From IMG/VR virus record IMGVR_UViG_3300020050_002145: a stretch of 64,000 bases of DNA; one strand, given 5' to 3'. Positions 1 through 64,000 of the stretch are shown here, piece after piece. The notes beneath the pieces are model-generated. The model ran no database searches and was not told the DNA's origin. It was given only the letters and a program-made list of their open reading frames with translations. The first letter of the stretch is position 1. Every line of letters starts with the position of its first letter. The stretch comes from an uncultured virus (IMG/VR IMGVR_UViG_3300020050_002145) (taxonomy: Duplodnaviria; Heunggongvirae; Uroviricota; Caudoviricetes). Both the position numbers and the translations under genes were made by a program.

Positions 1-181
1 GTAGTCGAACTGCTTTTCTGCATCAGCCAACGCTTTGCCCTCAAGGTCTGGCATGTCCTCACGCCATTGGTGTTTGATTTTCGCTAGGCTACGGTTGACT
101 AGCTGTTCTAGTGCTTGGTTTGCGTCTATGATTTCTTGCTGCTTGATGATGTGGTCTTTTAACTTTGCCATGATTTACCTT

Positions 182-406
182 TCAGATAACGCTGAACGCT
201 TGATCATCACCGTCGTAGAACCAATCGGTGTAACTGTAAATGCTTCCCTCGCTGCTGTGATAAATGCCATGCAACGGTGTGTCGTCTGCTTCTTCAAGTC
301 CTGCTTCCTCTAAAGAAACTAACAAGCCACGCTCTCTGGCTGATTCTTCCCAACTGGGCTTTTCTTCTAGTTTGAAACACTTTGTAATGCGATAAGTCTT
401 TGACAT
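182..406 (-). CDS. small early hypothetical protein
   Basis: ATG preceded by a GAGAGG RBS, downstream of a near-consensus sigma70 promoter at 506-534. Confidence 0.65.
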   Translation of the reverse strand: MSKTYRITKCFKLEEKPSWEESARERGLLVSLEEAGLEEADDTPLHGIYHSSEGSIYSYTDWFYDGDDQAFSVI

Positions 407-505
407 AGCAACCTCTCTTATTTAATTGTTCAGGCAACCCTGAATCGTTAGTTAATATTCTTGCTGATGACGCTTTGCGTTGATACATTGCTCCACGACA
501 TTATT

Positions 506-534
506 ATTATACCATAACTTTACATATAAGTCAA
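506..534 (-). promoter_or_regulatory. sigma70-type early promoter
   Basis: Minus strand reads TTGACT-17 nt-TATAAT. Confidence 0.85.
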
Positions 535-544
535 TGTAGTTATT

Positions 545-960
545 CTTCTTTTTTGTTCTGGGGGTTTTGGGGAAATCAGAACAAGAATGGGGTGTTTTGC
601 ACCAGATATAGTGGGAAAAGGGGGTTTTGTTCCGGTTTTAAAGTGTTGCCAGAACAAGAACTTTTTGGTATGAATCGGGCTAAAAGCCGCATAAAACCTA
701 GTCTTTATTAATAATAATAATTAAAAATATATATAATATTGTTGTTCTGTTCCGGTGAAAAAATATAGTATGGCTCCCGCGAGTGTTTTTTCATGCACTT
801 GCCGAGCCGTTCGAACGATCTGCAAAAAACGCACGTTTCCGCCCATACCACCTAAAAACACCAGAACACTGGAACAAGCACGTAAGTCCTTGATTTTAAA
901 AGCAAAATCTTGTTCCGTTACCAGAACAACAACAGAATCACCGGAACAGAATTTGGTAGT
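545..960. repeat. non-coding array of TGTTC(C/T)G / C(A/G)GAACA repeats, putative replication origin (left copy)
   Basis: About 10 copies in both orientations around an AT-rich tract at ~705-745; no credible ORF. Confidence 0.55.
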
Positions 961-1146
961 TATCCACAGGCTCAGCGTCATTTACACAAACGGTAGATGA
1001 TGCAACATGACAAGTCTAGTCCGGGATTAATTACTGAGCTTGGCGTCGGCTAATATAACAACTCAGGATAGGCTGAACTCTTATTTAACGCGCTTGCTCT
1101 CGCCCGCGCGCGAGGGTAAAAACTGGTTTCAACTTTTCGCTAGGCG

Positions 1147-1182
1147 AAAAAAAACCCTACTAGCCAATTGGCTAGTAGGGTT
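1147..1182 (-). terminator. intrinsic terminator
   Basis: Perfect 30-bp inverted repeat AACCCTACTAGCCAATTGGCTAGTAGGGTT (1153-1182) followed by a T-run on the minus strand, right after the 1188 stop. Confidence 0.8.
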
Positions 1183-1187
1183 GAAAG

Positions 1188-1847
1188 TTAATTATGATAC
1201 TTTGTCTTAAATGCAACAATAGCATCATGCAATTTTGCTAAATCAGCCGTATCGTCATTCCCTCTGGATACAGCCGTTTTGCAGCGTGTTTGCATATCTG
1301 ATAACGTTTTATCAACGTATTCAATAAATGCAAGGGTTGCTGAACGGGTTTTTGTTTCTGGGTTTAATTCCTTAAGATATTTTCTAGCTGCACTCATCAA
1401 GTCACCCAAACAGCCAGAACAATATTTATTAACACGTTTTCTAACGTCCTGCACAATTGCATACAATTGCGGGTTTTCACTTTTCATTGCACCGAATTGC
1501 TGTTGGGTGTAAGAAAATGCACTTGCTACGCTGATAACATAACGTTCTTTTGCCGGTTCGCCCTTCAATTGCGCTGAGGGGATATAATTTCCATCGATAA
1601 CGCTATACTCTACCGGCTGATACTTTGGTAATTCACTAGCCCGTAAACGGAAACCCTCATTCAATTCTAAACGCACTTCAGCGGGTACAGCATCAGGAAA
1701 ACCCGCAATATTTTCAACAGCGAATTTGCCGTCAAGTTTGGCAGCATCAGATTTTTTTGCTACCGAATAACCTAAATCTTTAAAAGATTTATAGTTAACA
1801 TCATTCAATAACACGTCAACAGCAACAGCGGTTTTTTGTTTAGTCAT
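1188..1847 (-). CDS. early hypothetical protein
   Basis: Long ORF with GAGGA RBS before MTKQK, its own promoter (1908-1937) and terminator. Confidence 0.8.
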   Translation of the reverse strand: MTKQKTAVAVDVLLNDVNYKSFKDLGYSVAKKSDAAKLDGKFAVENIAGFPDAVPAEVRLELNEGFRLRASELPKYQPVEYSVIDGNYIPSAQLKGEPAKERYVISVASAFSYTQQQFGAMKSENPQLYAIVQDVRKRVNKYCSGCLGDLMSAARKYLKELNPETKTRSATLAFIEYVDKTLSDMQTRCKTAVSRGNDDTADLAKLHDAIVAFKTKYHN

Positions 1848-1907
1848 TTTGACTATCCTCATAAAAAGTTAAAAAGAAAAAACACCATTGTCACATGGTG
1901 TAATTAT

Positions 1908-1937
1908 GTTATAGCTGATAACACGCTTAATAGTCAA
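1908..1937 (-). promoter_or_regulatory. sigma70-type promoter
   Basis: TTGACT-18 nt-TATAAC; shares the 17-mer ATTATGTTATAGCTGAT with the promoter at 3098-3126. Confidence 0.65.
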
Positions 1938-2024
1938 CGTTTCAGGCTTAGGGGAAACGTTAAACACGCCCGCCCCCGCGCGCGACGACAGAAACTGGTA
2001 TCAAAGGGGCCGAAGCCCCAAGTT

Positions 2025-2264
2025 TTAAAGCACCATGCTCCACTCGCTTATGCGCTCGTTCAACTCTTTAAGCTCAAGCTCAAGGTTGTCAATCTTTGCT
2101 TGATGGAAGCGGATACCTGCGAAGAGTCTAGTCGCCTCGCTGCGCGCTGCTTTTAGTAAGTTGTACATCGCAGGGTTCGTGCCGCGCATTAAAGCCATCT
2201 GTTGAACAGATAATGACAATGCAAAGTCTAGCTTGTTACCTACATCAATCTCTAGTTGTATCAT
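2025..2264 (-). CDS. small early hypothetical protein (coiled coil)
   Basis: GAAAGG RBS; member of a cassette-like array. Confidence 0.65.
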   Translation of the reverse strand: MIQLEIDVGNKLDFALSLSVQQMALMRGTNPAMYNLLKAARSEATRLFAGIRFHQAKIDNLELELKELNERISEWSMVL

Positions 2265-2306
2265 GGCGTTACCTTTCTAAAAAGTGGGGGCTTTCGCCCC
2301 CGTTTG

Positions 2307-2513
2307 TTAACGTGCTGCTTTTATGTTATTGAGTTGCTCATGGCGCTTCGCACGTTCCTCAAGTATGTTTAGTTCTTCTTGCAGCGTTGCATGGCAGAAG
2401 TTCAGAGTCATGCACATAATCGACCAGTCTTCTGCCGACTTAGCGCGTTCCATTAAGTCATCAATTGTTTTAGGAGTTACAAATAAATCTGTTTTAGGAA
2501 TTGGATTGATCAT
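2307..2513 (-). CDS. small early hypothetical protein
   Basis: GAAAGGT RBS within the repeated intergenic unit. Confidence 0.6.
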   Translation of the reverse strand: MINPIPKTDLFVTPKTIDDLMERAKSAEDWSIMCMTLNFCHATLQEELNILEERAKRHEQLNNIKAAR

Positions 2514-2520
2514 CTTGATC

Positions 2521-2564
2521 ACCTTTCATATTAAACGGGGGCTGAGCGGCAGCCCCCTAACCGT
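2521..2564. repeat. intergenic hairpin+RBS repeat, copy 1
   Basis: 42/44 identical to 2815-2858; contains the GGGGGCTGAGCGGCAGCCCCC hairpin. Confidence 0.9.
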
Positions 2565-2565
2565 G

Positions 2566-2808
2566 TTACTCAAAACCTACTAAATAATCTGGCAGTCGCC
2601 TAGCCGGAAAGCTACTGTAGTCAGGACCATCACTTGAATACCGCAGAATGAAATGCGTTTCAGGTAATTCATACTGACATGACTTCCACAAGTCAGCCGG
2701 TATTGTGCGCTCTTCATATTCATCATCGCTTTTATAAAAAGCTTGCTTAACAAATACATTACCTAAAAACTTGCATACGATGCAATCGTGTTCGTGTATC
2801 GGTTTCAT
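2566..2808 (-). CDS. small early hypothetical protein (HxHDCxxC, possible metal binder)
   Basis: MKPIHEHDCIVCKFLG; RBS in the repeat unit. Confidence 0.6.
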   Translation of the reverse strand: MKPIHEHDCIVCKFLGNVFVKQAFYKSDDEYEERTIPADLWKSCQYELPETHFILRYSSDGPDYSSFPARRLPDYLVGFE

Positions 2809-2814
2809 AACATT

Positions 2815-2858
2815 ACCTTCCATATTTAACGGGGGCTGAGCGGCAGCCCCCTAACCGT
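2815..2858. repeat. intergenic hairpin+RBS repeat, copy 2
   Basis: 42/44 identical to 2521-2564. Confidence 0.9.
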
Positions 2859-2859
2859 A

Positions 2860-3048
2860 TTACCAGCGTGCAGTCATCAGCTTGCCACGCTTACCTATCA
2901 TTACCTTAGCTTCATACGGGTACAACCTAGACCATTCAAGCGCATCATCTTCACACTTAAAGAACTTGACTTGCTTTACTGTGCGCCATTCAATGCAGAC
3001 CATGTAGCAAGTTAACCATAACCAAAGAGTGCGTATACGTTCTAACAT
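2860..3048 (-). CDS. small early hypothetical protein
   Basis: GAAAGGT RBS; first gene after the promoter at 3098-3126. Confidence 0.6.
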   Translation of the reverse strand: MLERIRTLWLWLTCYMVCIEWRTVKQVKFFKCEDDALEWSRLYPYEAKVMIGKRGKLMTARW

Positions 3049-3097
3049 AGTGATTACCTTTCTTATTTAGCTCTGCACTATTGCATCGCATGATTAT

Positions 3098-3126
3098 GTT
3101 ATAGCTGATGGCGGGGCATATGTAAA
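3098..3126 (-). promoter_or_regulatory. sigma70-type promoter
   Basis: TTTACA-17 nt-TATAAC. Confidence 0.65.
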
Positions 3127-3360
3127 GTTTTCACCCTCACCACCCCACACCCCCACCCCCCTAAATCCACGACCGGAGTCCCGCGCCCCTCTACACCAAA
3201 ACTTGCACAAACGACTTCACTTTTTCTCAAAACCCACACCCCCATCAAAAAATATTTTGCAAAAATTTCCCATAACTCTGTTGTCAAATTAACAAGTCTT
3301 TACAAATTAAAAATTCGTGTTATATTGCGCTAATTGTTCACCAAGCCACAGAACGCTTAC

Positions 3361-3927
3361 ATGAACGTTATTGTCCCAAACATCGAAGAAGATATTCCTC
3401 TGCCAGTCTCCGCTATGGATGCACTGCCTGATATGTCGCCCCAACAAGAAATAGAAATGCGGGCTAAGACTATTAAACTAATCTCTGATTTAAACGGTGT
3501 GGCTATAGAGCCAACTGAAGAACATATCAATCAGGCAAGAGACCTTGCCAAACAAATGATTACTAATCCAACAATGCGACCTGAGTTTGCTAAGTACCCT
3601 AATGAGGTGATGGCATACCTTGCAGGAATGGTGGCGCAAAGCAACTGCATGATCGTAGAAGAGTTATCAGATTTAAAACTTTACGTCGTAAACAAACTCA
3701 TCGCTGAAGTAGAAAATGCGAAGGACGCAAAAGCCCGTATTACAGCTTTATCAAAGTTGGGAGAAGTCGATGGTGTAGACGCATTTAAGAAGCGTAGTGA
3801 GATAACACACAAAGTACAAACAATAGAAGAAGTTGAGACAGAACTCTTTACTATATTAAATACACTAGAAGATCAGATCACCGATGTAGAAGTCAGGGAG
3901 GTCTCTAGTGGGATTAGCGAATCTTAA
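3361..3927 (+). CDS. terS: putative terminase small subunit
   Basis: Immediately upstream of and overlapping TerL; helical, ~190 aa; ends with ARITALSKLGE...F..RSEITHK. Confidence 0.65.
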   Translation: MNVIVPNIEEDIPLPVSAMDALPDMSPQQEIEMRAKTIKLISDLNGVAIEPTEEHINQARDLAKQMITNPTMRPEFAKYPNEVMAYLAGMVAQSNCMIVEELSDLKLYVVNKLIAEVENAKDAKARITALSKLGEVDGVDAFKKRSEITHKVQTIEEVETELFTILNTLEDQITDVEVREVSSGISES

Positions 3928-5434
3928 ACTTCGTGCAGAAGACCTAAATAAGATACGCGCTGCGCTTCCAACTATGGAAGATAAGCAGAAAAGGCGTGCT
4001 GTTGAGCTATTAAAACAGTATAAACAAGAGACAACACGCGAAATAAGCAAGGAATCGTTCTTAGATTTCGTAAAACACGTATATCCGGGCTACAAAGTAG
4101 GTCCACACCACTATAAATTAGCCCGTATCTTTGAAGAAATAGCCGCTGGCAAGAAGAAAAGGGTGATAGTTAACATAGCGCCGCGTCATGGCAAGTCAGA
4201 ATTGATAAGTTATCTAGCTCCGGCATGGTTTTTGGGTAAATACCCACAAAAAAAGGTGATTATGGCGTCACACACCGCAGATTTAGCGGTGAATTTCGGT
4301 CGCAGAGTGCGAAACTTAGTAGGTTCAGAGCCATATCACGACATTTTTCCACAAATTGAGCTACAAGCTGACTCGAAATCAGCATCTAGGTGGGGGACTA
4401 ACTTTAATGGAGAATACTTTGCTATTGGCGTGGGCGGCGCCCTTGCTGGTCGCGGCGCTGATTTATTTATTATTGACGATCCTCATTCAGAACAAGACGC
4501 TAAAACAGGACGACCCGATGTATTTCTTCCTGCTTGGGAGTGGTTTCAGTCTGGTCCTCTCCAGCGTCTTATGCCGGGTGGTGCAATTATTATTGTAATG
4601 ACTAGGTGGTCGAAGTTAGACCTGACTGGTCAGATTAATACTCAGATGGAGCGTGCCGAAGGCGTAGATCAGTGGGAAGTTGTTGAGTTTCCTGCGATTG
4701 ATGAGAATGATCAGCCGTTATGGCCTGAGTTTTGGTCGGCAGAAGAACTACTTGCTAAAAAAGCGGGTATGGATATTCGCTACTGGAACGCCCAGTACAT
4801 GCAGCAACCAACGTCTGAAGAAGGCGCACTAATTAAAAGAGAGTGGTGGCAGATGTGGGAGCAAGATGACCCACCTCAATGTGAATTTATTATTATGTCT
4901 TTGGATGCCGCACAAGAAGCGAACAACCGATCTGACTTTAACGCTCTTACAACGTGGGGTGTTTTCTTCAATGAAGAGACTAATAACTATGCAATAATCT
5001 TACTGAACAGCATTAAGAAGCGTATGGAGTACCCTGAATTAAAAGCATTAGTTCTTGAAGAATATGGTCAGTGGGAACCAGATGCGTTTATCGTGGAGAA
5101 AAAGTCTTCTGGCTCAGTGTTGTATCAAGAGATGAGAAGAATGGGTATACCCGTGTCGGAGTTCACGCCGGGTAAGGGACAAGACAAGATTTCCCGTGTA
5201 AATGCAGTATCAAGTTTGTTTCATGGGGGCATAGTGTTTGCTCCTGAGAGACGTTGGGCAATGGAAGTTATCGAGGAGTGCAACGACTTCCCAGCTGGTA
5301 TTAACGACGACTTAGTTGACTCGACAACACTAGCACTACTTAGATTCCGACAAGGCGGGTTCATTCGCTTAGATTCGGATGAGAAAGACGATATACAACT
5401 GTTTAAATCCAAACGGAAAAAAGCTTACTACTAA
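3908..5434 (+). CDS. terL: terminase large subunit
   Basis: Walker A NIAPRHGKS, Walker B FIIDDPH, coupling motif MTRW, RNase H-like nuclease with SLDAA and DDLVDS. Confidence 0.97.
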   Translation: MGLANLKLRAEDLNKIRAALPTMEDKQKRRAVELLKQYKQETTREISKESFLDFVKHVYPGYKVGPHHYKLARIFEEIAAGKKKRVIVNIAPRHGKSELISYLAPAWFLGKYPQKKVIMASHTADLAVNFGRRVRNLVGSEPYHDIFPQIELQADSKSASRWGTNFNGEYFAIGVGGALAGRGADLFIIDDPHSEQDAKTGRPDVFLPAWEWFQSGPLQRLMPGGAIIIVMTRWSKLDLTGQINTQMERAEGVDQWEVVEFPAIDENDQPLWPEFWSAEELLAKKAGMDIRYWNAQYMQQPTSEEGALIKREWWQMWEQDDPPQCEFIIMSLDAAQEANNRSDFNALTTWGVFFNEETNNYAIILLNSIKKRMEYPELKALVLEEYGQWEPDAFIVEKKSSGSVLYQEMRRMGIPVSEFTPGKGQDKISRVNAVSSLFHGGIVFAPERRWAMEVIEECNDFPAGINDDLVDSTTLALLRFRQGGFIRLDSDEKDDIQLFKSKRKKAYY

Positions 5435-5442
5435 GGACAATC

Positions 5443-7899
5443 ATGAGTATTGAAAAAGGTTTATACGCAGCTCCTCAAGGCATTATGGAAGAAGAGGGTG
5501 AGCCGTTAGAGATTGAGATCGAGGACCCAGAAGCTGTGCGTATTCGCACGGGTGACCTTGAGATTGACATCGAGAAAGACTACGAGGAAGAAGGCTTTGA
5601 AGATAACTTAGCTGAATATATTGATGACAGCGAGCTAGCATTGATAGCATCCGAACTAGTAGAGGCTTATGAGGACGACGTTAGCGCTAGAAAAGATTGG
5701 GTACAGACTTATGTAGATGGCCTTGATCTATTAGGTATGAAGCTAGAAGAACGTACAGAACCTTGGGCTGGTGCGTGTGGCGTTACACACCCACTACTAA
5801 CAGAAGCACTTGTTAAGTTCCAGTCTGAAACAATTATGGAGACGTTCCCAGCAGCGGGTCCAGTTAAGACAAAGATCATAGGTAAAGAAACGCCAGAGAA
5901 GAAAGAAGCGTCGATACGTGTTCAAGAAGATATGAACTACCGCTTGACTGAAGGTATGCCTGAGTATCGTCCTGAACAAGAACGTTTATTGTGGGGCTTG
6001 GGTCTGTCAGGTAATGCGTTTAAGAAAGTTTATTTTGATCCAGCGTTAAATCGTGAGACAGCTATTTACGTTCCGGCAGAAGATGTAGTTGTTCCGTACG
6101 GCGCGTCCTCTCTCCAAACGGCAGAGCGTGTTACACATGTGATGCGTAAGACAGAGAATGAGTTAAAGAAGTTGCAGGTTGCAGGGTTCTATTTAGATGT
6201 GGACTTAGGTGACCCTACTAATTCTATTGAAGAAGTAGAGAAGAAGATTGCAGAGAAGTTAGGCTTTAGAGCTACGACTGACGACAGATATAAGATACTT
6301 GAGATGCACGTTGAGCTTGATCTACCGGGCTTTGAAGATGAGAACGGTATAGCATTGCCTTACGTAGTAACAATAGAGAAATCAACACAGACTATATTAG
6401 CTATTCGTCGTAACTACAAGCCAGATGACAAGCTCAAACAAAAACGCAACCACTTCGTTCACTATGGGTACATACCGGGGTTCGGCTTCTACTGCTTCGG
6501 CCTCATTCATCTTGTGGGAGCTTTTGCGAAGTCCGGCACCTCAATTTTGCGTCAACTCGTCGATGCAGGGACCCTCTCGAACCTTCCGGGTGGACTTAAA
6601 GCTCGCGGGATGAGAATTAAAGGTGACGATACTCCTATCGCGCCGGGTGAGTTTAGAGATGTAGATATTCCAAGTGGTGCTGTTAAAGACAACATCATGA
6701 TGCTTCCATACAAGGAGCCAAGTGCAGTATTAGCCCAATTGATGAATCAAATCATCGAAGACGGACGTCGTTTTGCCAGTGCAGCGGATATGAAAGTATC
6801 TGACATGTCTGCACAATCTCCAGTAGGCACTACACTGGCTATTTTAGAAAGAACCCTGAAAGTTATGTCAGCGGTTCAAGCGCGTATTCACTACGCTATG
6901 CACGAAGAGTTCCGTCTATTGAAAGATATAGTGCGTGACTTTGCTCCAGAAGAATATTCATACGACCCAGATGTAGGTAGTAAATCAGCAAAACAAAGTG
7001 ATTACGACATGTGTGATGTTATACCTGTCTCTGATCCTAATGCTGCAACTATGTCTCAAAAGGTTGTTCAGTACCAAGCGGTGTTCCAACTAGCACAAAC
7101 AGCACCACAGTTATACGACATGCCACTTCTACATCGTCAGATGATTGAGGTATTAGGTGTTAGAAACGCAGCTAAGTTAGTACCGATGAATGAAGATAGA
7201 CGTCCACGCGACCCTGTTACAGAAAACATCGACATACTAAAAGGTAAACCAGCTAAAGCGTTTGTATTCCAAGACCATCAAGCTCACATTTCTGTACACA
7301 TGGCAGCGATGCAAGACCCGAAGATACAGTCAGTCGTAGGGCAAGACCCACAATCAGCACAAACAATGATGGCAGCAATGCACGCTCACATCAACGAGCA
7401 TGTCGGGTACGAGTATAAGAAACAAATTGAAGCCGCTATCGGTATGGAGATTCCTGACTTTGAGGATGATGATGACCAGCAAATACCGAAGGAAATGGAA
7501 AACCGTATCGCACAGATGGCGGCACAAGCGTCGCAGCAGATACTACAACAGCATCAACAAGAAGCTCAACAGCAGCAAGCTCAGCAGCAGATGCAAGACC
7601 CTATCATTCAGATGCAAATGCAAGAATTGCAGATCAAACAAGCGGAAGTTCAGCGCAAGATTGCAAAAGATCAACTCGATGCGGCTGCAAAAGACAAGCA
7701 GATGCAGATTGAAATGGAGCGAATTAATGCGCAGAAAGAGATTGCTGGGGCGAATATGGCGATGAAACACAGCTCCGATAAGCAAAGAAATGATACACAA
7801 ATGGAGATAGAAGGTTTCCGTCAGGGCATGGAAATGAACAGACAACGTACGCAGCAAGCATCTATTAGTAAACCCCCACAAAAAGGAAAGAATAAGTGA
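5443..7899 (+). CDS. portal protein (long Gln-rich coiled-coil C-terminus, P22-like)
   Basis: Position after TerL, 818 aa, GNAFKKVYFD and GFYCFGLIH motifs, C-terminal coiled coil. Confidence 0.88.
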   Translation: MSIEKGLYAAPQGIMEEEGEPLEIEIEDPEAVRIRTGDLEIDIEKDYEEEGFEDNLAEYIDDSELALIASELVEAYEDDVSARKDWVQTYVDGLDLLGMKLEERTEPWAGACGVTHPLLTEALVKFQSETIMETFPAAGPVKTKIIGKETPEKKEASIRVQEDMNYRLTEGMPEYRPEQERLLWGLGLSGNAFKKVYFDPALNRETAIYVPAEDVVVPYGASSLQTAERVTHVMRKTENELKKLQVAGFYLDVDLGDPTNSIEEVEKKIAEKLGFRATTDDRYKILEMHVELDLPGFEDENGIALPYVVTIEKSTQTILAIRRNYKPDDKLKQKRNHFVHYGYIPGFGFYCFGLIHLVGAFAKSGTSILRQLVDAGTLSNLPGGLKARGMRIKGDDTPIAPGEFRDVDIPSGAVKDNIMMLPYKEPSAVLAQLMNQIIEDGRRFASAADMKVSDMSAQSPVGTTLAILERTLKVMSAVQARIHYAMHEEFRLLKDIVRDFAPEEYSYDPDVGSKSAKQSDYDMCDVIPVSDPNAATMSQKVVQYQAVFQLAQTAPQLYDMPLLHRQMIEVLGVRNAAKLVPMNEDRRPRDPVTENIDILKGKPAKAFVFQDHQAHISVHMAAMQDPKIQSVVGQDPQSAQTMMAAMHAHINEHVGYEYKKQIEAAIGMEIPDFEDDDDQQIPKEMENRIAQMAAQASQQILQQHQQEAQQQQAQQQMQDPIIQMQMQELQIKQAEVQRKIAKDQLDAAAKDKQMQIEMERINAQKEIAGANMAMKHSSDKQRNDTQMEIEGFRQGMEMNRQRTQQASISKPPQKGKNK

Positions 7900-8084
7900 A
7901 CATAATCGAAGCGGCACTTAAAGAGATAAGGGAGCGTCGGACACAGCTATCCAATGCGCTGGCAAACAAAGCAGCCAAGACCTATGACGAGTACCAATTC
8001 ATTTGCGGCGAGATTCGAGGCCTTACCGCAGTGGAGATTTATCTTGTAGACCTCGCAAAAAACTTGGAGCAAAACGATGACTGA
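7896..8084 (+). CDS. small head-module protein
   Basis: Translationally coupled between portal and GroES; Y...CGEIRGL motif. Confidence 0.75.
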   Translation: MNIIEAALKEIRERRTQLSNALANKAAKTYDEYQFICGEIRGLTAVEIYLVDLAKNLEQNDD

Positions 8085-8475
8085 AATAGTAATCGCTACA
8101 GACAGCGGTGAAGTTTCGACCCTGCCACAAACAGCGGAAGAAAGAGCAACACAACTGCCTACCCCATCGGGATACCACATTTTGGTGGCAATACCTGAGA
8201 TTGAAGAGAAGTATGAGAGCGGGTTAATTAAGGCAGATACAACTAAGCATTATGAGGAAGTCCTTAGTACGGTCTTCTTTGTCGTGAAATTGGGTCCAGA
8301 CGCCTATAAAGGTGAACGGTTTACGTCAGGTCCGTGGTGTAAAGAGGGTGACTTTATCCTTGCACGCCCGAACAGCGGCACTAGATTGAAGATTCATGGA
8401 CGTGAGTTCCGTCTAATTAATGATGATTCAGTTGAAGGGGTTGTTGACGATCCACGCGGAATTTCACGAGCATAA
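8077..8475 (+). CDS. groES: GroES/Cpn10-like co-chaperonin
   Basis: P.GYHILV, SGLI, VVKLGPDAY, WCKEGDFIL, RLINDDSVEGVV match the Cpn10 fold. Confidence 0.88.
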   Translation: MTEIVIATDSGEVSTLPQTAEERATQLPTPSGYHILVAIPEIEEKYESGLIKADTTKHYEEVLSTVFFVVKLGPDAYKGERFTSGPWCKEGDFILARPNSGTRLKIHGREFRLINDDSVEGVVDDPRGISRA

Positions 8476-8484
8476 GGAGGCTAT

Positions 8485-9456
8485 ATGCCAGATTTTGATA
8501 AAGAAGAGTACAAATTCCCTGACGAGATTGAGTCTAAGGTGTCTATGAAGGACGACGATGAGGAAGAGTTCACCGTAGAGATCGAAGACGATACGCCAGA
8601 AGAGGATCGTGGTAAGGAACCCCTCCCTAAAGATATTATTAACTCACTGGAAGCCCCAGAGGACGGCGGTGAGTATCCCGAAGAAGTAGTCACTAAGTTT
8701 AAGCAGTATAAGAAAGCTTGGCACGACGAACGTAGGGAGAAGGAAGCAGCTTACCGTGAGCAAGAAGAAGCTCTACGGATGGCACAGAGTATTCTTGAGG
8801 AGAATAAGCGCCTTAAGTCTACCCTAGCGTCTGGCGAGCAGGTTTACATCTCTACTATGCAGGATTCTGCTGAAAAAGAAGTTGAGATGGCAAAGCGTGA
8901 GTATCGTGAAGCATATGATTCGGGCGACTCTGAGAAGTTAATTGATGCACAGCAAGCCTTAACTAATGCTAGTTTAAAGTTGGATCGCGCAAAAAACTTT
9001 AAACCCACTTTACAAGAAGACGAAAATGAGGTACAACTGCCGCAAAGATCGCAAGCTGACAACAAACAGCAAGCTGATCCAAAGTATGCAGCATGGCAGC
9101 GTCGTAATTCAAACTGGTTCCAAAAGGACGAGGAGATGACCGAAGCAGCAAAAGGACTGCATATGAAACTGTATCGTGAGTACGGCCCTGAATATATTGG
9201 TACTGACGATTATTACGAGCGCATCGACAAAACGATCCGTAAACGGTTTCCGGAGTCCTTCCCTGAAAACAGGGACGTTGAGACAAAACCTCAGCAAAGA
9301 AGTAAGCCTAGTACAGTCGTAGCTTCAGCTAAGCGGAGTACGGCTCCGAAGCAGATTAAGTTGACAGCGACACAAGCGGCGCTGGCGAAAAAATTTAGAC
9401 TGACACCGGAGCAATATGCTCGTGAAGTACTTAAACTGGAGAATAACAATGGCTAA
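8485..9456 (+). CDS. putative capsid scaffolding protein
   Basis: Acidic N-terminus, long coiled coil and C-terminal LT..Q.ALAKK.RLTPEQYA helix-turn; upstream of the capsid gene. Confidence 0.75.
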   Translation: MPDFDKEEYKFPDEIESKVSMKDDDEEEFTVEIEDDTPEEDRGKEPLPKDIINSLEAPEDGGEYPEEVVTKFKQYKKAWHDERREKEAAYREQEEALRMAQSILEENKRLKSTLASGEQVYISTMQDSAEKEVEMAKREYREAYDSGDSEKLIDAQQALTNASLKLDRAKNFKPTLQEDENEVQLPQRSQADNKQQADPKYAAWQRRNSNWFQKDEEMTEAAKGLHMKLYREYGPEYIGTDDYYERIDKTIRKRFPESFPENRDVETKPQQRSKPSTVVASAKRSTAPKQIKLTATQAALAKKFRLTPEQYAREVLKLENNNG

Positions 9457-9895
9457 TAACAGACTTACTCGTGAACTTGAATCCCGTAAAGAAGTAGAAC
9501 GTCCAAAGCAATGGGCGCCTGCTGAGACACTACCAGAACCGGATAAGCAGCCGGGTTTTGCGTATAGATGGATTCGTATTTCGACCTTAGATAAGGCCGA
9601 TCCCCGCAACTTGTCAGGCAAGCTACGCGAAGGATGGGAACCTGTGAAAGTGTCGGAACAACCAAGATTTCAACTGCTAATTGATCCTAACAGTCGTTTT
9701 AAAGACAACGTTGAGATCGGTGGGTTATTGTTGTGCAAGACGCCACAAGAGTTTGTAGATCAACGGAATAAACATTTCGATAATCAGACACAAGCTCAGA
9801 CGACTGCAATTGACAATAGCTTTATGCGAGAAAGCGATGTACGTATGCCACTCTTTGCGGAGCGCAAATCGTCTACATCGTTTGGTAAAGGTTAA
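9449..9895 (+). CDS. conserved head-module protein
   Basis: YRWIR...REGWEPV...GGLLLCK; coupled to the scaffold gene. Confidence 0.75.
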   Translation: MANNRLTRELESRKEVERPKQWAPAETLPEPDKQPGFAYRWIRISTLDKADPRNLSGKLREGWEPVKVSEQPRFQLLIDPNSRFKDNVEIGGLLLCKTPQEFVDQRNKHFDNQTQAQTTAIDNSFMRESDVRMPLFAERKSSTSFGKG

Positions 9896-9919
9896 TTTAA
9901 AACTTTTTTGGAGTAAATT

Positions 9920-10750
9920 ATGGCATATCCTGTTGTAGATGCCCCTTACGGGCTACAGCCGGTCAATTTGATCGGAGGTCAGGTATTTGCGGGTTCTACT
10001 CGTGAATATCCAATCACTAATGGTTACTCTACGAACATTTTCTACGGTGATTACGTAGGTTTGTCTCGTGGTGAAATCGTCCGCTTGTCTGTGTCTACTG
10101 GCACAGCAGGTAACCAAACCGGCATCTTTTTGGGATGTTCGTTTACCAACCCCGTCACAAAACAAAAGCAATTTCAACAATTCTGGCCTGCATCAACTGC
10201 GGCTGGTGATGCAGTAGCTATTGTTTCTGACGACCCTGATGCAGTTTTCAAAGGTGTTGTTTGCTCTGCTACTACTGTTATTGCTTCTGGCGCTCGCGCC
10301 ATGATCGGTCAAAATTTGGCAATGATCAACAATACAGGTAGTCTCGCATCCGGCAACTCTAGGAACGCAATCTTGGCTCCTACTGATACCCCTGCCACCA
10401 CTTCTTCCTTGCCCGTTCGCGTGCTTGGTTTAGTGCCTGACACGGCTGTTTCGCGTGGTACGGCAACGTATACCAGCATTTCTACTGCTACTGTGACCTG
10501 TTCGGCTCTGCCGTTTGCGTTACCGATTGGCACTGATGTTGGTTCGCTGGATTCGAACGGTCAATATATCAGTTCGGGTTCTTTTGTTGATACCGCGGCT
10601 TCTGCCGGTGCTACCTCGTTTATCTTGAACCAAGCTCCTGCCACAGCTTTTGGCGCCAGCTCTACGCTTGTGTTTATGCAGTATCCAGAGATTCTGGTCA
10701 AGATTAACTTTGGTCAGCATCAGTATTACGCTGGCACCAGCATCGCTTAA
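9920..10750 (+). CDS. putative capsid decoration/cement protein
   Basis: APYGL.P, IFYGD.V, G.FLGC.F, V.DDPD..F motifs; directly before the major capsid gene. Confidence 0.7.
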   Translation: MAYPVVDAPYGLQPVNLIGGQVFAGSTREYPITNGYSTNIFYGDYVGLSRGEIVRLSVSTGTAGNQTGIFLGCSFTNPVTKQKQFQQFWPASTAAGDAVAIVSDDPDAVFKGVVCSATTVIASGARAMIGQNLAMINNTGSLASGNSRNAILAPTDTPATTSSLPVRVLGLVPDTAVSRGTATYTSISTATVTCSALPFALPIGTDVGSLDSNGQYISSGSFVDTAASAGATSFILNQAPATAFGASSTLVFMQYPEILVKINFGQHQYYAGTSIA

Positions 10751-10761
10751 GGAGAAACTAA

Positions 10762-11673
10762 ATGGCTATTTCACGCGCACAACTATTAAAAGAACTCTTA
10801 CCGGGCTTAAATGCTCTGTTTGGTCTTGAATATGCTCGTTACGGCGAAGAGCATAAAGAAATCTACGAAACCGAAACATCGGAACGTAGCTTCGAAGAAG
10901 AAACAAAACTGTCAGGCTTCAGCGCTGCACCTGTTAAAAACGAAGGCTCTGCTATTCGTTACGACAATGCACAAGAAGCATGGACAGCACGATACAACCA
11001 CGAAACAATCGCTTTGGGTTTCTCCTTAACTGAAGAAGCAATCGAAGATAACTTGTATGACTCGTTATCAGCTCGTTACACCAAAGCTTTAGCTCGTGCA
11101 ATGTCTTACACCAAGCAAGTTAAAGCTGCAAACGTATTGAACAATGGCTTCTCATCGGCTTATACCGGCGGTGACGGCGTATCGTTGTTTAACACTGCGC
11201 ATCCTTTAGTTTCTGGTGGCACCAACGGTAACACTCCATCAACTGCTGCTGACTTGAACGAAACTTCGTTGGAAAACGCTGTTATTCAAATCGCTGCTTG
11301 GACTGATGAACGTGGTCTGTTGATCGCTGCTAAGCCTAAGAAATTGATCGTTCCACCAGCGTTACAATTCGTTGCAACTCGTTTGTTAGAGACCGAATTA
11401 CGTGTCGGTACAACTGATAACGATATCAACGCATTGAAGAACAATGGTTCGATCCCAGAAGGCTACACGATCAATCACTTCTTGACCGACACAAACGGCT
11501 GGTATTTAACTACTGACGTTCCAAACGGCATGAAGCATTTTGTTCGTAGCCCACTGGCTAACTCAATGGACGGCGACTTCGATACTGGTAATGTACGTTA
11601 CAAGTCTCGTGAGCGTTATTCGTTCGGTTGGTCTGATCCGCTTGGTATGTACGGTTCACCCGGTGCAGCCTAA
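10762..11673 (+). CDS. major capsid protein (HK97 fold, Mu gpT-like)
   Basis: Strong AAGGAG RBS, high-expression codon usage, PKKLIVPPALQF and RERYSFGWSDP motifs, followed by a terminator. Confidence 0.92.
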   Translation: MAISRAQLLKELLPGLNALFGLEYARYGEEHKEIYETETSERSFEEETKLSGFSAAPVKNEGSAIRYDNAQEAWTARYNHETIALGFSLTEEAIEDNLYDSLSARYTKALARAMSYTKQVKAANVLNNGFSSAYTGGDGVSLFNTAHPLVSGGTNGNTPSTAADLNETSLENAVIQIAAWTDERGLLIAAKPKKLIVPPALQFVATRLLETELRVGTTDNDINALKNNGSIPEGYTINHFLTDTNGWYLTTDVPNGMKHFVRSPLANSMDGDFDTGNVRYKSRERYSFGWSDPLGMYGSPGAA

Positions 11674-11682
11674 GTAATTGGG

Positions 11683-11706
11683 AGGGGGCTTCGGCCCCCT
11701 TTTTTA
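11683..11706 (+). terminator. intrinsic terminator after the capsid gene
   Basis: AGGGGGC-TTCG-GCCCCCT followed by a T-run. Confidence 0.9.
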
Positions 11707-11716
11707 TGGAGTAGAT

Positions 11717-11920
11717 ATGAATATCTTTATACAAAAACAGATTGAATCATCAGAACGTCTATACAAAATGATGCTAGATGACCATAAAAACCGCGTCAAA
11801 AGCGTGGCAGATGTATACGAGGTAAGTGAAAGTCTGCAAAAAAAGCTACGTGAACGTGATGAAGAGATAACAAAACTACGACGCCAGTTACGTGCCTATG
11901 AAGCAATAGAACGCATGTGA
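11717..11920 (+). CDS. small coiled-coil hypothetical protein
   Basis: GGAG RBS; heptad-like pattern. Confidence 0.6.
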   Translation: MNIFIQKQIESSERLYKMMLDDHKNRVKSVADVYEVSESLQKKLRERDEEITKLRRQLRAYEAIERM

Positions 11921-12000
11921 CCTGTTTTTGATTTGTAATATTCGTGGTGTAGTATTAAATGGCAGCCAGTCGGGGTTGCTATTTTGCTATGGAGAATATT

Positions 12001-12228
12001 ATGAAAGTGATAATTTCGTTTGAGTGTGATTACGAAGAATTGTTTGACGTTGTCGAATACGAAGAGTACGAAGATGATGAAGATGGCGTTGAGTACGACG
12101 AAGACGGCGTTGCTTGGTGGTTCGATGAAGAAGAAGAAATCTGGTACTTCTACGATGAAGACGCAGATGACTGGTTCGAGTGGGATGAGTCTGAGTACTA
12201 CGAGTTTGAAGAAGAAGTAGTTGCTTAA
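12001..12228 (+). CDS. highly acidic, aromatic-rich small protein (DNA-mimic candidate)
   Basis: 35 of 75 residues are D/E, 19 aromatic, one Lys; GGAG RBS. Confidence 0.7.
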   Translation: MKVIISFECDYEELFDVVEYEEYEDDEDGVEYDEDGVAWWFDEEEEIWYFYDEDADDWFEWDESEYYEFEEEVVA

Positions 12229-12596
12229 TTTAAGGAGGCTTCGGCCTCCTTTTTCTTTTTCTTTGCTTGGTATTCTGCGTCATGTAACTTACGGTGACAG
12301 TTTGCGCATAGTACAATACAGCGTTCTTCTATTTCTTTTAATGCGCCTTTGTAATTACCGTTTGTAAGCAGCCTATTAACTTTTTTATTGTCTTTTGCTC
12401 TTACAACGTGGTGAAAATCAAAGGTTGCGGGGTGAGTTTCTCCACACTGTATACGCATTAAAGTGGCTTTATAGTCTCGCCATTTTTTCCTATACTTTTC
12501 TTTATTGGACTTGATAGTTGCTTTAATTTTAGCTGTATGCTTAGCGTAATGCCGTTTGGCTATTTCTTTCTTTTTCTCTTTATCTTTAACCGGCAT
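12225..12596 (-). CDS. HNH endonuclease
   Basis: Basic N-terminus; QCGETHPATFDFHH...CIVLCANCHRKLH; likely start MPVKDKE. Confidence 0.85.
   Translation of the reverse strand: MPVKDKEKKKEIAKRHYAKHTAKIKATIKSNKEKYRKKWRDYKATLMRIQCGETHPATFDFHHVVRAKDNKKVNRLLTNGNYKGALKEIEERCIVLCANCHRKLHDAEYQAKKKKKEAEASLN
12231..12262 (+). terminator. intrinsic terminator
   Basis: AAGGAGGC-TTCG-GCCTCCTT followed by a T-run after the acidic ORF. Confidence 0.8.
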
Positions 12597-12661
12597 ACGT
12601 ATCTTAGTTAGGGTTAAAAAGCGTTTGCATTTTATAGTAGATATGGTATAACAGCAACATT

Positions 12662-12730
12662 CCGGGATTATCCGGTACGTCAAATAGCCCCGGCTAGCAA
12701 CATGCAGATTGGCGTACTTAACTCGCATGT
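12662..12730 (+). ncRNA. candidate kissing-loop cis-regulatory RNA in a 5' leader
   Basis: Two hairpins (12662-12693, 12700-12730) whose loops are complementary over 9 bp; ends at the GAGGA RBS; promoter-like TTGCAT...TATAAC upstream. Confidence 0.55.
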
Positions 12731-12744
12731 GAGGAAAATTTATC

Positions 12745-13439
12745 ATGGGTTTCGCTACGCACCTTGGTCCTTGGTTATTAGGCACCGTTAAAAATACTAC
12801 TGGAACAACTTCCGGTACCGTTCGCAATTTAGGCGCAACTGTTGTTGCCCAAACCATTCCTGTAACTTTTAATACGTTCGCTAACTTAACCGGCACTTTA
12901 GGTTCAATCCCTGCTGGCTCGTTAATTACTGGCGTTCAGATCATTACGTCTACTGACTTTAGCTCCGCTACTACATTAAAGATTACTATCGGTGGTACTG
13001 ATGTAGCTANNNNNNNNNNNNNNNNNNNNNNNNNNNNNNNNNNNNNNNNNNNNNNNNNNNNNNNNNNNNNNNNNNNNNNNNNNNNNNNNNNNNNNNNNNN
13101 NNNNNNNNNACCGGCACTTTAGGTTCAATCCCTGCTGGCTCGTTAATTACTGGCGTTCAGATCATTACGTCTACTGACTTTAGCTCCGCTACTACATTAA
13201 AGATTACTATCGGTGGTACTGATGTAGCTACAGCTTCTACTATTACTTCAACTGGCTTTATTAGTGTAACAATAGCTTCTACTTTCGCTGCTACTGCTGC
13301 TAATACTGGCACTACTGACGACTTGATTACTTACACTGCTACTGGTACTTCTTTAACTACTGGTGCTGCTACTGTTGTAATTCAGTATGTTGTTCGTGAC
13401 TCTAACGGCAACGCTAACCCTACTGCTACTCAACAATAA
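12745..13439 (+). CDS. Thr-rich virion structural protein, split by an assembly gap
   Basis: Removing the 100 Ns and one copy of the 121-bp duplication gives a continuous 157-aa ORF ending ...VVIQYVVRDSNGNANPTATQQ. Confidence 0.75.
13010..13109. other. scaffold gap (100 N) flanked by an exact 121-bp duplication
   Basis: 12889-13009 is identical to 13110-13230. Confidence 0.95.
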
Positions 13440-13454
13440 TAGGGAGGCATCATC

Positions 13455-13733
13455 ATGATGCAAACAGACGTTAAAAGTGCGGCAGCGGCAGCAAATGCGA
13501 CGACCACTATTTTTGGTGGTCCCACACGCATCAAAGGCATATCTATTAGCTATTCTACTGGTGCAACGGTTGTTTTAAACGACGGCACAGGCGGTACAGC
13601 GGTGTTCTCTTTTACTGCACCAGCGGCGGCGGGTTCTATCTACATGATGTTCCCCGGAGAAGGCATTAAATGTAACTCCAACGTTTCTGCTGTGGTAAGC
13701 GCAACGACTACGGCGGTTGTGTTCTATGGCTAA
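13455..13733 (+). CDS. small virion protein (beta-sandwich-like)
   Basis: GGAGG RBS; MQTDVK...R.KGI...PGEGI...VFYG. Confidence 0.75.
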   Translation: MMQTDVKSAAAAANATTTIFGGPTRIKGISISYSTGATVVLNDGTGGTAVFSFTAPAAAGSIYMMFPGEGIKCNSNVSAVVSATTTAVVFYG

Positions 13734-13971
13734 GACTCCGGCATGGACGAGGAAAGAAGGCAAAAATCCAAAAGGTGGATTGAATGCCAAAGGTCGTGCT
13801 TCTGCGAAAAAGCAAGGCATGAATTTGAAACCTCCCCAGCCGGAAGGCGGCGCAAGGAAAGAGTCGTTCTGCGCCCGTATGTCAGGTATGAAAAAGAAGC
13901 TTACATCTGCAAAGACAGCGAACGATCCGAATAGCCGGATAAATAAGTCATTGAGGGCGTGGAAATGCTAG
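13726..13971 (+). CDS. small basic protein (DUF6321-like)
   Basis: AWTRKEGKNPKGGLNAKGRAS...SFCARMSGM...SRINKSLRAWKC. Confidence 0.75.
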   Translation: MAKTPAWTRKEGKNPKGGLNAKGRASAKKQGMNLKPPQPEGGARKESFCARMSGMKKKLTSAKTANDPNSRINKSLRAWKC

Positions 13972-14156
13972 ATCAACACGAAGCTACTAAACACGCTATT
14001 GATGCGGTGTCTGTCTTAACAGTATTAGGTACTCTTATGGAAGCGTTACCCGCTATTGCGGCGTTATTTACTATTATCTGGACGGCTATTCGCATTTGGG
14101 AAACCAAAACTGTTCAGAAGTTTATTGCTGAGTTTAAAGGAAAAGATAATGGCTGA
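13965..14156 (+). CDS. small membrane protein (holin-like)
   Basis: Hydrophobic segments ...LPAIAALFTIIWTAIRIWET with a basic tail. Confidence 0.6.
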   Translation: MLDQHEATKHAIDAVSVLTVLGTLMEALPAIAALFTIIWTAIRIWETKTVQKFIAEFKGKDNG

Positions 14157-14505
14157 TATGAAAATAAAATTTGGGGGTAGGGAATTAGAAGTAGACGATA
14201 TGGTAGAACGTAACCCAAAAAAATCAAGGGACGTTAAACCTCTCCCTCTCCCTAAATCTACAACTCCTAAAAAAATAAAAGAGTATTCAACGCCAACCAA
14301 AGACAAGCAGTCTGAAAGCAGTAAGCAGGAGCAAGAGAACGAACGCCTAGATAAAAAACAAGAAGATGAGTATAAGAAATATCAAGAAGGTGAAAAGACT
14401 CGCCTAAAAGATCAGGGTTCTAGTTTTTTCAAAAAAGGTGGCAAAGTTTCTTCTGCGTCTAAACGTGCAGATGGTTGTGCAATTCGTGGTAAAACTAGAG
14501 CTTAA
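14149..14505 (+). CDS. charged protein with C-terminal KKGG..SASKRADG..GKT module
   Basis: Coupled start; C-terminal module shared with the 14521 and 15465 ORFs. Confidence 0.7.
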   Translation: MADMKIKFGGRELEVDDMVERNPKKSRDVKPLPLPKSTTPKKIKEYSTPTKDKQSESSKQEQENERLDKKQEDEYKKYQEGEKTRLKDQGSSFFKKGGKVSSASKRADGCAIRGKTRA

Positions 14506-14520
14506 TTAAGGAGTATTAAA

Positions 14521-14838
14521 ATGGCTACAAAAATGAACGCAGGTTTTATGGCAATGATGAAGAAAAAAACAAGTGATAAGCCAATGAAAAAAGAAGGTAT
14601 GGCTAAGACTAAGAAGATGGCTATGGGTGGTTACGCCGAAGGTGGTATGCCTATGGTTATGAAAGATGGCAAAAAAGTACCTTCATTTGCTGCTGATGGC
14701 AAAGGTAAGATGGCTAAAGGCGGTATGGCTAAGACTAAGAAGATGGCTTCTGGTGGCTCCGCTTCGTCACGTGCTGATGGTATCGCTGTTAAAGGCAAAA
14801 CCAAAGGTAAGATGATGGCTAACGGCGGTAAGTGCTAA
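14521..14838 (+). CDS. Lys/Met/Gly-rich small protein with repeated MAxGG motifs
   Basis: AAGGAG RBS; MAMGG, YAEGG, MAKGG, MASGG, MANGG. Confidence 0.8.
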   Translation: MATKMNAGFMAMMKKKTSDKPMKKEGMAKTKKMAMGGYAEGGMPMVMKDGKKVPSFAADGKGKMAKGGMAKTKKMASGGSASSRADGIAVKGKTKGKMMANGGKC

Positions 14839-14847
14839 GGATTAGCT

Positions 14848-15117
14848 ATGAGACCTTCACGTGGAATGGGGGCTATTCGCTCCTCCAAGATGCCTAAAAC
14901 TACAGTTAAACGGGACGGTAATGAGCCTGTTAAGTTGTACAAAAAAGGTGGTGGGGTCAATGCTGCAGGTAACTACACCAAGCCCGGTATGCGTAAAGCT
15001 ATGTTTGAAAGTATTAAAGCCCGTGCAGTTCAGGGTACAGGTGCAGGGCAGTGGTCAGCTCGTAAGGCGCAGTTACTTGCAAAGAACTATAAAGCTAAAG
15101 GCGGCGGTTACAAGTGA
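14848..15117 (+). CDS. basic protein carrying the N-terminal half of a DUF5872-like domain
   Basis: YTKP..R...GQWSARKAQLLA..YK..GGGY. Confidence 0.7.
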   Translation: MRPSRGMGAIRSSKMPKTTVKRDGNEPVKLYKKGGGVNAAGNYTKPGMRKAMFESIKARAVQGTGAGQWSARKAQLLAKNYKAKGGGYK

Positions 15118-15347
15118 AAGCCCCACAACAATCGCTTAAAGATTGGGGAGACCAGAAATGGCGAACCAAAAGTGGGAAGCCCTCGTCCAAGACAGGTGAA
15201 CGATATTTGCCTGAAAAGGCGATTAAAGCTCTAACCACCGCAGAATATGCGGCGACTACCAAAGCAAAACGTACAGGTAAGAAAGCAGGAAAGCAGTTTG
15301 TTAAACAGCCGAAAGGCATAGCAAAGAAAACAGCGGGGTATAGATAA
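15114..15347 (+). CDS. basic protein, C-terminal half of a DUF5872-like domain
   Basis: Q.SL..W..Q.W.TKSG...ERYLP.KA...GKQFV. Confidence 0.7.
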   Translation: MKAPQQSLKDWGDQKWRTKSGKPSSKTGERYLPEKAIKALTTAEYAATTKAKRTGKKAGKQFVKQPKGIAKKTAGYR

Positions 15348-15464
15348 TGGAAAAGCATACAGAACATACAAACGATTGCTTGATTGATATAGCAGGTCAG
15401 TGTAACTGTGACGCCATAACGGATGAACAGATAGACGCTGAGTTGTTAGAGAAAGAAGAAGCAA

Positions 15465-15788
15465 ATGACTGATAATTTTACGCCCGCAGAAAATGTTTTT
15501 CGTGTTGTAGACGGTAGGTATATGCACAACAATGAAGAGATTTCTAAAGCCGAGTTTGATAGGCGTAAGGCTGAAGCGGATAACGCTATGGGTGCTATGC
15601 GTGGGTCTGGACAGCGCAGTAAACCAATGACTATGCAAGAACGTAAATCAAAATCATTTTCTGATATGGAAGGCCTGAAAAAAGGCGGTAAGGTTAAGAA
15701 AATGGCTTCTGGCGGCAAGGTTTCTTCCGCTTCCAAACGTGCAGATGGCTGCGCTACCAAAGGTAAAACCAAAGGGAAAATGGTTTAA
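15465..15788 (+). CDS. protein with C-terminal KKGG/MASGG..SASKRADGCA.KGKTKG module
   Basis: Shared C-terminal module; coupled to the next gene. Confidence 0.7.
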   Translation: MTDNFTPAENVFRVVDGRYMHNNEEISKAEFDRRKAEADNAMGAMRGSGQRSKPMTMQERKSKSFSDMEGLKKGGKVKKMASGGKVSSASKRADGCATKGKTKGKMV

Positions 15789-16723
15789 TGACAACTACGG
15801 GCACAACAGCGTTTAATCTTGAGTTCACGGATATAGCTGAAGAAGCGTTTGAACGTGCGGGGCGTGAGCTTCGTACGGGTTATGACTTGCGTACTGCCCG
15901 TCGTAGTATGAATTTAATGACCATTGAATGGTCTAATCGTGGTATCAACATGTGGACAATCGAGCAGGGTACTATTGACCTGACTCCCGGAATAAATACG
16001 TACGCATTACCGTACGACACAGTTGATTTACTAGAGCATTTAATCCGTACAGGGCAAAACGATGTGTCAACGCAAGCTGACCTTACTCTGTCTAGGATTT
16101 CTGTATCTACATACGCCTCAATACCTAATAAGTTAACTCAAGCTAGACCTATTCAGATATGGGTACAGCGTCTATCTGGTCAAACTGCACCTTCAGGTAC
16201 GTACTTAGCGCAAACTATTAATGCTACCGCTACGACTATAGTTGTAGGTTCGGTGGCTAATCTAGCTTCATCAGGGTTTATAAAGATAGACAACGAGATT
16301 ATCCTGTACGAATATTTAGATGTAGCTACTAATTCGTTGGGTGGGTGTTCACGAGGTCAAGCAAATACGACCGCAGCAGCCCATACCGCAGTAGGTGTTA
16401 CAACTCTTGTATATGTGCCGAATATACCTTGCGTCACTGTTTGGCCTACACCAGATAATTCAACACCGTATCAACTTGTTTATTATCGTATGCGTCGTAT
16501 CGACGATGCTGGTAGTGGTCTTGAAACCCCAGATATGACATTCCGCTTCTTACCTTGTGTAACTGCTGGGCTAGCATACTATGTTGCTATGAAAATACCA
16601 GAGGGAACTGAGCGTTTACCTATGTTAAAAGCAGTATATGACGAGCAATTTATGTTGGCGGCAGGTGAAGATCGTGAAAAGGCTACGGATCGGTTTGTAC
16701 CTCGTATGTATAGACCGCACTAA
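15788..16723 (+). CDS. head-tail adaptor/completion protein (P22 gp4-like) with inserted domain
   Basis: I.EEAFER.G...ARRS.NL...EW.NRG.N.W N-terminus; RFLPC..AGLAYY.A C-terminus. Confidence 0.7.
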   Translation: MTTTGTTAFNLEFTDIAEEAFERAGRELRTGYDLRTARRSMNLMTIEWSNRGINMWTIEQGTIDLTPGINTYALPYDTVDLLEHLIRTGQNDVSTQADLTLSRISVSTYASIPNKLTQARPIQIWVQRLSGQTAPSGTYLAQTINATATTIVVGSVANLASSGFIKIDNEIILYEYLDVATNSLGGCSRGQANTTAAAHTAVGVTTLVYVPNIPCVTVWPTPDNSTPYQLVYYRMRRIDDAGSGLETPDMTFRFLPCVTAGLAYYVAMKIPEGTERLPMLKAVYDEQFMLAAGEDREKATDRFVPRMYRPH

Positions 16724-16725
16724 TC

Positions 16726-17091
16726 ATGGGAAATAAGTTTGCAGCCGGTTATAAGTCGATTGCAGAGTGTGATCGCTGTGGTTTTCGCTATAAATTGAGT
16801 AAGTTGCAGAAGTTAGTAGTAAAGAATACAGTTATTAACATGAAAGTATGTCCGCAATGCTGGGACCCAGATCATCCGCAGTTAAAACTTGGTATGTATC
16901 CAGTAGAAGATGCACAAGCGGTACGTGAACCACGCCCAGACTTAACTACTAACGAGTTGAACATTGGGTCTAGGGATATTCAGTGGGGCTGGAACCCAGT
17001 AGGGTTTGGTAATGGTGGTGATAATGGACTTGCTGTCAACAGATTAGTGGCTCTAGGGCAAGTAGGTTCAGTAACTGTAACAATTTCTTAG
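16726..17091 (+). CDS. zinc-finger-containing virion-module protein
   Basis: CDRCGF...VCPQCWD.DHPQL. Confidence 0.75.
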   Translation: MGNKFAAGYKSIAECDRCGFRYKLSKLQKLVVKNTVINMKVCPQCWDPDHPQLKLGMYPVEDAQAVREPRPDLTTNELNIGSRDIQWGWNPVGFGNGGDNGLAVNRLVALGQVGSVTVTIS

Positions 17092-17100
17092 GAGTTTAAA

Positions 17101-17283
17101 ATGGACAAGATGGATAAATCGCAAGACAAAAAAATGATCAAAAAAGCTATGGGTCAGCACGATAAACAACAGCATGGCGGCAAGAAAACTAAGATCGCTT
17201 TGAAAAAAGGCGGTGTAACTAGTTTGGCTATGAAAACTATGGGTCGTAACATGGCACGTGCTAACAATCAAAGGGGCAGATAA
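17101..17283 (+). CDS. small basic protein with LKKGG motif
   Basis: AGGAG RBS; D..QDK.MIKKA..QH...H...LKKGG...GRNMAR. Confidence 0.75.
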   Translation: MDKMDKSQDKKMIKKAMGQHDKQQHGGKKTKIALKKGGVTSLAMKTMGRNMARANNQRGR

Positions 17284-17546
17284 TGGCTAAATACAGCAAG
17301 AAGCTCATGGGTAAAGAAGTAGGTGATGCTGCAGTGTACGCCGAGCCGCATACTATGGACGGCAAAAAACTTAGCATTGACGACGTAAACAAGTATACCG
17401 CCGGTGCTGATGTCGTAAAAGATATGAACATTTCTGTTGGTGGTATTAGTAAAGGTAACTATAAAGAAACCAAAACTACCGGCATTAAAGTTCGTGGTAC
17501 TGGCGCAGCTACTAAAGGTTTGATGGCACGTGGCCCTATGGCTTAA
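17283..17546 (+). CDS. small basic protein
   Basis: Coupled start; C-terminal G.KVRGTGAATKG.MARGPMA. Confidence 0.75.
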   Translation: MAKYSKKLMGKEVGDAAVYAEPHTMDGKKLSIDDVNKYTAGADVVKDMNISVGGISKGNYKETKTTGIKVRGTGAATKGLMARGPMA

Positions 17547-17556
17547 GGAGTAAGTT

Positions 17557-18183
17557 GTGAACTACGCCGAGTTAAAGACTAATATCAAGAACATTTGTGA
17601 GAACGCTTTCACAGATACTGAACTCGCTATGTTCACCCAACAAGCTGAACAGAAAATATATAACACGGTGCAGATACCGGCGTTACGTAAGAACGAAACA
17701 GGTAACGTGTCAACAGGTAATTCATATTTAACATTACCCCCAGACTTTTTATATATTTTCTCTTTAGCGGTTATTACTACTGAGGGATATAAGTACCTAC
17801 TAAATAAAGACGTTAACTTTATACGTGAGGCTTATCCTTTCCCTGCAGTTACTGGCACTCCTAGATCGTATGCAATTTTTGACACCAACACCTTAATAGT
17901 AGGACCTACTCCTGACAGTAACTACTCAGTAGAGTTGCATTATGGATACTATCCAGAGTCTATTGTTACAGCAGGAACTACATGGTTAGGTGACGAATTT
18001 GATTCTGCCTTATTAAATGGAGCGTTGATAGAAGCTATCCGCTTTATAAAGGGCGAAGCCGATATGATTGCACTGTACGAGAAGATGTACTTGCAAGCGA
18101 TTACATTACTTAAAATGCTTGGTGACGGTAAGTTGCGTGAAGACGCTTACAGAAGTGGTCAAGTTCGTGTACCTGTTTCTTAA
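17557..18183 (+). CDS. phage adaptor / tail tubular protein A-like
   Basis: MNY.ELK..I...AEQ.I, P.DF, G.P..YA, .PTPD..Y.VELHY, TTWL...LL.G.L.EA. Confidence 0.75.
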   Translation: MNYAELKTNIKNICENAFTDTELAMFTQQAEQKIYNTVQIPALRKNETGNVSTGNSYLTLPPDFLYIFSLAVITTEGYKYLLNKDVNFIREAYPFPAVTGTPRSYAIFDTNTLIVGPTPDSNYSVELHYGYYPESIVTAGTTWLGDEFDSALLNGALIEAIRFIKGEADMIALYEKMYLQAITLLKMLGDGKLREDAYRSGQVRVPVS

Positions 18184-18191
18184 GGATAATT

Positions 18192-18479
18192 ATGTTTACA
18201 GCCCCTGTACAACCAGAAGTTGGTAACGTATTTGTAGCTACAACAAATAATCGTGGGTTTACGCCTGAAGAGTTACTTGATCGTGCTATGAATAAGATTA
18301 TTTATGTAGGTGAGAACTCTCATCCTACGATCAGAGCACAAGCTGAAGCGTTTAAACGTAATGTTGCTGACATCGTGTTGTTTTACATGAAAGAAGCTGT
18401 GTACCAAGATAGGGTGACTATTGCTAATGTACTTACACAAGCAGGGCATCCAGAATTAACTAAACTTTTGGAGAACTAA
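18192..18479 (+). CDS. tail-module hypothetical protein
   Basis: V.TTNNRG.TPEE...IRAQA.AF. Confidence 0.7.
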   Translation: MFTAPVQPEVGNVFVATTNNRGFTPEELLDRAMNKIIYVGENSHPTIRAQAEAFKRNVADIVLFYMKEAVYQDRVTIANVLTQAGHPELTKLLEN

Positions 18480-18480
18480 A

Positions 18481-18918
18481 ATGGCTTTTTCCGGCAACTA
18501 CATGTGCACTTCCTTTAAACAGGAATTAATGCAAGCTGTACATAACTTTACTACAAGTACAGGCAATACTTTTAAACTAGCTTTGTATAACAACAGTGCT
18601 TCTTTTACTGCGGCTACTACTGCCTATACAACTAGTAATGAAGTATCAGCTTCCGGTACTTATGCTGCAGGTGGTGGTTCGTTAACTAATGTAACTCCTA
18701 CTACTTCTGGCACAACAGCGTTTACTGATTTTGCTGATTTGTCTTTTACTACAGCAACTATTACTGCATTTGGCGCAATGATCTACAACTCGTCAGCAGC
18801 AGGTAATCCTTCTGTTGTAATTCTTGACTTTGGCGGCGCAAAAACCTCCACAGCAGGTACGTTTACGATTGTTTTCCCAACAGCAGACGCATCTAACGCA
18901 ATCATCCGTATTGCCTAA
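18481..18918 (+). CDS. tail/fibre-associated structural protein
   Basis: SFK.EL...H.F...FKLALY...Y.AGG..L...GAMIYN...LDFG. Confidence 0.75.
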   Translation: MAFSGNYMCTSFKQELMQAVHNFTTSTGNTFKLALYNNSASFTAATTAYTTSNEVSASGTYAAGGGSLTNVTPTTSGTTAFTDFADLSFTTATITAFGAMIYNSSAAGNPSVVILDFGGAKTSTAGTFTIVFPTADASNAIIRIA

Positions 18919-18927
18919 GGTGTTTAA

Positions 18928-20145
18928 TTGGCTGACACTACCGTAGTATTTGAAGGTTGGGATGCCTCAGGAGTTGCTTGGGGCGATCAAGGCTGGGGTG
19001 AAGGTCATACTAGTTTAACTGGCACTGGAGAAATCGGTAACTCGGGTGTACAGGAAGATGCAATTGTAGCTTTTGAAGGTTGGAACGCTTCTGGAGTTGC
19101 TTGGGGCGATCAAGGTTGGGGCGAGGGGCATACTAATTTAACTGCTACAGGTCAAGTTGGTGTTGCAGTTATACAAGAAAATATTGTTGTAAATGTTACA
19201 GGTGTATCTGCTGCAGGTGCGGTTGGTACAGTAACCGTAGAAGTTATAACCGAAGCTAATGTTACAGGTGTATCTGCTGCAGGTGCAGTTGGAAGTGTAA
19301 CCGTAGAAGTTGTAACTGAAGCTAATGTTATAGGCGTAGCTGCCGTAGGTGCAGTTGGAAATGCGGTTGTTGTAGGTGCTGCAAATACGGGTGTTACAGG
19401 CGTAGCCGCTACAGGACAAGTTGGCACTGTAACAGTACAAGAAGGTACGGGGGTAAGTGTTACAGGCGTAGCTGCTACAGGACAAGTTGGTAGCGTAACA
19501 GTACAAGAAGGTACAGGTGTAAGTGTTACAGGGGTATCTGCTACAGGCAGTGTTGATGCAGTAACTACAACAGGTAATGCAAACTTAACTTTAACAGGTG
19601 TATCTGCTACAGGACAAGTTGGTGTTGCAGTAGTACAGGAAAATGTAAGTATAAATGTAACAGGTGTATCTGCTACTGGTCAAGTTGGAAGTGCGACTGT
19701 AGCGGCTAATGCAAACATATACGTTACATTAGATTATGCGATAGGCGAAGTTGGTATCGTAACGACACAAGCAGGTACGAACGCAAATGTAACAGGCGTG
19801 TCTGCTACAGGCGATGTTGGCAGTGTTACTACAGATACTGAACAGAATGTAGTCTTAACAGGTGTATCTGCTACGGGTCAGGTTGGAAGTGCGGCGGTAG
19901 GATCGTCCACAAATGTTAATATAACTGGGTTAGTAGCATACGGATTAGTAGGAAATGTATTAGTTTGGGGGAACATATACCCAAGTCAAAACCCTGATTG
20001 GCAGAATATAAATGATGGACAAACCCCGAATTGGGTAGCAGTAAACGATGGCAACACAGTAACTTGGGCACCAGTAAATGATGCACAAAACCCAAATTGG
20101 GTAACAGTAAACGATGGCAACACAGTAACTTGGGTTCAAATTTAA
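18928..20145 (+). CDS. repetitive virion protein (VTGVSATGQVGSVTV ~20-aa repeats)
   Basis: More than 10 tandem imperfect repeats; duplicated WG-rich N-terminal and PNW C-terminal motifs. Confidence 0.8.
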   Translation: MADTTVVFEGWDASGVAWGDQGWGEGHTSLTGTGEIGNSGVQEDAIVAFEGWNASGVAWGDQGWGEGHTNLTATGQVGVAVIQENIVVNVTGVSAAGAVGTVTVEVITEANVTGVSAAGAVGSVTVEVVTEANVIGVAAVGAVGNAVVVGAANTGVTGVAATGQVGTVTVQEGTGVSVTGVAATGQVGSVTVQEGTGVSVTGVSATGSVDAVTTTGNANLTLTGVSATGQVGVAVVQENVSINVTGVSATGQVGSATVAANANIYVTLDYAIGEVGIVTTQAGTNANVTGVSATGDVGSVTTDTEQNVVLTGVSATGQVGSAAVGSSTNVNITGLVAYGLVGNVLVWGNIYPSQNPDWQNINDGQTPNWVAVNDGNTVTWAPVNDAQNPNWVTVNDGNTVTWVQI

Positions 20146-20154
20146 GGAATTACC

Positions 20155-21798
20155 ATGCCAAGCTCATATACAAGTTCATTACGGTTGACGCTACAAGTAA
20201 CCGGAGAAAATAGCGGCACATGGGGGAATATAGTAAACAACGGTGTTACTTCCCTTGTTGATGCTTCTATTGCAGGTACAGCTACAGTTACACATACTGA
20301 CGCAGCAAACTATACATTAAGCACTGCAAATGGAGCGACAGACGAAGCTCGCCAAATGTTCCTAAACATTACTGGCACACTAACTGCAGCACGTAACGTA
20401 GTATGCCCTACAGCGTCTAAACTTTATTTTTTAAGAAACAACACAACTGGTGGGTTTGCCGTAACGCTTAAAACAAGTGCAGGTACTGGCATCAGTGTTC
20501 CAAACGGTAAGTATGCGGCGTTGTATTGCGACGGTACAAACGTAGTAAATGCGTTTGACTTCAACTCAACTTTAATTGCAAACACAGCTACAAATCTTGC
20601 AGGTGGTGCAACAGGTTCAATACCATACCAATCTGCGGCGAGTACAACGGCTATGTTGGCAGCCGGTACAAACGGACAAGTTCTAACTTTGGCGGGTGGC
20701 GTACCTACTTGGGCAGCAAGCACAGGCGGTGTTACGTCGTTTAGCGCAGGTACTACAGGACTTACTCCAAGCACAGGCACTACAGGTGCAATTACTTTAG
20801 CCGGTACATTAGATGTAGATAATGGTGGTACGGGTCAGACAACATATACAGATGGTCAGTTATTGATAGGTAATACAACTGGCGGTAACACACTTACCAA
20901 ATCGACGTTAACTGCAGGTACCGGCATATCTATTACTAATGGCGCAGGTTCAATCACTATCGCTACTTCTGGCGGTGGCGGTACAGTTACATCCGTTACA
21001 GGTACTGCTCCTGTTGCATCATCTGGCGGTTCTACACCGGCTATTAGTTTAAACGCTGCTTATGGCGACACATTAAACCCTTACGCTAGTAAGACTGCAA
21101 ATTTTGTTTTAGCTGCTCCTGATGGAACGGCAGGTGTGCCTACATTTAGAGCAATAGTTGCCGCTGATGTTCCTACATTAAATCAAAATACATCTGGTAC
21201 TGCAGCAGGGCTATCCACAACATTAGCTGTTGGTTCTGGCGGTACTGGAGTTACAACAACCCCTGCAAATGGTGCTGTACTTATTGGTAATGGTTCGGGG
21301 TACACCAGCAGCACATTAACTGCAGGTAGTGGCGTAACTATCACTAACGCATCAGGCTCTATTACTATTGCAGCTTCCGGTGGTGGCGGTGGCGTAACAT
21401 CATTCCAAACGTCATTGAGTGGTTTAACTCCGGCTACAGCTTCAACCGGCGTAGTTACTTTAGCAGGTACATTAGGCCCAACAAGTGGTGGTACAGGACT
21501 TAGTACATACGCTACAGGCGATATTATTTATGCTTCTGCTTCTAATACTTTAAATAGGTTAACTGCGGGCAGTAATGGACAAGTTCTAACCCTTGCTTCA
21601 GGAGTTCCTTCGTGGGCAGCTAGTACAGGTGGTGCATCAGGTGGTGGTTCAGATAAAATATTTTTTGTTAATGAGCAAACAGTTACAACTAGTTATAGCA
21701 TACCGGCAAGTAATAATGCTATGTCTACAGGCCCTATAACGGTTGCTAACGGTGCGGTTGTTACAGTCCCTAGTGGTTCACGTTGGGTTGTTCTTTAA
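20155..21798 (+). CDS. tail fibre protein
   Basis: GENSGTWG N-terminal anchor; Gly/Thr-rich GGTG repeats; C-terminal NAMSTGPITV..G.VVTVPSGSRWVVL. Confidence 0.85.
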   Translation: MPSSYTSSLRLTLQVTGENSGTWGNIVNNGVTSLVDASIAGTATVTHTDAANYTLSTANGATDEARQMFLNITGTLTAARNVVCPTASKLYFLRNNTTGGFAVTLKTSAGTGISVPNGKYAALYCDGTNVVNAFDFNSTLIANTATNLAGGATGSIPYQSAASTTAMLAAGTNGQVLTLAGGVPTWAASTGGVTSFSAGTTGLTPSTGTTGAITLAGTLDVDNGGTGQTTYTDGQLLIGNTTGGNTLTKSTLTAGTGISITNGAGSITIATSGGGGTVTSVTGTAPVASSGGSTPAISLNAAYGDTLNPYASKTANFVLAAPDGTAGVPTFRAIVAADVPTLNQNTSGTAAGLSTTLAVGSGGTGVTTTPANGAVLIGNGSGYTSSTLTAGSGVTITNASGSITIAASGGGGGVTSFQTSLSGLTPATASTGVVTLAGTLGPTSGGTGLSTYATGDIIYASASNTLNRLTAGSNGQVLTLASGVPSWAASTGGASGGGSDKIFFVNEQTVTTSYSIPASNNAMSTGPITVANGAVVTVPSGSRWVVL

Positions 21799-21807
21799 GG
21801 ATATATT

Positions 21808-22707
21808 ATGGCAAGTATACTTTCAGCAGGTAATGCTACAAACAGCGGGGTTAACTTAACAGGTGCTGTTGATGGTGCATTAGAAATTAAAACCGGATCA
21901 GGTGCAGGTACTACTGCGGTAACTGTTAGTACTGGTCAAGTTGTAACTCTTGCTAATGCTCTTCCTATTGCTTCCGGTGGCACAGGACAAACAACTTATA
22001 CAGATGGTCAGCTACTAATAGGTAACTCAACAGGCAACACGCTAACTAAAACAACATTAACTGCAGGTAGTGGTGTAACTATTACTAACGGCGCAGGGGC
22101 TATTACAATTGCTGCTTCTGGCGGCGGTAGTGGCTTCTCTAATATACAGGTGTTTACTTCTAACGGCACATTCACTGTTCCGACTGGTATTACTAAAGTC
22201 AAAGTTACTGTAGTAGGTGGTGGCGCTGGCGGTGCTTTTGGAGCCAACGTCCCGACTTGTCCATTTTCACCTATTGGTGGAACGGGTGGTGGTGCAGGAG
22301 GCGCAGCTATAGAAATAATTTCTGGTCTAACCCCCGGAGGTACTGTTGCAGTTACGGTCGGTGCTGCAGGGGGGCTAGGCAACATTTGTACTGGTACAGG
22401 TCAAACAGCCGGTGGAACTTCATCTTTTGGTGCCTATTGTTCTGCTACTGGAGGTGCAACAAGTACTGTTGGCGGACTAGGTTCTGGCGGCGATTTAAAT
22501 ATTCGAGGTGGGCCGGGTGGTCAAAATGGTGCTTATCCCGGTAACGCTACTCTAACTTCTTACGGGGGTGTTGGTGGCTCTAGCATACTAGGAGGAGGCG
22601 GTGCCATGGCTAGTACAGGTGGTGCTTATGGTGGAGGCGGTGGTGGCGGAGGGCCTAATACAAGCGGTGGGGCTGGAGCCGCAGGTGTAGTTATTGTTGA
22701 ATATTGA
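21808..22707 (+). CDS. tail fibre protein with glycine-rich domain
   Basis: FTSNGTFTVPTG...VVGGGAGG...GAAGVVIVEY. Confidence 0.8.
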   Translation: MASILSAGNATNSGVNLTGAVDGALEIKTGSGAGTTAVTVSTGQVVTLANALPIASGGTGQTTYTDGQLLIGNSTGNTLTKTTLTAGSGVTITNGAGAITIAASGGGSGFSNIQVFTSNGTFTVPTGITKVKVTVVGGGAGGAFGANVPTCPFSPIGGTGGGAGGAAIEIISGLTPGGTVAVTVGAAGGLGNICTGTGQTAGGTSSFGAYCSATGGATSTVGGLGSGGDLNIRGGPGGQNGAYPGNATLTSYGGVGGSSILGGGGAMASTGGAYGGGGGGGGPNTSGGAGAAGVVIVEY

Positions 22708-22718
22708 TGAGGTAAAAA

Positions 22719-22952
22719 ATGAAAAATGCTTTGATTTCCCCTAATGAGCCTGTGTTGGCAGGGTATAGAGTTGCTGAAGTTTCTGACACTACATTTGAAG
22801 TCGCACCTCCTTTGTTTTGGGTCGAGTGCGCTGATGATGTTGTTGCAGATCAGTTTTACTACGATACAGAAACACAGACAATAGTAATAAAGCCCAATGC
22901 AATTGTAGACGTTCAAAACGTAATTGGTGACGCTCCGAATGTCATTGCTTAA
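22719..22952 (+). CDS. putative tail fibre assembly chaperone
   Basis: Follows the fibre gene; ALISPNE...FEVAPPLFWVEC.D. Confidence 0.6.
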   Translation: MKNALISPNEPVLAGYRVAEVSDTTFEVAPPLFWVECADDVVADQFYYDTETQTIVIKPNAIVDVQNVIGDAPNVIA

Positions 22953-23205
22953 TACGTCATTAGCGGCAGGTAAGTTATCTGGAACGATATTTACCTTTGA
23001 ACAAGTTGGTGATGTACTGCCTATGCACACGCACCAAGAAGGTGATGCTCATATAACTATAGTTGCTAGAGGTAGAGTAAAGGCACACGGTAACGGTTGG
23101 TCAGCAGAGTATGGAGCAGGATCAGTAATAGATTTTCCATCAGATCAAAGCCATGAGTTTATTGCTTTGGAAGATAACAGCAGGATCGTAAATATTATTA
23201 AGTAA
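22939..23205 (+). CDS. cupin-fold protein
   Basis: GDVLPMHTH...HITIVARG...HEFIALED. Confidence 0.8.
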   Translation: MSLLNTSLAAGKLSGTIFTFEQVGDVLPMHTHQEGDAHITIVARGRVKAHGNGWSAEYGAGSVIDFPSDQSHEFIALEDNSRIVNIIK

Positions 23206-23215
23206 GGGTACAAGT

Positions 23216-23872
23216 ATGTCTATATCTTTAAACGCAAATAATGACGGCAGCGGGTCAGTACAAACGGCTAATGTTGATGCTATTCAAATTAGCGCAGCAC
23301 AGGCTGTAACGATACCCCAAAGTTTAACCGTAACCGGCGCACAGACAATCGGCGGGAATTTAATTGTAACTGGAACTGTATCTGCTTCTGGTGGAATTGT
23401 GTATCCATTAGTGGCAGGTACTGCTGTTGCATCTACATCAGGTACGTCTATCGACTTTACTAGCATACCGTCTTGGGTCAGACGCATTACTTTGATGCTA
23501 AATGGTGTTAGTCAAGGCACTGGTTCTACGGGCTTTTTGCTTATACAGATAGGAGCAGGTTCAATTGAGACATCTGGATACTCAGGTACTGGTACTCGAT
23601 TATCTGGTGGCGTTTCAAATTCCGTAGCATACACAAATGGATTAGGAACTAACTTAGGCACTCTTGCTGCTTTTTATAGTGGTCACGTTATTTTTACAAA
23701 CGTAAGCGGAAACATTTGGGTTGGTAGCTTAGTTCTTGGCGGCAGTGATACATCTACATCTTTGGCAGGTACAACAAAAACACTTTCTGGCACATTAGAT
23801 CGGATTCGTCTTACCACAACCACTGGCACAGACACATTTGACGCTGGCTCCATAAACATTTTATACGAGTAA
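23216..23872 (+). CDS. tail fibre/spike protein
   Basis: STSGTSIDFT.IPSWV.RIT...LDRIRLTT..GTDTFDAGSINI.YE. Confidence 0.75.
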   Translation: MSISLNANNDGSGSVQTANVDAIQISAAQAVTIPQSLTVTGAQTIGGNLIVTGTVSASGGIVYPLVAGTAVASTSGTSIDFTSIPSWVRRITLMLNGVSQGTGSTGFLLIQIGAGSIETSGYSGTGTRLSGGVSNSVAYTNGLGTNLGTLAAFYSGHVIFTNVSGNIWVGSLVLGGSDTSTSLAGTTKTLSGTLDRIRLTTTTGTDTFDAGSINILYE

Positions 23873-23875
23873 ATC

Positions 23876-24025
23876 ATGACACATAGAATAATCGTTAACG
23901 TACAAACTGGTGAAGTTACTCAAGTCGAGTACACCGAGGAAGAGCAAGCGGCGCATGACGCTGCCATAGCACAGCAAGTTGCTGATGATGCACAACAAGT
24001 AACACCATTACCTGCAGAGGAATAA
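23876..24025 (+). CDS. small fibre chaperone-like protein (49 aa, not in ORF track)
   Basis: MTHRIIVNVQTGEVTQVEYTEEEQAA...; fills the gap between fibre genes. Confidence 0.7.
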   Translation: MTHRIIVNVQTGEVTQVEYTEEEQAAHDAAIAQQVADDAQQVTPLPAEE

Positions 24026-24028
24026 ATT

Positions 24029-24793
24029 ATGCCAACAACTATTGACGGTACATCTGGGGTAACTTTCCCTGCTGGTGGTTTAGGTAATACTGCGGGTGCA
24101 GTTGTCGGTACTACTGATACTCAGACACTAACAAACAAAACTATTGTTTTAGCCGCAGGTACTACTACGGTTGTGCCTTTAGATTTTACTAATGGAACTC
24201 TCGTTACTACTCCTATTGCAGGTGCATTTGAGTATGACGGTAAGTTACCTTACTTTACTCCGCAGTCTACTCAGCGTGGGATCATGCCCGCAGGTCAGTA
24301 CTTTAGACTAAATAGTGCTTTTGCAGGGGCTAACGCAACCGGCGCACAACCTGTGTTTAACGTAGGTGTGACTTTAAGCGCAAATACTGTATATGCGTTC
24401 GAAGCATTTTATATATTAATTAAAGGTACTGGTGCAACATCGCACACAATTGGCTATGGTTTTGGCGGTACAGCTACAGTAAATAATGCATCATGGGGTG
24501 GGGTTACATCACTTAACGCATCTTCAGCGGCACCAATTAACACAAACGTATTTGCTGGTTTTGCCCAAGCATTGTCCAATACAGTTTTTACGACAGGGTT
24601 AACTTTTGCCACAGTATGGACTTCAATTAAGATTCAAGGCACTGTTTCTGTTAATGCAGGTGGTACGTTTATTCCGCAATACACTTTATCTGCTGCTCCG
24701 GGCGGTGCTTACTCAACTCAGATAGGTTCGTATATAAACATTTATCCTATCGGTGCAAGTGGTGCAAATATTAGCGTAGGTACATGGGCTTAA
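24029..24793 (+). CDS. tail fibre/spike protein
   Basis: MPTTIDGTSG.T, TDTQTLTNKT, GAFEYDG, VGTWA. Confidence 0.75.
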   Translation: MPTTIDGTSGVTFPAGGLGNTAGAVVGTTDTQTLTNKTIVLAAGTTTVVPLDFTNGTLVTTPIAGAFEYDGKLPYFTPQSTQRGIMPAGQYFRLNSAFAGANATGAQPVFNVGVTLSANTVYAFEAFYILIKGTGATSHTIGYGFGGTATVNNASWGGVTSLNASSAAPINTNVFAGFAQALSNTVFTTGLTFATVWTSIKIQGTVSVNAGGTFIPQYTLSAAPGGAYSTQIGSYINIYPIGASGANISVGTWA

Positions 24794-24802
24794 GGATGAA
24801 TT

Positions 24803-24961
24803 ATGGATACATTCGATCTTTTAGTAAAAGGCTGGCCTATCATACTGGCACTAGTCACGCTAATTATTGTGCTATCCAAACTTGATTTACGTGTTGCTGT
24901 ACTAGAAGAAAAAGTTAAGACGTTATTTGAACTACTGAATAAGAAGGCGGATAAAAAATGA
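24803..24961 (+). CDS. small single-TM plus coiled-coil protein (52 aa, not in ORF track)
   Basis: MDTFDLLVKGWPIILALVTLIIVLSKLDLRVAVLEEKVKTLFEL...; AAGGA RBS; lysis module. Confidence 0.7.
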   Translation: MDTFDLLVKGWPIILALVTLIIVLSKLDLRVAVLEEKVKTLFELLNKKADKK

Positions 24962-25473
24962 TACCAATTGTTGGCGCATTGTTAGGTACGTTAGCTGAAA
25001 GTGGTTTAACCCTTCTGTCAAGTGCTATCCAAGCTAAAGGTAAAGAAGTTGTCGAAAAGGTGTTAGACGTAAAAATACCGGACAATCCAACACCTGCCGA
25101 TGTAGAGAAGCTACGTCAACTTCAGTATGAGCATGAAGAGAGGTTGCTAGAACTTGGTGTTGAGAAAGCCAAATTAGAGCAAGAAGAGTTAAAAGCTTTG
25201 CTTGCAGCACAAGCTAACCAAGAGAATAATGTATCTGATCGTTGGAAATCCGATATGGCATCGGATAGCTGGCTGTCTAAAAATATTCGTCCTGCCACGT
25301 TAATCTATATTCTGAGTGCATATTTGCTGTTTGCTGCTTTAAGTGCGGCAGGTATTAGCGTACAGGAATCATACGTTGCTCTGTTAGGTCAGTGGGGTAT
25401 GCTAGTCATGACTGCGTACTTTGGCGGTCGTACAGTAGAAAAGATTATGGAGATTCGAAAGGATAGCAAATGA
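24958..25473 (+). CDS. holin (GTA 3TM-holin-like)
   Basis: RW..DM.SDSWLSKNIRP, two TM helices, AYFGGRT.EK. Confidence 0.8.
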   Translation: MIPIVGALLGTLAESGLTLLSSAIQAKGKEVVEKVLDVKIPDNPTPADVEKLRQLQYEHEERLLELGVEKAKLEQEELKALLAAQANQENNVSDRWKSDMASDSWLSKNIRPATLIYILSAYLLFAALSAAGISVQESYVALLGQWGMLVMTAYFGGRTVEKIMEIRKDSK

Positions 25474-25808
25474 GCCTATCTCAAGAACAAGCTGCATTTC
25501 TGTTAGATGTTTGTAAACTGATCCAATACGCTACTGATCGTGGGTTTATGGTGACAGGTGGTGAGTTAGCCCGTACCCCAGAACAGCAAGCAATTTATGT
25601 GAAAACTGGACGGTCTAAGACCATGAACTCCATACATTTAAAGCGATGTGCTATTGATTTAAACTTCTTTATTGATGGTAAGATTGTTTGGGATAAAGAT
25701 ACTATCGCCCCTCTTGGTGCGTACTGGGAGTCGTTATACCCAAAAAATAGATGGGGTGGCAACTTTAAATCTTTAGTTGATTGCCCTCACTTTGAAAGAA
25801 ACGTGTAA
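25470..25808 (+). CDS. endolysin, peptidase M15 family
   Basis: RT.EQQ, SIHLKRCAIDL, RWGG.F, DCPHFE zinc motifs. Confidence 0.9.
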   Translation: MSLSQEQAAFLLDVCKLIQYATDRGFMVTGGELARTPEQQAIYVKTGRSKTMNSIHLKRCAIDLNFFIDGKIVWDKDTIAPLGAYWESLYPKNRWGGNFKSLVDCPHFERNV

Positions 25809-25826
25809 TCCTAGCCGTGACTTACC

Positions 25827-27965
25827 ATGACCTTAAAAAAACTAGTACTTAAAGCTGGCGTAAATCGTGAAAACACACGGTATTACAATGAAAATGGTTG
25901 GTACGTCAGCCAATGGGTACGGTTTCGTCAAGGCACTCCTGAGAAAATTGGGGGTTATGAAAGACTATCGGATAATACGTTTGTAGGTATATGTAGATCA
26001 TTAGGTAACTGGGTGACTCTTGGCGGGGTTAACCTACTTGGTGTAGGTACTAATGCAAAGTTCTATGTAGAATCTGGCGGTGCGTATTTTGATATTACGC
26101 CATACCGCACTTTCTTTACTTCCGGCACTCTTTCTAACCCGTTTTCTACTACCAATGCGTCTGTTGCGGTAAGCGTATCAAGTACTGCACATGGTTTACG
26201 AGCCGGTGACGTAGTGTTTTTTACTGGTGCGACTGCAGTTGGTGGAGTGCCAGCGGCTGAGTTAAATACCCGTCATACAGTTACAAGCATAACAAATGCT
26301 AATACTTATGTAATCACGGTAACAACTGCTGCAACTTCTACAGTAAGTTCTGCGGGCGGCACTGTAGCATACCGATACTACGCTTATTATCAGACATTAA
26401 CTAATCCATTTAGTACAACTAATGGCAGTACAACTGTTGTTGTAGACGCTACGGCGCACGGAGCTATATTAGGAGACACGGTATATTTTTCTAACGCTAG
26501 TGCAGTTGGCGGTCTTACTATAGACGGTGCGTATGTAATTACTCAAATTATCAATGTAAATAGCTATCAAATTACAGCGGCTTCAGCCGCAACTTCTACA
26601 GCAGGTCCCGGCGGCGGCACTGTGTACGCCCAATACGAATTAAATTCAGGTACAGAAATTCAAGCTCCATCTTCAGGTTGGGGTGCATATACTTGGGGTG
26701 CAGGTACATGGGGTATAGGCTTAATAGCTAATGTGCAACTTGGGTTATGGAGTCAATCTAACTTTGGTGAAGACTTAGTTTATGCTCCTCATGTAGGACC
26801 TCTATGTTATTGGTCATATCAACTTAACGGGTTTACAGGTAAAGGCGTAGAAGTTGCAACGCTTACAGGGGCTAATGATGTACCTGCTCTTGTAGGAGGC
26901 GTTCTTGTATCTGACGTATCCCGTTTTGTTATAGCTTTTGGAGCTAGTGAAGTACTCACAGGTGTGTACGACCCCATGTTAATTCGTTGGTCGGATCAAG
27001 AAACTGTAGTTAACTGGGCGGCTTCTGCTACCACTCAAGCAGGTAGCGCAAGGCTTTCTCACGGTTCCGAGATAGTATCTAAAATACAGACTCGACAAGA
27101 AATATTAGTATGGACTGATTCTGCGTTGTATTCATTACAGTATGTAGGACCTCCTGCTGTCTGGGCACCACAGTTACTAGCTAGTAACATTTCAATAATT
27201 GGGCCGAATGCTGCGGCTATGGCAGCGGGTGTTGCGTACTGGATGGGTAACGGTAAGTTCTATTCTTACAACGGTACTGTGACTACACTTAAATGCGATC
27301 TACGTAAGTTCATATTCCAAGATTTTAACTTTAGTCAAGCCTTGCAAGTAGTGTCTGGAAGTAACGAAGAGTTTAATGAAGTTTGGTGGTTCTATCCATC
27401 TACTGACAGTTTAGTTCCTGATAAGTACGTTATATATAATTATTTAGAGGGTGTGTGGTCATACGGTACGTTAACTCGTTACGCTTGGTTAGATAAATCT
27501 ACCCGTGATTACCCTATGGCGTCAACCGAAGATAGAATCGTATACCATGACATTGGCGTAGACGACAACACTACATCCACAACTCTACCTATAGAGTCGT
27601 TCATAGAGTCTACCGAGTTTGACATAGATGACGGTGACCATTTTGGATTCGTGCGTAGGATGCTTCCTGACCTTACTTTCACTGGGTCTACTGCGGCTAA
27701 CCCTTCCGTGATTATGACTTTGTATCCTATGGATAACTCAGGTAGTGGGTTTGGGGACTCGATAGGTGGATTAGATTCTGCTACGGTAACGAGAAGTGTA
27801 GCTGTGCCGGTCGAACAATTTACGGGTCAAGTTTATATACGTGTACGTGGTAGGCAAATGGTGATGCGTATAGCATCTACTGATATTGGAGTGGAATGGC
27901 AGTTAGGCGCACCACGTATTGATATACGTCAAGATGGTCGTCGTGGCGGTAGTTTTGATGGCTAA
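25827..27965 (+). CDS. tail hub/stabilisation protein (P22 gp10-like) with duplicated inserted domain
   Basis: VRFRQG.PEKIGG, IRWSDQE, EVWWFYP, R.RGRQ; two NPFSTTN...T.HG...GD.V.F repeats. Confidence 0.75.
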   Translation: MTLKKLVLKAGVNRENTRYYNENGWYVSQWVRFRQGTPEKIGGYERLSDNTFVGICRSLGNWVTLGGVNLLGVGTNAKFYVESGGAYFDITPYRTFFTSGTLSNPFSTTNASVAVSVSSTAHGLRAGDVVFFTGATAVGGVPAAELNTRHTVTSITNANTYVITVTTAATSTVSSAGGTVAYRYYAYYQTLTNPFSTTNGSTTVVVDATAHGAILGDTVYFSNASAVGGLTIDGAYVITQIINVNSYQITAASAATSTAGPGGGTVYAQYELNSGTEIQAPSSGWGAYTWGAGTWGIGLIANVQLGLWSQSNFGEDLVYAPHVGPLCYWSYQLNGFTGKGVEVATLTGANDVPALVGGVLVSDVSRFVIAFGASEVLTGVYDPMLIRWSDQETVVNWAASATTQAGSARLSHGSEIVSKIQTRQEILVWTDSALYSLQYVGPPAVWAPQLLASNISIIGPNAAAMAAGVAYWMGNGKFYSYNGTVTTLKCDLRKFIFQDFNFSQALQVVSGSNEEFNEVWWFYPSTDSLVPDKYVIYNYLEGVWSYGTLTRYAWLDKSTRDYPMASTEDRIVYHDIGVDDNTTSTTLPIESFIESTEFDIDDGDHFGFVRRMLPDLTFTGSTAANPSVIMTLYPMDNSGSGFGDSIGGLDSATVTRSVAVPVEQFTGQVYIRVRGRQMVMRIASTDIGVEWQLGAPRIDIRQDGRRGGSFDG

Positions 27966-28602
27966 CTTATTAACCCCTGTTGCGCCACCTAATTTACCTT
28001 TAGCACCGGGAGAGTATTCTGCTGCGGCTACCAACACGTTTAGTAATGTATTACGTCTGTATTTTAATAGGCTGTCTAATAATTTAAATTTATTTACTGG
28101 CGGTACTGGCGGACAATATATAAGTAATGTGTATGGGGCGTTTCAAGATAGCACTACCCAGACAGCCGTTAGCACAACGGTAGCGTACCCAATTACTTTT
28201 AATACAACTGACTACTCTAATGGAGTTACGGTTGTAAGTAGTAGCCGCTTAACAGTGGAGTATGATGGGCTGTATAATCTGCAGTTCTCTGCACAGCTTG
28301 AAAACACCACAAACGCTCCAGTTGATATAGATATATGGGTGCGTAAGAATGGTACAGACGTAACTGCGTCTAATAGTCGGTTTGGTTTACCTGCTCGTAA
28401 AAACCCCGGTGACCCTTTCCATGTAGTTGGGGCGTTAAATTATTTTGTAGAGCTGCAAGCGTTAGATTACGTAGAACTTGTTTGGTGTACAACAGATGTG
28501 GGTGCAGATATTAAAGCCTACACAGCCGGAACTTCACCAACTAGACCATCAATCCCTAGCATTATTGCCACAATGTCTTTTGTAAGCGCATTAACAACTT
28601 GA
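27958..28602 (+). CDS. tail protein with C1q/TNF-like C-terminal domain
   Basis: PNLPLAP..Y...LRLYFN; YGAFQD.TTQ...G.YN.QFS.QL...W.RKNG. Confidence 0.7.
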   Translation: MANLLTPVAPPNLPLAPGEYSAAATNTFSNVLRLYFNRLSNNLNLFTGGTGGQYISNVYGAFQDSTTQTAVSTTVAYPITFNTTDYSNGVTVVSSSRLTVEYDGLYNLQFSAQLENTTNAPVDIDIWVRKNGTDVTASNSRFGLPARKNPGDPFHVVGALNYFVELQALDYVELVWCTTDVGADIKAYTAGTSPTRPSIPSIIATMSFVSALTT

Positions 28603-28609
28603 GGTTTAC

Positions 28610-29035
28610 ATGGAAGAACAACGCAGCCCAGAAGATATACAAAAAATAGCTAAGATCGCTACTGACTTTGCTCGTTCTAGAACTCAAAGCGAAGAAGAAA
28701 TGCACCAGATGTTGGGTGGTCTTTTTGAAATGGTTAAGCAAGATAATATAAAACTAATCCACATTGAAGAAGTACTGTTCACGGTAATAGTAAGGGGTGC
28801 AGGAGTTATTGAGTTTCATAATGTAAGTGTGCCTGTGCCCGTAGAAGATATGGCGAAGTACATTAAAAAACTTATAGAAAAATTAAAAATGCTCGACGTT
28901 AAAGTGGCATTTACGTATTCGCCTGAAGAGTACTATATGAAAGCGATAGTAGCTACTAAATTGAAGTGGAAATCAAAAAAAATTCGTATTGAAGGAATTA
29001 ACAAACCTATTAAAGCCTACATACTAGAGCTATGA
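28610..29035 (+). CDS. hypothetical protein
   Basis: GAGG RBS; lies within the operon. Confidence 0.7.
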   Translation: MEEQRSPEDIQKIAKIATDFARSRTQSEEEMHQMLGGLFEMVKQDNIKLIHIEEVLFTVIVRGAGVIEFHNVSVPVPVEDMAKYIKKLIEKLKMLDVKVAFTYSPEEYYMKAIVATKLKWKSKKIRIEGINKPIKAYILEL

Positions 29036-29517
29036 ATATACTAGAAACTTTACCTGTGTTGTCTGCGCTTGCCGCACCTAGCGTTTCGGCTTTAGATATT
29101 TCTATGAAAGATAAGATTGTAAATCTTGAAAAAGAAATGATGAAGATGCCACAAGTATATGTTCCAGTTAAGCATCACTTTGCTAATGGGTTGTATGCAA
29201 GGCAGATAACTATACCGGCAGGTGCAGCGTTAACTAGCGCAGTCATGCTGGATTCGTATTTAGACATTTGCGTGTCCGGTACCATTTCTGTTATGGAGCC
29301 AACCGGAGAATATAAAGTAGTTACTGGACCGGCGATTGTAACTAGGCAGCCCGGCATGAAACGAGTAGGGTACGCTCACACAGAAACAACATGGATAACT
29401 TGCCACGCTACAAATGCAACTACAGTAGAAGAAGTTGAAGCAGCTATAGCGGTAGCAGATTATGAAGGTACTCCGTATGTGAGCCAAAAAACTAAATTGT
29501 TAGAAGGTCAGCTATGA
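29032..29517 (+). CDS. cupin-like protein
   Basis: HHFA.GLYARQITIPAG...PG.KRVGYAHTET.WITCHAT. Confidence 0.75.
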   Translation: MNILETLPVLSALAAPSVSALDISMKDKIVNLEKEMMKMPQVYVPVKHHFANGLYARQITIPAGAALTSAVMLDSYLDICVSGTISVMEPTGEYKVVTGPAIVTRQPGMKRVGYAHTETTWITCHATNATTVEEVEAAIAVADYEGTPYVSQKTKLLEGQL

Positions 29518-32500
29518 GTGTCATCGGGAGCATAATTGTTATTGGTAGTGGCGTTCTCGCTGCAGGTACGGCTGTTGTTACAGCTCTTGGTGCGGGCATT
29601 GCTGCTGTAGGTACGGCTGTTGCCGGTGCGGTTGGCCTAACTGGATTAAGTAGTCTTGCAGTTACAGCTATTGGTTCGGGCGTAATCAGCGGAGGTATAA
29701 CTGCAATACAGGGCGGTAGCCTTGAGGATGTACTTAAATCTGCAGTTATAGGCGGTGCTACAGCGTATGTTGGTGGGTCGGTAGGTAATTATGTAAGTAA
29801 GAGTGTTACTGCGGGTTTATCTGGTAGTGTATCTGCTACAACGGCTAAAGGACTAGGCATTACTGCAGGTAACGTAGCTGCCGGTGTTACTCGTTCCGCT
29901 ATTATGGGACAAGATTTACAGCGAGGTGCAATACTTGGTGTAGCTGCGTCTACTACTGCTTTATTAAATATGTCTTCTGATTTTAGAGCGTTACCGGACA
30001 CAGTAAAAAATGTGGTTTCAGCTAGTACGTCTACGTTAATACGAGGTGGTGATGTTAAGGAAGCCGCAGTTATGGCGGCAATTTCTTCCGGCAATATTGT
30101 ACAGAGAGCATTAAACCAATCTCCTGAACTTAAAGCATTTATGGAAGACCCTAAGAATAAGTACGCAACAGAAATAGTATTAACTACTATGAATACTGCT
30201 TTAGCTGCGTCTTTGATTGGTGGGGACGTATCTAAGTCTACAGAAGATGCGTTGGTAGTTGCTACTATTGATCAAATGGGACAAGCGTTTAATGAAGAAT
30301 TAACAGAAAAAGTAAATACAGCACAGAAAAAATACGCCACTGCAAACGAAACACAAAAGAAATTAGAACCAAATTACACCCAACAAAAACAAGTAGCAGC
30401 CCAGTACGAAAAAACATACGCCGAATTAGCCGCCGTAGAGAAATCTCAGAACGACGCTATTGCTAAATTTAATGAAAAGAAAGCCGAGTACGATAAGTTA
30501 AATAACGACGGGTATATTGAAAACAATCAATTTTATTCTGACAAGTTAGCGTTCGGCGATGATAAAGGCGGAACTGTATATACAGGCACCTTGAATACCG
30601 AGCTGTACAACCAGAAAGTAAACGAACTTAATGCGGCAGCAGATGAAGCTAATAAACAGATTGCAAATGCTAAAGTTGTGTTTGATGCAAAATTACCGCA
30701 GTTACAACAAGCAGAAGCAGAAATAAAAGCACTTCAAGATGCTGCGCTTCCGCTAGAACAAGTCTATGCCGCACAGGTAGAGGATGTTAATAAGTACGCA
30801 AACGAACTTGTAAATGAAGGGCAGAAATTTGTAAACAGTACAAATAAATCAATAATATCCACCATATACCCTGACTTCAATGCTAAAGAATATTCCAAAA
30901 TAAACGCTCTTGATAAAGATGTAGACCCGTATGAGCACTGGATTAGCTTTGGTAGAGAAGAAGGTGCGCCTATTAGTTATACAGATGCGGTGTCAAAAGA
31001 TTTTGCGGATTATGGATTAACTGTACCTCCAAGTATTGCTAAAGATATTGCTACTAAAATTGGTACGTCAGATACGCCTGTAGATGCGCTTGATCAGTAC
31101 TTTGCCGAGCGTACACTTACACCTGAAGAAGTTATGGCGCAAGCAACAAAAGCTGGGGTGTCGTTAACCGCAGAAGAAGCTACAGAACTAGCAGGTTTTG
31201 GCGACAAAGCTAAATTATCTAAGAACCTAGACAATTACTTAAATATAGTAACTAGAACCCCCGGCGAATATACGCAATATGGTGAACAATTAGCAGGACT
31301 AGCAGATACGATTATTGATGGTAAATACGTTGTTGATGTAGGGGCGGTAGAAGGAAAAGAAACTGATCCGTACTTGTTCCCTGACAGTGGTTCAATCTAT
31401 CGTGTTGGTTCTGGACAGAAAGCAAGTGCTCCGTACACATTTACCAATCAGCTTGGAGAATCGTTCCTTGCGGCTGACGTTACACATAGTGATGGGTCAG
31501 TGTACCGTGTTATGTATGACCCCGCTACCGACACGCACAAACAAATAGAATTATCTTCCGGTAATAAGGGAGTAGGTACGTTACCAGAAGTTGGGGTTAC
31601 TGCTGCACCTGAGACATTTGATGTTTCTAAGTTAACCGTTACCGAGCGTGATGAATTACTTAGAAGTAGCGTAATTTCTAAAGAAGAAAGAGCTGCGCTT
31701 ATTGCGGCACAGCAAAAAGAATTTAACAGTGACGTAGGAAAATTAACTACACAAGAGATTCTTGAGCTTGCAAAAGAAAAAGCAATAAAGAGAGCTAACG
31801 ATATAAAATTTGATGCAGTAAAAGAAGTTGATAAGACCGCTACGCCCCCAACGGATACAACTACACCAACGACAGGCGGTACAGGTACAGGTACAGGTAC
31901 AACTACACCCCCAACGGACACGGGTACAACTACACCAACAACAGGCGGTACAGGTACACCAACTACAGATACAACTACACCAACAACAGGCGGTACAGAT
32001 ACAACTACACCAACAACAGGCGGTACAGATACAACTACGACAACAGGTGGAACTACAACAGGCGGTACAGATACAACTACGCCACCCCCACCCCCACCCC
32101 CAACAGATACAACTACGACACCAAAAACTGATACCACAACACCGCCGGTAGATACAACTACGACACCAACAGATACAACTACGACACCAACAGATACAAC
32201 TACGACACCAACAGATACAACTAAACCGCCAACAGATACAACTACACCTCCGACAGATACAACTACACCTCCGACAAAACCGCCTACTGGTGGGGTTGGG
32301 GATATTGTTAAACCTACGGCAGATCAGTTGCGACAAAGGCAACAACGTACTAACCAACTATTGTCACTATTAGGTGCTGGGGGTGGCGGTCAACAACAGC
32401 AACAACAAATTAATGTAAAAGCCCCCGAACTGGCTAAAATCAATTATATTTATGATATTTCAGGGCCTAGTATATTTGCAGTCCCTTACAGTACTTCGTT

Positions 32501-32555
32501 GGATGGCACCGAGACAGGTACGGTTGACGATTTACGCAAAATTATGAAGAGGTAA
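29514..32555 (+). CDS. internal virion/ejection protein with hydrophobic N-terminus, coiled coil and Thr/Pro repeat tail
   Basis: Gly/Ala-rich hydrophobic N-terminus, coiled-coil middle, TDTTTP repeats. Confidence 0.7.
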   Translation: MSVIGSIIVIGSGVLAAGTAVVTALGAGIAAVGTAVAGAVGLTGLSSLAVTAIGSGVISGGITAIQGGSLEDVLKSAVIGGATAYVGGSVGNYVSKSVTAGLSGSVSATTAKGLGITAGNVAAGVTRSAIMGQDLQRGAILGVAASTTALLNMSSDFRALPDTVKNVVSASTSTLIRGGDVKEAAVMAAISSGNIVQRALNQSPELKAFMEDPKNKYATEIVLTTMNTALAASLIGGDVSKSTEDALVVATIDQMGQAFNEELTEKVNTAQKKYATANETQKKLEPNYTQQKQVAAQYEKTYAELAAVEKSQNDAIAKFNEKKAEYDKLNNDGYIENNQFYSDKLAFGDDKGGTVYTGTLNTELYNQKVNELNAAADEANKQIANAKVVFDAKLPQLQQAEAEIKALQDAALPLEQVYAAQVEDVNKYANELVNEGQKFVNSTNKSIISTIYPDFNAKEYSKINALDKDVDPYEHWISFGREEGAPISYTDAVSKDFADYGLTVPPSIAKDIATKIGTSDTPVDALDQYFAERTLTPEEVMAQATKAGVSLTAEEATELAGFGDKAKLSKNLDNYLNIVTRTPGEYTQYGEQLAGLADTIIDGKYVVDVGAVEGKETDPYLFPDSGSIYRVGSGQKASAPYTFTNQLGESFLAADVTHSDGSVYRVMYDPATDTHKQIELSSGNKGVGTLPEVGVTAAPETFDVSKLTVTERDELLRSSVISKEERAALIAAQQKEFNSDVGKLTTQEILELAKEKAIKRANDIKFDAVKEVDKTATPPTDTTTPTTGGTGTGTGTTTPPTDTGTTTPTTGGTGTPTTDTTTPTTGGTDTTTPTTGGTDTTTTTGGTTTGGTDTTTPPPPPPPTDTTTTPKTDTTTPPVDTTTTPTDTTTTPTDTTTTPTDTTKPPTDTTTPPTDTTTPPTKPPTGGVGDIVKPTADQLRQRQQRTNQLLSLLGAGGGGQQQQQQINVKAPELAKINYIYDISGPSIFAVPYSTSLDGTETGTVDDLRKIMKR
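31840..32290 (+). repeat. coding tandem repeats (PTDTTTP / TTGG units of 21-30 bp)
   Basis: Repeated ACAGATACAACTAC(G/A)(A/C)CACCA units. Confidence 0.9.
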
Positions 32556-32558
32556 ATT

Positions 32559-33689
32559 ATGGATGAAGATTCAAAATATAATATTTTTGGTAATTTTAAC
32601 TACGATGATTATGCTAACTATGGGTATGATCCAACTGCTGGCTCATACTACACTTCGAACTCAGTACCTAGAGACAGTGACAACTACTATACCCCTACTA
32701 CTATATATGACCCTGTAACTGACGATAGTTCTTACTACGGCAAGAACGTCAATACGTATTTAGATAACTTGCCTGAAACATATTTTGATGGTTTACAGTC
32801 TGCAAAAATAGAGAACACGGCTAAAGAAGGTCAGGTAGGGTATGGCTGGCAGTATTTCTCTGATGGTACGGCTATATCCCCAGACGGTAAGTATTATTAT
32901 AAAGGTAGCCTTGCGTACGACCCTTCAAAAAATACAGGCGCAAGTGTAGATACAAAGGCAGTACTTAGTAAACTTGGTGATGAGGCTTTAGCTAAGTTAA
33001 AGCAAATGTATACTAAGAAAAATGAGAAGGGCGAGGATGTTACAGATTGGCGTAAAATCGTAGGTGCGGGTGGTGCTGCATTGGCGGCAACTGGATTACT
33101 AGGTGGTAAAGGTGGTCTCGGCGGCGGTACAGGTTTTCAACCACCACAAGGTTATCAAGGTAAGATTCCAACGTATACTGCTGTGCGTAGTACCGTACCT
33201 ATCACAGGCGAACAACCTAAAGCAGGAGACCCCGGACGTCGTTATTTCTCTAACCAGATATACGCAACTGATGAAAATATAGCTAAAGCACAAGCCGATA
33301 CACTTAACCAAGCACAAGGTCTAGCTGCGTTACAACAGATAGAAAGAAAGCCGTTACCGTCTACTGCACCTGCGACTGCAACTACACCAACTACCGGCCT
33401 TGCAACAGGTGGTTTAGCAGGGTTAAATGCAAAAAATGGTATGTACTTAGGTGGACCTACTGATGGTATGGCAGACAAACTTCCTGCAACTATTGATGGT
33501 AACCAAGAAGCTGCATTAAGTCATGGTGAGTTTGTAATACCTGCTGATGTAGTTGGACACTTAGGTAATGGCAATTCCGAAGCCGGAGCAGAGCGTTTAT
33601 ACGCCATGATGGACAAGATTCGTATGGCTCGTACTGGCAATCCTAAACAGGGTAAACAAATAAACCCTAACAAATTCTTACCTGCGTGA
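32559..33689 (+). CDS. internal virion protein
   Basis: C-terminal LATGG...G.TDGMAD.LPA.IDG.Q.A.LS.GEFVIPADVV domain. Confidence 0.75.
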   Translation: MDEDSKYNIFGNFNYDDYANYGYDPTAGSYYTSNSVPRDSDNYYTPTTIYDPVTDDSSYYGKNVNTYLDNLPETYFDGLQSAKIENTAKEGQVGYGWQYFSDGTAISPDGKYYYKGSLAYDPSKNTGASVDTKAVLSKLGDEALAKLKQMYTKKNEKGEDVTDWRKIVGAGGAALAATGLLGGKGGLGGGTGFQPPQGYQGKIPTYTAVRSTVPITGEQPKAGDPGRRYFSNQIYATDENIAKAQADTLNQAQGLAALQQIERKPLPSTAPATATTPTTGLATGGLAGLNAKNGMYLGGPTDGMADKLPATIDGNQEAALSHGEFVIPADVVGHLGNGNSEAGAERLYAMMDKIRMARTGNPKQGKQINPNKFLPA

Positions 33690-33696
33690 GGCAATT

Positions 33697-34575
33697 ATGA
33701 CAACAGGCACAACCCAAACTACTACACCTGTAGCTGCAACGACTGTACCCCCAACTAGCGCAACTGTAGGGCAACAAACTGGTTCAGAATCTTCTCTATC
33801 TAACTGGGTAGGGCCTTATGTTACCGATATGTTAGGTAAAGGTCAGGCTTTATCTAATCAACCGTACGAAGCATACACAGGTCCTCTTACTGCGGGCGAA
33901 TCGAACCTACAAACTAAGGCGTTTACTGGTTTGGCAAATTTAACTCTACCTACTACTCAGATGGGTGCGTTTACTCCGGGTACGTTCAACACAGCCGCAG
34001 CTAATACGTACATGAACCCGTACCTACAAGGTGCACTTGATCCGCAGATAGCTGAAGCCCGTAGACAAGCTGAAATTACCAACATGCAGAACAAAGCTAA
34101 ACTTACTCAAGCGGGTGGGTATGGTGGTTCTCGTCAAGCTATTATGGAGTCAGAAGGTCAGCGTAATCTATTACAAAACTTGGCAGGTATTACTGGCGCA
34201 GGGTACAACAGAGCATACGATAATGCTCAAGCACAATTCAACGCCGAACAGAATCGTTTACAAACCGCACAAAATGCAGCTAATGAATACGGTCTTGCAG
34301 CGTTACAGAAGCAAGCTGATCTCGGCGCAGCAGAAAGAGAAATTGAATCTCAAGATATTGCAGCACGTATGAAACAGTTCCAAGAAGAGCGTGATGATCC
34401 GTACAAGAAAGTTACGTACCAATCATCGTTACTGCAAGGTTTACCAGTTGGCACAACTAGCTATTCGTACGCACAACCTAACCAACTGTCTGAGATATTA
34501 AATACCGCAGGTGGTGCACAAAAATTGTACGATTTGTTATTTAGTGATAGCAGTACTCCTGCACCTAAGCCATAA
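33697..34575 (+). CDS. DNA ejection/pilot-like internal virion protein
   Basis: YMNPY.Q, AGGYGGSRQAI..SE, Gln/Ala-rich helices. Confidence 0.75.
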   Translation: MTTGTTQTTTPVAATTVPPTSATVGQQTGSESSLSNWVGPYVTDMLGKGQALSNQPYEAYTGPLTAGESNLQTKAFTGLANLTLPTTQMGAFTPGTFNTAAANTYMNPYLQGALDPQIAEARRQAEITNMQNKAKLTQAGGYGGSRQAIMESEGQRNLLQNLAGITGAGYNRAYDNAQAQFNAEQNRLQTAQNAANEYGLAALQKQADLGAAEREIESQDIAARMKQFQEERDDPYKKVTYQSSLLQGLPVGTTSYSYAQPNQLSEILNTAGGAQKLYDLLFSDSSTPAPKP

Positions 34576-34593
34576 TTGTGATAAGGATTTAAT

Positions 34594-36390
34594 ATGATTG
34601 ATCCAAGTGTAAACGAACGTGTTGATGCGTACCGTGGTAACCCACAAGGCTTGATGCAGAAGTACAGCCAGAACGCAAACTTAATTGACTTGTTAGCGTT
34701 GCAGAAACTCAAAGATGAGAAGACTGCTGCTATCCGTGAGATGCAGTTAAAGATGGCGCAGAATGGTACGCCTCCTACTATTGGTCAGCAACGTGAGCAA
34801 GAAGTACTTGCATTAACTAAAGATGAGATTGTCAAACAACAAGCTGACCTAACTAGTCAGGGGCAACAACAGCAAGTGCAACAAATGCAGCAAGTTATAG
34901 GTCAGGGCATTGCTCAACAAGCTCCTGCTCAACAAGCTCGTCCACAAGGCGGATTACCTAGTATGCCCGCACCGAATGTTATGCCTCCTAAAGCTATGGC
35001 TGCGGGTGGTATTGTGCATTTTGATGGTCGTAGCGGCAGTATGGTTCCGGGTATGGATATGCCTCGTATCGACCCAAATGCACAAACACAACGTGATTTA
35101 GCGGACGTTAGAGAAAAAGCTAGAGGGCCAATACTAAAACTACGTATTGCTATTGGTAAAAAACTTGCCGCTGGTGAACCATTAACTTCGCAAGAACAAG
35201 CTATTGCAAACCGTTTAAATATTACTGCCCAAGATGCGGTTGGGGTTGCTGCTGATGCTGCTCCTGCAGGTATCCCTACTGCATTGCCGACAAAAACTTC
35301 TGATGCGGGTATGACAGGTATACCTGTACGTAAAGATATTGGCGAACCTCCTGCTGCGGCTGCTCCTGATGCTATACCGGCTAATGCTCCTGCGGCAGTA
35401 AAAGCTCCTCCTGCTCGTCCGGCTCCTCCTCCTCGTCAGGCTGTACCTCCTACAGGTATTGCTACTCCTGCTGCTGAACCTTCTTATATACCTGCTGAAG
35501 CTAAACCTTTGTTTGAAGCTGCACAAACTCAGATGCTTGGTGAATTAAGTCGTGACTCTGAAGCAGACCGTGCAAGGTACGTGGTAGAACGTGAAGCAGC
35601 TATTGGTAAGCCGACTATGGAATCAATTGCAGCAAAACAAGGCCGTGTTGACGCATTACGTGCACAAGATGAAGCTGCTAATAGGCGTGATAGAGATAAC
35701 CAACTTACTGAGTATTTATTAGGTGCTCGGGGTACTACTATCGGCGATACATTCCGTACTGCAGGTCTTGCCGGATTAAATGCTGAACGTGCCGCATTTG
35801 CTGCACAACGTGCTCGTGCATTAGAACACGACAAGATGTTGACTGAACTAGATGCAGCTAGGTTAGCAGAAAAAGAAGCTACGTTTACTGGTGGTCGTGC
35901 TGCTGCTGAAAAGACACGTGGTGATGTTAGCTTGGCTGTTAAAGAAGCCGGTCTTGCAACTAATAAGTTGTTGGAAGCAAACATCCACAAGTTAGACCGT
36001 GACTCACAAGAACGTGTTGCGGCTATGAACCGTGCTTCTAACGAGCGTATTGCGGCTATGCAAGTTGCAGCACAGAAATCAACTAACGATATTGCTAATG
36101 CACAACGCCGAGATTACCAACTTGAAACATTGCGTACTCGTACATTACAGATCGGATTGAAACCTTTGTACGATCAGTTAAGAGGAATTAAAGGTAGTAC
36201 GGTTGATTTAGGCATTAAACCAAACCCTGCCCAAGAAAAAGAATTAAAAGCTATACAAGATTTAATTACTTTAAAGGAACAAGAAGTCAATAGTTATTAC
36301 GACGACTTACTTACAAAAGATTATAGTGGGGGTAAGGCAAGTGTTAGCACTGATGGAAAATATACAGTTAAAAAAGTAACCCCTCCTTAA
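34594..36390 (+). CDS. internal virion protein
   Basis: Gln-rich N-terminus, MAAGGIV.F motif, Pro/Ala linker, helical C-terminus. Confidence 0.7.
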   Translation: MIDPSVNERVDAYRGNPQGLMQKYSQNANLIDLLALQKLKDEKTAAIREMQLKMAQNGTPPTIGQQREQEVLALTKDEIVKQQADLTSQGQQQQVQQMQQVIGQGIAQQAPAQQARPQGGLPSMPAPNVMPPKAMAAGGIVHFDGRSGSMVPGMDMPRIDPNAQTQRDLADVREKARGPILKLRIAIGKKLAAGEPLTSQEQAIANRLNITAQDAVGVAADAAPAGIPTALPTKTSDAGMTGIPVRKDIGEPPAAAAPDAIPANAPAAVKAPPARPAPPPRQAVPPTGIATPAAEPSYIPAEAKPLFEAAQTQMLGELSRDSEADRARYVVEREAAIGKPTMESIAAKQGRVDALRAQDEAANRRDRDNQLTEYLLGARGTTIGDTFRTAGLAGLNAERAAFAAQRARALEHDKMLTELDAARLAEKEATFTGGRAAAEKTRGDVSLAVKEAGLATNKLLEANIHKLDRDSQERVAAMNRASNERIAAMQVAAQKSTNDIANAQRRDYQLETLRTRTLQIGLKPLYDQLRGIKGSTVDLGIKPNPAQEKELKAIQDLITLKEQEVNSYYDDLLTKDYSGGKASVSTDGKYTVKKVTPP

Positions 36391-36402
36391 TAAGAGTAGT
36401 CT

Positions 36403-39400
36403 ATGGCACTTTACGAAATAACCGCACCTAACGGTTCTACGTACCAAATTGAAGGGCCTGATAATGCTCCTGAAGCGGAGTTGATTAGGGCTGCAAAAAA
36501 GTACGAACAAGAACAAAAACGAGATGAGTTTCGTAGACGTCGTGAGGCGATAGAGAGGGAACGGAATGCAGTACCTCCTACTCCTCCTGAAACTACTATT
36601 CTTGGTCAGATAGGTGAGATACCTAAGGCACTAGGTCGTGGGGCAGTTGGTCTCGGCGAAGCTGCGGGTGTTGGTATTGCAGCAGCACTTCCTGAAGATA
36701 TGGAGAAGTCTGCTCGTGAAAGCATTAAAGATATAGCTACAGGCGCACGGTCTTTCTTAAAGCCGAAAGAAGGGTACGAAGATACTGTTACAACACGTTT
36801 GTCAGAAGGTCTTGGTTCTGCACTTCCATTCTTTGCGCTTGGTCCTTTTGGTATGGCGGGTTTAGCAGCTAGTGGAGGTATTGGTATAGCCGCAGGTGCA
36901 GGTGAAGCTCGACAACTTGCTGAAGCTAAAGGTGCTACTGGGGATGAACGTGCATTAGCTACGGCTTTGGGTATCGGTCCCGGCTTACTAGACGTTGTTG
37001 CACCACAAATTAAATTTGCTAAGAATATAGTTTACACAGCGTTATTACGTGGTGGTGTAGAAGGTGCGACTGAAGCTGCACAAAAAGTATCGCAGAATCT
37101 TATTGCTAAAGGTGTGTACGATCCACAACAACCTATATTTGCAGGTTCGGGTGAAGAGGGTGCGTATGGTGCAGGTGTTGGTGCGTTAGCAAGTTTATTA
37201 GTAGACTCTGTAGTTAGACGTAAAGGTGGCGGCGCAGGTGGCGATACACAAACTGGTACTACAACTACGCCTCCAACAGCACCTATCCCAACGTCTAGGC
37301 AGCAAGAGTTATTCCCAAGTGACGTACTTCCACCAGAATCAGCAAGCAACATACCTACTGCAGGTACGCCAGAACGTCCTCAAGGTGAACTATTCCCTGC
37401 CGCTTTACGTGGACTAGAATCGGCTCAAGCAGAAGATGCACAACGCAGACAAGATGAAGAGCGTGATTTAGCTGACTTGGTTAGGTCTAAAGACGCACAG
37501 CTTGACATGTTTGCAGAACCTACTGCAACTAAAACAGAACCAGAATCCGTACAAGGTGACTTGTTATCTTTTGAAGAAAAAGATATTGCCGACATGTTGA
37601 AAGCCGAGGACATCGGCAAGAAGAACGAAGCAGAATTAAATCGTGTACAAGTAGCGGCATTAAACCGTGACGTACTGGAGTTAGATAAACTTAAATTAAA
37701 GTTTGAATCTGATCTATCTGAATTGGAGGGACGCCTTGAGGCTAAGGACATTAAGACGATACAAGATAAGCGGTTGGAGTTGCTGCTGCCTATCGTTGAA
37801 GATTCAGAAAATAAAAACATACCTAAAGAGTTTATTAAAACGCTAAAGGCAGAAGGTATTACCGACACCAAACTTACCGAACGTGAAAAGAACTTAATTA
37901 ATAGGGCTTATGACATCCGTAACATGGAGGCAGAGGTAGTCGCAGCCGAACCAGATACAACGTCAAAAGAAACTAAGACGATTGAAAATCTGATTCCTGA
38001 GAAGCAGCCTAAGGTACGTCAACCAGAGCAACTACAACTGCCCGGCGTCCCTAAACCTAAGGTTGGTAAAGAGGAAGAAGTTACTGAAACAGAAAAACCG
38101 GCGTTGATCACTCCACGTAGTTTAGATATTTTAGGCGTACTCAAAGCTGCCCCTATACGTCAACGTATCGTAGATAAAGATTTGTCCAATCCAGCGGACG
38201 CAGAGTTAGTGCGTAACGAGTTAATATCTTATGCAGAGAATCCAAACACAAATGCCCGAGCTGGGCAGAGAATATTATCATTTGTTAACTCACCAATATT
38301 TAAAACTCAGGCTGAGATGTTCGGCCCTAGAGGTGGTGTATTAGCACAACCAAAAATTAAGGAGGCAACAAATGTTACCCCTACCGAAACTGGAACTACA
38401 ACAACTGGAACTAGCGTTCCAAGTACTACACTCGGGGTCGGAACAAGTACCGCCGGAACTACAACACCTAAAGCTACTGGAGTGGGTAGCACTGGAAAAC
38501 CTGTTGGAAAACCTAAAGCTAGAAAAGCAGCAAAACCTACTACACTAAGTCAGGAGGAGCAAGATGCGCTTCAAGCTGAACTGGAAGAAGCGATGGGTAC
38601 TGTTCCTGAGAGAGTGGATGCCGTCGAAAAAGGAGCTACTGAAAGAGCTGATAAAGGAACTATTAAAGGAACTATTAAGAAGCCTGTTAAGCCTACTACT
38701 GAAGCTACCCCTGCCAAAAAGGTGGCACCTGCGGCTGTTCCTGCAACTGCTAAAACTGTAGCTAAAGAAGAAAAGCCGTCCAAACCTAAAGAAGAAAAGC
38801 CATCTAAACCTAAGGAAGAAAAGCCATCTAAACCTAAGGAAGAAAAGCCTACGGCTGAGAAAGAATCTAAAGAAGATCGTGGTAACGTGGTATGGCAAGC
38901 TGCAGGTATGTCTGAACCAGAAGTGGCTTTCCACGATGCTATATCTACCGAGTACAAATCTTTAGCGAAAGAAGATGTAGTAACGTCAGCCGATACTAAA
39001 GCGTTAGGTACGTTGTTGCGTACACAACCTAGTGGTCTGACACCAATAGCTAAAGCTGCCAAGATTTACTTTAGTAAGATGAAGCGTGGTGTTGACAACT
39101 TATTAAACATGGCGTTCGACTCCGTGTACAACACCGAGCAATTCCGTAGAGAAAACGAATCCGAAGCTGAAGCTAAGTTCTTTACTGGTATGAATGGTAA
39201 GAACGCTAACAAAGCTATTGAATGGGTACGTGGTAATTTAAGTCCAGAAGCTAACAAGGCTTTGGATAAGTTTATAGCCGGATACAAAACACAACGAGAT
39301 GTAGCTGATGATGACTACATGAAGGCGTTGTTTAGAGATGTATCTATTGACCATGACGAAACTATCCGCGAGTACACAGATGCCGAAGAATGGGAACGCT

Positions 39401-42400
39401 TCCTAAAACTACCTGAAGACGCTGCGCTGGGCCGACCACTTCATCCTGCTATCGTTGGGATGTTAAGAGATAATAATTTAGCGGGTGCGTTAAAGAATAT
39501 CAGCGGTACTGGTAAAGGTAGAACTTCAGCTATTGCCGCTAAGTTAGCTAATATTCTCGGCGATGTAAACGTAGAAGTCGTAGACAACCTGAAAGACGAA
39601 GCAGGTAACGCTGTGTCTGGGTACTATGATCCTAAAACTAACACTATCAAGCTAGACTCTAAGTCGGGTGTTCGTAGTCATACTGTATTGCACGAAGCTG
39701 TACACGCAGCTACTTCTCATATATTAGAAAACAAATCTCATCCTGTTACCAAGCAACTGACACAACTTTACAATGATGTTAAGGGATGGTTGGACACTGC
39801 ATACGGTGCAACATCTTTAGACGAGTTTGTGGCTGAAGCATTTAGTAACCCTGAGTTCCAAGCTAAGTTAGCTGCGATCAATCCTAAGGGTGACAAGATC
39901 ACGGCATGGCAACGCTTTACTAATACGGTTGGCAACTATATACGTAGTATGGTGGGTATGAATGTTAAGCCACTCGGCTCGGCATTGGATGTTGCTGACA
40001 ACTTAATCGACTCTATCTTATCTCCTTCACCGACAACTCGTAATGCCGGATTGTTGTACATGAACTCGGCTATGGGGGACAGCAGTAAGATATTTGCTAG
40101 AATCGGCGAGAGGTACATGAACGCTCCTAAGTGGAGTCAAGGCCTTGCCGACAACATACATGAATTCTTAAACGGTAGGTACAGCGAAAAATCAAAAGAC
40201 CTTGTTAGGTCTGCACTTCCTTTACACGCATTAGTAGACGTATCTAAACCGTACATTGCTAAAGCTCCGCTTGTTGACCGTCTTGTATCCGAACAGTCTG
40301 GTTCTGAAAGCCTACGTAATCAATCTATTGAACCAATTTTAGCTCGTACTGAAAACTGGGCTAAAGCAAACCCAAGCAAGCTAGACGCATTAAATGAAGT
40401 CATATACGAAAGTACGTTGACTAAAGTTGACCCAACCAAAAATCGTACCGAATACACTACTCCTGAAGATTTAAAAGAGTGGGATGCTATGCAATCGTTG
40501 CTACGTCAGGTTGGTCCTGATGGTGTAGGTATATACAAAATGATGCGTGATTCGTATAAAAAGTTATACGAGGAAATTTTACGTATTGTTAATGCTCGTG
40601 TGGACGACACAGTAGACGATAAAGAACGTGCAAAGATTATTAAGAAAGAAATTTATAGCCGCTTAACCGCTAAAGGCGGTCTTGATCCGTACTTCCCATT
40701 GACTCGTGAAGGCGATTATTGGTTGTCGTATCATGCTAAGAATCCTAAGACAAACTCAACCGAGTTGTATGTTGAAGCGTTTGAAACTAAACGTGAGCGT
40801 GATCGTGCTATTAAGGAATACGAATCAAACGGTGCAACTAACATTGAGAAGTTTGCTAACTTAAGCAAAGTCAATTACCGTAATGCGCCACCATCATCTT
40901 TTGTGAATGGCATCTTACAGACGCTGGAGGCCAACAAGGTACAACCAGAAGTCACAGAAGAAGTTATGCGGTTATTCTTGTCTACACTTCCTGAGACATC
41001 TTTTGCTCAAGCGTTCCGTGCACGTAAAGGTACATTAGGTTTCAAACGTGATGCTGTTAGAGCACTGCGTCAAAAGACTTTAAGTATCTCTCGTCAGCTT
41101 GCTAACATGGAGTACGGGGCTAAACTCAATAAGCTACGCTCTGAGATGGAAGAAGATTTCCGTGCTGCCGGTAGCAAAGAAGAAGCTAAACCATACCTTG
41201 ATGCGTTAAACGAACACATACAGTTTGCTGTTAGTCCACAGATTCCTAAGTGGTCTAAGATCGCTAGATCATTCGGCTTTAACATGACGTTGGGCTTTAA
41301 TATATCGTCGGCTGTAGTCAATGTGGCGCAAGTACCTTTAGTCGTGGCTCCCTATTTAGGTGGTAAGTACGGTTTAACAGATACAACTAAAGCTCTTGCT
41401 AACGCTACTCGTCTGTACATGCAGAGTGGTTTCCGACGTGACATTGAAACATTTGTAAAGACAGATACAGGCGCAAGTAAAGTAACAGTAAACGCTGCAC
41501 CTTCCATAGACAACTACGACATGGATAGCAAGAACGCCTCAGAAGAAATTAAGAGGTTAAAGCCTTTGATCAATCTTGCTGGTAGGCTTGGACAATTAAA
41601 TCGTTCGCAGTTATACGATACGTTGGATGTAACTGATCCTAAGTCAAATATGTTAGATCGTATTAACGCTGCTTCCGGCTTTATATTCCATCATGGCGAA
41701 CGTATGAACCGCCAAGTTACTATGGTTGCTGCGTACAATTTAGAGTTGGATCGTATGCAGAAAGAAGGTCGTAAAATAGATGAAGCGGCTATGACTGAAG
41801 CTGCTGAAACCGCTATTTACATGACCGAGATGACTAACGGTGGTACATCTGCCGCTGCTGCTCCTCGTCTTGCACAAAGTGGTATCGGCGCAGTTATGTT
41901 CATGTTCAAACGGTACGGTGCGTCTATGTACTACCTACTGTTTAAGACAGCTCGTGAAGCTCTACAAAATGCCGACGGTAAAACTCGTGCCGCTGCTTTG
42001 CGTCAGATAGCAGGTATATATGGCTCGGCTGCATTGTTTGCGGGTGCACGTGGTCTACCTATGTTTGGTATGGTTGCACTAATATATAACTTGTTTAAAG
42101 ACGATGACGAAGATGACTTCCAGACTGCTACACGTAAGTTCTTAGGCGAAGGTCTGTACAGTGGGGCATTAAACGCTACTACAGGTTTAGATATTGCATC
42201 CCGTATTGGTCTAAGTGATTTGATATTCCGTGATCAGAAGTTTGCCGAATCTACTTCAGTTGTTGCCTCATTAGCTGAAACACTGGGCGGGCCGGTGTTT
42301 GGTGTAGCAAGTCGTATAGAAAGAGGTTTAAGACTTATTTCTGAAGGTCATATTGAACGTGGTATCGAAGCTATATTGCCATCAGCAGCGGCTAATATTT

Positions 42401-42882
42401 TAAGGGCGTATAGATACTCAACAGAAGGCACTACTACATTACGTGGTGATCCTATAACAGGTGACGTAAGTTCATGGAATGTATTTGCCCAAGCGTTTGG
42501 TTTTGCACCTGCGGAGTACACTCGTCAACTTGAAATTAACGCTATCGAAAAAGGTATTGATAAGCGTGTAAACGAAGAGAAAACCAACCTGCTACGTCAG
42601 TTTTATGTAGCTAACAGAATGGGTGATCATGACACTGCACAAGAAGCCTTACAAGACCTTATTAAGTTACAGAAAAAACACCCCGGACTTGGTATAACTG
42701 CACAAACTATTATTAGGTCTATGAAGCAACATGCTCGTACTTCCGCTACTATGTATCACGGTATTACGTTAAGTAAAGGTATGCGAGCCGAGTTGTTAGA
42801 GGACGCACGTGAGTTTGACGAGGGCTATGATTTGTACCGAGATAATGATTATGGGTATGGGTACGACCAGTACGAGGAATAA
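36403..42882 (+). CDS. large polyvalent internal virion protein (zincin-like HExxH domain, PLxRFG-like motif)
   Basis: 2159 aa; GYYDP...VLHEAVHAAT...DEFVAEAFSNPEFQ; YFPLTREGDYW; last gene of the virion arm. Confidence 0.8.
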   Translation: MALYEITAPNGSTYQIEGPDNAPEAELIRAAKKYEQEQKRDEFRRRREAIERERNAVPPTPPETTILGQIGEIPKALGRGAVGLGEAAGVGIAAALPEDMEKSARESIKDIATGARSFLKPKEGYEDTVTTRLSEGLGSALPFFALGPFGMAGLAASGGIGIAAGAGEARQLAEAKGATGDERALATALGIGPGLLDVVAPQIKFAKNIVYTALLRGGVEGATEAAQKVSQNLIAKGVYDPQQPIFAGSGEEGAYGAGVGALASLLVDSVVRRKGGGAGGDTQTGTTTTPPTAPIPTSRQQELFPSDVLPPESASNIPTAGTPERPQGELFPAALRGLESAQAEDAQRRQDEERDLADLVRSKDAQLDMFAEPTATKTEPESVQGDLLSFEEKDIADMLKAEDIGKKNEAELNRVQVAALNRDVLELDKLKLKFESDLSELEGRLEAKDIKTIQDKRLELLLPIVEDSENKNIPKEFIKTLKAEGITDTKLTEREKNLINRAYDIRNMEAEVVAAEPDTTSKETKTIENLIPEKQPKVRQPEQLQLPGVPKPKVGKEEEVTETEKPALITPRSLDILGVLKAAPIRQRIVDKDLSNPADAELVRNELISYAENPNTNARAGQRILSFVNSPIFKTQAEMFGPRGGVLAQPKIKEATNVTPTETGTTTTGTSVPSTTLGVGTSTAGTTTPKATGVGSTGKPVGKPKARKAAKPTTLSQEEQDALQAELEEAMGTVPERVDAVEKGATERADKGTIKGTIKKPVKPTTEATPAKKVAPAAVPATAKTVAKEEKPSKPKEEKPSKPKEEKPSKPKEEKPTAEKESKEDRGNVVWQAAGMSEPEVAFHDAISTEYKSLAKEDVVTSADTKALGTLLRTQPSGLTPIAKAAKIYFSKMKRGVDNLLNMAFDSVYNTEQFRRENESEAEAKFFTGMNGKNANKAIEWVRGNLSPEANKALDKFIAGYKTQRDVADDDYMKALFRDVSIDHDETIREYTDAEEWERFLKLPEDAALGRPLHPAIVGMLRDNNLAGALKNISGTGKGRTSAIAAKLANILGDVNVEVVDNLKDEAGNAVSGYYDPKTNTIKLDSKSGVRSHTVLHEAVHAATSHILENKSHPVTKQLTQLYNDVKGWLDTAYGATSLDEFVAEAFSNPEFQAKLAAINPKGDKITAWQRFTNTVGNYIRSMVGMNVKPLGSALDVADNLIDSILSPSPTTRNAGLLYMNSAMGDSSKIFARIGERYMNAPKWSQGLADNIHEFLNGRYSEKSKDLVRSALPLHALVDVSKPYIAKAPLVDRLVSEQSGSESLRNQSIEPILARTENWAKANPSKLDALNEVIYESTLTKVDPTKNRTEYTTPEDLKEWDAMQSLLRQVGPDGVGIYKMMRDSYKKLYEEILRIVNARVDDTVDDKERAKIIKKEIYSRLTAKGGLDPYFPLTREGDYWLSYHAKNPKTNSTELYVEAFETKRERDRAIKEYESNGATNIEKFANLSKVNYRNAPPSSFVNGILQTLEANKVQPEVTEEVMRLFLSTLPETSFAQAFRARKGTLGFKRDAVRALRQKTLSISRQLANMEYGAKLNKLRSEMEEDFRAAGSKEEAKPYLDALNEHIQFAVSPQIPKWSKIARSFGFNMTLGFNISSAVVNVAQVPLVVAPYLGGKYGLTDTTKALANATRLYMQSGFRRDIETFVKTDTGASKVTVNAAPSIDNYDMDSKNASEEIKRLKPLINLAGRLGQLNRSQLYDTLDVTDPKSNMLDRINAASGFIFHHGERMNRQVTMVAAYNLELDRMQKEGRKIDEAAMTEAAETAIYMTEMTNGGTSAAAAPRLAQSGIGAVMFMFKRYGASMYYLLFKTAREALQNADGKTRAAALRQIAGIYGSAALFAGARGLPMFGMVALIYNLFKDDDEDDFQTATRKFLGEGLYSGALNATTGLDIASRIGLSDLIFRDQKFAESTSVVASLAETLGGPVFGVASRIERGLRLISEGHIERGIEAILPSAAANILRAYRYSTEGTTTLRGDPITGDVSSWNVFAQAFGFAPAEYTRQLEINAIEKGIDKRVNEEKTNLLRQFYVANRMGDHDTAQEALQDLIKLQKKHPGLGITAQTIIRSMKQHARTSATMYHGITLSKGMRAELLEDAREFDEGYDLYRDNDYGYGYDQYEE

Positions 42883-42915
42883 AAAAACTCCCCCAAGATT
42901 TCTCGATTGGGGGAG
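42881..42915 (-). terminator. terminator at the convergence of the two arms
   Basis: CTCCCCCAA...TTGGGGGAG hairpin (42888-42915) with an adjacent A-run. Confidence 0.75.
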
Positions 42916-42948
42916 ACCACCACAACGGTGAAGGAGCAGATAGTTATA

Positions 42949-43170
42949 TTATAAGACCCTCCAGAACCTCACGCCTAGCTTTTTTGACTCGATTCGCTCT
43001 GTATATACAAGGTGTATATCACGCCTTTTAGCTTCCTTTTTCATCTGCTTTATCAGCCTAGCCATATTTATAGCCGGAATAAAAACAGACGACCCGATCA
43101 CCATACTGTGCCAATGTACAGCAATCGGAATCCCATCTGGGTTAATCGGCAATAAGTTTTGCTGCTTCAT
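42949..43170 (-). CDS. small hypothetical protein
   Basis: W..M.IG.SVFIP...GVRFWRV; overlaps the end of the primase gene. Confidence 0.65.
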   Translation of the reverse strand: MKQQNLLPINPDGIPIAVHWHSMVIGSSVFIPAINMARLIKQMKKEAKRRDIHLVYTERIESKKLGVRFWRVL

Positions 43171-46009
43171 CGACGGGGGGTGCTACTAACTCATCTTCAA
43201 GGAAGTCGGAGCAATCTAACATCCATACATCTGAAGGTGGCAGGTTCATATTAGTACCCTTACCCATACGCATCTTCTTCATTATGGCTTTAGTCTTGCC
43301 TTCTTTTAACCCTTGCGTAAACGCACCGTAGTTATGTTGGTTCTTGATACACCAATCTTTTAGTGGTTTCGGCATTAAGTACAATTTCTTTACGTCGTAC
43401 TCGTATCGTGCAGCCAATGACATTCTAGGCGTTGCATCAGGAATAATAAGATGTTCCAGTGTGTCATTAGTTCTTGCATCATCAGTGCTGCGTATACGTA
43501 GTACATTGTTATAGTTCTCCGCTAAGTAGCCACTTAATAAATCTTCTACCGTACCCGTCATGTTATCTACTGCATACTTGGCATTGCGTAATACTTCAAC
43601 AATCCACTTAGCTATAGCCGGTATGTCGTAATGTATTAACCCTGCTCGTTTAGCAATCAATAACCCTGTGATAGCCGATGCCGCTTGAATAGACCAGAAT
43701 CTATGTGGTTGTGATAGCCCTGCTGCTGCATCAATACGCTTCTGAGTTTTAGCAAATAACTCTTTTACCTCGTCCATGTTTTTCATTATGTATTGCATGT
43801 ATGGTACGCAAGCATGTCCATAATGTAAGTGCAACGCAGCACTCAGATCATCCGTCTCTGTCTTAGTGTCAAATCTAAATGCTTCGGCTTTGTATTCCAA
43901 AACCCTCGTGGCTTCCGCTTTAGGTATAGCCTTGTACAGACTCATACGTTCAAGCAGACTCGTGTTACCTGTACTAGCTACATTCAGATGCCACGGCATA
44001 CCTCTAAATCGTTCATTGTTATCTTTACCGCCCATACGATTACGCTGCATACCGCTTGTTAGTTGATACACAAAATCACTCGCATCCTTTGGTAACATAT
44101 TTGTTAACTCGTCTACAGGTAAGAAAATGTCTTTCATTATCTCTGCACGGTTCATCTTACTAGCAGTTGTATCCGCTTCTTTCAGCATAAGCAAAGATGG
44201 ATTACCCCATATACTCGACGCTGCCAACATAGCTGTAGTCTTACCAAGTCCGGGGTCTCTACTGTGCATGTGAAACAAACTACCGCTAAACGGAGTAAGC
44301 GCAACCAACGGTGTACCGAAACTCAATCCTATAACATATTGGTGCATCTCCATCTTAGGTCGATTGTAGAAGTCAACAATGGTACGCCAACCTTCCATAG
44401 TGCCTTTGCTTTCAAGCGCAGGAAACATATCCTTAGTTGATTTTGATGGTGGGTTTATTTCAACTCGGTCGGCACGGATGTCTTTCTCACCTACGATAAA
44501 CGCTATACGTCTATCATCGTTCCAACCAAACTGACGATTAGCCAAATCTGCTGCTGTAGTAGCTTGTAACTTGTTAACCCAAGAGTTTGTGTAACTCATT
44601 AGTTCTCCCATATCCAATACCGCTACACCTTTAGGAGCTACTTGTTTTCTAAATTCGTCTTTAGATAGCAGCCCAACTAGCGGTACAGTAAACTCTCGAA
44701 CTCCGTCTTTAGGTAGATGCAAACGCATCACTACCGACTCACCTACTTCAGGGTCGAGCACTCGTTTAGTTATGTATAAATCGTTATGGTATACAGCGAC
44801 TTCAATAGGGTCGCCTTCTTTATCTTTTGCTTTCTTAAATATACCTCCTGCCTTACCACGAAAATATGGTGGTGGATACTGCGGTATAAAATAAGTTTGT
44901 AGCGGTACTTCTGTAGCAATGTCTGGTCGATCTTCTACTATGTTATCTTCTTCCGTAGCTTCTTGTACCTGACGACCTAATACAATCGGACTACCGAACT
45001 TACCTTTGAATGGGCAATCTACACACCCACTAGGATTCAACTCTTCAAATGTAGTACACCTGTGTGGGCCTCGTATTGAAGCAACACGCTTCTCAGTAAC
45101 TTCTTTACTGTAACCAACATGACCTTCAGAAATCTTGTGTATAGCTTTAGCACCATCGTCACAAAACTTAGCAACTGACAGCCCTGCAATCCACAAGTTA
45201 TATTCAATGTCCGCACGATTCTGATATATATGCTCTATTTGTTTACAGCCTTTTCCGGCTATAGTTTTTTGTAGTATCAACTTAAACGACGTAGCGTAGC
45301 TTCCTGCTAACGCATCTGTTACTTCGTCAACCACTCTAGGTGTGTAGTCCCGATTTGGGACTTTAACGTCACCCAACAGCGCATCAAAATCTTCAAGGCT
45401 TATAGGCGGGCGTAGTTCACCCCACACGTGTACATTTGTTGGTGGGTCATCCTTACAATTCAGTGTGCCGGGGACACGTAATATACGTGCAGCATCAGCC
45501 GTTACCTTCTCGTCAATTATCAAGCCCTCCTGCATACAGAGGTACTTAAGTTTACGTGCAACAGGTAACCACTTATCAACTGATACCGATTCAGTCAAAG
45601 GCCAGTACACGTGTATACCCCTACCAGAATTAACTAAGGTAGGTTTAGGTAGTCCTATGTTTTTGCAGAACTTACGTAACTCGGTTAACCCTGTAGATTG
45701 ATCTATGTAACCATGTAGCTTTCCAGTTTTAGGATCAGGTGTAGCTTTCGCAACACCGCAATCAATGTCGATAAAGAATGACTTAAGTTGTTTTACATTT
45801 ACGGCAAACCTTGATTTGTTCGTCTCAAATGTACCCAATGCAAAATACGCATTAAGCCCTTCGTTTGAAATCTGCTCTGCTCTGCTATACGCATCCTCTA
45901 TAGATGAGTGAAAGTACTGCCTTGCCTCCTCAGTATCTTGATTGATACTTACTGTGCAGTAATAACCTTCATCGCTCAGGACTGACGTTAGGAATGTTGT
46001 AGTTTGCAT
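43142..46009 (-). CDS. primase-helicase (RepB/AEP-type primase + DUF927 SF3-like helicase)
   Basis: FIDIDC, VNSGRGIHVYW, D.ARILRVPGT.N; Zn-binding C..C; GLGKTT Walker A; PVDELTN. Confidence 0.88.
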   Translation of the reverse strand: MQTTTFLTSVLSDEGYYCTVSINQDTEEARQYFHSSIEDAYSRAEQISNEGLNAYFALGTFETNKSRFAVNVKQLKSFFIDIDCGVAKATPDPKTGKLHGYIDQSTGLTELRKFCKNIGLPKPTLVNSGRGIHVYWPLTESVSVDKWLPVARKLKYLCMQEGLIIDEKVTADAARILRVPGTLNCKDDPPTNVHVWGELRPPISLEDFDALLGDVKVPNRDYTPRVVDEVTDALAGSYATSFKLILQKTIAGKGCKQIEHIYQNRADIEYNLWIAGLSVAKFCDDGAKAIHKISEGHVGYSKEVTEKRVASIRGPHRCTTFEELNPSGCVDCPFKGKFGSPIVLGRQVQEATEEDNIVEDRPDIATEVPLQTYFIPQYPPPYFRGKAGGIFKKAKDKEGDPIEVAVYHNDLYITKRVLDPEVGESVVMRLHLPKDGVREFTVPLVGLLSKDEFRKQVAPKGVAVLDMGELMSYTNSWVNKLQATTAADLANRQFGWNDDRRIAFIVGEKDIRADRVEINPPSKSTKDMFPALESKGTMEGWRTIVDFYNRPKMEMHQYVIGLSFGTPLVALTPFSGSLFHMHSRDPGLGKTTAMLAASSIWGNPSLLMLKEADTTASKMNRAEIMKDIFLPVDELTNMLPKDASDFVYQLTSGMQRNRMGGKDNNERFRGMPWHLNVASTGNTSLLERMSLYKAIPKAEATRVLEYKAEAFRFDTKTETDDLSAALHLHYGHACVPYMQYIMKNMDEVKELFAKTQKRIDAAAGLSQPHRFWSIQAASAITGLLIAKRAGLIHYDIPAIAKWIVEVLRNAKYAVDNMTGTVEDLLSGYLAENYNNVLRIRSTDDARTNDTLEHLIIPDATPRMSLAARYEYDVKKLYLMPKPLKDWCIKNQHNYGAFTQGLKEGKTKAIMKKMRMGKGTNMNLPPSDVWMLDCSDFLEDELVAPPVDEAAKLIAD

Positions 46010-46078
46010 GTCCGTCCGAGTAAGTAAAAGGAGGGGTAGTCGCTACACCTTTCGGAATCCGCTTTCCCCCATGAAAGA

Positions 46079-46963
46079 TTAGTCGTCCCAGTTATCAACC
46101 AAATCTGCTAATTCAGGTGCAGGTTCGGCAGTCTTTTTGGACGCAGCTTTCTTTGGCTCTTCTACTTCTTCGGCTTCAACCTTTTCTACTTTTGCAGCTT
46201 TTTTAGTTTCGGCTTTAGGTGCAAACTCTTCTTCTTTAGCTTTAGGAGGAGTAACTACAAACTTAACAGCCTCTTCAGCAGCAGGAGAATTACGTAACTC
46301 GTTGACTACTTCAAACTCATCTTCAGTGATAGGACGTACAGGTTTGAAATGCAACTTAGGTGTTGGGCTATTGATGTCAAAACGCATCTCAGTTACCACG
46401 CCAGTAACAGGAGTACCATGCGCTTTCAAGTGACGACCATACGCTTGTAATGGCAGCTTACCTTTCTCGCCTTCACCAAAGATAGATGTAGCAGGAAGAA
46501 TAAGTTGTGCTACACGACGCTTCTCAACTTCACCTTCAACCAATACAGCAACACGTTGTTGATAACGGCAAGCACGGCTTTCACCCTGACCACTACCTTT
46601 TACGTTTTGTTTGCAGTCCATGCACTTAGCTGCTTGCTTCTTATCAGCAGGTACGGTAGCAGCAGGAACTTGATTGTCGATTGACCAACAAGCAGGAGAA
46701 GCGTTCTCACCTTCTACATAAGCACCTGAGTAATACGAACGATATACATTCGGCGCAGACTTAATGATGATCACATTCATCGCACGTTCTTCACTGACAC
46801 GTACTTCTTTATTGCCTAACATCTCACGGAACGCACCACCTTTGATAGAGATACGGTACTGACCATCAAAATCACCGCCACCTGCTAACGCTGTAGTGGT
46901 TTCGTCTTGCATCTCTTTAAGATAGGCAGGTAGACCGCCTTTAAATAAAGTCATTTCGCTCAT
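46079..46963 (-). CDS. putative ssDNA-binding/annealing protein
   Basis: RISIKGG.F, P.CWS.D, C..C..N..GS...RAC; acidic C-terminus ending WDD. Confidence 0.7.
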   Translation of the reverse strand: MSEMTLFKGGLPAYLKEMQDETTTALAGGGDFDGQYRISIKGGAFREMLGNKEVRVSEERAMNVIIIKSAPNVYRSYYSGAYVEGENASPACWSIDNQVPAATVPADKKQAAKCMDCKQNVKGSGQGESRACRYQQRVAVLVEGEVEKRRVAQLILPATSIFGEGEKGKLPLQAYGRHLKAHGTPVTGVVTEMRFDINSPTPKLHFKPVRPITEDEFEVVNELRNSPAAEEAVKFVVTPPKAKEEEFAPKAETKKAAKVEKVEAEEVEEPKKAASKKTAEPAPELADLVDNWDD

Positions 46964-46973
46964 TGCTTGCTCC

Positions 46974-47228
46974 TTAGATGTCATCATCAGGGTTTAAATC
47001 CAATTCCAACTGACGAGGATCAGAGGTTTTGGTCGGGGGTGTTACGGCATCAGCGGGCGCACGACGTAATGCTGCGTCAACGTCAGCCATTTTAAAACGG
47101 TAGGTGTTGCCAACTTTTAAATAATCGGTAGATGTAAGTATTCCGGTTTTAATCCAACTGCGTACCGTAGATACAGACACATTAAAAAACTTGGCTAGGT
47201 CGGTAATTGTTACATAGTTCTCAGTCAT
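46974..47228 (-). CDS. excisionase/AlpA-like helix-turn-helix protein
   Basis: VTI.DLAKFFNVS.STVRSWI..G...KVG.TYRF. Confidence 0.8.
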   Translation of the reverse strand: MTENYVTITDLAKFFNVSVSTVRSWIKTGILTSTDYLKVGNTYRFKMADVDAALRRAPADAVTPPTKTSDPRQLELDLNPDDDI

Positions 47229-47626
47229 TATGCTTTCCTTATAGTTACACTGTACTCACTATCTACGTTTAGCCCCGGCGGTAGTAAGTCAGGATTTTCC
47301 TCTAAAAATGTTTGTGTATTACCTTGATGTAGCCGCTTCTCAAACAACTCCGGCACATTGTGTTCAACAACAAACTTGCCCATAGACTCCCAATCGTTAG
47401 TCCAGTACCGCTTCTTAATTGTTCGGTAGAACAACCCTTCTGAGGTACGTACAGTCTCTACGTTGTTTGCCTTACAGTGCTCAAGCAAGGCAGCTTTCAC
47501 CTGCTTCATACCGTTTTCGATCTGCTCTAATTCTTCGTCATGTGCCTTGACTAGGGCTTCTCGTTTAGTACGCATCTTGATGTAAACACGAACTAATTTA
47601 TCTACTGACACTTGTGAATCGCTCAT
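47228..47626 (-). CDS. conserved replication-module protein
   Basis: LV.VYIK.R...RT..G......W..DW...PPGLN. Confidence 0.75.
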   Translation of the reverse strand: MSDSQVSVDKLVRVYIKMRTKREALVKAHDEELEQIENGMKQVKAALLEHCKANNVETVRTSEGLFYRTIKKRYWTNDWESMGKFVVEHNVPELFEKRLHQGNTQTFLEENPDLLPPGLNVDSEYSVTIRKA

Positions 47627-47679
47627 TTTTGCTCCCTTTTTTATTTACTGGGGATTGTAGTTTAGTGTCGTTTTTTATC

Positions 47680-49218
47680 TTAGTCAAGCATTTCTTTGTA
47701 AAGATCAATAATTTTTGTGTGAATATCCATTTTTGTGCCTAACATTTTGTAAACGTGCTTTTCTGCATTAGATCCTTGTAGGTGAATTACTACGCAGGGG
47801 TGACGCTGCCCCGGTCTATGCACCCTCGCATTAGCTTGTGCATACGTCTCAAGTGAACTGGTCGGCCCCCACCAAACTACTGTGTCTGCTGCTGTTAACG
47901 TCACACCATGTGCTGCTGATTGGGGTTGGATGACTAGCACTCTCGGCTCTGGGGTTTCTTGGAATCGTTTGAATATCTCGGTACGTCTAGCAGCGGTTAC
48001 ATCGCCTCGTATAACTTCAGCAGTAATACCGTCGTCTTTCAACTTCGCCACAACTAAATCTATGGCATGTTTAAACGGTACGAAAACCAGCACCTTGTTG
48101 TTGGCTTCGTCTATAACTTCTTTTAGGATGTCGTAGCGATTTTTAATATCAAACTCAATGGACTCACCGCTATCCGAATAGACTGCGCCACAAGATATTT
48201 GCAGGAGCTTATTCATATTCACTGCTGCATTGACTGCTGTAATTGCTTCTCCTGCGGCTTCCATTACCATGCGGTTCTTCATCATGGTGTAGTACTTCTG
48301 TTGTTGCTTGGTCAACTGAACTTCTCGGTTAACGTATGTCATCTCTGGTAAATCAAGGCAATCTTCTTTAGAGAATCTGATCGCAGGTTGTAGTGCGTTG
48401 AACACGGTATCTAGTGCAGTCGGCTTCGGTATCCATCTGAACTGCCCCACCTTGTACATAACCATGTCTTTGAACGCAGTAGCAAATCTTGGTACACCGG
48501 AAGGATTAACCAACTTAGCTAGACCATACGCATCTACGGGGGACTGTGCTGCCGGAGTACCTGTTAACATCCATAACCATGTATCAGGCTTGACTAATCT
48601 ATTGAGTAACTTCCAACGTGTAGTCTGTGAATTCTTGTACGCATTAGCTTCGTCTACAACGATAAGATCAAAGCCACCTTTAGCTATCTCATCGAATACA
48701 ACTTCAATACCGTCGTAGTTAATAATGATGAATTCGGCTTGGCTCTCTATAACTTCTTTGCGTTTAGCTGCTGAACCATAAGCAATGTCAACTGATCGGT
48801 GCATAGCAAACTTAAATAGATCGCTTCGCCATGCTGAATCCATAATAGATAGTGGGCATATAACTAATACACGTCTTATCTTCTTTTGTTTTATTAGATA
48901 GTCTGCTGCCCATATAACACTACCCGTCTTACCTGTACCTTGTTCGTTTAAGCAGAACGCTCGCTTGTTTAGTGTAAGGAAAGATGCAGTAACTTTTTGA
49001 TGGTTGAATGGTTTATGTAGCCCCGGCCAGTTGTATTGTGCGTATATAGGTGATGGTACGTTTTTAATTCTTAGATTCTTAAGTACTTGTGCTTCGTCTA
49101 AACCCCAATGAACTAGCACCTTTCCTTCGCCTACATCTTTACTTTTGGGTATAACTCCTGTGACTTTAGCGGGGTCACGTAGGGTCAGTAGCAGTGCTTT
49201 GTTATCTATAATTTGCAT
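47680..49218 (-). CDS. SNF2-like superfamily 2 helicase
   Basis: EQGTGKT, DEAN, LTGTP, HGVTLT, QANARVHRPGQ. Confidence 0.92.
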   Translation of the reverse strand: MQIIDNKALLLTLRDPAKVTGVIPKSKDVGEGKVLVHWGLDEAQVLKNLRIKNVPSPIYAQYNWPGLHKPFNHQKVTASFLTLNKRAFCLNEQGTGKTGSVIWAADYLIKQKKIRRVLVICPLSIMDSAWRSDLFKFAMHRSVDIAYGSAAKRKEVIESQAEFIIINYDGIEVVFDEIAKGGFDLIVVDEANAYKNSQTTRWKLLNRLVKPDTWLWMLTGTPAAQSPVDAYGLAKLVNPSGVPRFATAFKDMVMYKVGQFRWIPKPTALDTVFNALQPAIRFSKEDCLDLPEMTYVNREVQLTKQQQKYYTMMKNRMVMEAAGEAITAVNAAVNMNKLLQISCGAVYSDSGESIEFDIKNRYDILKEVIDEANNKVLVFVPFKHAIDLVVAKLKDDGITAEVIRGDVTAARRTEIFKRFQETPEPRVLVIQPQSAAHGVTLTAADTVVWWGPTSSLETYAQANARVHRPGQRHPCVVIHLQGSNAEKHVYKMLGTKMDIHTKIIDLYKEMLD

Positions 49219-49246
49219 TGTTATCTTTTGTTTAGGGATGCGGAAA

Positions 49247-49380
49247 TAGGCAGAATCAGGTATCCAATTCTGCCTACTAAATATGTTAGTTCCCAAACGA
49301 GGTGTTGTCTGTGCTAACTGGTACGGTTATAGGGTCAACATTCATGCCCCGAGACACCCACTCATACCTAACGGTGTCTC
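49247..49380 (-). ncRNA. candidate multi-stem pseudoknotted leader RNA upstream of the helicase
   Basis: Four hairpins; the loop of the first (GUUAGGUAUG) is complementary to downstream UAAC and CGUACC. Confidence 0.5.
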
Positions 49381-49428
49381 TATTGGAAAATCAATTTCTA
49401 ATTTAACTCTTACTGCAAGTAACGTCAA

Positions 49429-49680
49429 CTACTTTTTAGTTTTTTGCTGTCCATTACGTGCTCTATTTTTCGAGGGGGACACCAACCTAATACCGTCGGC
49501 ATTGCTACCACCTTTACTCAACATAACCTTGTGGTCAATATCTTTACCTTTACGGTCAACACCTTTAGCATCTAACTTACGTCGTGCTCGTTGACGTTCC
49601 ATACGGTTCTCATGTTCGCCCCGCTTTACTTGCATATCGTACTCATGCTTGTAAGGTCTAGGTGATTTTGTGTAAGCCAT
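49429..49680 (-). CDS. small HNH endonuclease
   Basis: GKDIDHK..LSKGGSN...RLVSPS.NRARN. Confidence 0.8.
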   Translation of the reverse strand: MAYTKSPRPYKHEYDMQVKRGEHENRMERQRARRKLDAKGVDRKGKDIDHKVMLSKGGSNADGIRLVSPSKNRARNGQQKTKK

Positions 49681-49681
49681 A

Positions 49682-50350
49682 CTATGCCCTTCCATTGTGT
49701 GAACAAGTTAAGACAGAACAATGTTTCTTGCATAACCCGCTGGGCTTTGGATTCCACACATCATTATCGTAAGCGATTTTCATACGCTCATGCTGCTTAA
49801 CCCACTTACCCCATAGCACGTCCTGCTGCTCTGAATCATATTTACTTTTTACAAATGCGTTACATACTACAAATACTAATCCTGCTTTTACTTTCTTTAT
49901 TTCGGGAAAGTGTTTAAACACACATAGTGCCATCAACTCTAATTGATCTGGGTCAGCGTACTTAGCAGACTTACCTGTTTTGTAGTCAACTATTCGTGCT
50001 TCACCTTTGGCTCTATTAAGTACCAACAAGTCAGCGATTCCTCTAAACCATACGTTCTCATCTTTAAATCCGCATGGCTCTAAGTCTACCGTCACTCCCA
50101 TTTCAAACTCACAAATCTTCTCGCCTTCTAACTGCTTGAGGTTATCAAGCACTGGCTTCGCAAAGCCAAACTGTGGGGGCAGCGGCTTGTCATCTTTTAT
50201 GTATAACTCGGCAGCCTCATGAAACAATGTGCCGTACAGCATCGCTTCTGTTTCTGGTTCGACTACATCCTTTAATACCCTAAGGTGAAAGTACTTGCGT
50301 GGACATTGTTCAAACAACTTAATGCTGCTGTACGACCATTTAATAGTCAT
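49682..50350 (-). CDS. PD-(D/E)XK exonuclease (Cas4/RecB-like)
   Basis: WSYS.I..FEQCP, GT.FH, RGIADL, IVDYKTG, C-terminal C...C....C. Confidence 0.88.
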   Translation of the reverse strand: MTIKWSYSSIKLFEQCPRKYFHLRVLKDVVEPETEAMLYGTLFHEAAELYIKDDKPLPPQFGFAKPVLDNLKQLEGEKICEFEMGVTVDLEPCGFKDENVWFRGIADLLVLNRAKGEARIVDYKTGKSAKYADPDQLELMALCVFKHFPEIKKVKAGLVFVVCNAFVKSKYDSEQQDVLWGKWVKQHERMKIAYDNDVWNPKPSGLCKKHCSVLTCSHNGRA

Positions 50351-51066
50351 CGTATTCTTCCTGATAATTTTCTTTCACTTCCGAATGTAACTCCGCCCGA
50401 TTGTCCATGCTCAAACCTAGCACTTCTTGCTGCTTGATATGCTTCTAATGTTTTAGGGAAATAGCGGTGAGTAGGTATTGTTATTATATCTGTAGTCCAC
50501 CCTTCAACGTCGGTATCCAAACCCCATACAGGATTCAACCCACCTAAATCGGCTAAGACACCTTCATGCTTAACAACTGAAAACCTATCAGGAGTAAACA
50601 ACCCATAGCATTTAACCAGACCTTTGTGGTGTTGAACTATAGGATGAAATATAGCCTTCTCGCTAGAAGCTAACGGTATATCACCAAGCAATATCAACCC
50701 ACTTGTGCCGTACTGTTTACTATAAGAATCTTCAAAGTCAGGTAGCACTCCACCCCAATCATGTAGCTGTACAAGTTTATCAAAGTCACGCTTAAACGCT
50801 TTCGGGTCACCCTTAACTTCTACGTACACGTGGCTACCATGCCCACCGTAGTTAGGTAAGTAAAAGTCAGGTAAGTATCTTTCCTTGTGGCTCTTTATTA
50901 TAGTGCCTGTGTCATCCCATTCATCTACTATTTCTCGCTCGAATCCCTGATACTCGTACTTCCACTCAATGCCTAACGTGTCAAAGAATACAGCCCAACG
51001 TGCTTCCAAACGTGATCGAAACGCATACCCTTTGTAATTGGTTTCAATAGCTCTAATCTCGCTCAT
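50347..51066 (-). CDS. PD-(D/E)XK endonuclease
   Basis: FRSRLEARWAVFFD...W.YE...YLPDFYL...VEVKG. Confidence 0.8.
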   Translation of the reverse strand: MSEIRAIETNYKGYAFRSRLEARWAVFFDTLGIEWKYEYQGFEREIVDEWDDTGTIIKSHKERYLPDFYLPNYGGHGSHVYVEVKGDPKAFKRDFDKLVQLHDWGGVLPDFEDSYSKQYGTSGLILLGDIPLASSEKAIFHPIVQHHKGLVKCYGLFTPDRFSVVKHEGVLADLGGLNPVWGLDTDVEGWTTDIITIPTHRYFPKTLEAYQAARSARFEHGQSGGVTFGSERKLSGRIR

Positions 51067-52904
51067 TAACATTCTCCATAGCTTTTACCTACACCGCTTT
51101 CGCAATTAACAGGAAGTCCTTTCGCCCATGCCGGAGTCCAACGCATACACTCCTCAACATATTTACGTGCTTCTTCGACCTCTGCATCCGGTACTACACA
51201 CGCTATCGCATCATGAACTGTTAAGACAACTCTGTATCTCTCAGAAATCTTAAGCATTTGTTCACCAATGATACACCTAGCAATAGCTTGACACACGTTC
51301 TCAATTACTTTACCGCCATAAATCCTAGTACGACCTCGCCTAGTTTTATATGAGAACTCCACACCCTTCTCACCCTGATCAAAGCTCAACTCGTCATATC
51401 GTAATAACAACTTATTAGGTAGCCGTATCGCTGTTTCTTTTGGTACGACCTCAAGCACACCCTTCCTACCCAACGGTGCAGGTTCACCTCGTGCCATAGC
51501 CACCAACACGTTCTGGGCTTCCCGCCATATATTAGTTATCTGATAGTTTGTTTTACGATAGATGTCTATGATCCTACGGGCCTCATCCAACGTAATAACT
51601 GCGTTTGACATACTAGTTAGCTGTGCCTGAAACTTAGCCGCACCCATGCCATATCCTGCTCCAAGAATTGTCGTCTTACCAACAAACCTTTCTACAGGTG
51701 TAATGTCCCCCTCTTTCTTTCCATAGATTGCCGCTGCCATTTTCTTGTACACATCTTTACCTTCGGCAAACGCTTTCACTAAGTCGTCTTGACCTGCAAG
51801 CCATGCAAGTACACGTGCCTCAATTTGTGCAGAGTCAGCATCTATGATGCTACACCCGGGGGGAGCTTTGATCGCTAACTTTAACTTGTTAGCATTTGTT
51901 CCTCTACTCGGCAAGTTCTGTAGGTTGATCTTATCGTCCCCACCCCACCTACCTGTGTGTGCTGCGTAATACTTAATCGGCACGGGCATTGTTCCACGTG
52001 AAGCAATATCTATGAATCTGTCAGTACGTGTTTCCTCTAACGTGCTCTTCGTACCCAATCTTGCCGCTACAAGTAACTGCACTTTCGGCTCAGAATGTTC
52101 AGTCAATGCTTTGAACTCCTCATCATTCTTTGCCAAAGCGAGTGTTTCCTTGCCAGTTGTTGCACTAATTTTTACTGGAGGCGTTACGCCAAGAGATCGT
52201 AGAGCATCTGCAAACTTGTTATTGGACATCAATAACTCTTTAGCCTCGTCCTTCGGTATACCGATAGCTTCGTACAGTGCATCTTTAGTAGCCGCTATAT
52301 CTTCTTTGTGTTGTAGTAGAAGTTTGTTATCAAGCCTGAGAACCGGCTCGGTAAACATGCGTAAGGTTAAGTTAATAAGATGTAGTTCCTTCTTCGGGAA
52401 ATTAGGTAACATCTTTTGGAATAGTGCGTAAGTTAGTTCTACGTCGTTAATGCAGTAGTCACCGTATTCAGAAAGTTGTTGTGGAGTAAAGTCCTCTCGA
52501 CGCAAACCCATCGCCCACTTAGTAGCGTCACCCTTTACACCTAGCTCGTACCTCTCAGCCAATGCGCCAAGCGACCCACCCACCTCGACACCATGAATAG
52601 CTCTGCCCATACACAAAGTATCGACCCAAAACTTTGGACGTATATCGAATATCCAATTAAGTATAGCTCCGTCAAACATCGCATTGTGTGCTAATACAAT
52701 TGAATCTTCCCAGCTATACTCATCCAACCACCGCTTAAGTTCTTGTGCTGTGCCTGATGCCCATTCGGTTTCACCCTTGCCGTTCTTAACAGCTACACCG
52801 ATAACATGGAACTCAGGATGTCTGACGTACTCTTCTGTCGTCATCTTTGCAAAACCCACCTCTTTACTAAAGTAAGTTTCAAAGTCAATCGTTAGTATGT
52901 TCAC
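51066..52904 (-). CDS. polA: DNA polymerase, family A, with 3'-5' exonuclease
   Basis: Exonuclease motifs DFET, HNA.FD, Y..ND; motif A DSAQIEARVLA; motif B R..GKTTILG..YG; motif C VHD. Confidence 0.95.
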   Translation of the reverse strand: MNILTIDFETYFSKEVGFAKMTTEEYVRHPEFHVIGVAVKNGKGETEWASGTAQELKRWLDEYSWEDSIVLAHNAMFDGAILNWIFDIRPKFWVDTLCMGRAIHGVEVGGSLGALAERYELGVKGDATKWAMGLRREDFTPQQLSEYGDYCINDVELTYALFQKMLPNFPKKELHLINLTLRMFTEPVLRLDNKLLLQHKEDIAATKDALYEAIGIPKDEAKELLMSNNKFADALRSLGVTPPVKISATTGKETLALAKNDEEFKALTEHSEPKVQLLVAARLGTKSTLEETRTDRFIDIASRGTMPVPIKYYAAHTGRWGGDDKINLQNLPSRGTNANKLKLAIKAPPGCSIIDADSAQIEARVLAWLAGQDDLVKAFAEGKDVYKKMAAAIYGKKEGDITPVERFVGKTTILGAGYGMGAAKFQAQLTSMSNAVITLDEARRIIDIYRKTNYQITNIWREAQNVLVAMARGEPAPLGRKGVLEVVPKETAIRLPNKLLLRYDELSFDQGEKGVEFSYKTRRGRTRIYGGKVIENVCQAIARCIIGEQMLKISERYRVVLTVHDAIACVVPDAEVEEARKYVEECMRWTPAWAKGLPVNCESGVGKSYGEC

Positions 52905-53007
52905 TCGTTCCCCTCAGTAAAATAATAAACTGCTGCCGCTACAGCTAAACAAGCTATCGCTACTCCAAAACATGCACCCGCTAACATCAATATGAATTCG
53001 GCTATGA

Positions 53008-53217
53008 TCATTTTCCACACACCCTTTTCTTTGCTGCTGTTAAATTAGAATCGAACCACCACTTAATACACATATCGTCTACGTGCTTAATACTAAGTGC
53101 GTTCATACCATCAACAACTCCTCGCTCGTACTCAGCCTTCATACTATCTTGTACACCCGACACTACACCGATAACTATTAAGATGACACCGAATAGAAAC
53201 CATACCTTATCCATCAC
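53008..53217 (-). CDS. small membrane protein
   Basis: N-terminal TM segment; GGAGG RBS. Confidence 0.6.
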   Translation of the reverse strand: MMDKVWFLFGVILIVIGVVSGVQDSMKAEYERGVVDGMNALSIKHVDDMCIKWWFDSNLTAAKKRVCGK

Positions 53218-53229
53218 AGCCTCCTAACT

Positions 53230-53511
53230 TTAATCATTCTTACCTCTAGCTCGGATAAGATCACCCAACTTCTCAATATCAACGCACTCATCTGCCAACT
53301 TCGCACACGCTTCACGTTCGTCCGCCACAGCTTGCACCATATCGAACAACATCTTTATACCAATCTGTTCTTCTATATGCGTCGCAACTAAGGCAGCAAA
53401 CCTAATAAGCTCATCATCATAAGTACCGAAGTCACACCAAACAATATTGTCATTGTCTACGTCAAACCCTGCTTCTTTTGCCATACGGATAAAGTCATCA
53501 TTAGTTAACAT
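53230..53511 (-). CDS. hypothetical phage protein (EREACA family)
   Basis: IRMAKEAG...RFA.LV...EREACA...IRARG. Confidence 0.75.
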   Translation of the reverse strand: MLTNDDFIRMAKEAGFDVDNDNIVWCDFGTYDDELIRFAALVATHIEEQIGIKMLFDMVQAVADEREACAKLADECVDIEKLGDLIRARGKND

Positions 53512-53679
53512 TATTTTTTCTCCTTCACGCAAGTGAATCTATCCGTAGCATCTTGTATGTAGCCACGCTCTTCACACTCTTTGGCTATGTCTTTAAAGTT
53601 ACGCATGTCAGTAAACGCACAACCCATGCCGTACACTGCGAACCCAACTAACGTACCTATCAACACAGCACCAATTATT

Positions 53680-54060
53680 CTACCTAACTGTTCCATACGC
53701 ACTCTCCTTACCTAATTTATCGGTTAACTTCTTACGCTCGGCTATAAGTTTCTTTGAGTTCGCTGCCGACTCTTGCTTCTTTCTTTTTATTGTGGCTCTA
53801 CGTCGTTCATTTTGTTTTTGTTTAGCCTTTAAGAATATCTTGTCCTCATCTGTTAACCATTGACGCTCACCCTGTGCGGCTATCCACGCATTAAAAAACG
53901 TACCCATCAACGGCTTATTAAAATCAGGCGGCTTACCGAAATCGGCTTTGAAGTGTTCTATAAATTCTTCTCTAGCAACCTGTGCTTCTTTAGTCAACGA
54001 TGCTTTCTTACGTTCTAAATCTCTTTGCATCGCTGCTTCAGGATCATCTTTATCTGTCAT
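53680..54060 (-). CDS. hypothetical basic protein
   Basis: GAGG RBS; lies within the operon. Confidence 0.6.
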   Translation of the reverse strand: MTDKDDPEAAMQRDLERKKASLTKEAQVAREEFIEHFKADFGKPPDFNKPLMGTFFNAWIAAQGERQWLTDEDKIFLKAKQKQNERRRATIKRKKQESAANSKKLIAERKKLTDKLGKESAYGTVR

Positions 54061-54626
54061 GTAAGTAACCTCTCTTAAATAAGTATTCGTTGTACGGCTT
54101 CGCACCCTTTGCGATCAACTCCCTAACAAGATAACCTTTGTTGTTGTGTCTACCAAATCCCGGACCGACGTAATACTTCTCACTATAATGTGGTAGGTAC
54201 GTGATCCCATTAAGACGATACACCGTGTATGCGTCCTTCTCAGCCATGTTGTAACTTTGGACTCCCATGATGCTCCTATGTCGTTAAATAAATTATGGTG
54301 TTAAATGCAATGAAGGTTAAGAAAATATACAACAAACATTTCTCTACACTTATCTCTGGTTGTATCTTCTCTTCTAACAACACGCTTTGCATTAACTCTT
54401 CCTCTTCGGATACATCTTTATCTATGTGGTACTGCCATACATAATGCGATCCGATTACGATAGGCGGCTCTTTAATAAACTTACCATCTCGCAACATCTC
54501 CATTCTCCTTCTCACGTTTTATATCTTCGTTCTTGCGTCGTGCATCGACCACCTTCTGTTTTATTTTTGCGGCTTGCTGCTTAGTAAACAACTGCAACTT
54601 ACCGATTATTGTTTTGTCCTGCTCTT

Positions 54627-54995
54627 TCATGCAAACCATTTCCGTAAGTACTTTGTTATTAGTGAAAACACACCGACCGGCTCAGGGCTGCTTTCTACCC
54701 CATACGGCAACTTGTTAAGATGATGTTCATGTATGCGTCGATTTTGTTTCTGTATGTGTAGCAGTTCTGTTGAAGTAATCTTGTATGGTTGTGGCGGGGT
54801 AACGTGCTTGGGCGCAGTGCTGCTCTTAGCAACTGGCTTCGCTTTCTTATCAGCCACACGATCCTTGTATCGAATCGTGTAAACAAACTGTGGTGAAACA
54901 TTAAGTCGTTTGGCTATGTCCTTAACTGGTGCGCCTAGCTCTAACATCTTTCTAATACGTGATGTCTTGGTTGGTATACGTTTGGTTTTTGTCAT
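54627..54995 (-). CDS. helix-turn-helix DNA-binding protein
   Basis: IRKMLELGAPVKDIAKRLNVSPQFVYTIR; preceded by the 20-bp palindrome. Confidence 0.75.
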   Translation of the reverse strand: MTKTKRIPTKTSRIRKMLELGAPVKDIAKRLNVSPQFVYTIRYKDRVADKKAKPVAKSSTAPKHVTPPQPYKITSTELLHIQKQNRRIHEHHLNKLPYGVESSPEPVGVFSLITKYLRKWFA

Positions 54996-55004
54996 GTCTA
55001 TCCT

Positions 55005-55304
55005 TTAAATAGTTAGTAAGCTTACTAACTTTGTTTGTAAATTGTCTACGTTGGTTTCATCTACCACCAGCGAAATTCCGCCCGATAGTTCTATATCCCT
55101 TAAGTTCTTTTCTTGTAACGGGGTAGGCTTATTGCCATTAGCCTTACATTCAATACCAACAAACCTACCCTTGATACACGCAAGAAAGTCAGGTGCACCT
55201 GAGTTCCCATACCCGCTTGTGACAGGCATGGAATAGTATGCACCCAACTTATCTAGCAACTTACGGACTTGGTTCTTTACTCTCCTCTCGGGAGTCATTG
55301 CCAT
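55005..55304 (-). CDS. VRR-NUC / Holliday junction resolvase-like nuclease
   Basis: TPE..VK, G.SG.PDF..C..G.FVGIECKA...PT.LQ. Confidence 0.88.
   Translation of the reverse strand: MAMTPERRVKNQVRKLLDKLGAYYSMPVTSGYGNSGAPDFLACIKGRFVGIECKANGNKPTPLQEKNLRDIELSGGISLVVDETNVDNLQTKLVSLLTI
55011..55030. repeat. 20-bp perfect palindrome AGTTAGTAAGCTTACTAACT, copy 1 of 7
   Basis: Exact match; overlaps the last codons of VRR-NUC. Confidence 0.95.
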
Positions 55305-55779
55305 AATCTTCTCCGTCACTTGCGTAAATCCAAAACGTGTAACTGTTTATGCGTCTACCCACACCAACAACTTCCTCGTTGCGTTGATCTGGATTAAACA
55401 ACATTAACGTAGCTAACTTCCTCTTCATCCACTCAGGTAACTTATCTATTGTGGTAGAAAAAGTATGATCTAATGTATCAGAATCTCTGCCCCATGTGAT
55501 TGCATTTACTAATCCATTATCAGATATTGATAGTCTAAATGTTTTAGCATCCATAGGCGACTCGATACAGTGCATGAACATATCTAACATGTTGTCGTAT
55601 GGCATAACAACTTGTAGTGCACCTGCATCCTTCAAGTCCTCAAGTACTAGTCTAGGTAACGCTTGTTCATCTAACCTACGAAACGTAGAACTAATAGCTA
55701 TAGATAAAGACATGTAATTATCTGCACCTCGTTGTTGTTGCATCAACTGATCCCATACGTTCTCGTATTCTTTAATCAT
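55261..55779 (-). CDS. hypothetical protein
   Basis: LP.WM.RKLA.L....V.GVG.RI....FW; C-terminus resembles that of the upstream gene. Confidence 0.7.
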   Translation of the reverse strand: MIKEYENVWDQLMQQQRGADNYMSLSIAISSTFRRLDEQALPRLVLEDLKDAGALQVVMPYDNMLDMFMHCIESPMDAKTFRLSISDNGLVNAITWGRDSDTLDHTFSTTIDKLPEWMKRKLATLMLFNPDQRNEEVVGVGRRINSYTFWIYASDGEDYGNDSREESKEPSP

Positions 55780-56726
55780 GATCTCTCCAACCAAAACATT
55801 CTAGGGGATACCTTGTAGCCAACACTCTCAACATACTGATCGTTGTTCAAGATAGACAGAACGGCAATCTTACCTTGTATATCTTCTGGTAAGTCACTAG
55901 CAGGTATGCTCTTCATGTTCTCCGCTGTAGTAGGTTCGCTATACATACGATAAGACAGGTTCTTAACCTTACTCACCTCGCATATATCTGCATACGTTGT
56001 ATCACCCATCATACGTAGTGAAACAAAATACGAATCACCTACTCGTTGCTTGGCTTGTTTTACTGCATCACGTACCTCAGTAAACTTGGAAGCCGCTTCG
56101 ATAAACTTAGGGGTAGTAAACTGCACACCTTGTCTTATCAGATGTTCCAACTCTGCAGCTATCTCGTCTGAATATGTTAATGGTCTAAGCAAGTCACGTT
56201 GCGCCGACTCGTACTTGTGCTCATTATTGTTTAACGTGTTCTTGTATTGCTCAACAGATATAGCAAGCAACTCTCTAGCAGAGTACGGTAACAGCGCAGA
56301 CCTAGCCGTCTTAACAGCTTTAGTAATGTCAGCAGTAAACATACGATGATGTTGGTCACGATGTTCGCTGTACTTGTTATTAGCTATGTGACGACTTGTT
56401 ACCACGTACATATTATCTGCACGTAGCTCCACACCATACGTTGTGCCATACCCGATGTAACCCAGTATCACCTCGCAGTTATCTACATACACAGTAACAT
56501 CTGAGTATGCGGGAGGTGTGTTACCGATACGTATGATTCTGTTAAGTTCATGATTGGCATGGTACTTAACTTGTGGATACTTCTTACGCAACTCTAAACA
56601 AAAGTCTAGCAGTCCCTCGACCACAGGTATACCGTCCACCCAGAATGGATAGTCGGTTGTGTTTGTATCTTTAGGTACGTCGATCTTACCTAGTGTGTCT
56701 ACTAATTGTGCTAATTTGTTTCCCAT
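55776..56726 (-). CDS. hypothetical protein
   Basis: 316 aa; SR.I.N.KY; LPEDI.GKIAVL....YVE.VG.KV....FW. Confidence 0.8.
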   Translation of the reverse strand: MGNKLAQLVDTLGKIDVPKDTNTTDYPFWVDGIPVVEGLLDFCLELRKKYPQVKYHANHELNRIIRIGNTPPAYSDVTVYVDNCEVILGYIGYGTTYGVELRADNMYVVTSRHIANNKYSEHRDQHHRMFTADITKAVKTARSALLPYSARELLAISVEQYKNTLNNNEHKYESAQRDLLRPLTYSDEIAAELEHLIRQGVQFTTPKFIEAASKFTEVRDAVKQAKQRVGDSYFVSLRMMGDTTYADICEVSKVKNLSYRMYSEPTTAENMKSIPASDLPEDIQGKIAVLSILNNDQYVESVGYKVSPRMFWLERS

Positions 56727-57112
56727 GATTCACCCCTTAATTAAACATTAGAAAAATTACAATCGCAAAACATAACAGCATGATCACCACATCCATATCA
56801 TCTGCGTCCATGCTGCACCTCCCGCACCTTACTTTGTTGCAACCTATACTCACGCAACAACTTTGCTACTACTGATCTATGTGCTACCTCATGCTTGCGG
56901 TATTTAACTTTCATAGCGATCCCCTGAAGTTATCGCACTTGATAACTTTACTTTGCCATCTACACGCTTGACCTCCATAGTCCCATCGGCTAACTCGTGC
57001 ATAGTTTGTACAGATACAAGCAGCAGACGTTCTAAGAACCTAATCTTAGATAACAAGTACAGGTTGTACACACCCAACCCGAAACAGATAACACCTAATA
57101 AGATAATGTCAG

Positions 57113-58318
57113 TCATGATAGTTCCTCTGAAGATACATGGATTGTGTAACCTACTGGTGCAGTAGTACTAGCGTTGTCAATGATTATCCATAGTGTAGGT
57201 ACAGACCACGTACCCCAATCACCACCTAAGTAACCATCAGTTATTATCACTACACCTTGTGGCTCATACCCCTTGTCAGCTACATAGTTCGACACGCATG
57301 TCACGTCAGTACCACCACCACCTACAGGTTTAGTAGTCCCGATCATTCCATCGTATGACCCATGCTCGTAGTACTCGTCACCACACACAGCAGTATCCCA
57401 ATACAAGATGCGGATACCTTCAGGTTGTACTGAATCGGCAATGTTAGCCAACTCACCCAAGATGACAGCTATCTCACGTGCACCGATAGATCCCGACATA
57501 TCATTGGCAACTATTAACTCACCAACACGCATTGATATACCACTCGGCATGAAGATATTGCTACCTATATACCTACGGTTAGGTTTAGTCCATGTGCTGT
57601 AGTCACTACCCGAACATGTGTCAGTAATCCATTCACGCATAGCTTCTTTGTAGTCAACCTTACTAGCGATCAAGTCCTCGATCAAACGCTCACCACCTGA
57701 CCCTGTCTTACCTGCCAGTAATGCACCCTGACGTATAGCCTGATCAACTAACTGATTTATCTCGGCTTGCTCGGCTTCGCTCATCTCGTTAGCACCGTCC
57801 CAATCATGATGATCTAATGTTTCACCGCTACCACCGCCACCGGATTCATCATCTTGTGGCTCATCTTTCAGTAACTTGTAAACATGTGCTGCATCCATGT
57901 TGCGATACTCAGGATTGAGTAGACCACCCTTAGGCATGGTAATGAAACCCTCGCCCGCATCGTAGTCAACCAACTTGATGTTGATCACATAGTCACATGC
58001 TTTGTTAGCGAGCTTGTGATTCTGCTCATGCAAGTATTTGTATGTTGTCAGATGACGTAGCAGTACATGAAAGCACTCATGCAGTACCAAGAACCTAAGG
58101 TCGGAATCGGACATACTATCTACGAACTTATCCGAATACCATGTGTCCTTACCATCGGTAGCTGCTGTTATGATTGACTTGTACCCATCCTCAACAACTT
58201 CATGTTTACCAATCATGACTATGCTACCTATGGCATCGTACTTATCGTTACCTAGTATGTCAGAGATAGCTTTCATAACCCTTTGTGCAGGGGTTAGCTG
58301 CTTACCTATCATTAACAT
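57113..58318 (-). CDS. metallopeptidase-like + VWA domain protein (DUF2201-like)
   Basis: TAATDG, LHECFH..L.H, N.ACDYVIN; MIDAS DMSGS, GGGTD, ITDG. Confidence 0.88.
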   Translation of the reverse strand: MLMIGKQLTPAQRVMKAISDILGNDKYDAIGSIVMIGKHEVVEDGYKSIITAATDGKDTWYSDKFVDSMSDSDLRFLVLHECFHVLLRHLTTYKYLHEQNHKLANKACDYVINIKLVDYDAGEGFITMPKGGLLNPEYRNMDAAHVYKLLKDEPQDDESGGGGSGETLDHHDWDGANEMSEAEQAEINQLVDQAIRQGALLAGKTGSGGERLIEDLIASKVDYKEAMREWITDTCSGSDYSTWTKPNRRYIGSNIFMPSGISMRVGELIVANDMSGSIGAREIAVILGELANIADSVQPEGIRILYWDTAVCGDEYYEHGSYDGMIGTTKPVGGGGTDVTCVSNYVADKGYEPQGVVIITDGYLGGDWGTWSVPTLWIIIDNASTTAPVGYTIHVSSEELS

Positions 58319-58339
58319 GTTTCACCTCGTTGTGGTTAG

Positions 58340-58359
58340 AGTTAGTAAGCTTACTAACT
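58340..58359. repeat. 20-bp palindrome, copy 2
   Basis: Exact match between the AAA and VWA genes. Confidence 0.95.
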
Positions 58360-59453
58360 TACTTCTTATCAGCGGCAAATGCAAAGTTATTAGCCAAGCA
58401 CCATGCAGTAAACTTGCCGTTCGTCATAACATCTGACTGCTTGCTGTACGCAGGACGCTTCACCTGCTGTGCGAACATCATCTGTAACTCAGGATGTAAA
58501 CGTGATGAGTAGTCCATCCACGCATCCATCCAACTACGTTCAATCGTAGACAATGTGCGATACACCACCATCGCAGCAGCAACCGGACTAGTCGGCACAC
58601 GTGCACCATGCGGGTCTTTCTTGATCTCATCAATGCTTGGCAACTGATCATGTGTTCTCACGTATGTAGCCAACTCAGCAGCGGCCGGTGCACCTATCGT
58701 ACCTATCAGTGCAGCAGTTAATGCTGTGTCGTCGAACTGATCACGCACCAACAACCAATCGGATGCGGCATGTAATGATCTGTTAGTACAAAATGATGTA
58801 CGTGACTTATCCAGAGGATGATAGATATATACGTTATCCTTAGGATCTTTTACGTCCTCATACGATGCGAACAACTCAGGCTTATCTGCACACCATGCGA
58901 TCAACGCAGGGTCTAGTCCATTCGGTATTGCAAAGTCCTCGATGAACTCGACATTGGTTGACTTACGCATACGTACTACAGTCATACGGTTACGTGCATG
59001 TGGCGGTAACAAGTCACCCACACCTTCGCTTGCAATGTTAGTAGTACCAAACACAATGCTGTCGGGATGTAACTTGTACGAACCGAACTCACGTTCTTGA
59101 AAGATACGTAGACATGCGTTCTTCACAGCGGGGTTCATCTTACCCACCTCGTCAAACATTAAGATGACAGGCTTACCTAGATGAATACCTAGCTCTTCGT
59201 TAGGTATGAACCGCACGAACCCTTGCTCATCAATAGTTTGCAAGCTAGGGATAGCCATGTCACCCAAGTCCTTAGTCGTACCATCAAAGTAGACAGGGAC
59301 ATGTTTAGGTAATCGCTTGGCTAACATCTTAAGCAGTGTAGATTTACCTGAACCCATGTGACCTTGCACTAGGGTAGTACGGCTACGATTTGCCATCATC
59401 AACTGACAGGCTTGGGTTAGGTTTACTTGGTACAACTGGGCTGCGTTTGACAT
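58359..59453 (-). CDS. MoxR/dynein-related AAA+ ATPase
   Basis: GHMGSGKS Walker A, LMFDE Walker B, GTTN sensor, RNR arginine finger, TNRS. Confidence 0.9.
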   Translation of the reverse strand: MSNAAQLYQVNLTQACQLMMANRSRTTLVQGHMGSGKSTLLKMLAKRLPKHVPVYFDGTTKDLGDMAIPSLQTIDEQGFVRFIPNEELGIHLGKPVILMFDEVGKMNPAVKNACLRIFQEREFGSYKLHPDSIVFGTTNIASEGVGDLLPPHARNRMTVVRMRKSTNVEFIEDFAIPNGLDPALIAWCADKPELFASYEDVKDPKDNVYIYHPLDKSRTSFCTNRSLHAASDWLLVRDQFDDTALTAALIGTIGAPAAAELATYVRTHDQLPSIDEIKKDPHGARVPTSPVAAAMVVYRTLSTIERSWMDAWMDYSSRLHPELQMMFAQQVKRPAYSKQSDVMTNGKFTAWCLANNFAFAADKK

Positions 59454-59503
59454 ATAACACCTCTATAAAAGATTAAATTAAACAACAAAGGAACTACACA
59501 AAT

Positions 59504-59523
59504 AGTTAGTAAGCTTACTAACT
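59504..59523. repeat. 20-bp palindrome, copy 3
   Basis: Exact match between the DUF3150-like and AAA genes. Confidence 0.95.
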
Positions 59524-59525
59524 TG

Positions 59526-60428
59526 TTACCACTTCATGTTGGACAAGATACTGTCCACCTTACGCTTGGTTTCCATACGGAAATCATCGTCCTCACGTAA
59601 TGCTTCAGGCGACACACCGAACATGGCATCTTCTAACTGCACACGCATGGCATCCATCTTCGGGTCGTTTGTTATGTTGAACTTGACAAGCAGGTTCATC
59701 ATTGACTGCACGTTATCAACAAGGCTATCCCTAAATATCTTACGGGTTGTCTTATCTTGTTTGTCGGTGTAGTCCAACTTCTCGCTCATGTGTTTCAACG
59801 CATCATAAGTACGTTGCCATACTTCAGCCATCGCATTGTTTAGCTGTTGGGTATAGTGCTGCTCGTACTGACTGTTAAGATAATCTTGTGCTTCTTGTGC
59901 GATGTTCAGTCGGAAATCACCTACAGCGGGTATCTTTTGGTATGCGTATCTGAACTTGAACTTACCACGCAAGGTATCTACATCTGGATACTCAAGCGGG
60001 TTATATAACGCACCGAGCTTGACCTGCGCTTCGGTTTGTGCCCACTGATAAGCAGTTAAGAACTGTTCTACCAACTGATGGAACTGTTGCTCTAGTCCGG
60101 TTATCTCTTTGTGATACTCGGCATAGTGCGCTGTCGGTACTAAACGCATACCCATATCTGACCATGCCATCGTGCTCGCATAGTGAAATGTACGTGCGTT
60201 GCCTACGAACTTGTGAACCGCATCCAATTCGGCACAGTCACCCAGTAACTTCTTGTGGAATGAACCTGCACCGGACGCTGCTGCGTTGTTGCTTAATGTG
60301 TCCGCTGTTGCCCGCTTGTCGAGCTTGCGACCTGTCCATGTACTGATTGATAATTCCACGAACAATGCTGCGCTACTGATTGACGGGGCTGCTGTTACTA
60401 CTGCACTACTGATTTGATTCAAAGTCAT
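59526..60428 (-). CDS. DUF3150-like helical protein
   Basis: V.LSIS.WTGRKLD...K.LL...W...G.RLVP...YP....LR.KF...FRDSLV.N. Confidence 0.65.
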   Translation of the reverse strand: MTLNQISSAVVTAAPSISSAALFVELSISTWTGRKLDKRATADTLSNNAAASGAGSFHKKLLGDCAELDAVHKFVGNARTFHYASTMAWSDMGMRLVPTAHYAEYHKEITGLEQQFHQLVEQFLTAYQWAQTEAQVKLGALYNPLEYPDVDTLRGKFKFRYAYQKIPAVGDFRLNIAQEAQDYLNSQYEQHYTQQLNNAMAEVWQRTYDALKHMSEKLDYTDKQDKTTRKIFRDSLVDNVQSMMNLLVKFNITNDPKMDAMRVQLEDAMFGVSPEALREDDDFRMETKRKVDSILSNMKW

Positions 60429-60455
60429 GGTACACCTCCAAAAGATTGATTAATT

Positions 60456-60475
60456 AGTTAGTAAGCTTACTAACT
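60456..60475. repeat. 20-bp palindrome, copy 4
   Basis: Exact match between promoter and RBS. Confidence 0.95.
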
Positions 60476-60532
60476 TCTGGTTGCTGCTACTGCTGTTGCT
60501 ACGTTGCTACTTACTTCTACTACTGAACCTAT

Positions 60533-60561
60533 ATTATATAACAGAATGATACATAAGTCAA
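60533..60561 (-). promoter_or_regulatory. sigma70-type early promoter
   Basis: TTGACT-17 nt-TATAAT. Confidence 0.88.
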
Positions 60562-60594
60562 GTATTTGATAAGGCTTGATAAGATATGCTGTGT

Positions 60595-60798
60595 TTAGAT
60601 AGCACACTCACGCACCCATTCAACGTACACGTCGCTACGCTTTACCCACATACTTAAACGTAAGCTCTCACGTAGATGTATCGGATAAGACACTAACAAG
60701 TCACCACGCTTGACTACACCAAAATCTTCTGTTGCGATTTTGTCTAGCTTTACTATTTGCGGGTTGCTTGGTTTTTTGTAGTACTTTATTAATCGCAT
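60595..60798 (-). CDS. small early hypothetical protein
   Basis: GGAGG RBS before MRLIK. Confidence 0.6.
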   Translation of the reverse strand: MRLIKYYKKPSNPQIVKLDKIATEDFGVVKRGDLLVSYPIHLRESLRLSMWVKRSDVYVEWVRECAI

Positions 60799-60956
60799 CT
60801 CAACCTCCATTTAAGTCAGCCATAGTTAATACATTACGGAATAATATCTTTGACGTTGGTATACCCAACATCTCTGCCCATCGCTGTGCTGCGTACTCGC
60901 TATCAAACAGTACGCTGTCCTCGTCATCTTCCACACTAAATACTGCAAACGATTTA

Positions 60957-61133
60957 TCAGTCATTGTTCACCTCGTCGTGTCCTTCCTGCGTGTATAAGA
61001 AAACCCCATAGTCGTAACCGTCCTTATAAGCCTTGTACTTTTCCACTTCTTTTATACGGTCGTAGTTATTGGATTCGTAACCTGTGCTATACCCATCAAG
61101 CACACCATGTGCGTAAGCCTTATGTGTTTCCAT
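60957..61133 (-). CDS. small early hypothetical protein (Y..G..DG repeats)
   Basis: GGAGG RBS before METHK. Confidence 0.6.
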   Translation of the reverse strand: METHKAYAHGVLDGYSTGYESNNYDRIKEVEKYKAYKDGYDYGVFLYTQEGHDEVNND

Positions 61134-61298
61134 CTCACACCTCCTCGATTTCATTAATGTCATACACTTCGGACTCTACTTCTGCTTGCATTACATCAAA
61201 CTTGTTTAGCATTGTTAGCTCTGCTTCCTTTTGATTGTCGGCTTCGACCTCTACCTTCTGGTAGTACTTAACTACTATCACTCCTTCATATATCGGCA

Positions 61299-61532
61299 TT
61301 ATGTTGTCCTCTTTGGGTTAAGTTGTTTCAGGGTTTCCATGTTGCTAATGAACATATAGTTCGACTTGTTTATCGGTGCGATGCAATGCTTCACTTGCTT
61401 GGCGAGTTCTTCACCACAACCTCCACACGTAATAGCAACCTTGTCTTTTATACATCTCGCTGCTCTGGCAGGTTCTACTTGTTCCCAGTAACAGCAGGTA
61501 CAGATATAACGCTTGTCCTCTTTGTTGTGCAT
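61299..61532 (-). CDS. small zinc-finger early protein
   Basis: C..C...C..CGE..A......P.NKSNY...LNPKRT. Confidence 0.75.
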   Translation of the reverse strand: MHNKEDKRYICTCCYWEQVEPARAARCIKDKVAITCGGCGEELAKQVKHCIAPINKSNYMFISNMETLKQLNPKRTT

Positions 61533-61667
61533 GTTCACCTCCTTAAATCCAAGAAAAAGAACGGTTCTCATTACGGGCTTCGATCATTGCGTCGAACCAA
61601 TTTCGTTCTGCTTGGTTGTAAGCGTAACGGCTTGGTGTTTGGTATGTGCGTTGCATGTTCACCTCGC

Positions 61668-61889
61668 TTAGTAACGTAAACCTGTATTGACATCAAGCAA
61701 CCCTTTTAAATCGGCTTCGTGTATAGGTTGCTGCTGTTTAAAAAATGCTAACTTCGCATCAATACCTGCACTACCGATTGCGTACACAAACTCTAAGTCC
61801 GTCATGATCCCGCTTCCATGATGTGCTATTAAGTTAGCGATTGTTACGTGTAGCTGTTGCATTGTTTCTTGGTTGATTGCTGTTGACAT
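61668..61889 (-). CDS. small early hypothetical protein
   Basis: GGAGG RBS; first gene after the promoter at 61971-61999. Confidence 0.7.
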   Translation of the reverse strand: MSTAINQETMQQLHVTIANLIAHHGSGIMTDLEFVYAIGSAGIDAKLAFFKQQQPIHEADLKGLLDVNTGLRY

Positions 61890-61908
61890 ATTTACACCTC
61901 CATGTTTT

Positions 61909-61928
61909 AGTTAGTAAGCTTACTAACT
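61909..61928. repeat. 20-bp palindrome, copy 5
   Basis: Exact match between promoter and RBS. Confidence 0.95.
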
Positions 61929-61970
61929 TGTTTGTTTAACGACTTACTACGAATTACCACCAGAACTACT

Positions 61971-61999
61971 ATTATAACACAGGATGATATATAAGTCAA
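61971..61999 (-). promoter_or_regulatory. sigma70-type early promoter
   Basis: TTGACT-17 nt-TATAAT. Confidence 0.88.
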
Positions 62000-62019
62000 G
62001 TATTTGATAGTATGATATA

Positions 62020-62460
62020 GGGTAATGTTCGGTAAGGCTTGGCGGTGTAATGTTGTCATAGTTGCTAATGTTCGTAGTGTTCGGTGCGGGAAAATGCAAT
62101 GTTCGGTTATAAGTTATTGATATATAAGGGAAAAGGATAATGTTCGTAATGTTCGGTTCGATATTTAGGTTGGCGGGGTAAATTTAAGCAAAAAGGGAGG
62201 TCAAGCACGTCGCTTCATTGTGACGTTGGGAAAAATAAATTTTGACCAAAATATGCGTTGGGTTACCGAACAATCGAACATTACAAAATTAATAGATTTA
62301 GATAAGATATGATACGTTTTGATACTGATAAATGATGACATCTGATTACATCTATTACCTAATAGTATCGTAACCCTATATTGTTCGTAATGTTCTTATC
62401 AAATCGTGACAGTACCGAACATTAGAACAATAGCAAACTTGATAATTGTTCGGTTAACTT
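62020..62460. repeat. non-coding array of (AA)TGTTCG / CGAACA repeats, putative replication origin (right copy)
   Basis: About 13 copies in both orientations around an AT-rich core at ~62283-62380. Confidence 0.55.
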
Positions 62461-62519
62461 AGTTTGTGCACTATATTGCATCGTGCTCCACACCGCTGCT
62501 TCTAACACTGGCTTCAAAG

Positions 62520-62539
62520 AGTTAGTAAGCTTACTAACT
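62520..62539. repeat. 20-bp palindrome, copy 6
   Basis: Exact match, between two 24-bp direct repeats. Confidence 0.95.
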
Positions 62540-62627
62540 AAAATGACAATTGTTCGGTACGCTCAACGTGCAGTCCGGCACACCGCTGCTTCAAACACTG
62601 GCATCGTAGGTATACAAAAATTAAGAC

Positions 62628-62653
62628 GAAAAAAAAGCCCGCCGAAGCGGGCT
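62628..62653 (-). terminator. intrinsic terminator
   Basis: Minus strand AGCCCGC-TTCG-GCGGGCT followed by a T-run. Confidence 0.85.
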
Positions 62654-62657
62654 AAAA

Positions 62658-62864
62658 TTAAGCAGTGACTTGCTTTGCAAGCTCATCTTGAAAACTAGGT
62701 TTTTCATGAAAACAAATTAGATCATCTTCATCCATATCGTACATATAAACGGCTTGGTATCCATAACATACCATGTTGTAAATTTCCCAGATGTCTTTTT
62801 CTTGATTTGCGAAAGCCGAGAATGAATTTCCTTTTGCATCGATGTAGTTGACTTTGTATTTCAT
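62658..62864 (-). CDS. small early hypothetical protein
   Basis: GGAGG RBS before MKYKV. Confidence 0.65.
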   Translation of the reverse strand: MKYKVNYIDAKGNSFSAFANQEKDIWEIYNMVCYGYQAVYMYDMDEDDLICFHEKPSFQDELAKQVTA

Positions 62865-62923
62865 TTTTAACACCTCCAAAAAAACCCCAGATATTTCTAT
62901 CTGGGGCAAAGTTAAACAACAAA

Positions 62924-63457
62924 TTAAACTGCAGGAATCATTCCCTTGACTGTCTTAATAAGCTTGACTGTCTCGACTAAGTCGAATTCAGCATTCTCTA
63001 ACTTATTAAGTTTTGCTAGTACTTCATCAAGCTTGGCTTGAATCTTTTGCAATTCAGACTTGCTAGACTCTTGTGCTCCAGTACCATTATCTTCCATACC
63101 TGCAGCAACTCGTGCATCATGTTCAGCCTTTTTAAGCTTGCGCTCAACTAAACCTAACAGACTGCCGATTTCATTTTGCGCTAACTTTTTCTGAATCTTT
63201 TGATTCGCATCAAGAGTCTTGGTATCTTTCAATAACAAGTTTTGCTTGGCACTGCTAAAAGTTGAGACGATAATCGACTTGACTTGAGCACGAAGTTTTT
63301 CAGTCTCGCCGGTTTTGGTTTTGGCTAGATCAACTGAAGTAATACCATCAGCACTAAGTGAATCAGTAACTGAAGTCCACTTAGTTTCAAGCTTGTTGTG
63401 ATCCTTAATAGTTGCTGCTAAAACTTCTTGTGACTTCGCTGAAATTACTTTAGACAT
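62924..63457 (-). CDS. early hypothetical helical protein
   Basis: GAGGTG RBS before MSKVIS; terminator hairpin at 62878-62906. Confidence 0.8.
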   Translation of the reverse strand: MSKVISAKSQEVLAATIKDHNKLETKWTSVTDSLSADGITSVDLAKTKTGETEKLRAQVKSIIVSTFSSAKQNLLLKDTKTLDANQKIQKKLAQNEIGSLLGLVERKLKKAEHDARVAAGMEDNGTGAQESSKSELQKIQAKLDEVLAKLNKLENAEFDLVETVKLIKTVKGMIPAV

Positions 63458-63597
63458 ATAACACCTCATTAAGATAATCGGAACATGTCGACATGACTTG
63501 TTGACCGATGTATGAACTATAAACAAGTTAACACTAGATCGCAATAGATAATCAAATTAAATTTAATCTGATATGATCTGATAAGATAATAAAATAA

Positions 63598-63617
63598 AGT
63601 TAGTAAGCTTACTAACT
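63598..63617. repeat. 20-bp palindrome, copy 7
   Basis: Exact match. Confidence 0.95.
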
Positions 63618-63859
63618 ATGCCGAACCCACCGTATCCCGACCCCCCCAAATGGCGGGTAGGAGTCCCATGCTGTCTAGTATTACTAATATAAACAAACAA
63701 TGACCACCCCCCGTACCATAATATTATTTTGACAACATTGACCCCACCCCCCTCGATATAGGAAATGCCCCCCTATGTCTTTAGGTACCATGCCCTATTT
63801 AAAATTTTATTTTTATGGTATCTTCGAGCCTTCGATACAGCATGGCTGTGTTTGCGACT

Positions 63860-64000
63860 ATGATTAATGCTATCCCTGACTTAGGTGTTGAGTTGCCATT
63901 TGGTGATGTTGCGTTCCATGACTTAAAGGAACGTGCGGCTGCTGCATGTGCGACAATTGACTTACTAGTTGAGAATGGCTTACCTCCTGAGGTACTTGAA
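63860..64000 (+). CDS. 5' part of a second, divergent TerS-like gene (truncated by the window edge)
   Basis: MINAIPDLGVELPF...ACATIDLLVENG weakly parallels MNVIVPNIEEDIPLP...RAKTIKLISDLNG; same position after a C-rich tract. Confidence 0.5.
   Translation, partial: MINAIPDLGVELPFGDVAFHDLKERAAAACATIDLLVENGLPPEVLE

Follow-up and report, generated by a model that had tools for sequence, protein, structure and literature searches.

Comparative analysis of the window (the whole 64,000-nucleotide stretch of DNA examined here, which carries terminase, portal and major capsid genes and comes from a tailed phage) identified an RNA of about 70 bases in front of a likely cement gene that, judged from its relatives, is a pseudo-threefold junction of two helices (P3 and P2) and a third arm, with two loop pseudoknots and one unpaired purine on each junction strand, mostly as three GAC triplets. 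We propose that this RNA is a translational OFF leader switched by a protein that binds the three-adenine junction, a reading to which we assign a probability of roughly 0.55. Covariation among relatives shows the helices, the junction, a fixed spacing to the AUG and, in many of them, pairing to the Shine-Dalgarno (SD) sequence or the AUG; repression by the folded state and the action of a trans-acting regulator are what we infer.

Fold of the leader RNA

The sequence-only reading had described a 10-bp stem A and an 8-bp stem C with one bulge, whose loops pair over 9 bp in an ABA'CB'C' topology, and all of these pairings are present where it had located them. Evidence from the single sequence is weak, with a helix of at least 9 bp occurring in 169 of 2000 shuffles of the 69 nt and the nested fold alone giving z = +1.35. 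Homologous leaders were collected from 80 IMG/VR loci taken by homology to the downstream protein; four of these have too little upstream DNA, one (L044) has no leader and the remainder show the element. A sequence-only MAFFT alignment (A1) of 54 leaders, comprising the window and 53 of these loci, gave a covariation score that was reached by none of 500 shuffles, while slid controls gave 30–38% pairing. The 9-bp kissing helix P3 (12675-83 with 12709-17; all features of the leader lie on the plus strand) covaries strongly in these 54 leaders, with 98.6% pairing and double changes at nine of nine pairs (0/500 shuffles), which bears out the proposed loop–loop pairing. An independent test used a pattern that fixes P1 and P2 only, and among the 120 loci retrieved (111 unique) P3 extends to at least 8 bp in 90 of the 111, compared with 10% in swap controls.

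Relatives show four helices and a lone pair in place of the three helices first proposed, a 3-bp P2 and a C-G/U-A pair having been missed. The outer 5 bp of stem A are conserved as P1, in which the 5'-terminal CCGGG (12662-66) pairs with CCCGG in the P2 loop (12689-93); this helix is 91.5% paired with double changes at four of five pairs, and reads CCAAG, CUAGG, CUGUA or CCUAG in relatives. The inner 4-bp extension of stem A is 49% paired and was discarded, its bases forming P2 (12685-87/12694-96), which is 100% paired with double changes at all three pairs. Similarly, 6 bp of stem C are conserved; the 2 bp proposed beyond the bulge reach 41% pairing, since G12707 has C12698 as its partner. 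This lone closing pair of the third arm is kept in all 54 leaders (CG in 45, UA in 9), and when the parse leaves it free it is Watson-Crick in 119 of 125 leaders, switching between C-G and U-A.

The arms meet in a three-way junction (12684-12708) in which A12684, G12697 and A12708 are unpaired. With no constraint placed on linker identity, the best three-way junction has a single unpaired A on each strand in 127 of 166 protein-selected leaders compared with 28 of 496 shuffles, and GAC/GAC/GAC is its commonest form (77). Among 106 protein-selected full leaders, the three junction purines are A in 103, A in 96 with G in 10, and A in 106, and one junction A is the only invariant base among the 18 positions scored. 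The window copy carries G instead of A at one linker and U-A as the first P2 pair.

In P4, the third-arm loop ACAUGC (12700-05) pairs with GCAUGU (12725-30), so that its 3' end lies at -15, directly before the SD sequence GAGGA (12731-35) of an initiation region that runs to 12747 with its AUG at 12745; the fold thus ends at the SD, as had been noted. P4 is 72.6% paired on alignment A1, where MAFFT misaligns it, so it was retested without an alignment and was high-scoring in 360 of 370 full-type leaders (swap mean 151, maximum 176). A possible alternative 5' hairpin (12662-66 with 12671-75) excludes P1 and vice versa. It reaches at least 5 bp in 117 of 367 leaders against about 27 in shuffles and is 83% paired over three pairs, with a clade bias that makes it suggestive only.

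An Rfam model search of the window and of 20 full-form loci returned nothing credible, and neither the window nor two sets of 20 loci, one fetched by pattern and one chosen for diversity, matched an Rfam ribozyme or riboswitch. A weak model match elsewhere in the window (47226-47307, minus strand, 19.1 bits), located before an ATG, lacks the helices and was taken as chance.

Promoter, genomic setting and distribution

Upstream of the RNA lies a predicted promoter (12625-12652) with a -35 element TTGCAT (12625-30) and an extended -10 element TG-G-TATAAC (12644-52), which would place the transcription start near 12658-60 and make the RNA the 5' end of its own transcript. This promoter-like sequence, already pointed out in the sequence-only reading, is not listed by a consensus promoter scan of the window, although it is supported by comparison across leaders: 282 of 367 full-type leaders have a -10-like hexamer that ends 6–11 nt ahead of P1 (67 on average in shuffles, at most 88), and in 60 of 101 leaders of the Mu type described below such a hexamer ends 8–9 nt before the core. 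The window scan found no terminator-like site between the RNA and the cement gene. The junction-to-AUG distance is 25–43 nt, compared with 34–1967 nt from the capsid stop to the RNA (measurable for 270 of 370 leaders, 42 of them exceeding 200 nt), and on this comparison the RNA is the leader of the likely cement gene and is not tied to the capsid gene. The suggestion that the RNA is a compact structured leader, serving as a translational switch or as a site for protein binding, is supported by the conserved promoter, the fixed AUG distance and the compensated SD or AUG pairing, all read from sequence comparison.

In 4 of 19 listed metatranscriptome runs, contigs span portions of the leader, although contigs cannot show start, strand or level, and one related contig runs through the promoter. 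For Pelagibacter phage HTVC027P, the available part of an RNA-seq study (PMC12753301) gives gp62 as a late gene with average TPM values of 12,786, 22,241 and 28,568 at 9, 12 and 15 h, which is 2.4–3.7 times the gp60 mRNA (3,456, 8,343 and 11,866) at these times; this is only suggestive of a separate gp62 promoter because the short upstream gene gp61 is likewise high. In the same data, the ratio of cement to capsid mRNA is 1.23 at 9 h and 0.38 at 15 h (PMC12753301), a drop that was rejected as a sign of regulation since gp60 and gp63 fall similarly.

The major capsid gene (10762-11673, plus strand) encodes a Mu-like gpT-related protein (PHROG 371; Pfam Mu-like_gpT, PF10124, on the homologue from relative L002) and is followed by a terminator-like hairpin at 11684-11705, read directly from the sequence. 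The gene starting at 12745 lies about 1 kb past the capsid stop, beyond a variable insertion (11711-12590) after the capsid terminator. The insertion contains a small coiled-coil-like ORF, an ORF whose product is extremely acidic and rich in aromatic residues (11959-12228), and an HNH endonuclease gene in convergent orientation (12228-12590, minus strand; PHROG 3106, E 5.5e-14), with a terminator-like hairpin (12232-12251) between the last two. Locus comparison showed that the HNH gene is missing from many relatives, and that the stretch from capsid gene to leader is a hotspot for insertions in relatives. Past the cement gene, at 13717-15788, several small ORFs in succession encode very basic products with KMAKGG-like repeats, which are candidate RNA or DNA binders.

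Two relatives have atypical loci. In L044 (~2830-3003) the capsid coding sequence is joined straight to the cement gene, with neither terminator nor leader, through a deletion or misassembly. In the 86.9 kb record G000, the whole morphogenesis region recurs about 62 kb later at 65–94% identity (e.g. 9629-13009 and 71959-75366), and this diverged repeat includes a second leader at 75014 whose kissing helix carries compensatory changes. A second gene target was rejected for this copy, which is part of the whole-region repeat of a record that is probably a chimera of two related phages. The RNA is present in one copy per genome unit.

The likely cement (decoration) gene (12745 to approximately 13440, plus strand) encodes 157–158 aa in relatives and is interrupted in the window by an assembly gap (N, 13010-13109); around it, at 12889-13230, the 100-N gap is flanked on both sides by a 121-bp exact duplication, an assembly artefact. 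The L002 homologue, a relative's protein that is 97% identical, models as a jelly roll (pLDDT 81) and matches Pam1 capsid chain H (Z 9.9, rmsd 2.8, 111 residues aligned), KHP30 cement (Z 9.6), a GP4 capsid chain (Z 9.5) and KHP40 trimeric cement (Z 9.3), with overall ranges of Z 9.3–9.9, rmsd 2.8–3.7 and 111–116 aligned residues and a Foldseek E of 1e-3. The protein is also 33% identical to a DSL-LC04 gene product annotated 'cement protein'; Pfam and PHROG do not name it, and the best PDB sequence match has E 0.3. Judged by its model, the product is likely to be a jelly-roll capsid cement protein. Across the family, products range from 55 to 213 aa in 23 unrelated families that have mainly an N-terminal T-T-F-x-G-P arm in common, so the locus has the appearance of a hypervariable surface-display cassette, with 23 unrelated bodies behind a shared N-terminal anchor. 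Beyond residue 20 the proteins are acidic (median net charge -3, K+R 2.8%), 10 of 245 being net positive. A cement homologue was predicted to form a trimer (ipSAE 0.93, best of three controls 0.00; pLDDT 81), the runs agreeing in at least 42% of contacts. Twenty of 30 solved pairs attain this mark, as does 1 of 23 single chains, and the prediction may reflect likeness to solved cement trimers. Residues 1-26 lie outside the predicted interface.

Among 50,697 annotated phage records, 23 match the capsid protein, including Pelagibacter phages HTVC023P (66% identity) and HTVC027P (64%), DSL-LC04 (63%) and Roseobacter phages CRP-901/902 (55–56%). Twelve of these 23 records were assessed for the leader: the full form was found by model in HTVC023P, DSL-LC04 and ct7L0027, weakly in HTVC027P (16.9 bits) and by eye in 023Pt_psg01, CRP-902 carries the Mu type, Pag-Yong1 a different structure, and five carry none. 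Searching the leader region against the 50,697 records with blastn gave no match. From pattern scans of IMG/VR, the number of stored stretches (not genomes) with full forms was estimated at ~4900, ~4400 and ~520 in three scans, and that with the Mu type at ~3400; because P1/P2 patterns were used to retrieve most full-type loci, the counts per class do not represent frequencies in the population. By these scans the RNA family is very common in lake and ocean phages. Five MAG contigs also carry the RNA, possibly as mis-binned phage, and so are no proof of host.

Relationship to Mu-gpT-DE and pairing into the initiation region

The Mu-gpT-DE RNA motif reportedly originates from Weinberg et al. 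2017. In Rfam it is RF03012, with 53 positions and the type 'Gene; sRNA'. This model matches CRP-902 (72.3 bits) and three IMG/VR loci at exactly the position of the leader, and gave no match at E ≤ 10 in the window or G000 (gathering cut-off 49 bits). The view that the RNA belongs to no known family is therefore correct in that it falls below the Rfam threshold, and incorrect in that its locus and junction core are common to Mu-gpT-DE. Both RNAs follow a gpT-like capsid gene and end at the next (cement) AUG, both have a core of the form helix-A-C..G hairpin-AC-loop-GA-helix, and both precede cement homologues at least 69% identical to that of CRP-902; marine full forms additionally share the Mu-gpT-DE loop (AGCCAAGA-like) and its pairing to the AUG. 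Whereas in the window form P1 and P4 are pseudoknots, P3 has 9 bp and lies upstream of the SD, and P2 has 3 bp, the Mu-gpT-DE model has a 4-bp outer helix with the SD (CAGGAG) as its 3' strand, a 5-bp hairpin and no pseudoknot, and the Rfam structure includes neither the lone pair nor the start-codon helix. P1 is absent from both the Mu-type form and a third, minimal form.

The long-form model does not detect Mu-type leaders and RF03012 does not detect long-form members, so kinship rests on the locus, the junction, the marine loop and the interchange of forms: 52 close cement homologues are preceded by 15 full, 19 Mu-type, 11 minimal and 7 other leaders. Compared in this way, the short marine variants are Rfam's orphan Mu-gpT-DE and the long full form, which appears to be its relative, is a larger variant of an RNA that Rfam describes only in its short version. 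Some leaders fall outside this scheme. L477 and L478 (~1105-1203) have a distinct multi-helix leader before a CRP-902-like cement gene, outside all three classes, and the minimal leaders of L464, L476, L513, L515 and L528 are degenerate, the P2 stem being lost and spaced GAC-like triplets and a hairpin with the SD retained. The Pag-Yong1 leader (L450, 3403-3510) is a different GC-rich structure in front of the cement gene; it has an A-CUG..CAG element and a loop that could pair with the SD region over 8 bp, and is possibly another form of switch.

A literature search, covering passages of the Weinberg 2017 main text and part of the Fremin 2023 text and tables, found no description of this fold or of a function for Mu-gpT-DE. 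The name 'Mu-gpT-DE' occurs in one work found, CaCoFold, whose accessible text lists two extra covariations for it under types 7/8 and not a new pseudoknot. Fremin 2023 recovered RF03012 six times, according to its accessible portion, and 'gpT' is absent from the main text of Weinberg 2017 as available.

For the position of P4, leaders were gathered by protein motif (464, of which 425 were unique and parsed), and after 35 low-scoring leaders were dropped, 370 were of full type. In these, P4 overlaps the SD in 124, ends within 3 nt before it in 147, covers the AUG in 64, ends farther off in 22 and is unclear in 13; the window copy belongs to the second group, with its SD unpaired. Relative to the AUG, 369 of the 370 have the 3' end of P4 between -18 and -6 or between +5 and +7. 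The ribosome initiation footprint extends from about -20 to +15, which places these P4 ends inside it.

In the Mu-gpT-DE form, a loop base covaries with base +5 in codon 2 (G-C in 81, C-G in 24) without exception in 105 of 105 leaders, a result reached by none of 2000 shuffles. These leaders came from 120 loci selected by a pattern that leaves the tested positions free, of which 116 were parsed and 106 were unique, one lacking G at +4. The swap requires at least 11 changes on a tree of the downstream protein, seven of them forced by well-supported branches, on a quick protein-body tree with many unresolved forks in which leader recombination could inflate the count. The full form shows the same swap (98 G-C, 2 C-G and 1 exception; n = 101). 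Support for position +6 is weak in the Mu type and falls below the chance level in the full type, and pairing at +7 does not exceed chance; therefore, the start-codon helix has 4 bp at its core. In the 11 minimal leaders, P3 itself pairs with the start codon in varying sequence, at no fewer than four of the first six positions in 10 of the 11, and the SD lies in the third loop. Because three architectures converge on covering the SD or the AUG, the folded state is read as OFF.

Proposed regulation, alternatives and comparison with known systems

In the proposed mechanism, the leader RNA would start at the predicted promoter and fold into the double-pseudoknot junction before the cement AUG, where the folded state would block ribosome loading, in the window copy sterically through a P4 end that adjoins the unpaired SD. 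A trans-acting protein at the junction would then shift the fold and match cement output to capsid assembly. Since the junction sequence is kept across architectures, it suggests a recognition site, and since the regulator must be conserved and the cement body is not, the candidates are a morphogenesis protein that these phages conserve, or spare cement trimers acting through free N-terminal arms. The acidic character of the cement proteins and their 23 unrelated families disfavour simple autoregulation, and another conserved late protein is at least as likely a regulator as the cement protein. Counting against the OFF leader is the SD itself, which is unpaired in the window copy and 169 others (22 of which have P4 ending more than 3 nt away), and no conserved alternative ON fold was established among the leaders, the 5' hairpin being clade-limited. 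We also considered, as a rather unlikely extension, that the pseudo-threefold junction of three GAC elements is read by a threefold protein, either an intermediate of capsid assembly or surplus cement trimers by way of their free, conserved N-terminal arms; the cement trimer with free arms, as predicted, matches a threefold junction.

The main rival, which we consider unlikely although deserving of attention, is a kinetic damper that needs no ligand: ribosomes would load only on nascent RNA before the knot closes, fixing cement output per transcript as in the MS2 maturation gene, and the junction adenines would be purely structural. The same covariation data fit this, the competing 5' hairpin could delay folding, and acidic cement proteins offer no obvious ligand; however, output could be lowered more cheaply by weakening the SD or the promoter, and the GAC-containing junction is kept across three otherwise different architectures, as expected of a recognition site. 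Conversely, the RNA could raise the output of a high-copy protein by stabilising the 5' end or enhancing ribosome loading. P1 pairs the inferred 5' end and gp62 mRNA is 2.4–3.7 times that of gp60 between 9 and 15 h in HTVC027P (PMC12753301, available part), but P1 is absent from Mu-type and minimal forms, the short upstream gp61 is also high, and compensated start-codon pairing is hard to square with enhancement, so we regard this as improbable.

A small molecule, ion or temperature sensed at the junction would suit a junction that is compact, has conserved purines and is linked to pairing of the SD or AUG. Such a riboswitch or thermosensor is distinctly improbable given that no Rfam riboswitch matched, that one base is invariant among 18 scored positions and that the controlled gene is structural and not metabolic. 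The compact double pseudoknot and its long loop–loop helices also recall a self-cleaving ribozyme or a pRNA-like trans-acting RNA with loops pairing between molecules. No ribozyme model matched, few bases are invariant, no terminator precedes the gene, the fold takes in the start codon in many relatives and the RNA is single-copy per genome unit, leaving this the most far-fetched of the readings; the ribozyme and nuclease-block functions offered in the sequence-only reading found no support.

If the OFF-leader reading holds, an orphan Rfam motif catalogued as a small RNA located downstream of a capsid gene becomes a member of a translational-leader family with a defined core and a testable mechanism. 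The RNA is present in cultured HTVC023P and HTVC027P, and the capsid/decoration balance is testable in HTVC027P on HTCC1062. Were the threefold reading also true, the leader would sense the state of capsid assembly through matched symmetry and shut off translation of the cement gene, and this feedback would be common to the most abundant known marine phage group; our literature search found no report of feedback by a symmetry-matched RNA sensor in dsDNA phage morphogenesis.

Among known phage RNAs, phi29-type pRNA is a stand-alone transcript with its own terminator, whereas here there is no terminator and the fold runs into the initiation region. T4 soc encodes a capsid decoration protein, and the helices in the T4 e, soc, 49 and I-TevI leaders form only on long early transcripts, a late promoter bypassing them; in contrast, the predicted promoter here is located upstream of the whole fold. 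In those T4 leaders the SD or AUG is sequestered in an inhibitory helix, according to the accessible part of one source (PMC3014915), and many leaders of the present family likewise pair the SD or AUG in a helix. The same part of that source (PMC3014915) describes a pseudoknot operator in the 5' leader of T4 gene 32, near the ribosome binding site, that mediates translational repression, and the leaders described here resemble it in placing a conserved structure in a phage 5' leader at the initiation region. However, the gene 32 operator is a simple two-stem knot that nucleates a cooperative ssDNA-binding protein on an unstructured tract (PMC3014915, same part), whereas here two knots are built on a three-way junction and pair directly into the initiation region of a structural gene.
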